Shown here: positions 1-36,091 of the stretch, one piece after another
How positions within the stretch are numbered: position 1 is the first letter of the stretch
Layout of the letters: each line of letters starts with the position of its first letter
Source of the DNA: a virus
Direction: 5' to 3' (one strand)
IMG/VR virus record: IMGVR_UViG_3300045988_093606
DNA: 36,091 nt
Translations under genes and position numbers: made by a program
Notes under the pieces: generated by a model
Told to the model about the DNA's origin: nothing
The model's input: the letters and a program-made list of their open reading frames with translations, nothing else
The model's database searches: none

Positions 1-99
1 GTTTTTTTGTTATTGACAATCGCAAGAAAATGTGATATACTATTTCTTGAAAATATTGGAGATAGCAAGCAATGACGGTGTAATGATTGTAAGTTCGCA
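1..99. repeat. Left copy of the exact 99-bp terminal direct repeat (identical to 35993-36091)
   Basis: Base-by-base comparison of both window ends shows 99/99 identity. Confidence 0.95.
13..41 (+). promoter_or_regulatory. Near-consensus sigma-A type promoter: TTGACA (13-18), 17-nt spacer, TGaTATACT extended -10 (33-41); reads antisense into the recombinase gene
   Basis: Hexamers and spacing read directly. Lies just downstream of the lysin terminator in the circular map. A second copy sits at 36005-36033. Confidence 0.55.
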
Positions 100-1554
100 T
101 TTTGTTGCACTGCCTCCACCACACGCAACACTGCACGAACTCTCCCGCAGAGCAGCGGTTACCTGCTCCAGCGGGGGAGTTTTTGTTTTATCGGTCAGAT
201 TGACCAGCACCGTGATCTGCTCCTTGTACACGATAACCTGATTCACAAGCAACTGCAGGATCTTCTCCGTGCCCTCTGCCTGCACTTCCAGCAGGCGGTG
301 TGCGAAGTACTGGAAATGCTCCAGTTTCAGCTCCGGTGCGTCGGTTTGCAGCAGTCGCACCTCCGTTTCCAGAGCCGCTTTCTGCTGCTCCAGCTGCTGC
401 ATGGTCGCTTGCAGGGCTGCCGATGTGATGCCGTTCAGCACGGCGTTGACAGCGTTCTCCAGTTTCTTTTCCGTTTCCTGCAATCGCCGCTGTGCAGCTG
501 TCAGATCGGCGTTTTCGTGGGTGCTCTGCTGGTACAGTGCATAGGTGGCGTTTGCGATCTGCTCGCACGCCTCCGGGGTAGTGTACTGTGCGATCGCATC
601 CAGCACAGCGTGTTCCAGTTCCGCAGCAGGCAGCCAGCCGCAGCACTTGTTCGGGCAGCAGTAGTAATAATACCGCTTGTCCGTTTTGCTGGTTCCGGCT
701 CTGCCGGTGAGCCGTCTGCCGCAAGTGCCGCAGATCGCTTTTCCGGTCAGCACATATTCATGGGGGCTCTGGGTGTGGCGGTGCTTGTGTCTGGATTCCG
801 TCAGACGTTCCTGCACGCTCCGGAACAACTCCGGCTCGATGATCGGGGGACAGTGGGCATCTTCTCCGGCACACTGGAACGTCCCTGTGTATCGCTGGTT
901 GGCAAGGATTCGGGAGATCGTATCAATGCGGAACTGCTTGCCACGGCTGGTAGTGTAGCCGGCGTGGTTCAGATCGTCGCATATCTGGGCGAATGTCATG
1001 CCGCTGTCGTAGCTGGTGAAGATCCGGCGTACCAGTGCCGCACCTGCCGGATCGATCTCCATTCGCTTGTCTGCTCCGATGCGGTAGCCCAGAGCCACGT
1101 TGCCGCCGGTAGTCTTGCCCTTGATGGCGTTCTCACGCATTCCACGCTTGATCTTCTGGGAAAGCTCCGCACTGTAGTACTCGTTCATTGCCTCCAGCAG
1201 TCCTTCCAGAATGATGCCCTCCGGACTGTCTGTGATATGCTCTTTGGCAGAGAGAACCCGCACGCCGTTGGCTTTCAGCTTGCTTTTGTACATGGCACTG
1301 TCATAGCGGTTTCTGGCGAATCGGTCAAGCTTGTACACAATGACAGCCTGAAAAGTCTTGTACTTGCTGTCGGCGATCATTCGTTGAAATTCCGGGCGGT
1401 TGGCAGTTGTGCCGCTGATCGCACGGTCAATGTATTCTCCGATGATGTTGATGCCCTCAGACGCTGCAAACGCCTTGCATTCCCGAAGCTGTCCCTCAAT
1501 GGACTGTTCGGTCTGCCGGTCGCAGCTGTAACGGGCGTAGATCACTGCATTCAT
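40..1554 (-). CDS. Large serine recombinase (phage integrase), 504 aa
   Basis: N-terminus MNAVIYARYSCDRQ...SIEGQ is the resolvase catalytic domain with the Ser nucleophile. A recombinase domain, a Cys-rich zinc ribbon (CGTCG...YYYYCC) and a C-terminal coiled coil follow. ATG at 1554 is preceded by AGGAGG; the longer ORF start at 1734 has no RBS. Confidence 0.9.
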   Translation of the reverse strand: MNAVIYARYSCDRQTEQSIEGQLRECKAFAASEGINIIGEYIDRAISGTTANRPEFQRMIADSKYKTFQAVIVYKLDRFARNRYDSAMYKSKLKANGVRVLSAKEHITDSPEGIILEGLLEAMNEYYSAELSQKIKRGMRENAIKGKTTGGNVALGYRIGADKRMEIDPAGAALVRRIFTSYDSGMTFAQICDDLNHAGYTTSRGKQFRIDTISRILANQRYTGTFQCAGEDAHCPPIIEPELFRSVQERLTESRHKHRHTQSPHEYVLTGKAICGTCGRRLTGRAGTSKTDKRYYYYCCPNKCCGWLPAAELEHAVLDAIAQYTTPEACEQIANATYALYQQSTHENADLTAAQRRLQETEKKLENAVNAVLNGITSAALQATMQQLEQQKAALETEVRLLQTDAPELKLEHFQYFAHRLLEVQAEGTEKILQLLVNQVIVYKEQITVLVNLTDKTKTPPLEQVTAALRESSCSVACGGGSATKCELTIITPSLLAISNIFKK

Positions 1555-1662
1555 GTGTAAATTTCCTCCTAAGACTTGATTTTTACGAGGAAATATGCTA
1601 TAATAGACCTTGTTTGGGAAGTCTATTATCGCAATAGTTTTTCCTCTTGCCGCTTCACGGTT

Positions 1663-1684
1663 GCCGCCGTGGGGCGGTTTTTTT
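1663..1684 (+). terminator. Intrinsic terminator on the plus strand (CCGCC-gtgg-GGCGG followed by T7)
   Basis: GC hairpin followed by seven T on the plus strand only. The minus-strand reading has no U-tract after the hairpin. Confidence 0.6.
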
Positions 1685-1696
1685 ATATTTGATGTT

Positions 1697-1725
1697 GCCC
1701 TACCGTTTTCGGTGGGGCTTTTTTT
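1697..1725 (+). terminator. Intrinsic terminator on the plus strand (9-bp stem GCCCTACCG/CGGTGGGGC, tttt loop, T7)
   Basis: Hairpin with one G-U pair followed by seven T on the plus strand only. Confidence 0.65.
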
Positions 1726-1734
1726 GTTATACAA

Positions 1735-2427
1735 TTATTCTGCATCTACAGATGAAAACTGAATGCTGTTCAAAATATCATCTAATTTCTTGGAAACATC
1801 AGATGGCTGATTGTGTACTGTTAGCTGTGCAAATACCATGTATTCAGTGGCATCATAAGCAAAGATGACAGACTTCGCTGCTGTGTCATAATCATCGTTT
1901 ACTAGCGTGTAATTCATAACAGCCGCTTGAATACCATCATATGTTTCGTAGGTATATCCATCGTAGCCGTATATATCGCCATTAGCAGCCTCCTCTAAAA
2001 ATTGTTCGTCCGTTACTTTTACTGCAATAGAGAGTAAATCAGTGTTACTAAAATTTTTGAAAGAAACATCTTTGCCGGTCGTGATAGAGAAACTGGAACG
2101 GTCTTCTGCATACCACAAATACGGTGCGTCGTTTGAACGCTCCCAAGTCGCAGGGATTTTCAGTTTCATTTCTTCCGCTGTTATATCTGCAAGTTCCGGT
2201 TCGAGAGCTTGAGCTGTGGTCGTTTCTACTATAGTTGTACTTTCGGTTTTGAGCGTAGTTTCTTCCGCTTTTTGTGCGGTGTATTCGGTTTCTTTGGTTG
2301 TTTCTTCCGTTCTAGTAGCCGTTTCGGTTTGCTTGCTGCTCTCTGATTTTGCTTGTTCCGCCCCGCACCCCGAGAGTGATGCCATTACAGCACCAGCTAA
2401 CAAAATAGAAATCAGTTTCTTTTTCAT
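1735..2427 (-). CDS. Secreted lipoprotein, 230 aa (Thr/Glu-rich linker plus a globular C-terminal domain)
   Basis: MKKKLISILLAGAVMASLSGC is a signal peptide with an L-S-G-C lipobox. ATG at 2427 is preceded by GAGAAGG. Lower GC than flanking genes. Sits between int and the repressor. Confidence 0.8.
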   Translation of the reverse strand: MKKKLISILLAGAVMASLSGCGAEQAKSESSKQTETATRTEETTKETEYTAQKAEETTLKTESTTIVETTTAQALEPELADITAEEMKLKIPATWERSNDAPYLWYAEDRSSFSITTGKDVSFKNFSNTDLLSIAVKVTDEQFLEEAANGDIYGYDGYTYETYDGIQAAVMNYTLVNDDYDTAAKSVIFAYDATEYMVFAQLTVHNQPSDVSKKLDDILNSIQFSSVDAE

Positions 2428-2469
2428 AAGTAACACCTTCTCTTTCAAACAAAATAATATGCCAATATA

Positions 2470-3195
2470 TCACTCTGCAACCTGTGCCACGCCAATTACC
2501 TTGCCGCAGCATTTTACGCGGTTGTATTCATGCAGAGGGATCGGATCGTAGTCTTCGTTCAGAGAGATCAAGCAGTCTCCGCCGAATTTCTTGATATAGC
2601 CGTCGCCGTCTACCACGAAGATACCGACTTCGCCGACTTCCACAGAATCTGCTTGTTCTACCAGCACAATATCTCCGTCGTGGTATACCGGCTCCATGCT
2701 GTTGCCGGAAATCATCAGCCCATAATCCGCACGACGTGCTGCCGGCGTATCCAGTACGTCCAGCCGTTCCATACGTTCGTAGGAATCCAGCATTACGCCT
2801 GTTCCGGCAGACGCCTTGTATTCGCTGTAGCAGATCGTCCATGTGTGGGACTGCGTTTGTGCAGGAGCAGGAACTGTGCAGCGTTCTGATTCCTCATTCA
2901 ACACATAATCTACAATCTTTTTTCCGTGGCTATCAAGACCACGGTATTTTTTTACCATTACGATTTCAGGATATGTAAAATCAATTTGCTGCATTTCAAC
3001 AGCTTCGTGAAAAATGTAGTTTGCATCTGTTTTTAGCGCATCAAAAATCTTGGGCATTAACTCCATTTTAGGATTGCTGACACCAGTTTCATAATTTCCG
3101 ATTGAACCTTGTGTTACACCCACTCTTTTAGCAAGCTCTAGTTGGGACATACCCAGTTCTTCACGTCTTTTCTTGATTCTTTCTCCGATACTCAT
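2470..3195 (-). CDS. CI/LexA-like phage repressor: XRE HTH N-domain plus S24 self-cleaving peptidase C-domain, 241 aa
   Basis: The HTH is MSQLELAKRVGVTQGSIGNYETG. There is an Ala-Gly cleavage site (KASAGTG), a GNSMEP catalytic Ser motif and a downstream Lys (YIKKF). ATG at 3195. Confidence 0.9.
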   Translation of the reverse strand: MSIGERIKKRREELGMSQLELAKRVGVTQGSIGNYETGVSNPKMELMPKIFDALKTDANYIFHEAVEMQQIDFTYPEIVMVKKYRGLDSHGKKIVDYVLNEESERCTVPAPAQTQSHTWTICYSEYKASAGTGVMLDSYERMERLDVLDTPAARRADYGLMISGNSMEPVYHDGDIVLVEQADSVEVGEVGIFVVDGDGYIKKFGGDCLISLNEDYDPIPLHEYNRVKCCGKVIGVAQVAE

Positions 3196-3226
3196 TCGAT
3201 CACCGCCTATCAAGTTTGATGTATAC

Positions 3227-3255
3227 ATTATACCACGAAAAATGCAGAAAGTCAA
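3227..3255 (-). promoter_or_regulatory. Repressor promoter: TTGACT (3255-3250), 17-nt spacer, TATAAT (3232-3227)
   Basis: Read on the reverse complement. Located about 30 nt upstream of the repressor start. Confidence 0.6.
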
Positions 3256-3263
3256 TATAAATA

Positions 3264-3403
3264 TACAAGTAACTTGATATTATACTATATGCACAAAAAG
3301 CAACTTGATAATTTGTATATTTTTGTATCAAAAAAGTTGATTGAAAAGTCTTGACGAATCAAGAAACTTGTGATATAATAAAATTGCAATCAAGAAAATT
3401 GAT
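3264..3403. promoter_or_regulatory. Operator array: five 15-bp sites related to ATCAAGAAACTTGAT, starting at 3264, 3295, 3327, 3358 and 3389
   Basis: Sites are TACAAGTAACTTGAT, AAAAAGCAACTTGAT, ATCAAAAAAGTTGAT, ATCAAGAAACTTGTG and ATCAAGAAAATTGAT. Start-to-start spacing is 31, 32, 31 and 31 bp. A related 12-mer, ATCAAGTTTGAT, sits at 3209-3220. Confidence 0.7.
3351..3379 (+). promoter_or_regulatory. Early lytic promoter (PR-like): TTGACG (3351-3356), 17-nt spacer, TGaTATAAT (3371-3379)
   Basis: Hexamers and spacing read directly. The operator at 3358-3372 fills the spacer. Confidence 0.7.
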
Positions 3404-3507
3404 TGAAACGGTATCCGGCTATAGGGGAAAATGAAACACTCCAAATAAAATCGGATGCGAGTTATCAAAAACCAATCGTTATATATCATAGAAACGAGGT
3501 GAACAGT

Positions 3508-3714
3508 ATGGACGTTGTAGTGTATAACATCAGACGCATCATGGAAGAAAAAGGTCTGAAACAGAAGTACGTTGCAGAACGCTCTGGATTCAGTGAGCAG
3601 GAGTTCAGCAATATGCTCTGCAATCGTAAGCGAATAAACACAGACTTTATCAATCCGATTTGTGTCGCTCTTGGGGCAAAGCCGAACGACTTGTTCGAAC
3701 TGCAGAAATCGTGA
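3508..3714 (+). CDS. Cro-like XRE-family HTH regulator, 68 aa
   Basis: The HTH is KQKYVAERSGFSEQEFSNMLCNRKRI. ATG at 3508 is preceded by GAGGTGA. It is the first gene divergent from the repressor. Confidence 0.75.
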   Translation: MDVVVYNIRRIMEEKGLKQKYVAERSGFSEQEFSNMLCNRKRINTDFINPICVALGAKPNDLFELQKS

Positions 3715-3748
3715 GAACTGGGTGTGTCACAGAAAAGAGGTGTGAACT

Positions 3749-3961
3749 GTGAAAGTTAAAATCGAAGCAAATGAAATTGGTCAAACAGCGATCTGGCTTG
3801 ATGACAAGAGATTGGAATGTGTACTTGGCTACAGCATAAGTAGTGTTCCTGGACCAGGGAATCGATTCGTTCTTCATTTGGATATTGATATGACACCCGA
3901 TCTGTTCAAGGTAGATCTGAAAAACGAGATAGATTCACACGCATTCTGTAATCTTATTTAA
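3749..3961 (+). CDS. Hypothetical protein, 70 aa (GTG start)
   Basis: GTG at 3749 lies 8 nt after AAGAGG. No recognisable motif. Confidence 0.5.
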   Translation: MKVKIEANEIGQTAIWLDDKRLECVLGYSISSVPGPGNRFVLHLDIDMTPDLFKVDLKNEIDSHAFCNLI

Positions 3962-4294
3962 CAGAGCTACAACAAAATCCAGAAACGCTGTGAGAACGGC
4001 GCCAGCAACAAACCAAAATACACGAATATACGGTTTTCTGTGTTTTTCGTCATAGAATGCAATTGTTTTCGGAGTTATGGAAAATCCGCCGTCATCGTAT
4101 TTTCGGATTAGTTCGTTTTCTGACAATTCCCAAATGCACATTTTTGCTTCGGCTTCCGAAAACTTCTGAAATCGTTTTAATTCCGGATATCGAAAGGTAA
4201 ATAAAACATTCAAGCCATCTCCGTGGCGGCATCGATACCGAAACTCACGTACAATTGCAGTTAAAAATCGGTTTGCTTGATTGGATAAGTACAA
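3935..4294 (-). CDS. Reverse-oriented hypothetical protein with a C-terminal transmembrane anchor, about 119 aa (TTG start)
   Basis: GGAAGGGGG RBS lies 7-8 nt before the TTG at 4294. The C-terminal hydrophobic helix is IRVFWFVAGAVLTAFLDFVVALL. The 3' end overlaps the 3749-3961 gene by 27 bp, convergently. The ORF could extend to the TTG at 4345. Confidence 0.55.
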   Translation of the reverse strand: MYLSNQANRFLTAIVREFRYRCRHGDGLNVLFTFRYPELKRFQKFSEAEAKMCIWELSENELIRKYDDGGFSITPKTIAFYDEKHRKPYIRVFWFVAGAVLTAFLDFVVALLNKITECV

Positions 4295-4316
4295 AATTAA
4301 CACCCCCTTCCGATTT

Positions 4317-4345
4317 ATTATATCACATCGGAGCAGGGGATACAA
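4317..4345 (-). promoter_or_regulatory. Promoter for the reverse-oriented gene: TTGTAT (4345-4340), 17-nt spacer, TGaTATAAT (4325-4317)
   Basis: Read on the reverse complement. The extended -10 has the same sequence as that of the PR-like promoter. Confidence 0.5.
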
Positions 4346-4363
4346 CAGAAAGGAAGATGAAAC

Positions 4364-5074
4364 ATGAAAGACTTAATCCAAATTCACTACGACAACGCAG
4401 ACCGTCCGACGGTATCGGGACGGGAACTGCACAAGGCACTGGGCGTGGAAACTCCCTATACAACATGGGTAAAGCGTATGTGCGAGTACGGCTTTTCCGA
4501 GAACGTTGACTTCGCAACTTGCTTTCCAAATTTGGAAAGCGAAAATCAGCACGGGGGACACAATAAGATTGACCACCAGCTGACGATCCCCATGGCAAAG
4601 GAACTCTGCATGCTCCAGCGGACGGACAAGGGCAAGCAGATGCGGCAGTACTTCATTGCCGTGGAAGAACAGTGGAACAGCCCTGATGCGATCATGGCAA
4701 GAGCCTTGCAGCTGTCGAACGCCAAGCTGAAAGAGATGCAGATCACAGTTTCCGCCCTGACGGTGGAAAACCAGATCATGAAACCGAAGGCAGAGTACTT
4801 TGACGAACTGGTTGACCGGAATCTGCTGACCGGCATTCGGGAAACCGCCGGAGAACTGGGCGTAAAACAGAACCAGTTCGTGGCGTTCTTGCTGGAAAAG
4901 AAGTATATGTACCGTGACAAAAAGGGCAGGCTGACCGCCTACGCAAAGCCCCTTGCGGACGGCTTGTTCGAACGGAAAGAGTGCGTGAACGAGAAAACCC
5001 AGTGGAAAGGCACACAGGACCTTGTCACGCCCAAGGGCAGGGAAACGTTCCGGCTGTTGATGGTCGGGGCGTAA
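4364..5074 (+). CDS. Phage antirepressor (AntA/AntB N-domain plus KilAC/ANT C-domain), 236 aa
   Basis: The N-terminal part RPTVSGRELHKALGVETPYTTWVKRM...LTIPMAKELCMLQRTDKGKQMRQYFI is AntA-like. The C-terminal part AEYFDELV...IRETAGELGV...FLLEKKYMYR is KilAC-like. Confidence 0.8.
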   Translation: MKDLIQIHYDNADRPTVSGRELHKALGVETPYTTWVKRMCEYGFSENVDFATCFPNLESENQHGGHNKIDHQLTIPMAKELCMLQRTDKGKQMRQYFIAVEEQWNSPDAIMARALQLSNAKLKEMQITVSALTVENQIMKPKAEYFDELVDRNLLTGIRETAGELGVKQNQFVAFLLEKKYMYRDKKGRLTAYAKPLADGLFERKECVNEKTQWKGTQDLVTPKGRETFRLLMVGA

Positions 5075-5091
5075 GCAGAAAGGAGCATAAC

Positions 5092-5247
5092 ATGGCAAAA
5101 ACCAACCTGAAAGAGATGCCGGTGGAAGTGCGTTCTTCCGGCAAAGAACCGCAGAACGACTTCTTCGCAGCATTTCTGGAATACGTGAAGCAGCATGCCG
5201 ATGAAGCGATCGCTGCGGTAGAAGCACAGAAAAATGCCGCAAAGTAA
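5092..5247 (+). CDS. Hypothetical small protein, 51 aa
   Basis: ATG at 5092 lies 6 nt after AAAGGAG. Confidence 0.5.
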   Translation: MAKTNLKEMPVEVRSSGKEPQNDFFAAFLEYVKQHADEAIAAVEAQKNAAK

Positions 5248-5274
5248 ATCAAGGACCTGAAAGGAAGTATCATC

Positions 5275-5820
5275 ATGGAAGAAAAGAAGAAACACATTGA
5301 GATCCACATCGACATCGACAAGGCAGCAGATCAGCTGAATGTGCAGATCGTCGCAGAAAAACCGACCGTCAGCGAGCTGTTTGTGTGCTGCCTCAGCATC
5401 GTAAGCAGTGCCGCATCAACTATCGCCGATGCCACCAATGAGGACGAGCAGAAGGTACTGCGTGACATCGCCGGCATGGTTTCGGCAATGGCGGACGAGC
5501 CACTGGAAAAAGAGGAGGACCGACCCATGCTGCAATCCGAATTTGACCGGCTGACCTGCCGTCCGTACACAGAGGCGGAGTTTTCCGAGATCCACTACGT
5601 CTACTGCTATCATCCGGCAGTCAAGAGCAAGAAGGACATCGCTGAACTGTGGACGATCGGCGGCATCTGCCTTATCAAGGATATGCTGCCCACCGCACGG
5701 CGGGTAGAAGAGGAAAAATGCAAACTGGATGCAGCCAGAACGGCATACGAGCACGCCAAAGATGCGTATGACGAGCTGCTGCGGGAGCTGACACGATACA
5801 GCAAGGAGGAAAGCCAATGA
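5275..5820 (+). CDS. Hypothetical protein, 181 aa
   Basis: ATG with GAAAGGAAG RBS. Stop overlaps the next start (ATGA). Confidence 0.6.
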   Translation: MEEKKKHIEIHIDIDKAADQLNVQIVAEKPTVSELFVCCLSIVSSAASTIADATNEDEQKVLRDIAGMVSAMADEPLEKEEDRPMLQSEFDRLTCRPYTEAEFSEIHYVYCYHPAVKSKKDIAELWTIGGICLIKDMLPTARRVEEEKCKLDAARTAYEHAKDAYDELLRELTRYSKEESQ

Positions 5821-5999
5821 CAATCAAGCACAAGCACATCAACACCAACGGCGACACAGAGTACACCGTGGAGCATCGCCCGTCGCTGCAGTGCTGCGAG
5901 GCGTACAAGAACGAACACGGCGATCTGGAGCTGACAATGCACTGGCAGGACGTGCTGTTCCTGCCGATCGGAGGCAATCATGGCAAGACCGACCACTGA
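5817..5999 (+). CDS. Hypothetical protein, 60 aa
   Basis: ATGA coupling to the upstream gene. AAGGAGGA RBS. Confidence 0.5.
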   Translation: MTIKHKHINTNGDTEYTVEHRPSLQCCEAYKNEHGDLELTMHWQDVLFLPIGGNHGKTDH

Positions 6000-6438
6000 G
6001 AAGATCTGCATCATGTGCGGCAAGCCGTTTCTGCCCACCGGCGGACGGCAAAAGCGGTGTCCGGACTGCAAGGGCGGCAAGCCAAAGGCAGGACGAAACA
6101 CGCTGACCGCAGCTGCAAAGGCAGCCGCAGAACTGGGGATTTCCTACGGGAAGTATGTCGCAATGAGCGAAGAAGAACGAGCTAGAGCCAGGGAGGAAAA
6201 GACAATGGCAGAACAGGAAAAGCAGACCACAGAAGTGACCGCAGAGCCGGAGCAGGCACAGGAGCAGCCGGATACGCTCCAGGAGTACATCCGCTATCTG
6301 AATCAGCAGGAAACGGAGCTGACCGCCCGTCTGGAACATATCCGCATCGCACTGGAAGAGGCTGCGGCGTATGACGGCGTGCGGCACAGCGGCTGGCGGC
6401 AGCACAAAGAAAACCCCCGCACCGGCGGCAACCGATAA
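5980..6438 (+). CDS. Hypothetical protein with an N-terminal CxxC...CxxC zinc ribbon, 152 aa
   Basis: CIMCGKPF...RCPDCKG is followed by a charged coiled region. GGAGG RBS. Confidence 0.6.
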   Translation: MARPTTEKICIMCGKPFLPTGGRQKRCPDCKGGKPKAGRNTLTAAAKAAAELGISYGKYVAMSEEERARAREEKTMAEQEKQTTEVTAEPEQAQEQPDTLQEYIRYLNQQETELTARLEHIRIALEEAAAYDGVRHSGWRQHKENPRTGGNR

Positions 6439-6498
6439 CGGGGGCATGGGTAAATAATAACCACAACTATGATATCACAACAGAAAGGAAAAGTCAAG

Positions 6499-6684
6499 AT
6501 GAAAAAAAGTGAAGTAAAGAAGATGCAGGCACTGAGCATTCGCAGAGATGATGCGGTGTCCGATGAAAACTGGTTTGCAATGATGCAGGATATCTTCCAG
6601 GGGTATGAGACCGCACTGGCACTGGAACAGGCGGTGTTCCAGGATGCAGAAGAAGAGGCAGAGGAGGCGTGCAAGCGTGGATAA
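6499..6684 (+). CDS. Hypothetical small acidic protein, 61 aa
   Basis: ATG at 6499 follows AAAGGAAAAG. The upstream ATG at 6469 has no RBS. Confidence 0.5.
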   Translation: MKKSEVKKMQALSIRRDDAVSDENWFAMMQDIFQGYETALALEQAVFQDAEEEAEEACKRG

Positions 6685-7006
6685 GAAGAAAATCATTGAT
6701 TCCGTGCAGGAAATCACACGTCTGGCGATGGAAATCAGCTTGTCAGACTGCAAGCCGCTTGTGTTTGTGCGTGTTTCTCCGCATGCAAGCGTTGTTTCCG
6801 TGGACGTGTTCCGACATGGGTACAGACGTAACACACTGCCAACGGAAACCCTCACAGCTTACTATGACAGCTGGCGTTACAGCAAAAGCACAGTGCCAAC
6901 CCATTCAAGCGTGTATCGTGGCACCTGTTTGGACACGCTGTGTGATGTGAGTGACATTGTACAGCGGCTGCACGACTTGCTGGAGGAGGTGACCAACTGT
7001 GGTTAA
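6677..7006 (+). CDS. Hypothetical protein, 109 aa (GTG start)
   Basis: GTG at 6677 lies 9 nt after GAGGAGG and overlaps the upstream stop. Confidence 0.5.
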   Translation: MDKKKIIDSVQEITRLAMEISLSDCKPLVFVRVSPHASVVSVDVFRHGYRRNTLPTETLTAYYDSWRYSKSTVPTHSSVYRGTCLDTLCDVSDIVQRLHDLLEEVTNCG

Positions 7007-7253
7007 AACCATCACCGAGTACATCAACAACTGCTGTGGCTGTCCGCCGGAAATGGGCTGCATGGGACAAGCCTGCCCGCATCACCCGCACGATGCCGAA
7101 CGGGAAGTGCTGGTGTGCGACGAATGCGAACAGGAAACAGAAGAACTCGTCTGCCTGCCGTGCTATGACAGCGATCTGTGGCTGTGTGCGGACTGCATGG
7201 ACGCACTGGTGGACGGGCTGCTGCTGCGGAAGAAAGGAGAGGCTCTGACATGA
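6999..7253 (+). CDS. Cys-rich small protein, 84 aa (GTG start)
   Basis: Multiple CxxC pairs (CCGC, CDEC, CLPC, CADC). GGAGGAGGTG RBS. Confidence 0.55.
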   Translation: MVKTITEYINNCCGCPPEMGCMGQACPHHPHDAEREVLVCDECEQETEELVCLPCYDSDLWLCADCMDALVDGLLLRKKGEALT

Positions 7254-8029
7254 CCAATCGGGAATATCACGCAGACCCGGCGATCTCCAAGTCTGATCTG
7301 GATCAGATACACCGTTCGCCGCTGCACTGGCAGTACCGCAAAGCCCACCCGCCGGAGCAGACACCGGCACTGCTGGTCGGCTCGGCTGTCCACAAGATGA
7401 TACTGGAGCCGTCCGGATTTGCAGACGAATTCGCCGTCGCACCGGAAACCGACCGCCGCACCAAAGCCGGCAGGGAAGCGTATCAGGCGTTTCAGGAATC
7501 CGCCGCCGGAAAGACCGTCATCACGCCGGAAATTTACCGGCTCTGCACCGACATGGCGGAGGCGTTGAGCCACTGCCAGACCGCAAGACAGCTGCTCACC
7601 GGCGGAAGGGCGGAGCAGTCCTTTTTCTGGGACGATGCCCACACCGGAATCCGCTGCAAATGCCGTCCGGACTATCTGCGTGACGGGTTCTGCGTAGACT
7701 ACAAGACCACACAAGATGCCTCTCCGGAGGCATTCCAGAAGGCGGCATACCGGTACCGCTATCCTGTGCAGGCGTACTGGTATCTGCACGGACTGGGAAA
7801 AAACGGTCTGTCCGGACTGGACTTTGTGTTTATCGCACAGGAGAAAGAACCGCCGTATGCGGCAGCCGTGTACTATGCGGACGAGTTGTTCTTACAGCTG
7901 GGACAGCAGGAGGCGGCTGCGGACTTGGAAACACTGGCGAAGTGCAGAAGCACCGGTATCTACAGCGGCTATCCGGAGGAGATTTTGCCGCTGACACCGC
8001 CGAAATTCGCCCTCAGAGATCTGATGTAA
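7250..8029 (+). CDS. PD-(D/E)XK exonuclease, RecE/exonuclease VIII-like (DUF3799-type), 259 aa
   Basis: YHADPAISKSDL...GSAVHK plus CRPDY...VDYKTT is a D...(D/E)xK nuclease motif. ATGA coupling. The SSAP gene follows immediately. Confidence 0.75.
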   Translation: MTNREYHADPAISKSDLDQIHRSPLHWQYRKAHPPEQTPALLVGSAVHKMILEPSGFADEFAVAPETDRRTKAGREAYQAFQESAAGKTVITPEIYRLCTDMAEALSHCQTARQLLTGGRAEQSFFWDDAHTGIRCKCRPDYLRDGFCVDYKTTQDASPEAFQKAAYRYRYPVQAYWYLHGLGKNGLSGLDFVFIAQEKEPPYAAAVYYADELFLQLGQQEAAADLETLAKCRSTGIYSGYPEEILPLTPPKFALRDLM

Positions 8030-8042
8030 AGGAGTATCACAT

Positions 8043-8888
8043 ATGGAAAATCATACATTGGCAAGCAACCCGTTTGCCGCACCGAAAAAGCACGACCACA
8101 CCAATCAGGGCACCGTGGAGATCGAATCCAGCAAGGCGGTGGCAGAGGCACAGGGCAAGCTGGTGATCGCAAAGCGGTTCCCACGGGACGAGATCACCGC
8201 CTATGAAAAGCTGATGACAGCTTGTTCCCGGCGGAACTTTGCGGAAAAGGCGACCTACAGCTATCCCCGCAGCGGCAGCACCATCAGCGGCCCGTCCATT
8301 CGTCTGGCGGAAGAAGCGGCACGGTGCTGGGGAAACGTGGATTTCGGCATCAAGGAACTGTCCCAGAAAGACGGGGAATCGGAGATGCTGGCGTACTGCT
8401 GGGACATGGAAACCAATGTCATGTCCAGCCAGCAGTTTGTGGTGCATCACATCCGTGACACCAAGAACGGTATCCAGAAGCTGACGGCACAGCGGGACAT
8501 CTACGAGAACAACGCCAACATGGCAGGGCGGCGGCTGCGTGCACGGATCCTGGCAATTCTGCCGCCGGACATCATCGAAGCCGCTGTGGAGCAGTGCCGC
8601 AAGACGCTTGCCGGAAACGCAGACGTGCCGCTGGAAGACCGGATCCAGAACATGGTGGCGGCATTCAAAAAGCTGAGTGTCCGTCGGGAGATGCTGGAAA
8701 AGCGTATGGGGCATGACGTGTCCCGCATGACCATGGAAGAACTGGTGGAGTGCATCGGCATCTACAACTCCATCAAGGACGGCAGCACCCGACCGGCAGA
8801 CTGGTTCGATGCAGTTGCCGACACCGGCAAGACCGATGCTGTCAACGAGAAGCTGAAAGGAGAGCAGAGCCATGCAGACAGCGTTTAA
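8043..8888 (+). CDS. Putative single-strand annealing recombinase (RecT/Red-beta type SSAP), 281 aa
   Basis: Position between the RecE-like exonuclease and SSB. I cannot assign the family from sequence alone. Confidence 0.5.
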   Translation: MENHTLASNPFAAPKKHDHTNQGTVEIESSKAVAEAQGKLVIAKRFPRDEITAYEKLMTACSRRNFAEKATYSYPRSGSTISGPSIRLAEEAARCWGNVDFGIKELSQKDGESEMLAYCWDMETNVMSSQQFVVHHIRDTKNGIQKLTAQRDIYENNANMAGRRLRARILAILPPDIIEAAVEQCRKTLAGNADVPLEDRIQNMVAAFKKLSVRREMLEKRMGHDVSRMTMEELVECIGIYNSIKDGSTRPADWFDAVADTGKTDAVNEKLKGEQSHADSV

Positions 8889-9285
8889 GGACGGCAGCAT
8901 TATGGTGTGCGGCACACTGCCGAAAGATGCCGTGTACAAGACCGTGGGGCAGAACAGCAGCAGTCTGACCACGTTTGGGGTAAAGGTAGGCGAAAAGCCG
9001 TCGCCGGACGTGAACCGGAAAGCCGATGCCGTGTGGTGTAACTGTGAGTGCTGGCACAGCGTTGCCAGAGCCGCACAGCATCTCCGGAAAGGGGACACCG
9101 TGCTGTGTGTGGGAAAGATCAAGGTGGAGCAGTGGAACGGCAAAGACCTGAAAAAGCTGGTGTGTGAGTTCGTGATGCCCATGCCCCAGAATCCGCCCCA
9201 GCCGGCAGGCTCTCCGCCGCCGCAGGCCGCCGTGGGAAATCTCTCGGACTATGAGGAACTTCTCTCTGACGGCGATCCGTTCTGA
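8872..9285 (+). CDS. ssb: Single-stranded DNA-binding protein (OB fold, Pro-rich linker, acidic tail ...LSDGDPF), 137 aa
   Basis: The C-terminal D-G-D-P-F tip is typical of bacterial and phage SSB, and a Pro/Gln-rich linker precedes it. Position after the SSAP. Confidence 0.7.
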   Translation: MQTAFKDGSIMVCGTLPKDAVYKTVGQNSSSLTTFGVKVGEKPSPDVNRKADAVWCNCECWHSVARAAQHLRKGDTVLCVGKIKVEQWNGKDLKKLVCEFVMPMPQNPPQPAGSPPPQAAVGNLSDYEELLSDGDPF

Positions 9286-9332
9286 CCGGAAATGTAAATT
9301 TATACCGTATATCCTGTAAATTCTCGTTCATA

Positions 9333-9356
9333 GTTGCACGTCGGCGTGCAACTTTT
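9333..9356 (+). terminator. Intrinsic terminator after ssb (GTTGCACG-tcgg-CGTGCAAC followed by TTTT)
   Basis: Perfect 8-bp stem, 4-nt loop, T4. Confidence 0.6.
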
Positions 9357-9393
9357 GCCCTCTGCGGGGCTATTTATGGAGGGGTATAAAAAA

Positions 9394-9527
9394 AGGCTCC
9401 CTTGAAAATGGAGCTGGCAGCCGCAGGCTGACTGAGGGATAATCCCCCTGTCCCTACGGGACATCCCCCTTTTCAAGGGGGACGAATGACTCCTCCGTCC
9501 TTCGGACACCTCCTCTGGGAGAGGAGG
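9394..9527 (+). repeat. Array of consecutive short GC-rich hairpins upstream of the replication gene
   Basis: Seven hairpins read directly: GGCTCC/GGAGCT (9394-9414), CAGCC-gca-GGCTG (9418-9430), GGGAT-a-ATCCC (9436-9446), GTCCC-tac-GGGAC (9450-9462), CCCCCTT-ttc-AAGGGGG (9465-9481), GTCC-ttc-GGAC (9497-9507), CCTCCTCT-ggg-AGAGGAGG (9509-9527). Confidence 0.6.
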
Positions 9528-9562
9528 CATATGACAAGCTCCATGAGAAAGGATGATGCAGG

Positions 9563-11719
9563 ATGTACAAGATCAAAGGAAGTGATGCCATGGACAGCGA
9601 GATGCTGACCTACATTCAAAAGCAGAAGGAGAAGTACCAGAACTTTTCCTGCGGCACTGCCGAAGCGGTGGCGGATGTGCTGTCGGATATTGTGCTGCTG
9701 GGCGGAGACGATTCCCAGAAGATCAACGGGGCGATCGCTGCACTGCGGCAGTCCGCCATCGACAAGGGGAAAAAGGACATCTTCGACCGCTGCTATCAGC
9801 TGACCCTGCAGGGGCTTGCGGCATACATCGCCGAGCACCACCTGACGCTGCGGCTGTGGTACACACGGGAGGATTTCCTCAACACGGAAGAACCCTATCG
9901 GGAAGCGTTCCAGACACAGGGCGCATTCCAGAAAGCCCAGCGGCTGGAACAGCTGGCGTATAATGCCAACGCCGTGGGCTTTACCAAATTCCAGAGCGTG
10001 TACAAGAAATACGCCAAGGCACAGCGGTATATGAACGTGGGCGGCGACCCCAATATGCAGAACCCCACGGCGTTCCCGAACCAGCCTCTGGAACTGGACG
10101 GCGGCGAGTGGACGTGCAGTGAGGACGGGGTGCAGCAGAACGTGGAGGGCATGCCCATCATTGCCTGCCCGCACCCGATCATGCCGGTGGAACGGCTCAT
10201 CAACATTGATACCGGCGAGGAAAAGCTGAAAATTGCCTTCTGCAAGGGCAGACGGTGGCGGTATGCAGTCTACGGCAAGGACGTGCTGTTTGTGGCGAAC
10301 AAGGTGACGCAGCTGTCCTCTATCGGTGTGGCGGTGACCTCGGAAAACGCCAAGGCACTGGTGAAATACCTGTGCTATATCGAAAACCGGAACTATGACA
10401 TTCTGCCGGAGCGAAACAGTGTGGGACGGCTGGGGTACGTGGGGGACGACAACGTATTTTCCCCGTACCAGCCCGACCTGACCTTTGACGGCGAGAGCAA
10501 CTACAGCGAGATGTATCGGGCGATCCGTCCCCAGGGCAGCTATGACGTGTGGCGGGAAACCGCTGTCCGCTGCCGGCAGGAGAGCCGCACGGCACAGATC
10601 CTGCTGGCGGCATCCTTTGCCAGTGTGCTGCTGGGGCATATCGGAGCGCTGCCGTTTTTCGTACACCTCTGGAGCGCGGAATCCGGCACGGGCAAGACCG
10701 TGGGGCTGATGCTTGCGGCGAGCGTCTGGGGCGATCCCATGCTGGGGCGGTATGTGCAGACGTTCAACGCCACGCAGGTGAGCCACGAACGCACTGCCGG
10801 CTTTCTCCACAACATTCCCCTGTGCATCGACGAATTGCAGCTTTCCAAGGACAGCCACGGCAAGAGCCGGTTCGACGTGTACCAGCTGGCACAGGGCGTG
10901 GGTAGAGGACGGGGCAACAAGGCAGGCGGCATCGACCGCACGCCCACCTGGTCGCTGTGCATTCTGACCACGGGGGAATCTCCCATTGTCCAGAGCGGTG
11001 CCGGTGCCGGTGCGGTGAACCGTGTCATTGACATCGAGTGCCGTGCCGCAGAATCGGTGGTGCAGGACGGCGTTTCTGTTTCGGCGGCGGTGAAGCAGCA
11101 CTACGGCCACGCCGGAAAGGCATTTGTCGAGGGCCTGACACCGGAGCGAATCGAGGCGGCAAAGGCGTACTACACCCAGCAGTTTCGGGCACTGTCCACA
11201 CGGGACACCACGGAGAAACAGGCAATGGCAGCGGCGGCGATTCTGGCGGCGGACAAGCTGGCGGACGAGATCGTGTTTCATACGGGGAAGTGCCTGACGG
11301 CGGACGAGATCGCAGCGTTTTTGCAGACCAAAGCCAGCGTTTCCGCCGGCGAGCGTGGCTATCAGTATATGTGCGACTGGGTGGCGGTGAACGCCAACAA
11401 GTTTGAGGTGGAACGCCGCATGATGCAGGACAGCACACCGCTGCCCACCCTCAGCGGTGAGGTGTTCGGCAGGATCGAATCCGGCTGGGCGTACATCAAC
11501 AGCAGTGTGTTCCGCAGGGCAGCACAGGAAGCCGGCTATGACAGCCGTGCACTGCTGAGCTGGCTCAAGGCGAAAGGGCTGATTTTGACGAGAAAGAAGA
11601 ACTTAACACGAGGGAAACGGATTCACGGAATCAATACTGAGTGTGTTGTGATGCGGCTGCATCAGGATAACGGGGACGAAACCGATGTTCGGGACGTGTC
11701 CGAAACGGAATTGCTTTGA
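9563..11719 (+). CDS. DUF927-type P-loop NTPase (SF3-like replicative helicase/initiator), 718 aa
   Basis: Walker A ESGTGKT and Walker B PLCIDELQ, preceded by a DUF927-like core (PIIACPHPIMPVERLINIDTGEEKLKIAF...). An alternative ATG at 9590 also has a good RBS. Confidence 0.75.
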   Translation: MYKIKGSDAMDSEMLTYIQKQKEKYQNFSCGTAEAVADVLSDIVLLGGDDSQKINGAIAALRQSAIDKGKKDIFDRCYQLTLQGLAAYIAEHHLTLRLWYTREDFLNTEEPYREAFQTQGAFQKAQRLEQLAYNANAVGFTKFQSVYKKYAKAQRYMNVGGDPNMQNPTAFPNQPLELDGGEWTCSEDGVQQNVEGMPIIACPHPIMPVERLINIDTGEEKLKIAFCKGRRWRYAVYGKDVLFVANKVTQLSSIGVAVTSENAKALVKYLCYIENRNYDILPERNSVGRLGYVGDDNVFSPYQPDLTFDGESNYSEMYRAIRPQGSYDVWRETAVRCRQESRTAQILLAASFASVLLGHIGALPFFVHLWSAESGTGKTVGLMLAASVWGDPMLGRYVQTFNATQVSHERTAGFLHNIPLCIDELQLSKDSHGKSRFDVYQLAQGVGRGRGNKAGGIDRTPTWSLCILTTGESPIVQSGAGAGAVNRVIDIECRAAESVVQDGVSVSAAVKQHYGHAGKAFVEGLTPERIEAAKAYYTQQFRALSTRDTTEKQAMAAAAILAADKLADEIVFHTGKCLTADEIAAFLQTKASVSAGERGYQYMCDWVAVNANKFEVERRMMQDSTPLPTLSGEVFGRIESGWAYINSSVFRRAAQEAGYDSRALLSWLKAKGLILTRKKNLTRGKRIHGINTECVVMRLHQDNGDETDVRDVSETELL

Positions 11720-11720
11720 A

Positions 11721-11992
11721 TGTGGGGTGATTTTGCAATGGCGTGGGGCTGCTTGTGGGGGCGAAATGTGTTAAAAAAGTACGCAGTTATGGGCGTGTGG
11801 GGTTGTGGGGCTGTTTTCCCCCATATATACACGATTTTATTTTCAGATATTCTGAACCGGAAAAATATTTTTTTCTATATAGGAAAATGTGCGAATTAGC
11901 CCCACAGCCCCACAACAACCATTTTTGACTGGAAATTGCGTGGTTTTTCTTGTGGGGGTGTATCCCCACAGTGTTCCGCAATCCCCACAGTG
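11721..11992. repeat. Putative replication origin: 10 TGTGGGG-type iterons in both orientations around an AT-rich segment
   Basis: Forward copies start at 11721, 11742 (CGTGGGG), 11754, 11796, 11804 and 11951. Reverse CCCCACA copies start at 11900, 11908, 11964 and 11983. The AT-rich core spans about 11821-11897. ATCCCCACAGTG occurs twice (11962, 11981). Confidence 0.65.
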
Positions 11993-12167
11993 ATAGATAT
12001 TGTAACTTTTAAAACTTTTCAAAAAATAGCCTTTCCTTTAGGGGAGGGGAACCGTCGTCAGACGGTGGAGGGGTTTTGCGGAATCTTTTTCTTCATGTGC
12101 TAGTTTTCACGGAAATACCCCTCAGTCAAGCCTGCGGCTTGCCAGCTCAGCACAAGGCACGCCCTGC

Positions 12168-12231
12168 GGGTGCCCTGAAGGGGAGCCTATTTATACAAAG
12201 GGTGCCCTTTAGGGGAGCCTATAACAGAAAG
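12168..12231 (+). repeat. Two tandem 32-bp units (GGGTGCCCT..GGGGAGCCTAT..) directly upstream of the helicase gene
   Basis: 12168-12199 and 12200-12231 share GGGTGCCCT and AGGGGAGCCTAT blocks in register. Confidence 0.7.
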
Positions 12232-12241
12232 GAAAATGCTT

Positions 12242-13747
12242 ATGCAGTTAAGACCTTATCAACAGGAGTGTATCGACATCCTGGAACGCAAGCCGGACGG
12301 GCGGTATCTGGTGCAGATGGCGACCGGTCTGGGCAAGACGGCGACCTTTACCCACCTGCCGCGGCACGGGGACGTGCTGCTGCTGTCTCATCGGGAAGAA
12401 CTGGTGCGTCAGCCTCTGCGGTATTACACCGGCTGCCGCACCGGCGTGGAAATGGCTGGGGAATCTTCCAGACCCTCGGACGAGGTGGTTTCCGCCAGCG
12501 TGCAGAGCCTTGTCCACCGGCTGGAACGGTTCGAGCCGGAACGCTTTCACACCATTATTGTGGACGAGGCACACCACGCCGCAGCATCTACCTACCGGAA
12601 AGTGCTGGACTACTTCAGGCCACACAAGGTCATCGGGTTCACGGCAACCCCGAACCGTTCTGACAAGGCACGGCTCAGCGACGTGTTTGACGAGATCGTG
12701 TTCCGGCGGGATCTGCGGTGGGGCATTTCGCAGGGCTATCTCTGTGACATCTTCTGCCGCCGCATCGACATCGGCTACGACCTGCGGCAGGTGCACACCC
12801 GCAACGGGGATTATGCACCGGGGGAACTGGACGAGGCAATGGCAGGTACGGAAGATGCGGTGGCAGAGGCGTACCGGAAATACGCCAAGGGTGCAACGCT
12901 GATCTTCGCCGCCAGCGTCCGCCATGCGGAACAGATCGCCAGGCGGATCGACGGGGCAGTAGTCGTCACGGGAAAAACGCCCAACCGGAGCGAGATCATC
13001 CGGCGGTTCACGGTACGGGAGATTCCCTGTCTGGTGAACTGCATGGTGTTCACCGAGGGGACGGATATGCCGCTGGTGGAAACGGTCATCATCGCCAGAC
13101 CGACCCAGTCCGACAGCCTGTATGCCCAGATGGTGGGGCGAGGGCTGCGGCTGCATCCCGACAAGGACAAGCTGACGCTCATGGACTGCGTGGGCGTGAC
13201 AGGCAAGGCACATCTCTGCACCGCACCCACGCTGCTGGGCGTAGACCTGTCCCAGATTCCCCAGAGCCGGCAGCAGGAAGTGGAGGGCTTGCTGTTCGAA
13301 CTGCCGGAAAAGGCGGAACTGGCTTCGGACTGCCCACAGAGCTGGATCCGGAACACGCAGATCGTGGAGCTCTGGGCAAAACAGCAGCAGTACGACACCC
13401 GGGGGATACATTTTTTCCGCATGCCGGACGGCAGGCTGGTGTGCAGCCTGAAAGACCGGAAAAAGCTGGTGATTCCCTGTCAGGACGAACTGGGGAACAC
13501 GGTGTACGGCGGCAGGGCAATGCCCATGCAGGAGGCAATCGACAAGGTGTATCAGGAATTGCTGACGGACTATCCCGACCAGCGGTATCTCTGGGACTTG
13601 TCCCGTGCCAAGCGGTGGGGAACGGCTCCGGCAAGCGAAAAACAGGTGGAGCTGATCCGGAAAAAGTGCAGGAAGTATCCGGTGGACTGTGGCGGGCTGA
13701 CGAAACTGCAGGCATCGCAGATCCTGAACCGGCTGATGATGAGGTGA
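12242..13747 (+). CDS. SF2 DEAD/DEAH-box helicase (SNF2/type III restriction Res-like), about 501 aa
   Basis: LRPYQ, Walker A ATGLGKT, DEAH (VDEAHH), FTATP, and motif VI QMVGRGLR. The ATG at 12242 has 8-nt spacing from GAAAGGA; the ATG at 12236 is too close to it. Confidence 0.85.
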   Translation: MQLRPYQQECIDILERKPDGRYLVQMATGLGKTATFTHLPRHGDVLLLSHREELVRQPLRYYTGCRTGVEMAGESSRPSDEVVSASVQSLVHRLERFEPERFHTIIVDEAHHAAASTYRKVLDYFRPHKVIGFTATPNRSDKARLSDVFDEIVFRRDLRWGISQGYLCDIFCRRIDIGYDLRQVHTRNGDYAPGELDEAMAGTEDAVAEAYRKYAKGATLIFAASVRHAEQIARRIDGAVVVTGKTPNRSEIIRRFTVREIPCLVNCMVFTEGTDMPLVETVIIARPTQSDSLYAQMVGRGLRLHPDKDKLTLMDCVGVTGKAHLCTAPTLLGVDLSQIPQSRQQEVEGLLFELPEKAELASDCPQSWIRNTQIVELWAKQQQYDTRGIHFFRMPDGRLVCSLKDRKKLVIPCQDELGNTVYGGRAMPMQEAIDKVYQELLTDYPDQRYLWDLSRAKRWGTAPASEKQVELIRKKCRKYPVDCGGLTKLQASQILNRLMMR

Positions 13748-13751
13748 GAAA

Positions 13752-14144
13752 ATGGCAAGTATGACAGAAGACCAGATACAGCAGGCGGTGATCCGCTGGT
13801 CTCAGCAGGCGAACGTCCGGAAGATGTTTCCCCAGCTGGCACTGCTGTACCACATTCCCAACGAGCGAAAGTGTACGCCCCAGCAGGGTGCAAGGCTGAA
13901 ACGCATGGGGGTGAAATCCGGTGTGCCGGACTTGCATCTGCCTGTGGCGAGGGGTGTGTATCACGGGCTGTATCTGGAGATGAAAACGGAAAAGGGCAGG
14001 GTGTCCGCCAATCAGGCGTGGTGGCTGGAACGGCTGCGGGAGAACGGCTGCTGCTGTGTGGTCTGCCGCAGCTGGGAAGATGCCGCACACACGCTGGTGA
14101 CCTATCTGACAGAGGGCAGAGCCGATGACCGGGAAAGAAATTGA
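13752..14144 (+). CDS. VRR-NUC domain nuclease, 130 aa
   Basis: GVPDL...LEMK is a PD-(D/E)xK signature in a VRR-NUC-like context (...QAWWLERLRENG). This is the usual partner gene after a phage SNF2 helicase. Confidence 0.75.
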   Translation: MASMTEDQIQQAVIRWSQQANVRKMFPQLALLYHIPNERKCTPQQGARLKRMGVKSGVPDLHLPVARGVYHGLYLEMKTEKGRVSANQAWWLERLRENGCCCVVCRSWEDAAHTLVTYLTEGRADDRERN

Positions 14145-14448
14145 AGTCCTTGCGGCAAAGAACGCACCTCTGCCGGACGGGCTGGATGTGCCGGAACGGT
14201 ACCTGTTCCTGTGCCTGCGGTCGCTGTACACCCAGTTTCGGGCGGGGACGGTGGACAGGCAGCAGGCGAAACGGGAAAAGACGGAGATCGTCAGCGGATA
14301 CGAAGCGTTCCGGCTGCGGTGGAAGATCACACAACAGGATATGCGGATCCTGCGGGAGGTGCAGCTGACCGGTGACTATTACCGGAAAGACGGCTGCCCG
14401 AAGTGTCGGGAGCTGTATGACCGGTTGTGTGGGGTTGGAAAGGAGTAG
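14125..14448 (+). CDS. Hypothetical protein, 107 aa
   Basis: ATG after AGAGGG. Overlaps the upstream gene end. Confidence 0.55.
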   Translation: MTGKEIEVLAAKNAPLPDGLDVPERYLFLCLRSLYTQFRAGTVDRQQAKREKTEIVSGYEAFRLRWKITQQDMRILREVQLTGDYYRKDGCPKCRELYDRLCGVGKE

Positions 14449-14451
14449 ACA

Positions 14452-14712
14452 ATGATAGACCAGGAAACAAGACAGCAGTTTGAGGACGAGGTATATCTCA
14501 TCTGCGGCGAGGACAAGAAAACAGCATCACGGATCATGACGGCGTTTGACACGCTGCGTGGCAAGCCCGGCGTGCTGGTCACCGAGGAACAGCTGAAGCA
14601 GATCAGGAAGAAATTTTGGAGTTCCAGCGATGATGTTCTCGGCAATGACATGATCGAAATCGACGAGGCATACGGCATTGTGCGTGAGTGCATCGGGTGT
14701 GAGGAGGAGTAG
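14452..14712 (+). CDS. Hypothetical protein, 86 aa
   Basis: ATG after GAAAGGAG. Confidence 0.55.
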   Translation: MIDQETRQQFEDEVYLICGEDKKTASRIMTAFDTLRGKPGVLVTEEQLKQIRKKFWSSSDDVLGNDMIEIDEAYGIVRECIGCEEE

Positions 14713-14723
14713 TGCAAGAAACG

Positions 14724-14765
14724 CTAACGCACGCCGAGCGTAAGCCTAACGCACGCCAAGCGTTA
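14724..14765 (+). repeat. Two tandem 22-bp units, CTAACGCACGCC(G/A)AGCGT(A/T)A; the core motif then recurs twice more downstream
   Basis: 14724-14743 versus 14746-14765 match at 18 of 20 positions. CCGAGCG(T/A)A recurs at 14767 and 14778. Each unit contains an ACGC...GCGT dyad. Confidence 0.65.
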
Positions 14766-14800
14766 ACCGAGCGTAAACCGAGCGAAGGAGGAAGAAGAAC

Positions 14801-15268
14801 ATGAATGAGATCAAATTGAAACCTTGCCCGTTTTGTGGCGGAACAGCTATAGAAAGATTTGCAGACGATATGTACTTTTTTGAATGCGACATCTGCAGAT
14901 CAAGAGGGCAAAAAGCCAGAACGATGGATGATGCGGCGATATTGTGGAATGGTCGTGTTACTCCGCCAGACCACCACAAAAACAGCCAGTGGAACAAGCA
15001 TGGCGCATATTTTTATTGTGCGAAATGCGGTTGTCGGCAGAAAAATAAGACCAAATTCTGCGCATACTGCGGTGCAAAAATGAAAGACTGCAAAACGTAT
15101 GCGGATTATTTTGACGAAAATTTCCCGAAGGACAAGTTTCCAAAGGTTGACCGCAGTTCTATATGCCGCAGGAGTTTGTTTGGCAGATATTCGGAAGATA
15201 CACTGTGCGAAAAAAGCGAATTTGATTGTAGAGAGTGTTGGGAAGAAGTTATGGAGGTACAGCAATGA
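14801..15268 (+). CDS. Lar-family restriction-alleviation-like protein fused to an extra zinc ribbon and a Cys-rich tail, 155 aa
   Basis: LKPCPFCGGTA...FECDICRSRG...MDDAAILWNGR matches the Lar_restr_allev pattern. It is followed by YCAKCGCRQ...FCAYCGAKM. GC is visibly lower than in neighbouring genes. Confidence 0.65.
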   Translation: MNEIKLKPCPFCGGTAIERFADDMYFFECDICRSRGQKARTMDDAAILWNGRVTPPDHHKNSQWNKHGAYFYCAKCGCRQKNKTKFCAYCGAKMKDCKTYADYFDENFPKDKFPKVDRSSICRRSLFGRYSEDTLCEKSEFDCRECWEEVMEVQQ

Positions 15269-15669
15269 CCCTAGAAACCCTAAAACAATGCCGCAGCGCA
15301 TCGCTGGCACGCACAGCCGTCAAGCGGCGCATTGCAGAGCTGCGGGAAGATGCAACAGGCATCAGCGGCATCCGATACGACGGCGATATGCCGCACACCA
15401 GAGGAGAGCCGCTGTCACGACAGCAGCGATACGTTGAGGCACTGGAACAGCTTTCCGCCGAATACGAAGAAACAACTGCCGCATGGGCAGAGAGAGCCGC
15501 AGAAGTAGAACGTGCCGTGCGATTCCTGCCGCCGAAACTGGCAGAATTGGTGCGGCTGCGATACATCGACGGTCTGAAATGGGAACAGGTCAACGAACGT
15601 CTGTACATATCGTCGACAACTTCCAAACGGCTGCATCACGCTGCGCTGAAAAAAATGGGGCTGGAATAA
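15265..15669 (+). CDS. Late-gene regulator with a sigma-70 region-4-like HTH (RinA/ArpU/sigma-like), 134 aa
   Basis: The C-terminus is LPPKLAELVRLRYIDGLKWEQVNERLYISSTTSKRLHHAALKKM. ATGA coupling. Sits immediately upstream of terS. Confidence 0.65.
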   Translation: MTLETLKQCRSASLARTAVKRRIAELREDATGISGIRYDGDMPHTRGEPLSRQQRYVEALEQLSAEYEETTAAWAERAAEVERAVRFLPPKLAELVRLRYIDGLKWEQVNERLYISSTTSKRLHHAALKKMGLE

Positions 15670-15673
15670 AAGT

Positions 15674-15708
15674 TGGACTTTTATGGACTCCTCGACCTGT
15701 GCTATAAT
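15674..15708 (+). promoter_or_regulatory. Late promoter candidate: TGGACT-N4-TGGACT direct repeat (15674-15689) plus extended -10 TGcTATAAT (15700-15708), with no good -35
   Basis: Read directly. Lies between the late regulator and terS. Confidence 0.5.
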
Positions 15709-15731
15709 GATAATATCAAATACTGACAAGA

Positions 15732-15762
15732 ACCGCTGCAAGGGTGACCTTCGGCGGTTTTT
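15732..15762 (+). terminator. Promoter-proximal intrinsic terminator (about 12-bp bulged stem ACCGCTG.AAGG/CCTT.CGGCGGT followed by T5)
   Basis: The hairpin and T-run lie about 25 nt downstream of the -10 and 36 nt upstream of the terS start. Confidence 0.6.
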
Positions 15763-15797
15763 ACATGCCCAAAATCGGAGGTGAGGACGGTGGTGAG

Positions 15798-16199
15798 ATG
15801 CTGACAGAACAGCGTAAACGACTTGTGGAAGAATACATCAAGCTGCGGTGCAAAGACCAGCGCCAGGCGGCGATCAACGCCGGATACAGTCCGAGATCAG
15901 CAGCAGTGCAGGCGTGTGAGATACTGAAAAATCCCGAAGTACAGGAATATCTGCAGGAGCAAAAACGTGCGGTATTCCGCCGTGTACAGGAAGAACTGGC
16001 AATTTCCGCTTCGGATGCGGTTGCAACCGTGTACGCCATTATGACGGACGCAGAGGCGAAAGATGCGGACAGGCTGAAAGCCGCCTTTGATATTCTCGAC
16101 CGTGCCGGATTCCGTCCGGGGGACAAGACAGATGCGGGCGATGCGGCTGCAGAACTGCCGAAACTGCTGGAGGCATTGGAGGATAACGATGACGTTTGA
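15798..16199 (+). CDS. terS: Terminase small subunit (Terminase_2/P27-like), 133 aa
   Basis: RKRLVEEYIK...QRQAAINAGYSPRSAAVQACEILKNPEVQEY is the typical TerS HTH. Overlaps the terL start. Confidence 0.8.
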   Translation: MLTEQRKRLVEEYIKLRCKDQRQAAINAGYSPRSAAVQACEILKNPEVQEYLQEQKRAVFRRVQEELAISASDAVATVYAIMTDAEAKDADRLKAAFDILDRAGFRPGDKTDAGDAAAELPKLLEALEDNDDV

Positions 16200-17454
16200 G
16201 AAACTTTCCCGAAAACAGAAGACTGTGTTCCGCTGGGCATACCGTCCGGAGGCTTACGCCTTGATCTGTGACGGCTCTGTCCGTTCTGGCAAGACTGCAG
16301 CAATGGCGTGCAGTTTTATCCACTGGGCAATGTCACAGTTTGACGGAGAGCGGTTTGCGATCTGCGGGAACACCGTAAAATCTGCGGAGCGAAACATCAT
16401 CATGGAGATCATGCAGATGGTTGACATCACGCACTACTACGATGTGTCGTATGTGGGCGGAGATTCCCACCTGATGACGGTTTCCGGCTGCGGCAAAAGC
16501 AATCGTTTTTACGTGTTTGGCGGAAAAGACGAAGGCTCTTACAAGCTTGTACAAGGGCTGACGCTGGCAGGAGTTCTGTTCGACGAAGTGGCGCTGATGC
16601 CGGAAAGCTTTGTGAATCAGGCGATCGCCCGTACCTTGTCTGTGGACGGCACCAGGTTGTGGTTTAACTGCAACCCGGACAGCCCCGAACACTGGTTTTA
16701 CAAGAACTGGATACAAAAAGCAGACAACGGCGAAAGAAATGACGTGCTGCACCTGCATTTCACAATGTGGGATAACCCGATCATGACCGCCGAAAAGATC
16801 CACCGTGCAGAGGGAATGTATGCAGGCGTGTTTTACGACAGATACATTCAGGGGCAGTGGGTAGTCGCAGAAGGCACTGTATACACCATGTTTGACAGGC
16901 AGCGGCATATCGTTCCGGATACGGTCAAGCTGCTGCCGGACGGGGATTACTTTATCTCCTGCGACTACGGCACGCTGAACCCGACCAGTGCAGGACTTTG
17001 GTATCTGGATCCGACCGGACACGCCACACGGCTGCGGGAGTATTACTACAGCGGACGAGACGGCACGCCACGGACCGATGAGGAACACTACAAAGCACTG
17101 GAACAGCTGGCGGGAGAATGTATTGACGAGATACGTGCGGTCATTGTGGACCCGTCGGCAGCGTCGTTTATCGCCTGTATCCGACGGCACGGCAGGATGC
17201 GTGTCAAGCAGGCGGACAACAGCGTGCTTGACGGGATACGGGACACATCTGTGCTGCTGCAGCACGGTTATCTGCACTTTTGCAGCGGTTGTGCAGATGT
17301 GATCCGGGAATTCGGGCTGTATCGATGGAACGAGAAACAGTCCCATGATGCAGTACTGAAAGAAAATGACCACGCCATGGATGATATGCGGTATTTCGTG
17401 CGAACGGCAATGCGGCGGACGATCCGGCAGGTGAGAGGTGAAGCAAAACGATAA
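16189..17454 (+). CDS. terL: Terminase large subunit (PBSX/Terminase_3-like), 421 aa
   Basis: Walker A DGSVRSGKT, Walker B VLFDEV, and a C-terminal RNaseH-like nuclease region (VIVDPS...DDMRY). Confidence 0.9.
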   Translation: MTFEKLSRKQKTVFRWAYRPEAYALICDGSVRSGKTAAMACSFIHWAMSQFDGERFAICGNTVKSAERNIIMEIMQMVDITHYYDVSYVGGDSHLMTVSGCGKSNRFYVFGGKDEGSYKLVQGLTLAGVLFDEVALMPESFVNQAIARTLSVDGTRLWFNCNPDSPEHWFYKNWIQKADNGERNDVLHLHFTMWDNPIMTAEKIHRAEGMYAGVFYDRYIQGQWVVAEGTVYTMFDRQRHIVPDTVKLLPDGDYFISCDYGTLNPTSAGLWYLDPTGHATRLREYYYSGRDGTPRTDEEHYKALEQLAGECIDEIRAVIVDPSAASFIACIRRHGRMRVKQADNSVLDGIRDTSVLLQHGYLHFCSGCADVIREFGLYRWNEKQSHDAVLKENDHAMDDMRYFVRTAMRRTIRQVRGEAKR

Positions 17455-17525
17455 ACATATTTCAGATTCTGGGGAACTGGCTGTTCCGGAACAAGCCGGG
17501 CGCAGAACAGCCGGTATCTTCCCGT

Positions 17526-18836
17526 ATGCAGACCGCACTGGAAACATGGCGGCTGATCTATGAGATGGGCGATGACTGCGGGGCGTTGGGGCTGCCGGCG
17601 GGGATCGCATCGGAGTTCTCACGGCTGATGCTGGCAGAGTCCGACATACACACGGAAGAAAGCAACGCCAGGGCTGTGTTCCTCGGGGAGCAGATGGATG
17701 ATTTTCTTGCAAAGTTCTCCGAAAAAGCAGAGGTAGCGTGCGCTCTGGGCAGCATGGCGTTCAAGCCTTATGTATCCGGCGGGGAAATCCTGGTGGATAT
17801 GATTCGTGCAGACCGGTATGTTCCAACTGCATTTGACGTTAACGGCAATGTGACCGCTGCGGTATTTCTGGCACGCAAAACGGTCGGGAAAGCGTACTAT
17901 ACACGGCTGGAATTCCACAGCTGGGACGCAGCGGCAAAGCGCTATACCGTGGAAAACCAGGCGTACCGGTCGCTGGGCGTGGATTCCCTGGGCGCAGCCT
18001 GCGACTTGTCAGAGGTAGAGGGATGGGAACAGCTGCAGCCGCATCAGGAAATTGCAAATGTGCCTGCTCCGTTGTTTGCGGTATTTCGTATTCCGGCGTC
18101 TAACCGTGTGGATATGGATTCCGCAGTCGGCGTGTCTGTATATGCCAATGCGGTGGATCTGATCCGGCAGGCAGACGAGCAGTGGCGAAAAATCACATGG
18201 GAATATGATGCGTCAGAAATGGCGGTCGATGCGTCAATAGATCTCTTTGACTTTTCTGCTGCGGACAAAAAGACAGAGAAACGGCTGACGCTCCCCAAAG
18301 GCAAAAAGCGGTTGTTCCGGAAATATGACTTCGGGGAAAATGCCGACATCACCAAAATGATGCAGGTGTACGCTCCGGCGATCCGGGACACGTCATTGTT
18401 CAACGGACTGAACCACATCTTACAGCGGATTGAATTCAACGTCGGTCTGGCATACGGGACGATCTCAGAGCCGCAGGACGTGGAAAAAACTGCCGAAGAG
18501 ATACGCACCTCCAAGCAGCGCAGCTATGTACACGTCTCTGCGATGCAGAAATCGTTGGAATATGCGCTGCGGCAGCTGGTAAGCGCTATGGATGTGTATG
18601 CGACGCTGTACCATCTGGCGCCGCAGGGAGCGTGTACGCTGGCGTGCAACTGGGGTGACAGTGTTCTGGAGGATACCGACAAGGAATTCCAGCGGCGGAT
18701 GCAGATGTGCAGCGCCAAGCTGCTGAAACCGGAATATCTGATCTCCTACGCTATGGGCTGCACTGTGGAGGATGCTGCGGAATACATACCGGAGCAGACG
18801 GATGGCGGCGGCTTGTTCGGCGGTGGTGGGTTCTGA
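17526..18836 (+). CDS. Portal protein (SPP1 gp6-like), at least 436 aa; the true start may be upstream
   Basis: Position after terL, plus size. The reading frame is open from 17442 with no ATG/GTG/TTG before 17526. Confidence 0.75.
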   Translation: MQTALETWRLIYEMGDDCGALGLPAGIASEFSRLMLAESDIHTEESNARAVFLGEQMDDFLAKFSEKAEVACALGSMAFKPYVSGGEILVDMIRADRYVPTAFDVNGNVTAAVFLARKTVGKAYYTRLEFHSWDAAAKRYTVENQAYRSLGVDSLGAACDLSEVEGWEQLQPHQEIANVPAPLFAVFRIPASNRVDMDSAVGVSVYANAVDLIRQADEQWRKITWEYDASEMAVDASIDLFDFSAADKKTEKRLTLPKGKKRLFRKYDFGENADITKMMQVYAPAIRDTSLFNGLNHILQRIEFNVGLAYGTISEPQDVEKTAEEIRTSKQRSYVHVSAMQKSLEYALRQLVSAMDVYATLYHLAPQGACTLACNWGDSVLEDTDKEFQRRMQMCSAKLLKPEYLISYAMGCTVEDAAEYIPEQTDGGGLFGGGGF

Positions 18837-20818
18837 TGCGGAACTACGAACCGAATGCGGACCGTGTTGTGGCACTGTATCAGCAGCTGGAAGATGACAT
18901 CATCACTGCGATGATACGGCGCATGATGCGCATGGGCAAGGTGTCTGACACAACAAAGTACCAGGCGGAGATCATGCAGCAGGCTGGCTTGCTGTATACG
19001 GACATTGTGCAGATCATCACTGCCCGGACAGATGCCTGCTCTGCGGCGGTAAAAGCGTTGTTCGAAGATGCGGGCGTGGAAACCGTCAGTATTGAGAATG
19101 ATATCCACGAAACCGCAGAGCAGCTGCCGGTCAACATCCGGCAAAGCAGCCCCATGCGGCGTGTGTTGGAAGCTGGCTACCGCAAAACGCAGAAGACACT
19201 GCGGAATCTGGTCGGCACCACAGCAAGCACCACACAGCAGGCGTTTTATGATGCCTGTGATCGTTCCTATACGCAGGTGTCCTCCGGTGCGTTTTCCTAT
19301 CAGGAGGCGATCCGCACGGCTGTTCGCAGCCTGGCAGACACCGGCGCATACGTCACCTATCCCACCGGACACCGTGATCGCATCGACGTAGCAGTGCGGC
19401 GCTGTACGCTGACCGGCGTAGGGCAGACGTCTGCTGCGGTGTCCAAGACCTACGCAGAGGAAACAGGCTGCCATCTGATGGAACTGACCGCACACAGCGG
19501 TGCCAGACCGGAACACGCAAGGTGGCAGGGGCAGCTTGTCACGCTGACCGGCGAAGACGCCGGAGAAACCATTGACGGGCTGCACGTGTATACCCTGCAT
19601 GAGATCGGCTATGGTTCCGGCGAAGGATTCAAGGGCTGGAACTGCCGCCACGACTGGCACGCATACTACAAAGGCATCTCCAAACCAAATTACACGCTGG
19701 AACAGATCAAAAAGCTGAATGAGAAAAACATCTCATACAACGGCAAAAAGTACACAAAATACGAGATCAGCCAGGTGCAGCGGCAGGGCGAACGGAATGT
19801 ACGGGCGCTAAAGCGGCGGACACTGGCATCGCAGGCGGCGGTGGAAAATGCACCGGACGAAGAAACAAAAGCAGTGCTGCAGGCGGACTATGCGGCAAAT
19901 GCAGCAAAGCTGAAAGAATCCGAAAAGCAGCTGAAAACGTTTTGCAGCCAGACCGGACAGCGGAGAGATACATTCCGGGAACAGGTGGACGGATTTGGAC
20001 GGAGTGCGGCTCAGAAAGCTGTCCATGCAGCGAAACGGCAGAATCAGCAAACAGGCACACTGTCAGCTGAGGCGGCTGGACACGCTGTGGAAATTACACC
20101 ACTTACGTCAAAGGACAACGGCGGTACGGGAAAGACGTATTCGCCGGAGAAAATTACTACGGATTATATGTCACGTTTTACGCCAAAGTATTCCGATCAA
20201 ACAACACTGACTTCCGGAAATGTGCATATGAGTGTCAAAAAAGTTGCAAATAGTCGGTATCAGATGTATGCAGATGCCGATGCAGACCGTAAGAACAAAG
20301 CGGTGCGGCTTACAGAAAAAACGTTGTCAGCTATTCAACCGGAGTTGCCGAAAGATTTCCAGATTCCAAAAGTCGCAGTAGTTGATTTTCAGAAGTACCG
20401 TTTGAATCCAAACGCAATTGCTGGGTATGACAAAATCACCGACACTATGTACATGAACAGCATCTATGATTCTTCTGAGAAGATTCTGAAATATGTAAAT
20501 CTTATACCGGGACAGTTTGCAAATAATACAGAATATGCACCGATTTTGCACGAACTCGGACATAAATTTTACGAAGATTGCATCAAAAGGCTTGCAATTT
20601 CCGAAAATATCGGTTATAATGAAAGTAAGAAAAAGATTGACCGCCGAATTTTCGATTATATCGAAAAGCAAGGCAATCCGGATTATCTTTTGTGTTTCGT
20701 AAGCGGATATGCGTCAGACGGTGAATTATCTGGAAAGTTTACTGAAATTATAGCAGAGTGTTTTTCTGTAAGAAAGAAAAACGCTGTTGCCGACGCAATT
20801 TTAGCACTATTGGAGTGA
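18836..20818 (+). CDS. MuF/SPP1 gp7-family minor head protein with a C-terminal HExxH metallopeptidase-like extension, 660 aa
   Basis: The N-terminal two thirds are MuF-like (..GWNCRHDWH..). HELGH is encoded at 20549-20563. The last ~240 codons are markedly lower in GC. The start overlaps the portal stop (TGATG). Confidence 0.75.
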   Translation: MRNYEPNADRVVALYQQLEDDIITAMIRRMMRMGKVSDTTKYQAEIMQQAGLLYTDIVQIITARTDACSAAVKALFEDAGVETVSIENDIHETAEQLPVNIRQSSPMRRVLEAGYRKTQKTLRNLVGTTASTTQQAFYDACDRSYTQVSSGAFSYQEAIRTAVRSLADTGAYVTYPTGHRDRIDVAVRRCTLTGVGQTSAAVSKTYAEETGCHLMELTAHSGARPEHARWQGQLVTLTGEDAGETIDGLHVYTLHEIGYGSGEGFKGWNCRHDWHAYYKGISKPNYTLEQIKKLNEKNISYNGKKYTKYEISQVQRQGERNVRALKRRTLASQAAVENAPDEETKAVLQADYAANAAKLKESEKQLKTFCSQTGQRRDTFREQVDGFGRSAAQKAVHAAKRQNQQTGTLSAEAAGHAVEITPLTSKDNGGTGKTYSPEKITTDYMSRFTPKYSDQTTLTSGNVHMSVKKVANSRYQMYADADADRKNKAVRLTEKTLSAIQPELPKDFQIPKVAVVDFQKYRLNPNAIAGYDKITDTMYMNSIYDSSEKILKYVNLIPGQFANNTEYAPILHELGHKFYEDCIKRLAISENIGYNESKKKIDRRIFDYIEKQGNPDYLLCFVSGYASDGELSGKFTEIIAECFSVRKKNAVADAILALLE

Positions 20819-20824
20819 TGCTTT

Positions 20825-20977
20825 ATGATGTTACAACCGACAAGCGAACAAGTCGAATTGAGAAATAAGTTGCTTTCTTCCACAAATGAAAAAGAAAAAG
20901 AAACAATTCGAAAAAGGCTGAAAGAAATCGCAATTCAGCAAAAAGAGGCATTAAAAGATTGCCCGTTTGCACATTAA
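20825..20977 (+). CDS. Small helical protein, 50 aa (not in the supplied ORF track)
   Basis: Hand translation gives MMLQPTSEQVELRNKLLSSTNEKEKETIRKRLKEIAIQQKEALKDCPFAH. A GGAG lies 9 nt upstream. Low GC, same as the MuF C-terminal extension. Confidence 0.45.
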   Translation: MMLQPTSEQVELRNKLLSSTNEKEKETIRKRLKEIAIQQKEALKDCPFAH

Positions 20978-21036
20978 CTGAAAAGACGTCTCAAAACACC
21001 ACACATTTTGAGAAGTAAAACCAAATATGATAGAAA

Positions 21037-21060
21037 GCATCTCAAACGAGGTGCTTTTTT
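21037..21060 (+). terminator. Intrinsic terminator (GCATCTC-aaac-GAGGTGC followed by T6); copy 1 of the duplicated 32-bp element at 21035-21066
   Basis: 7-bp stem with one G-U pair, followed by T6. Confidence 0.6.
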
Positions 21061-21080
21061 CATGCCAGAAAGGAGCAGCT

Positions 21081-21242
21081 ATGCTTACAATGATTGTTTT
21101 GTTAGTCCTCCTCTATGCCTTGAACGGAAGTTTTGCCGTTCCCACAGTGTGCTTTGTGCTTTCGTGGATCGGCATTGGATTCGGAGCGTTTGACCTTATT
21201 TTGAAACTGTTTCTGAAAGCTTATGAGAAGCATCTCGACTGA
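21081..21242 (+). CDS. Small two-TM membrane protein, 53 aa
   Basis: MLTMIVLLVLLYALNGSFAVPTVCFVLSWIGIGFGAFDLILKLFL contains two hydrophobic helices. ATG follows AAAGGAG at 6-nt spacing. Confidence 0.6.
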   Translation: MLTMIVLLVLLYALNGSFAVPTVCFVLSWIGIGFGAFDLILKLFLKAYEKHLD

Positions 21243-21253
21243 GGTGCTTTTTT
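21230..21253 (+). terminator. Intrinsic terminator (GCATCTC-gact-GAGGTGC followed by T6); copy 2 of the duplicated 32-bp element at 21228-21259
   Basis: Same stem as copy 1; only the loop differs. Confidence 0.6.
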
Positions 21254-21340
21254 CATGCCCCGACCACGGGCATAAACTGGCGGAGGGCGGAAAACAAGAA
21301 CAATTCAGCCAGCGGGTACGGCGTTCTTATTTGTGAAATC

Positions 21341-21368
21341 AGCAGCTGAGCAATCAGGTGCTATTTTT
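21341..21368 (+). terminator. Terminator-like hairpin (9-bp stem with one mismatch, GCAA loop, aTTTTT) before the scaffold gene
   Basis: AGCAGCTGA-gcaa-TCAGGTGCT followed by ATTTTTAT. Confidence 0.4.
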
Positions 21369-21398
21369 ATACCCAAATCACGAAAGGAATGAAAGAAC

Positions 21399-21923
21399 AT
21401 GGAAGATGAAACCAAAAACGAGCCGACACAGCAGCAGGAGCAGACGCCGGAGCCGCAGGCAAAGACCTACAGCGAAGAGGACTACAACGCACTGCAGGCA
21501 AAGTTGGATGCTGTCACAGGGCAGCTGAACGATGCGAACAGCAAGATCCAGTCGTACACCGAAATGGATATTGACGGCATCAAGCAGTCCGCTGCCGACT
21601 GGCAGAAGAAGTACGAGGCCGCACAGAATCAGATGCAGCAGATGGAGTACAGCGCCAAGCTGGACAAGTTTGTGGCGCAGCAGGGCTGCCGGAATCCGAT
21701 CTATGCGGACTATCTGAAACGCCAGATCGAAAGCAAGCAGCTGAAATTTGACGGCGACACACTGCTCGGCGGCGAAGATGTGGTAAAGGCGCTGAAAGAA
21801 AGCTGCCCGGACGCATTTTCTACAGAAGACGAGAAATCGCCGGTGTTTGTGGATGCCACACCCGGCAGCACAAACAAGGACGTAACGGACGAAATGGTCC
21901 GTCGTGTCATGGGCTTGAAGTGA
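21399..21923 (+). CDS. Scaffolding protein (GP20-like), 174 aa
   Basis: Acidic, Gln-rich coiled coil lying directly upstream of the major capsid gene. Confidence 0.75.
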   Translation: MEDETKNEPTQQQEQTPEPQAKTYSEEDYNALQAKLDAVTGQLNDANSKIQSYTEMDIDGIKQSAADWQKKYEAAQNQMQQMEYSAKLDKFVAQQGCRNPIYADYLKRQIESKQLKFDGDTLLGGEDVVKALKESCPDAFSTEDEKSPVFVDATPGSTNKDVTDEMVRRVMGLK

Positions 21924-21937
21924 GAAAGGAGTAAGAT

Positions 21938-22825
21938 ATGGCAAACAATCTCACACTGATCAAAAAGTATATCGCACTGCTGGACGAAGTGTACAAGAGT
22001 GCGACACTGACCGCTGATCTGGAATCGGATTCCAGCACTGTGCGCCAGGGCAGCAATGCACGGACGATTCTGATCCCGAAGATGAGCATGGACGGTCTGG
22101 GCGACTACAGCCGCAAGGACGGCTATGTTTCCGGCGATGTAGACCTGGAGTGGGTCGAGAAGACATTTAACTACGACCGTGGCAGACGGTTCAGCGTGGA
22201 TGCGATGGACAACGAGGAAACTGCGGCGCTGTCCTTCGGCAAACTTGCATCGGAATTTATCCGAACCAAGGTCGTACCGGAAATGGACGCCTGGCGTTTT
22301 GCATCCTACGCCAAGGCAGCGGGTACCAACAAGAGCGAGGACCTTGCAGACGGCGCAGGCGTGTGTGCTGCAATTACCGCTGCGAATATCGCTATGGATG
22401 AGGCAGAGGTGCCGCAGGAGAGCAGAATCCTGTACATCACACCCACCATGTACGAAGCAATTCAGGCGCTGGACACCTACAAGTCCAAGGCAATGCTGGC
22501 GGGCTTTGCGAAGACCATTCGTGTGCCGCAGACCCGTTTCTACAGCGCAATTGACCTGCTCTCCGGCGTGGACAAGACCAGCTCTTCCGGAGCAGACGAG
22601 AGTGCCGGCGGCTATAAGGCAGCATCTGCCGGCAAGAAACTGAACTTCCTGATCGTGCAGAAGAACTCGCCGATCCAGTTCACCAAGCACACCGTAAACA
22701 AGGTCATCACACCGGAGCAGAACCAGCACTCTGATGCGTGGATGTACTTCTACCGTGCATACGGCATCACTGAAGTGTACGACAACAAGAAGGCTGGCAT
22801 CTACGCATCGGTATCCAAGACCTGA
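21938..22825 (+). CDS. Major capsid protein, 295 aa
   Basis: Position after the scaffold gene, size, and a strong RBS (GAAAGGAG). Confidence 0.8.
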   Translation: MANNLTLIKKYIALLDEVYKSATLTADLESDSSTVRQGSNARTILIPKMSMDGLGDYSRKDGYVSGDVDLEWVEKTFNYDRGRRFSVDAMDNEETAALSFGKLASEFIRTKVVPEMDAWRFASYAKAAGTNKSEDLADGAGVCAAITAANIAMDEAEVPQESRILYITPTMYEAIQALDTYKSKAMLAGFAKTIRVPQTRFYSAIDLLSGVDKTSSSGADESAGGYKAASAGKKLNFLIVQKNSPIQFTKHTVNKVITPEQNQHSDAWMYFYRAYGITEVYDNKKAGIYASVSKT

Positions 22826-22840
22826 TCGGAGGTGAGCCGT

Positions 22841-22951
22841 ATGCGTACCGTAGGCCTGGTGTTTCCGGAAACTCCGGAGAAACCGAAAAAGGGTGCAAAG
22901 AAACCTGCATCGGAACAGGAAAAGGAAACAGCGAACGAAAAGGAGAAGTGA
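22841..22951 (+). CDS. Possible 36-aa Lys/Glu/Pro-rich micro-protein (not in the supplied ORF track)
   Basis: ATG lies 5 nt after GGAGGTGA. Hand translation gives MRTVGLVFPETPEKPKKGAKKPASEQEKETANEKEK. Confidence 0.35.
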   Translation: MRTVGLVFPETPEKPKKGAKKPASEQEKETANEKEK

Positions 22952-22953
22952 AT

Positions 22954-23373
22954 ATGCCTTATGCAGACTACACGTACTATACGCAGTCCTACCATGGGCG
23001 GCGTATCCAGGAGGAAGAAACATTTCTGACGTATGCAGAGCGTGCGTCAGAGTACATGGACATGGTGACATTTGACCGCCTTGCCGGCGGCGTGCCGGAG
23101 GAGACTGCGGAAAAAGTGCAGAAATGCTGCTGTGCTGTTGCGGATGCGTTGGCAGACTATGCCAACTGCGGCAGCAGCACGCCGGGCGGCTCCGGCAAAA
23201 CTGCGGAAACGATCGGCAAGTACAGCGTTAGCTACACCACAGCTGCACAAACCATTTCCGGCTTGTTGTACGGAGCATCTGCCGGCTTGCAGGATTATCT
23301 CCGGAGCATCTGCATCCGTTATCTGGGCGGCACAGGATTGATGTACAGGGGGTGTGACGATGTTTGCGAATAA
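22954..23373 (+). CDS. Head-tail connector (gp6-like adaptor), 139 aa
   Basis: PYADYTYY...F..YAERASEYMD resembles the N-termini of phage gp6-like connectors. Position after the capsid gene. Confidence 0.6.
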   Translation: MPYADYTYYTQSYHGRRIQEEETFLTYAERASEYMDMVTFDRLAGGVPEETAEKVQKCCCAVADALADYANCGSSTPGGSGKTAETIGKYSVSYTTAAQTISGLLYGASAGLQDYLRSICIRYLGGTGLMYRGCDDVCE

Positions 23374-23689
23374 AATCGGCTGTACCGTCTACGAAAAGAC
23401 GGTCAAAAACCACATGGAATCGTATGTACCGCATTTTCTCCCGACTGTGTACTGGGAGGATACTGTGGCACAGGTGCAGACCGGGACGTCCATGAAACAG
23501 CAGGATCAGATCTGGTGCTGCATTCCGGCGGCGTCGCTGTCTGATTATCTGCCTGGAAAAGATGACATCATCGTGTGCGGCAGGTGCGAATCTGACACGC
23601 CGCCGAACAACGGCAGAACGATCACGGCGGTGGAAGATTACCGGTACGGCTCTGCGGACGTGCAGCACATCGAGGTGACAGCGGTATGA
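23360..23689 (+). CDS. Head-closure/head-tail joining protein (by position), 109 aa
   Basis: Synteny only. ATG follows GGGGGTG. Confidence 0.5.
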   Translation: MFANKIGCTVYEKTVKNHMESYVPHFLPTVYWEDTVAQVQTGTSMKQQDQIWCCIPAASLSDYLPGKDDIIVCGRCESDTPPNNGRTITAVEDYRYGSADVQHIEVTAV

Positions 23690-24024
23690 CAATACACGGA
23701 GAACTGGTGATACACACCGAAAAGTGCAGCGAAAAGGCATTGGAAAAAGCACAAAAGTATCTGGATCAAGAAGTGATACGGACTTGTGCGCCGTATGTCC
23801 CGCTGGACACCGGCACACTGGAAGGCAGCGGAAAGCTGTCCAGTGACATCGGCAGCGGCACTGTGACATGGAACACGCCCTACGCACAGAAACAGTACTA
23901 TGAGGGCAAGTCCAAGGGACTGCGTGGCGCAAGATGGTTCGATCGTGCCAAGGCTGACCACGCAGACGACTGGCAGGACGGTGTGGCAAAGATACTGGGA
24001 GGCGAACATGGCAGCGATCATTGA
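23686..24024 (+). CDS. HK97 gp10-like tail-head joining protein, 112 aa
   Basis: PLDTGTLEGSG...VTWNTPYAQKQYY is the typical gp10-family signature. Confidence 0.65.
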   Translation: MTIHGELVIHTEKCSEKALEKAQKYLDQEVIRTCAPYVPLDTGTLEGSGKLSSDIGSGTVTWNTPYAQKQYYEGKSKGLRGARWFDRAKADHADDWQDGVAKILGGEHGSDH

Positions 24025-24445
24025 AACGGTACGAGACTGGATCGCCGGCTGTCCGCTGGTAGAGGAAAACGCCATTCTGGGTGTTGACCGCCTGGGCGCA
24101 GACCCGATCGGTTATACTGTGGACACTGTGCCATGTGATCCGGTTGCATCACAGTATGTGGACGGCTCTCAGCGGCGGCAGTTCCTGTTTGTCTTTGCAA
24201 GCCGGAATCTGTATTCCGATACCGCACAAAATCTGACGAACAGTGCGTTCTATGACGACTTCTCCGACTGGATCGCACGGCGGAACAAGCTGCGGCAGCT
24301 GCCGGAACTGGGAGAATACCGCACAGCACAGCGTGTGGAAATTATCACAAGCGGATACGTATATGATGCCGGCGACAGTACAGCACGGTATCAGATCCAA
24401 CTGAAATTGACCTATTATCAGGACAGGAGGTACAACAATGGGTAA
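24008..24445 (+). CDS. Tail completion/terminator protein (by position), 145 aa
   Basis: Synteny between the gp10-like and major tail genes. Confidence 0.5.
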   Translation: MAAIIETVRDWIAGCPLVEENAILGVDRLGADPIGYTVDTVPCDPVASQYVDGSQRRQFLFVFASRNLYSDTAQNLTNSAFYDDFSDWIARRNKLRQLPELGEYRTAQRVEIITSGYVYDAGDSTARYQIQLKLTYYQDRRYNNG

Positions 24446-25256
24446 AACCTTACAAAACGGCGACCTGGTCATGCGTGACGAAAAGGTTGCATTCTATGAA
24501 ATTCCGGGGCAGTACGCATTTATCCGTATGGAAGGCTTCACGAGCATGAGTACGTCCAAATCGGCGACCGAGCATAGCCGGAAATATGTGGACGAGCGCA
24601 GCACCCGGTCTGACGTGGTGGGCTACGAGGAGAGCATTTCCTATAGCTTTGACCGCTACGACGGGAATGCTGTGCAGGATGATATTGTCACGATTACGGA
24701 CGAGGAAAAGGTGGGCAAGCAGGCGACACGCCGTATCATCCAGGTCGACATGAAAACGCTGTCAGAGGACGGCACTACCGCCTCTGGCAGAATGCGCAGC
24801 TACAGCGTAGTACCGGACAGCAACGGCGATGACGCAAACGTGCTGACCTATTCCGGCAATCTCAAAAATAACGGCGAGTGGGAAAACGTCACAGTTACCA
24901 GCAGCGATGATTGGCAGACGGTCAAGTTGTCCTCGTCTAACATCAAACCGAAACTGAAAAGCCTGGTTGTGGAAAGCGGCGGCAAGGCTGTCACTCTGAC
25001 GCCGACATTCAGCGCTGGCGTAACATCCTACACAATTCCGACGGGAACGACAACAGCGATCGTAGAGGCAATTGCGGAAAATACATCTCTGACCGTTGTA
25101 GTATCCTGCAATGGTGAGTCGTATGTTGTGAACGCCGCAACAAACAACCGCACCAATCAGTTTAGCAATCTGAAATCCGGTGATTACATCACGGTCACAG
25201 TCACCAATGGTGCAAGCTCAGGCATGACAAACACATACAAAATCAAGGTATCATAA
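24438..25256 (+). CDS. Major tail protein with a C-terminal cadherin-like/Ig-like beta-sandwich domain, 272 aa
   Basis: Position. The C-terminal LKSLVVESGGKAVTLTPTFSAGVTSYTI...LKSGDYITVTVTNG...YKIKV resembles the cadherin-like beta-sandwich pattern. Confidence 0.7.
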   Translation: MGKTLQNGDLVMRDEKVAFYEIPGQYAFIRMEGFTSMSTSKSATEHSRKYVDERSTRSDVVGYEESISYSFDRYDGNAVQDDIVTITDEEKVGKQATRRIIQVDMKTLSEDGTTASGRMRSYSVVPDSNGDDANVLTYSGNLKNNGEWENVTVTSSDDWQTVKLSSSNIKPKLKSLVVESGGKAVTLTPTFSAGVTSYTIPTGTTTAIVEAIAENTSLTVVVSCNGESYVVNAATNNRTNQFSNLKSGDYITVTVTNGASSGMTNTYKIKVS

Positions 25257-25273
25257 GCCATGGAGGTGCAGAA

Positions 25274-25642
25274 ATGAACGAAATCGACTGGAGATCTTAC
25301 GGCGTAGATGCAGACTCCGCAGCGTTCTGGGATAAGTACAACGCTGCTGTGAAAAATGCAGCAGAGCGGGAAAAGGAGGCAGCCCCCAAGCTGGAATCAG
25401 ACAGGATCCGGAAGTACTGCAATGACTTCCGGAATTTTTACGTCGACCTGATCGGCGAGGAAAATGCGAAAGCTGTATTGGCTGACTTACCGGACAACAA
25501 GCGCTGCTTTGACGAGGTCTATGCTTCCCTGCTCAAGTGTATCCACGACCAAAAAGCAGAGTCGACCCGCAGAATCGCTGGCATCCTGTTGAAATACGCC
25601 CCGAAGATCAGAGGAAACGAAAATGCTGCACCCACTGTATGA
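25274..25642 (+). CDS. Tail assembly chaperone (by position), 122 aa
   Basis: Synteny between the major tail and tape measure genes. Confidence 0.55.
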   Translation: MNEIDWRSYGVDADSAAFWDKYNAAVKNAAEREKEAAPKLESDRIRKYCNDFRNFYVDLIGEENAKAVLADLPDNKRCFDEVYASLLKCIHDQKAESTRRIAGILLKYAPKIRGNENAAPTV

Positions 25643-26183
25643 TAGCTTACCAGATACCGTCAGCGTACAAGGAAAGCCATATCCGGTAGTGACTGACTAT
25701 CGGGAATGGCTTTCTTTTTTGGAGATGCTGGCAGATGAAACGTACACAGCAGAGGAACGTGTGCTGTGTGCTATGGCGTGGTATCGGGCACGCCCTCCGT
25801 GCAACATCGCGGAGGCGTATCAAGCCCTGCTCAGGTATGCATCATGTGCAGATATGCCACACACGGGACGTGAAACAGGGAAATCCGCAAACACACAGCT
25901 GCTGTCCTATACGTATGACGGTGCGTACATCATCAGCGATTTTTTGCGTTTTTATCAGATCGACTTGACAAAAGATGCACTGCACTGGTACAAGTTTCGG
26001 CTGCTTCTGGAAGCACTGCCGGACGAATCAGCTGTGAAGCAGCGTGTGGCGTATCGCAGCATCAATCTGGCGGAGATCAAGGACAAAAACCAGCGTAAGC
26101 GGATACGGAAAATCAAGGACAGCTTGTGGATACCGACAAACAAAAAACTGGACGCAGGACAAGTGGGTGCGGTCTTTGGATAG
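25623..26183 (+). CDS. Gp15-family tail assembly protein, 186 aa
   Basis: LSYTYDGAYIISDFLRFYQIDL...LHWYKFRLLLEALP matches the Phage_Gp15 pattern. It has its own GAGGAA RBS and ATG. Confidence 0.65.
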   Translation: MLHPLYDSLPDTVSVQGKPYPVVTDYREWLSFLEMLADETYTAEERVLCAMAWYRARPPCNIAEAYQALLRYASCADMPHTGRETGKSANTQLLSYTYDGAYIISDFLRFYQIDLTKDALHWYKFRLLLEALPDESAVKQRVAYRSINLAEIKDKNQRKRIRKIKDSLWIPTNKKLDAGQVGAVFG

Positions 26184-26197
26184 AGAGGTGATAGACA

Positions 26198-29100
26198 GTG
26201 GCAAACAGCAAAGCGGACGGCAGCGTTAACTTTGACACCAAAATTGACACATCAGGCTTTGAAAAAGGTTTGAAACAAATCGACAAATCCAGCGAAAAAG
26301 CAGCAAAAAACGTGGAAAAGGACACGGAAAAGTCCTCGAAAAACGCGGAGAAAAAAGCTGGGAATGCTGCTGACGGCATATCGAAAAGCTTTGCGAAATC
26401 GTCTGGAAAAATGCAGTCCAGCATGCAGGAAGCTGGCGATAAGTCGGAAAAAATTTTTAAAGACACTGAAACGGCTGCAAAATCTGCGATGGACGGCATC
26501 GACGGGAAAACTTCTGGCTTGGCAGATAGCATCAAAAGCGGCATGTCACATGTAGGCGAAAGTGTATCAGACACGATCTCCGGCATGGGCGATTTCAACG
26601 ACAAGTTTGACGATGCTATGAGTGACAGCGTCAAGTCTGTCGGTGGTCTGGTCGCTGCGATCGGCGGAATCGGTGCGGCTGTGATCGCTTCTGGTACGCA
26701 GGCAGAACAGGCAGCAAACCAAGTGGCAGCTGCGACAGGTCTGACGGGAGATGCTCTGAAAGAAGTGCAGGACATCTCTCAAAACGTGTACAAAGACAAC
26801 TTCGGCGACAGCATGGAAGATGCTGCCGATGCGGTAGCGGTCACATATCAGCAAACAAAGCTTGTAGGCGATGAGTTGCAGACGGCGACAGAAAATGCGA
26901 TGCTGCTGGACGACACTTTCGGATACGATGTGAACGAATCTATCCGTACCGCAAAAGCGTTGGCAGATAATTTTGGTATATCTATCGAAGAAGCTTATAA
27001 CCTCATGGCACAAGGTGCACAGAAGGGGCTTGATAAAAACGGCGATATGCTGGACACTCTCAACGAGTACTCTGTCCACTATAGCCAGCTTGGATACACT
27101 GTAGAGGATTTCTTCGGCTCTCTGGAAAACGGTGCCGCTTCTGGTGCTTTTAGTATCGACAAAATCGGCGACACCATGAAGGAGTTTGGCATCCGTGTTA
27201 AGGATACCTCAACAAGCACCCAGGAGGCATTCCAGCTGCTGGGATATACCGCAGAGGCTGACGCACAAAAGATGGAGGAACGCAATGACGCCATTGCGGA
27301 AACTACCGACAAAATCGCCGACCTGGAACAAAAGCTGAAATATGCGACCATAGAACAGCAAAATTTCACGGATTCCACATCTGACCTTACAAAGATGAAG
27401 AACGCCGACACCATCGCTGCATATAACAAGCAGATGGAAGAGGCGCAGGCAACGCTGGAAGAACTGCAAAAGCCGATTGACACAACCGGAAAGTCTATGT
27501 CGGATATGCAGGCGAAATTTGCCGCCGGCGGAGAGTCTGCAAGAGAGGCTACCAGCGAACTGCTGGAACAGCTGAAGAATGTAGAAGACGATGTCACACG
27601 GAATCAGATCGGCGTTGATCTGTTCGGGACCATGTGGGAGGACTTGGGAAAAGAGGCTGTATACAGCCTGCTGAACACCCAGACGGAGATCAGCAACACA
27701 AAAGATGCAGTCGAACAACTGAATGACGTGAAGTACGACGATGTCATGTCTCAGCTGACCGCCCTGAAACGCCAGGCGGAAACCGAAGTGCTGCAGCCGT
27801 TTGCGCAAAAGCTGATGCCGAAAGTAAAAGACGGCATCCAGTGGGTTTCCGAAAACATGGACGAGTTGGTGGACGATATCATCCCGATCGGGAAAGCAAT
27901 TGCCACAGCGTTTGCGGTCAAAAAGGTGACAGACTTCGGGGCAACGGCAATCAAAACGATCAAGGGCGTCAGCAGCGTTGTGAAAGCGATTCCGAGTCTG
28001 GTCAATCCTGTGGGGCTGGCGGTCACCGGTGTGACAGCTGCGGTTGCCGGCATTGCTTATGCCACCTATCGGGATATCAAGTATGCGAATGATTATGCGG
28101 TAGATCTGGACAGCTATACACAGCATCTGATCGACAAACAAGACAAGCTTAATCAAAAGACAGAGGAACAAAACCGGATCAGGGAAGAATGGGAGGACAA
28201 GCGCAAAAGTGCGACAGACTCTGTAGACAGAGAGTACACCTACTATCAGAACTTGTCAGATGCTCTGGAAAACATCGTTGACGAGAACGGGAAAATCAAA
28301 GAGGGATACGAAAACCGTGCGCAGGTTATCACCGGCGAACTGTCCGACGCTCTGGGCATTGAGATCAGCATTGTAGATGGGCAGATCCAGAAATACGATG
28401 AACTCAAAACCAAAATTGAGGACGTCATGGCGACAAAAAAAGCGAATGCGCTATTGTCAGCCAATGAAGAAAACTACATTGATGCGCAGCAGCAGCTTTC
28501 CGCTGCAGGGTCTGAATACGCTGATAATCTGGACAATCAAAAGAGCCTAGAGCGGCGGCTTACAAAAATGCAGGCTGCACAGAGTGCGTTCCAGAAACTG
28601 AGCAGCTACGGCGGCGGTACGGATGCCTATTATGCGGCAGTAGACCGTTTTGTGTCCTCGTATGGGGATATGTTAGGCGTGACGCAGTCGGATATTGCGA
28701 ACAACAGCACGAAAGTGTTCCAGCAAATCTCAAAGTCAATTGATGAAACCGCAAAGAGTCTTGACGATGCAAAAAAGAACGTCAAGGACAACCTGGACAG
28801 CGTTATTGCATATCAGTCTCAAATCAAGAACTATGAGGATATGCAGGAGGCGCTTGCATCCGGCGACACGGACGCAATTGCAGAATGCAATACCAGATTG
28901 CTGAACAATCTGCAGACGGCGGAAACCGGAACACGGGAAACGCTGCAAAAGCAGATGGACGATGCCCATCAATACTGGAAGGATTTGCAAGACAAATACG
29001 ATGATGGCGTTGCAGGAATCAGCAAGTCTATGGTCGACGCAGCCTATCAGACTTACGTTGTCACAAACCAAGAATTCAACGATTTCAAAGCAAACGCCAC

Positions 29101-29722
29101 AAGTGCCGGATATGACGGTGCTGCAAATTATGCGAGTTCTTTTTCCACAGGCATGACGGATAACTCGTACCAGATCACAGATGCTCTCGGAAACGTCTCC
29201 AAGATGCTGTCGGCACAGGCGGCAGAGCTGTATCAATGGGGCGTGGACAACGGGTACAATTACGCTGCCGGGCTTGCTGCTGGTATCAACGACCCAGGAA
29301 ATACACTGGCGGCAGAAGAAGCGGCAAAAGGATTGGCGAACGCATCTGAAACGTCTACTCGAAAAGAACTCGGCATTGCATCTCCGTCTAAAGTTGCCAA
29401 AAAACTTGGCGGATACTATTCCGAGGGATTTGCAGAGGGTATCCGTGATGGCTCTGGCGAAACCTCGGTTACCGCAGAACAAATGGCGCAGGACGTCATC
29501 CATGCGTCACAGCTGCCGGTCAGCCCGTACAACGAGATCGTCTATCCGGTGCAGCAGTCATGTGCGGCAGAATGGACACAGATGCAGGAAAATCCATCGG
29601 CGCAGGCTGGCGGCGACTGGGTATTCCCCATCTATCTTGCGCCAAATACGCACGTCTGGGATACGGTTGTTGTAAGCGCAAAGGACCGTGCAAACGCAAT
29701 CAGCGGCGGCACAGAATTCTGA
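26198..29722 (+). CDS. Tail tape measure protein (TP901-type core), 1174 aa (GTG start)
   Basis: Length, coiled-coil-rich composition, a hydrophobic glycine-zipper segment (VGGLVAAIGGIGAAVIASG), and a TP901-like core region. Confidence 0.9.
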   Translation: MANSKADGSVNFDTKIDTSGFEKGLKQIDKSSEKAAKNVEKDTEKSSKNAEKKAGNAADGISKSFAKSSGKMQSSMQEAGDKSEKIFKDTETAAKSAMDGIDGKTSGLADSIKSGMSHVGESVSDTISGMGDFNDKFDDAMSDSVKSVGGLVAAIGGIGAAVIASGTQAEQAANQVAAATGLTGDALKEVQDISQNVYKDNFGDSMEDAADAVAVTYQQTKLVGDELQTATENAMLLDDTFGYDVNESIRTAKALADNFGISIEEAYNLMAQGAQKGLDKNGDMLDTLNEYSVHYSQLGYTVEDFFGSLENGAASGAFSIDKIGDTMKEFGIRVKDTSTSTQEAFQLLGYTAEADAQKMEERNDAIAETTDKIADLEQKLKYATIEQQNFTDSTSDLTKMKNADTIAAYNKQMEEAQATLEELQKPIDTTGKSMSDMQAKFAAGGESAREATSELLEQLKNVEDDVTRNQIGVDLFGTMWEDLGKEAVYSLLNTQTEISNTKDAVEQLNDVKYDDVMSQLTALKRQAETEVLQPFAQKLMPKVKDGIQWVSENMDELVDDIIPIGKAIATAFAVKKVTDFGATAIKTIKGVSSVVKAIPSLVNPVGLAVTGVTAAVAGIAYATYRDIKYANDYAVDLDSYTQHLIDKQDKLNQKTEEQNRIREEWEDKRKSATDSVDREYTYYQNLSDALENIVDENGKIKEGYENRAQVITGELSDALGIEISIVDGQIQKYDELKTKIEDVMATKKANALLSANEENYIDAQQQLSAAGSEYADNLDNQKSLERRLTKMQAAQSAFQKLSSYGGGTDAYYAAVDRFVSSYGDMLGVTQSDIANNSTKVFQQISKSIDETAKSLDDAKKNVKDNLDSVIAYQSQIKNYEDMQEALASGDTDAIAECNTRLLNNLQTAETGTRETLQKQMDDAHQYWKDLQDKYDDGVAGISKSMVDAAYQTYVVTNQEFNDFKANATSAGYDGAANYASSFSTGMTDNSYQITDALGNVSKMLSAQAAELYQWGVDNGYNYAAGLAAGINDPGNTLAAEEAAKGLANASETSTRKELGIASPSKVAKKLGGYYSEGFAEGIRDGSGETSVTAEQMAQDVIHASQLPVSPYNEIVYPVQQSCAAEWTQMQENPSAQAGGDWVFPIYLAPNTHVWDTVVVSAKDRANAISGGTEF

Positions 29723-29741
29723 CAGAAAGGGAGTGTACAAA

Positions 29742-30596
29742 ATGCAGAGATGTGATCTGTATTATAACAGCCCGCTGCCGTCCGGCGAGGACAAACTGTA
29801 TCTTGCTGTGATGGACTTGGTGCAAGTCGGTGATACGTCAACAGATGCTGAGCCGGATGTTGCGCGTGACCAGAACGAGGACGGCAGCTATACAACGTAC
29901 ATCCGGCAAAAAAACGCTGTAAGCGCAACGATACAGCTCGAAGGGACGTGCGACAGCATTGCCAAAGCGTCTGACGCTCTGAAAAGCGGTGAGATCTGTA
30001 TCGGCGGCGCAATGATCAACGGTGTGCCGCTTGACAATCTGCACGGCATCTATTGTTATGTTGACGGCAAGGCGACGTTGACGATCAATTCCCCAAAGTG
30101 CATTGCGGATATCGCAACACTGTCAATTCCAGTGATCGTGCGTGATATTGTGGAGCCGCCTGCGCAGTATATCTCCACTGAGGGTGCGCCTGGCGTGTAT
30201 TTCGGGAACGCCAGTACATTAGGCGCCGGTGATCCGGAACATCTGATTAAGCTTGCGGACTGCCGGTATATCGGCGGAGGGGAGTATGTATATGACCGCC
30301 CTGTTGATATTGCGCCACAGACAGGACGCATTGAGTGGGTTGCAGCATTCCTGTGCGGCGAAATCGAAACACAGGGTACACCATCGCCGTCGTTCTGGCT
30401 GCGAAAAGCCGGTGAAGAAGAGTACACACGGCAGGCGTGGAAATTATCGAAAGAACTCGACCCGGAAAATTACTATGAAGTTCCCGTCGGAGAATACGAG
30501 GCAATGCTCAAGATCGACACGGCAGGATCAAACAGCCCGTTGAAACCATTTACGCTCTATTTCCACGGAAGGGGGTATACACTAAATGGCACTTGA
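29742..30596 (+). CDS. Distal tail protein (Dit)-like, 284 aa
   Basis: Position immediately after the tape measure gene. Confidence 0.55.
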   Translation: MQRCDLYYNSPLPSGEDKLYLAVMDLVQVGDTSTDAEPDVARDQNEDGSYTTYIRQKNAVSATIQLEGTCDSIAKASDALKSGEICIGGAMINGVPLDNLHGIYCYVDGKATLTINSPKCIADIATLSIPVIVRDIVEPPAQYISTEGAPGVYFGNASTLGAGDPEHLIKLADCRYIGGGEYVYDRPVDIAPQTGRIEWVAAFLCGEIETQGTPSPSFWLRKAGEEEYTRQAWKLSKELDPENYYEVPVGEYEAMLKIDTAGSNSPLKPFTLYFHGRGYTLNGT

Positions 30597-33500
30597 AGAA
30601 CACGCTGAGCTTGTGGTCAAAACCAAAAACGGCGAAAGCTACACGATTGCAGAATCAAGAATCGTAAAGGGCAGCTTAACTGCATCCAGTTCCTGCTCCA
30701 GCGGCGGCGGTATCCCTGCCGGCGCCTGCAATATTGGTACTGCGTCAGTTGCGTTCCGTGCGCCGTCCGGGCTGACATACAAGAAGTTATATCGTGCAAC
30801 AGTTGAGATATACGCATGGTATCAGGGCTACAGCAAAGAACTGTACGGAACCTATAACGTATCATCTGCAGAAAACAACTACGGTGTGTATACGCTGTCA
30901 TTGTCCGATAATATCAGCCTGCTGGATGAAAGCTGCTATGCTGCAAACGACACAGAAAACGCAGAAAACTGGCTGTACAGCCAGATGGCAGGACGTTGGA
31001 ACGTGCCGTCTGTTATCCTCAATTATATCTGCAACGCTTACAACGTCCCGCACTACAATGCTGCGGAAAACGAAAAGTTTGTTCCGGATTCCGGCAACAC
31101 TGCGCTGTCAACAGGTGTGTCCAGTGAGTGCAGCGTAGAATCGGTTAAGGATTTTGCCAATTACCTTGCGGAATATCTTGGATGCTTTATTGTTGCAGCT
31201 CCGGATGGGAGAGTGCGATTTTCCAGGTTGGGCGAACGGGAGTACAAAACCGAGCTGAACCAATCAAACATATCCCGTGGGACGCTGCAGAGATCGCCGT
31301 ATTATGTGCATCCGTCTATCTGGAAAGTATCGTTTGACAGCGGCTACGGGTCAAGCTGGTATGTTTCTTCCGATCTTCCGGACGACGCAGCACCGCTGTC
31401 TATCAATATCACAAACAATCCGTTCTGGCAGGTGCAGGAAGACCGGGTCCCGGCAGATATCTACGGCGGAAAAGTCACACAGATGATAAAATATATGTGG
31501 GATTATCTGTACAATGCTGCCGTCAGAAAAGATGGGAACACTGTAGAATATATGATAAATCCATTCTCCTGTACCGTCCATGTGCCGTATCATTTCCGGA
31601 TCGGCGATATTGTCACGGTAAGAGATTACGTCAACGGCGACGTGTTCCGGTCTTATCTGACCGATATTACATGGACATTCCGGGGCGGTCAGCAGATCTC
31701 CTGCGCCGGTGATGATACACGTACATTATCTGTCGGGACATCCAGAAGTGCTGCGAAAAAGTCAAACGACTACAGCAAGTATCTGTACCGCAAAAGCAAG
31801 ACTGGCAGCAGCGGCGGCGATACAAACACGTACACAAAAGCAGAGATCGACGCAAAGGACGGCACGATACAGGTAGCAGCAGACAAAGCCCAGGAGACCG
31901 CAGACAGCGCCGTGTCCGTGAACAACACGCAGAACACGCAGATCGCCGCCCTGCAGAAGTCGGCGCACTCACACAGCAACAAGGACGTGCTGGACAAGAC
32001 GGAGCAGCCGTATACCACGGCGGAACGGGATAAGCTGGCGGGGTTGGAGAATTATGTGCATCCGGCACATACTGCCTACAACAAGGGTATGTATAAGGTT
32101 GCAGTTGATGACGAGGGTCATGTGACTGAGGCTGAGACGATGACAAAAGAAGACATATACAATGCTGGGGGCGTAATCCAAAGCGAATTAACTTTCCAGG
32201 ACTATATCGGTGATATTCCTCTAGCTTTTATGACCTTATTTTACGGTGGTGGACTCCGCAACATCGCAGAGATTGGGTTTGACCGTAGAGACGATGATGG
32301 CAAAAGAAATTTTAGTTTGAAACTCGGTGGGTGGCAAGATAAATCAACCGGTCGGTTGGACTTGGTAGATTATATAGGTTGCCAATATACCATAACACCA
32401 GATCCCAATAACTCCTATGGCACTCAGCATTATTACTATGTTTTGCCGGCGGGAAAAAGTGGGACAATAGCATTAACTTCGGACATTCCGGATATCTCTG
32501 AAAAGCAAGACAAACTGACCGCCGGTGCAAACATCACGATCAGCGGTAATACAATCAGCGCAAAAGACACGACCTATGGCAATGCGTCGGCTAGTGCTGC
32601 CGGGTTGATGAGTGCGGCGGACAAGAAGAAGTTGGATGGGATGGGCTTGTCTAAGTATCTGCCATTGGCTGGTGGGACGATGGCTGGCGACATCGATATG
32701 GCGACAAATCAAAAAGATATCTACATAGGGTCACATAAACAAACTAGCGACCATCCATCGGCGGTGGCTGGTGGTTCGTATGAAGTAGACAATGATGCAA
32801 CAACTACCCTAAAAAACTATAGGTCGTTAGTCGGAACATTTCACAATACTAAAACTGGAAATTGGTTTAACATGATTTCCGTTCGGCATAGAAATGGCTA
32901 TGGCGATGGTGGAAGCTACGGAATGTATATATATTCCGGATTGACATATGGTGGCAATCTGATCTGGAACAAGCAAACAGCGGCTAATACCTGGCAAGGC
33001 GAGCGGGTACTGTTGGATAGTGGGAATTATACAAGCTATGCCTCCGATAAAAACCACACGCATTCCGCTATAACAAACTGTTTTATGGATTTAGGAAGTG
33101 CTGGCGGTACTGTGAAATGGATACGGCTAGGAACTATCGTTTCGAACGCCGATGGTAGAACTATGGTTATCCGTGTGTGGTCTGGCGATGGTTTTAACGC
33201 TCGCACAAACCAGAATTCGTCATTTGAAATCCACATCAAGGACAGTTGGCAGTCAACGCCATCTGCCACAAACGCCTGTGCAGTCACAGTATATCGAATC
33301 AACTGCCCAAGCACTGTGACTGTCAAAGTTATACCAACAGATGCTTTGACGTATACAGTATGGGTGCATCCATCGCCGTGGACGTACTGGAATGGCAACT
33401 ATGCCGTATACGGGTACTACAAAACATGGACGAGGCAGTATCTCATACAAGATGCAGAACCAGACGGGACAGCCGCCGCTATAGCTTACTACGACCAGGC

Positions 33501-34698
33501 ATTCTTGACTAGCAACGTAGCCAGCGCTACCAAACTCGCCACCGCCCGAACCCTCACTGTCGGCAATACAGGTAAATCATTTAACGGCGCAGCTAACGTC
33601 TCATGGTCTCTGGACGAGATTGGAGTACTGGGAAGAACAACCAAAGGTAAGACGTATAAGCTTAACAATGTATCTTACAACGGCAGTGCTACGGATTATG
33701 TTTTCAACGACTACTCCGCAAATCAGGCAGGCGGCGGTGAATATATAACCGTAACTGGCTCTCAGAACATTGCTCTTGGTGGCAATTGTATATTCCTTGC
33801 CGGTTGGCGTAACACAGCACAAGGAAATCAATGTGTTGCAATGGGTCAGGATAACATTGTGGCTGGTACGGCTAATATCGCTCTCGGCTGCGGGAACCAA
33901 GTCACAGCAGATGCCCAGGGCGGCTTGGCTCTTGGGAATCTTAATACATGCAAAGCGAATGCGTCTCTAAGTGGTGGCTGGTATACAGAAGTTCAGAAAT
34001 CGTCTAATCAATCGATTGGATATGGTAATCACGTGACAGTTGCAACGGCATCCTGCGCAGCATTCGGAGCTTACAACTCATATAACTACACTGGACCTTA
34101 TCTAATCCTTGGAAATGGTACATCCTCTGCTCGTGCTAACGCTTTCCGTGCCGCTGCCGCTGGTGTGTACTCATCTGGTTCTTATCACAGTTCTGGTGCG
34201 GACTACGCAGAGTATTTCGAGTGGCTGGACGGAAATCTCAATAATGAGGACAGACGTGGGCGTTTTGTGAAACTGGACGGCGAAAAAATATTACTTGCTG
34301 AATCAGTTGAAGATGATATCCTTGGCGTAGTATCCGGCAATCCGTCCGTGATCGGCGACAGCTACGAAGATCAGTGGCGGGGGCAATACATGACGGATAT
34401 CTACGGAGAGCCGCTGACTGAGGACTACACAGATGAGGACGGAACGACTCGTAAGGTCTGGGTACTCAATCCGGACTACAATCCGGACAAGCCGTATGTG
34501 CCACGCTCAGATCGGCAGGAATGGTCTGCTGTTGGTATGATGGGCAAGCTCATCGTCATTGATGACGGCACTTGCAAACCCAATGATTACTGTGTCCCGA
34601 CAACGGGTGGTATTGCCACACGGTCTGAGGGACGGGTTGGCTATCGGGTACTATCCCGGATAGATGATACACACATCAAGGTACTGATTAAGGGGTGA
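30586..34698 (+). CDS. Tail-associated/host-recognition fibre protein: Tal-like N-domain, fibre repeats, and a C-terminal Peptidase_G2/IMC autoproteolytic chaperone domain, 1370 aa
   Basis: Position and size. Fibre motifs include LTAGANITISGNTISA...AGLMSAADKKKLDG. The C-terminal SGADYAEYFEWLDGN...RGRFVKLDGEKI is typical of intramolecular-chaperone domains. Confidence 0.8.
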   Translation: MALEEHAELVVKTKNGESYTIAESRIVKGSLTASSSCSSGGGIPAGACNIGTASVAFRAPSGLTYKKLYRATVEIYAWYQGYSKELYGTYNVSSAENNYGVYTLSLSDNISLLDESCYAANDTENAENWLYSQMAGRWNVPSVILNYICNAYNVPHYNAAENEKFVPDSGNTALSTGVSSECSVESVKDFANYLAEYLGCFIVAAPDGRVRFSRLGEREYKTELNQSNISRGTLQRSPYYVHPSIWKVSFDSGYGSSWYVSSDLPDDAAPLSINITNNPFWQVQEDRVPADIYGGKVTQMIKYMWDYLYNAAVRKDGNTVEYMINPFSCTVHVPYHFRIGDIVTVRDYVNGDVFRSYLTDITWTFRGGQQISCAGDDTRTLSVGTSRSAAKKSNDYSKYLYRKSKTGSSGGDTNTYTKAEIDAKDGTIQVAADKAQETADSAVSVNNTQNTQIAALQKSAHSHSNKDVLDKTEQPYTTAERDKLAGLENYVHPAHTAYNKGMYKVAVDDEGHVTEAETMTKEDIYNAGGVIQSELTFQDYIGDIPLAFMTLFYGGGLRNIAEIGFDRRDDDGKRNFSLKLGGWQDKSTGRLDLVDYIGCQYTITPDPNNSYGTQHYYYVLPAGKSGTIALTSDIPDISEKQDKLTAGANITISGNTISAKDTTYGNASASAAGLMSAADKKKLDGMGLSKYLPLAGGTMAGDIDMATNQKDIYIGSHKQTSDHPSAVAGGSYEVDNDATTTLKNYRSLVGTFHNTKTGNWFNMISVRHRNGYGDGGSYGMYIYSGLTYGGNLIWNKQTAANTWQGERVLLDSGNYTSYASDKNHTHSAITNCFMDLGSAGGTVKWIRLGTIVSNADGRTMVIRVWSGDGFNARTNQNSSFEIHIKDSWQSTPSATNACAVTVYRINCPSTVTVKVIPTDALTYTVWVHPSPWTYWNGNYAVYGYYKTWTRQYLIQDAEPDGTAAAIAYYDQAFLTSNVASATKLATARTLTVGNTGKSFNGAANVSWSLDEIGVLGRTTKGKTYKLNNVSYNGSATDYVFNDYSANQAGGGEYITVTGSQNIALGGNCIFLAGWRNTAQGNQCVAMGQDNIVAGTANIALGCGNQVTADAQGGLALGNLNTCKANASLSGGWYTEVQKSSNQSIGYGNHVTVATASCAAFGAYNSYNYTGPYLILGNGTSSARANAFRAAAAGVYSSGSYHSSGADYAEYFEWLDGNLNNEDRRGRFVKLDGEKILLAESVEDDILGVVSGNPSVIGDSYEDQWRGQYMTDIYGEPLTEDYTDEDGTTRKVWVLNPDYNPDKPYVPRSDRQEWSAVGMMGKLIVIDDGTCKPNDYCVPTTGGIATRSEGRVGYRVLSRIDDTHIKVLIKG

Positions 34699-34702
34699 GA
34701 TT

Positions 34703-34942
34703 ATGGACTGGACAGAAATTATTACCGCAGGCATCGCAGCGTTAGGCGCTGTAGGCGGCTCTGCACTCATGCAGAGTAAGGCGACCGCAGTATTGCAGGT
34801 CAAACTGGACGCACTCAGAAACGATGTAGACACGCTCTCCCGGCGTGTAGACAAGCACAACAATCTGATCGACCGCATGACAATTGCGGAATGCAAGATC
34901 AAGGAACTGGAAAGCGAGGTACAGAGAAATGAAAAATCGTGA
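34703..34942 (+). CDS. Small membrane-anchored coiled-coil protein in the lysis cassette, 79 aa
   Basis: An N-terminal TM helix (IITAGIAALGAVGGSALM) is followed by heptad-like coiled coil. Lies directly upstream of the holin gene and overlaps it. Confidence 0.55.
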   Translation: MDWTEIITAGIAALGAVGGSALMQSKATAVLQVKLDALRNDVDTLSRRVDKHNNLIDRMTIAECKIKELESEVQRNEKS

Positions 34943-35135
34943 CTGGAAACAGTGGGCAAAGGCGGCGGCAGTCAGAGCCGTCAAAACAATGGCGCAGACA
35001 GCGGTTGCAGCGATTGGTGTAGCCGCAACCATGCAGGACATCAGCTGGGCAGTTGTCGGCAGCACTGCTCTGGTCGCTGGTATCCTGTCCGTGTTGACAT
35101 CAATCGCAGGACTGCCGGAAGTGGGAGGAGAGTAA
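34929..35135 (+). CDS. Holin (phiLC3/holin_4_1-like), 68 aa
   Basis: AVRAVKTMAQTAVAAIG...WAVVGSTALVAGILSVLTSIAGLPE gives two TM helices and a charged C-terminus. Lies immediately before the endolysin. Confidence 0.7.
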   Translation: MKNRDWKQWAKAAAVRAVKTMAQTAVAAIGVAATMQDISWAVVGSTALVAGILSVLTSIAGLPEVGGE

Positions 35136-35137
35136 TC

Positions 35138-35923
35138 ATGACAATCACAAACAATTATCTGACGCACAACCGCCCGTACACCAAGAGAGCTAAGACCACG
35201 GCGATTGCGGTACACTGGGTGGGCAACCCCGGAACGTCGGCAATCAATAACCGGAACTATTTCCAGACTACCGACCGCTCCGTGTCCAGCAACTATATTG
35301 TAGGATTGCAGGGCGAGGTGATCTGCTGCATCCCGGATGCGGAAATGAGCTGGTGTACCAATCAGGCGAACAGCTACACGGTTTCCATCGAGACCTGTCA
35401 CCCCGATTGGACCGGGGCGTTCGGCAGCCGGACCTATGCCAGTCTGGTGGAGCTGACGGGGCAGCTGTGCAAGAAGTACGGTCTGAATCCGCAGAAAGGC
35501 GGCGTTATCCGGCACTATGACGTGACAGGAAAGGTCTGCCCGAAGTGGTTCGTTCCGGCGAGCAAAGGCGGTTCGGACACGGCGGACGGGGCGCACTGGA
35601 AGAAATTCCTGTCGGACGTAGCTGCCGCTATGGGTATCGGAAACGCTGCGGTGTCTAAACCGGCATCCACAAACACACTGCGCTACGACTGGAAACAGGG
35701 ACAGGCTGTGCGGCTGTACAAGACCAAGACGCAGCTGTTCTCTAGTGACACGGCGGCCAAGGCATCTGGCACGCTGCCTGCCGGAACATACTACATCTAC
35801 GACGGCAAGCAGTGCAAGCTGGGACGCTTCCGAATCACAACACGCAAGGAGTACTGCGGCAAGACACCGGCAGGGAAGTATGTCACGGGGTATGTGAGCG
35901 TGGATAATTTTCGGGAAATTTGA
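35138..35923 (+). CDS. Endolysin: N-acetylmuramoyl-L-alanine amidase (Amidase_2/PGRP) plus a C-terminal SH3-like wall-binding domain, 261 aa
   Basis: IAVHWVGNPGTSA..N...F......SSNYIV...ETCH...RHYDVTGKVCP are amidase_2 zinc and catalytic motifs. The C-terminal GTYYIYDGK...GRFRIT is SH3-like. Confidence 0.85.
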   Translation: MTITNNYLTHNRPYTKRAKTTAIAVHWVGNPGTSAINNRNYFQTTDRSVSSNYIVGLQGEVICCIPDAEMSWCTNQANSYTVSIETCHPDWTGAFGSRTYASLVELTGQLCKKYGLNPQKGGVIRHYDVTGKVCPKWFVPASKGGSDTADGAHWKKFLSDVAAAMGIGNAAVSKPASTNTLRYDWKQGQAVRLYKTKTQLFSSDTAAKASGTLPAGTYYIYDGKQCKLGRFRITTRKEYCGKTPAGKYVTGYVSVDNFREI

Positions 35924-35953
35924 CGGCAAATAAAGTAAATAACAAGCAGAAAA

Positions 35954-36000
35954 CCGGCGGTACAAAACAGGAAATCTCCTGCTGTACTGCCGGTTTTTTT
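35954..36000 (+). terminator. Strong intrinsic terminator after the endolysin (11-bp outer stem plus 5-bp inner stem, T7); also lies downstream of the convergent recombinase gene in the circular map
   Basis: CCGGCGGTACA...TGTACTGCCGG with an inner CAGGA-aatc-TCCTG stem, then TTTTTTT. On the minus strand a TTTTCTG follows the stem. Confidence 0.75.
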
Positions 36001-36091
36001 GTTATTGACAATCGCAAGAAAATGTGATATACTATTTCTTGAAAATATTGGAGATAGCAAGCAATGACGGTGTAATGATTGTAAGTTCGCA
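35993..36091. repeat. Right copy of the exact 99-bp terminal direct repeat (identical to 1-99)
   Basis: Same comparison. This copy includes a duplicate of the last 20 codons of the recombinase gene. Confidence 0.95.

Follow-up and report, generated by a model that had tools for sequence, protein, structure and literature searches.

A candidate effector cassette with a predicted metallopeptidase domain in the MuF head gene of a temperate gut phage

Polymorphic toxins carried by MuF head proteins have been described from temperate phages (Zhang et al. 2012, PMC3482391; Jamet et al. 2017, PMC5576092) and are common in human gut phages. A small ORF lies downstream in 89% of cases, and around 75% of the toxin domains are common to other polymorphic-toxin delivery families, which is typical of the class and not obligatory (PMC5576092). 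The same survey gives a C-terminal metallopeptidase domain for 20% of 191 such proteins. The MuF toxins found to be experimentally characterised are (p)ppApp synthetases (Apk2) only, and Apk2/IapK is the experimentally studied example of a toxin with its immunity protein, in which IapK occludes the active site (PMC12226406). The MuF proteins gp7 of SPP1 and gp44 of 80alpha are described as capsid-borne and leaving with the DNA, and gp44 is an ejection protein (PMC12323379). Zincin-like metallopeptidase domains related to anthrax lethal factor are also known from the polyvalent proteins of phages and plasmids, where they form 12 published clades (Iyer et al. 2017, PMC5512222).

The locus described here lies in a window of 36,091 nucleotides, which is the whole stretch of viral DNA that was analysed. 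Like the MuF toxins, whose N-terminal domain belongs to the MuF superfamily (PF04233, PF06152, MuF3 or MuF4), it has an N-terminal domain of the PF06152 type, a position right after the portal gene, a C-terminal domain that varies between near-identical proteins, and a small ORF (<150 aa) immediately downstream. Genes for a serine recombinase (integrase), an HTH+S24 CI-like repressor and an antirepressor in the window indicate a temperate lifestyle, and the carrier of the locus is a temperate, firmicute-associated gut phage (of gut Clostridia), in line with the proposal of the first-pass annotation that the locus is of the MuF toxin type known from temperate Firmicutes phages (PMC5576092). MuF toxins with immunity genes are a known class, to which the cassette adds a member that had not been annotated before, not a new type of system. 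In the reading preferred here, with a probability of roughly two in three, it encodes a gluzincin-type effector delivered by the capsid and a cognate inhibitor of that effector.

The locus also differs from the described MuF toxins. Its C-terminal domain matches no sequence model in Pfam, NCBIfam or the PDB, and no peptidase is among the MuF toxins found characterised. In the members examined, this C-terminal domain occurs on MuF proteins or alone only, unlike the roughly three quarters of MuF toxin domains that are shared with other delivery families, and the partner is unusually small across the family (45-55 aa), with conserved termini. Polyvalent proteins resemble this domain in an HExxH helix that is separated by inserts from a further helix carrying a Glu; their zincin domains reside in proteins packaged into phage heads, with MuF as a hub domain, and Foldseek searches here recover 'Lethal factor' and MuF-like fusions. 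However, polyvalent proteins combine 2-15 effector domains, while MuF and one C-terminal domain make up the 660 aa of this protein and sampled relatives have the same layout, and a dedicated partner gene is present here. A match to a 'large polyvalent protein-associated domain' protein was insignificant (E 0.26). As the protein is a simple two-domain one, the polyvalent label that had been offered as an alternative fits less well.

The exchanged block in the MuF gene

The MuF gene lies inside the packaging/head module directly 3' of the portal gene, its ATG sharing one base with the portal stop codon. The gene order is TerL (16087-17454), portal (17526-18836, PF05133), MuF (18836-20818), scaffold (21399-21923, PF06810) and capsid. 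The features of the MuF gene up to the junction are:

18836..20818, plus strand: gene of a MuF2-family minor head protein with a C-terminally fused predicted metallopeptidase (ORF and translation, 660 aa)
18857..19945, plus strand: Phage_min_cap2 domain (PF06152, MuF2), residues 8-370 (Pfam E 6.6e-92; PHROG 581 'minor head protein')
20033..20154, plus strand: pre-toxin linker, residues 400-440 ('...GHAVEITPLTSKDNGGTGKTYSPEKI'), the recombination junction zone in which homology to the sister phages L020 and L018 ends

The ORF and the PF06152 match (308.7 bits, cut-off 26.3) agree with the 660-aa MuF protein recognised at first, and the MuF2 domain is the conserved head- and portal-associated part that targets the protein to capsid and portal. 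From about nt 20100, the GC content in 200-nt windows falls from 0.51-0.63 to 0.36-0.43, and it goes back up after about 21300. GC3 is 0.657 for 18836-20032 and 0.726 for the scaffold gene, and 0.339 for 20155-20818 and 0.314 for the 50-aa ORF that follows. Both measures match the sharp fall that the first-pass annotation had placed at this position. Elsewhere in the window, only the region of about 2750-4100 is equally GC-poor.

The borders of the foreign DNA are given by sister phages, whose DNA is 93-99.6% identical both up to 20032 or 20154 and from 21257 onwards. In the case of L020, identity is 99.55% up to nt 20032, where the alignment ends, and in the case of L018 homology stops at 20154; in both it starts again at 21256/21257, where sister identity is 97.7%. 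Between the breakpoints, the only alignable sister DNA is one 42-bp hairpin element, and the sisters have another C-terminus (Ntox50 RNase), another small ORF and a Tad2-like gene in this place. The low-GC unit first delimited as 20100-20977 was thus seen correctly but not its borders, as the sister comparison gives a wider block (20033/20155 to 21256) that additionally holds a small membrane-protein ORF. A previous C-terminus was replaced by this foreign low-GC block through recombination in the common linker (nt 20033-20154), and the block codes for a domain of about 220 aa, a 50-aa partner and one more small ORF. The linker motif is found upstream of different C-terminal domains and downstream of different MuF N-terminal domains, and the linker falls within the N-terminal low-pLDDT stretch (<50) in the model of the C-terminal domain.

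Exchange of the C-terminus is also seen among other relatives. The nearest ones, which share 95-98% identity across their first 420 aa, have PF15542 Ntox50 as C-terminus, and in others this place is taken by PF03496, PF15644, PF21814 or unknown domains or, in a protein of 443 aa, by no further domain at all; ADP-ribosyltransferase (ADPrib_exo_Tox) and Gln_amidase are among these C-termini. Copies of the present domain that are 81-95% identical were found behind at least four different MuF N-terminal domains, of both the PF04233 and the PF06152 type. At the locus L001, four orphan units lie in tandem; all begin with the same MuF leader of about 67 aa, which lacks a start codon, and each continues into a C-terminal domain and a small ORF that differ from those of the other units. 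The polymorphic, recombination-exchanged C-terminal domain with orphan cassettes that marks MuF toxins is therefore present in this family, and the earlier prediction that the N-terminal domain is kept while the C-terminus and the downstream ORF are swapped agrees with the relatives' differing domains and with the DNA breakpoints.

Towards its right edge, the block contains:

21036..21066, plus strand: terminator-like hairpin with a U-run behind it, at the end of the toxin/partner unit (exact 31-nt pattern; folds at -16.3 kcal/mol, z -5.0)
21081..21242, plus strand: 53-aa ORF with two predicted hydrophobic segments and an alternative start at 21027 (AAGGAG upstream, no sister homology)
21229..21259, plus strand: repeat of the terminator-like hairpin, on the right border of the exchanged block (31-nt pattern and folding; L018/L020 homology resumes within it)

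The exact 31-nt pattern occurs twice in the window against 0 expected, and the hairpin motif also lies 3' of the partner ORF in L021-L024. A simple terminator scan returned nothing, while folding nonetheless shows the two stable hairpins with U-runs. A promoter-like site in the C-terminal domain (20592-20620) was at or below shuffle expectation and was discarded. The 53-aa ORF is probably a separate accessory unit within the swapped block; at its position, sister phages have Tad2-like or Sequestin genes.

The C-terminal domain and its partner gene

The conservation of the domain was assessed in an alignment of 20 sequences with 38-64% identity (A1), and its features are:

20162..20815, plus strand: predicted zincin-like (gluzincin-type) C-terminal domain, residues ~443-660 (AF2 pLDDT 90.3, Foldseek, 231 family representatives)
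20549..20563, plus strand: HELGH (H572, E573, H576), predicted zinc ligands and catalytic base (H, E, G and H invariant in A1)
20744..20758, plus strand: E637-I-I-A-E641 (ExxAE, in TEIIAE), predicted third zinc ligand (invariant in A1)

The domain had been called unrecognisable from its letters, and database searches bear this out: against Pfam, PHROGs, NCBIfam, PADLOC and PDB sequences, with the single sequence and with a profile, no usable match was obtained, only sub-threshold ones driven by HExxH. The best Pfam matches of family members are to M78, M48 and Reprolysin_3, at weak E-values of 0.05-0.09, and neither the window domain nor the profile matches a curated peptidase family model. 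This lack of a sequence-level link to any curated peptidase family counts against the preferred reading. In A1, by contrast, H151, E152, G154, H155, E216, A219 and E220 (domain numbering) are invariant, and HELGH is therefore not a chance occurrence. The motif and the acidic residues downstream of it, both of which had been pointed out at first, are thus conserved features of the family; the codons of E637 and E641 are 20744-20746 and 20756-20758. A further invariant motif, DYMSxxFxPxYS, marks the N-terminal boundary of the domain.

Gluzincins of the minigluzincin, M48, M56 and M78 types (ImmA/IrrE) combine HExxH with an ExxA[D/N/E]-type motif. By analogy to these families, the Glu of ExxAE (E637) would serve as the third zinc ligand. 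In the AF2 model of the domain, HExGH lies within one long helix (147-168) and ExxAE on a later helix (214-223), with a beta-sheet preceding both. Foldseek matches in BFVD, whose names are automatic annotations, include 'Metalloprotease' (E 6.7e-6), 'Minor capsid protein' (4.6e-5), 'Lethal factor' (E 4e-4, TM 0.69) and a mycobacteriophage MuF-like protein (2e-3). In the PDB, the best match is the minigluzincin jannalysin (4jix), which is marginal (probability 0.82, E 0.27, TM 0.24/0.47). Jannalysin and selecase (4qhi) belong to the families that combine HExxH with the ExxA[D/N/E]-type motif; the E-values of these fold matches are not significant, and the matched minigluzincin structures represent zymogens. 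With an additional beta subdomain at its N-terminus and helical insertions, the domain has twice the size of the minigluzincins, and sequence homology to them is not detectable. The zincin-like fold expected by the first-pass annotation finds some support in the phage-protein models and in the two motif-bearing helices, and only marginal support in the PDB, which makes the fold the weakest leg of the reading. Taken together, the C-terminal domain has invariant HExGH and ExxAE motifs and is predicted to adopt a zincin-like fold.

Directly behind the domain lie:

20812..20815, plus strand: GGAG ribosome-binding site of the partner ORF, within the last MuF codons (9-nt spacer to the ATG at 20825)
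20825..20977, plus strand: partner gene of 50 aa, predicted immunity protein or inhibitor (follows the domain in viral loci; dN/dS; AF2)

The partner ORF starts 6 nt past the MuF stop codon, and in the window both ORFs are in one frame, separated by the TGA and two codons. The partner follows the domain directly in 54 of 55 IMG/VR viral loci (23 distinct sequences) and in every genome locus examined. Its homologues form 33 protein clusters, two of which are on >100 contigs each, and dN/dS is 0.04-0.22, indicating purifying selection; on these grounds the 50-aa ORF is a real gene. Almost without exception, the partner is inherited together with the domain, and it is under purifying selection, as had been expected for a functional pair; domain and partner also diverge in step (Mantel r 0.62; 0 of 5000 permutations as high). 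The AF2 model (pLDDT 82) shows the partner as a helical hairpin of high charge, its helices spanning residues 7-18 and 22-44, which together with the ribosome-binding site and the low GC3 fits the small helical, GC-poor ORF reported at first. A fold search with this hairpin gave nonspecific helical matches only (E >= 2.8). Both termini, MMLQPT and DCPFAH in the window, are the most conserved parts. A universal zinc-binding switch formed by the Cys/His tail 'CPFAH' was considered and is weakened by other members ending in NPFHQD, xxWLT, GIFA, SSFC and MGFC, the Cys and His varying across the family. Read-through of the stop codon was rejected as a general feature because the frame relationship of MuF and partner differs among loci. 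In L011, partner and domain are fused in frame, and such a natural fusion is unusual for a toxin-immunity pair.

The domain family comprises 231 representatives at 50% identity. All ten multidomain members sampled have the domain as C-terminus of MuF proteins, one with an added intein, and none of the ten has it on another polymorphic-toxin delivery family; the further members seen are stand-alone. On contigs of Clostridia MAGs and metagenomes, stand-alone pairs of domain and partner (236-255 aa and 45-52 aa) lie between housekeeping genes, some of them tandemly duplicated, with overlapping or tightly coupled ORFs. This arrangement resembles type II toxin-antitoxin systems, unlike which the toxin gene comes first, the partner has no DNA-binding domain and most family members are fusions to phage head proteins. 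A distant, 27%-identical branch in the S. pyogenes prophage Javan489 has an HExTH/ExxAE domain and a small ORF starting MEMMSRPTQE.

Possible roles of the cassette

The preferred reading of a MuF-type effector with a cognate inhibitor draws on the swapping, the conservation of the partner, the predicted fold and the temperate phage, all of which favour the first-pass proposal of a MuF head protein with a cassette-like HExxH effector and partner. By analogy to described MuF proteins, a few copies of the fusion may sit at the portal of the assembled capsid and exit together with the DNA. As the fusion would leave with the DNA, the predicted zinc protease would reach the cytoplasm of the newly infected cell, where it may cleave one or more cytoplasmic proteins. 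The partner has no signal peptide and so would act in the cytoplasm, possibly by binding the protease 1:1 and blocking its active site in the virion-making cell and in any cell expressing the partner. The blocking element would probably be a conserved unstructured tail of the partner, either the N-terminal MMxxPT or the C-terminal one, in which an aromatic residue stands 2-4 positions before the end.

Alternatively, the injected protease could be a host-takeover or anti-defence effector that cleaves a defence or regulatory protein at the start of infection. The partner would then silence it during assembly only, and chromosomal partners could be host decoys. Architecture and delivery are the same as in the preferred reading, and only the purpose differs. 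In relatives, Tad2-like (PF11195) and Sequestin (PF21825) genes come immediately after the cassette, which gives the locus the look of an accessory or counter-defence hotspot, and 'toxin' may be the wrong name for the role of the cassette. The confinement of the sampled multidomain members to MuF and an additional orphan copy of the partner in L005 point in the same direction, as does the suggestion by Jamet et al. that MuF toxins of the peptidase type might have only mild toxicity and might act against cellular defences. However, the cassette swaps with bona fide toxins (Ntox50 RNase, ADP-ribosyltransferase, Gln_amidase) in near-identical phages, orphan arrays and stand-alone tandem pairs between housekeeping genes are hallmarks of toxin-immunity systems, and the PADLOC search gave no match. 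An anti-defence role is therefore possible but doubtful.

A role in morphogenesis is very unlikely. Autoproteolytic roles have been proposed for zincin domains of packaged phage proteins by Iyer et al. (PMC5512222), and the position among head-assembly genes and the invariant motif at the N-terminal boundary would suit a protease that trims MuF, portal or scaffold or releases itself, with the 50-aa protein as its regulator. Yet sister phages whose portal, scaffold and capsid genes are 97-99% identical have no such domain or an RNase instead, which means that the domain is not needed for assembly. Stand-alone copies are found far from phage genes and retain the boundary motif, although there is nothing there to cleave off.

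It is still more improbable that the 50-aa product is no inhibitor but a substrate of the neighbouring protease or a peptide precursor that this protease matures, for instance into a signalling or modified peptide. The conserved termini, the in-frame fusion in L011 and the common frame in the window would be compatible with this, but the partner has no signal peptide, its body is a highly charged helical hairpin, and the frame relationship is not kept among loci. Other cassettes here, moreover, pair unrelated toxin domains with unrelated small ORFs, as would be expected of immunity genes. Least probable is a domain that has a zincin-like fold but no activity and whose part in the head protein is purely one of structure or binding, as the absent match to a curated peptidase family could suggest, because all predicted catalytic and metal residues are invariant in A1, both motifs are present in the 27%-identical Streptococcus branch and a dedicated co-evolving partner gene is unexpected for an inert module.

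Perhaps, and only as a tentative extension, the domain and its partner of about 50 aa form a new self-contained protease/inhibitor pair. In phages, this pair could act as a capsid-delivered effector at a Tad2-like/Sequestin hotspot, directed against a host defence or regulatory protein, and on chromosomes as a toxin-antitoxin-like module or as a captured partner that blunts phage effectors, with a partner tail plugging the zinc site. To our knowledge, such plugging of a zinc site by a tail has so far not been described for immunity proteins of polymorphic toxins.

In the preferred reading as an effector with its inhibitor, the cassette defines an unannotated family of peptidase-type C-terminal domains with a very small cognate partner and clear recombination junctions. 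Sister phages that differ only in the cassette are natural comparison sets. Through them, the effect of the protease on the recipient cell, the choice between a toxin and a counter-defence function, and the silencing of a zincin by 50 residues become open to study.

Phage context of the MuF gene

The window derives from a temperate siphovirus-like phage or prophage, which also encodes an antirepressor, replication genes and a capsid protein. Its relevant features are:

40-1734, minus strand: serine recombinase
2470-3255, minus strand: HTH+S24 repressor
16087-17454: TerL
17526-18836: portal protein
18836-20818: MuF-family minor head protein, 660 aa
20549-20563: HELGH motif (H572, E573, H576) of the MuF protein
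20825-20977: partner ORF, 50 aa; GGAG site 9 nt upstream, within the last MuF codons
21399-21923: scaffold protein

Residues 8-370 of the 660-aa protein match PF06152 Phage_min_cap2 in Pfam (E 6.6e-92), the 'MuF2' family of Jamet et al. (PMC5576092), and secondly PHROG 581 'minor head protein'. GC content falls from about nt 20100. GC3 is lowest in the 50-aa ORF (0.314) and the C-terminal domain (0.339), against 0.657 for the N-terminal part of MuF and 0.726 for the scaffold gene. A TEIIAE motif (E637, E641) lies downstream of HELGH. The first-pass annotation had described the MuF domain, the GC drop, HELGH and the 50-aa ORF accurately, and all were found where it had placed them. The sole other stretch as GC-poor as the cassette is the end of the repressor gene and its adjoining region (~2750-4100; GC 0.365-0.38 in 880-nt windows).

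Cassette exchange at the MuF C-terminus

The MuF C-terminus and the ORF downstream of it form a cassette. An exchangeable C-terminus on a conserved N-domain had been proposed, and the aligned relatives agree with this, as they end differently and show sharp DNA breakpoints. With residues 1-420 as query, the closest N-domain relatives (95-98% identical, 551-569 aa long) carry PF15542 Ntox50 at their C-terminus. Among further relatives the C-terminus is PF03496 (ADP-ribosyltransferase), PF15644 (Gln_amidase), PF21814 or an unknown domain, and some proteins stop at ~443 aa. One homologue, P0062, has an N-domain 87% identical to that of the window protein and the same HExxH domain; another, P0043, matches the window protein except for a few substitutions up to '...GGTGKTYSPEKI' (residue 441) and is unrelated beyond.

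DNA breakpoints were taken from two sister phages. L020 is 99.55% identical to the window over 16001-20032 and 97.7% identical from 21257 onward, and L018 is 92.7% identical up to 20154, with homology returning at 21256. Between the breakpoints a 42-bp element is all that aligns; here the sister genomes encode MuF::Ntox50, a product of 60 or 76 aa and a Tad2-like protein of 87 aa. Based on these breakpoints and the different gene content, the swapped block extends from ~20033/20155 to 21256; it holds the C-terminal HExxH domain (C-domain), the 50-aa ORF and a 53-aa ORF (21081-21242). At least four different MuF N-domains, covering the PF04233 as well as the PF06152 type, precede this C-domain (81-95% identical) and its partner. 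The phages sharing them have different capsid genes, the linker motif before the domain is always the same, and recombinational exchange occurs at this linker common to different MuF proteins.

Four tandem orphan units lie at 332-3955 on L001, the end of a contig assigned to a Ruminococcus-like genome, each with the same ~67-aa MuF C-terminal leader, lacking a start codon, followed by a different C-domain and a small ORF. Arrays of this sort typify polymorphic toxin loci (PMC3482391). One unit belongs to the C-domain family of the window. Another contains a second, divergent HEFGH...EAFAE domain and an unrelated 57-aa downstream ORF, another an unknown 168-aa domain and a 103-aa ORF, and the last is a stub.

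The locus displays every structural trait of the published MuF polymorphic toxin class, and the original reading as a candidate effector of this type with a small partner was correct, although the sharing of C-domains with other delivery families that is typical of these toxins was not seen here. Of the MuF toxins of Jamet et al. (PMC5576092), 20% have a metallopeptidase C-domain and 89% a small ORF downstream, thus this kind of system is already known. What is new is the C-domain family and its miniature partner, both of which are without any database annotation. The literature searched yielded no experimentally characterised peptidase-type MuF toxin.

The C-domain and its small partner

The C-domain has no match in Pfam, the annotated PHROGs families, NCBIfam, PADLOC or PDB sequences, profile searches included. 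A word-seeded search recovered 41 homologous clusters and an exhaustive profile search 231 representatives (E <= 1e-3), with the domain stopping at or near the C-terminus in multidomain proteins. All 10 sampled family members are MuF fusions, one with an intein. P0218, a 907-aa MuF PF04233 protein, has an intein (PF14890 Intein_splicing and a LAGLIDADG region) inserted after the MuF domain and ahead of the C-terminal protease domain. Genome matches come from Ruminococcus, Acutalibacteraceae and Lachnospiraceae MAGs.

H, E, G, H and E..AE are invariant in the family alignment. The AlphaFold model (pLDDT 90.3) runs from a beta-hairpin subdomain through a helix, a three-stranded sheet, the long HExGH helix and helical inserts to the ExxAE helix, a predicted layout that corresponds to the zincin core of Iyer et al. 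(PMC5512222). When the model was compared by Foldseek with viral models, its relevant matches were a 'Metalloprotease' (E 6.7e-6), a 'Minor capsid protein' (E 4.6e-5), 'Lethal factor' (E 4e-4, TM 0.69) and a mycobacteriophage MuF-like protein (E 2e-3); the best solved structure, the minigluzincin zymogen jannalysin, was a marginal match (E 0.27, probability 0.82). The C-domain is therefore likely, at a probability of about 0.7, a gluzincin-type metallopeptidase.

The small partner gene is under selection and obligatorily linked to the C-domain, in keeping with its proposed role as a conserved companion. At every genome or metagenome locus examined, a 45-55-aa ORF begins a few nt from the C-domain stop codon or overlaps it; the same placement was found in 54 of 55 IMG/VR loci (23 distinct sequences). 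Partner dN/dS is 0.04-0.22. The 50-aa product of the window is matched by 33 protein clusters, two of them seen on 171 and 107 contigs. Partner divergence follows C-domain divergence (Mantel r 0.62), a correlation that linkage, like interaction, would produce. Where other toxin domains take the same position, the small ORFs that follow are unrelated, as expected of immunity genes.

The partner is modelled by AlphaFold as a helical hairpin (helices 7-18 and 22-44, pLDDT 82), with conservation highest outside the helices, in the tails MMLQPT and DCPFAH. Family members differ in their C-terminal tails (CPF[ACV]H, NPFHQD, xxWLT, GIFA, SSFC, MGFC) but retain an aromatic residue 2-4 positions from the end, so zinc ligation by Cys or His cannot be the general mechanism. 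In one Acutalibacteraceae MAG (L011, 4680-6632) the partner is joined in frame to the end of the MuF-protease ('...DILDLTEKGDKIMMIHMSDEE...LPFAH'), which may be genuine or an artefact of assembly or sequencing. A sigma-70-like match within the protease coding region, upstream of the partner ORF (20592-20620; TTGCAA, 17 nt, TATAAT, 10/12), could let lysogens express the partner; such matches are not more numerous than expected from shuffling.

Lachnospiraceae-type contigs hold MuF-free pairs of C-domain and partner, in which the C-domain (236-255 aa) has a start codon of its own:

L005, 33-2084: tandemly duplicated pairs, with an extra orphan partner copy at 1929-2084
L006: tandemly duplicated pairs
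L012, 5842-8139: tandemly duplicated pairs
L013, 5947-6848: pair between ABC transporter/DUF4340 and pyrB-pyrC-carA; phage genes absent within 6 kb

In a further contig, L002, the pair adjoins filamentous-phage-like genes. Based on these stand-alone and duplicated pairs, C-domain and partner form an autonomous unit, consistent with a toxin/antidote logic.

Possible mechanism and role

From published MuF work, the fusion would be built in at the portal and then enter the recipient cytoplasm with the DNA, SPP1 gp7 and 80alpha gp44 being head-internal, ejected MuF proteins (PMC5576092, PMC5512222, PMC12323379). There the predicted protease would cut its targets, while in producer or immune cells the cytoplasmic partner would block it, plausibly by occluding the active site, the mode demonstrated for IapK, the immunity protein of a MuF toxin (PMC12226406).

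The outcome could be slower growth of competitors, a shift in the lysis-lysogeny decision or removal of a defence protein; the last, a counter-defence reading, draws on the Tad2-like and Sequestin genes that neighbour the cassette in relatives. The region between the MuF and scaffold genes contains:

21036-21066: 31-nt element, copy 1, AGCATCTC-nnnn-GAGGTGCTTTTTTCATGCC
21081-21242 (alternative start 21027): 53-aa ORF behind a good AAGGAG site; its product has two hydrophobic segments
21229-21259: 31-nt element, copy 2, AGCATCTC-nnnn-GAGGTGCTTTTTTCATGCC

In related phages (L018-L027) the slot of the 53-aa ORF is filled by Tad2-like (PF11195) and/or Sequestin (PF21825) genes, and the slot has the look of an accessory or counter-defence gene hotspot. 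The two 31-nt copies flank the 53-aa ORF, have identical stems and different loops, and each folds into a hairpin of ~-16 kcal/mol (z ~-5) followed by a U-run; because of this stable hairpin and U-run both look like terminators, although a simple terminator scan detected neither. Copy 2 marks the return of sister-phage homology, and the same motif lies 3' of the partner ORF in four of the related phages (L021-L024).

Near-identical phages do without the C-domain, which makes a morphogenetic role unlikely.

Streptococcus prophages, Javan489 among them, carry a 27%-identical branch of the C-domain family:

L028 (Streptococcus phage Javan489, S. pyogenes M1 GAS), 2490-4285: 541-aa 'Phi Mu50B-like' MuF protein and 59-aa ORF

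Its MuF C-terminus is such a member (HELTH...EVIAEAM), and the 59-aa ORF starts with MEMMSRPTQE, echoing the MMLQPTSEQ start of the window's partner. Javan489 offers a culturable system for testing the C-domain family.
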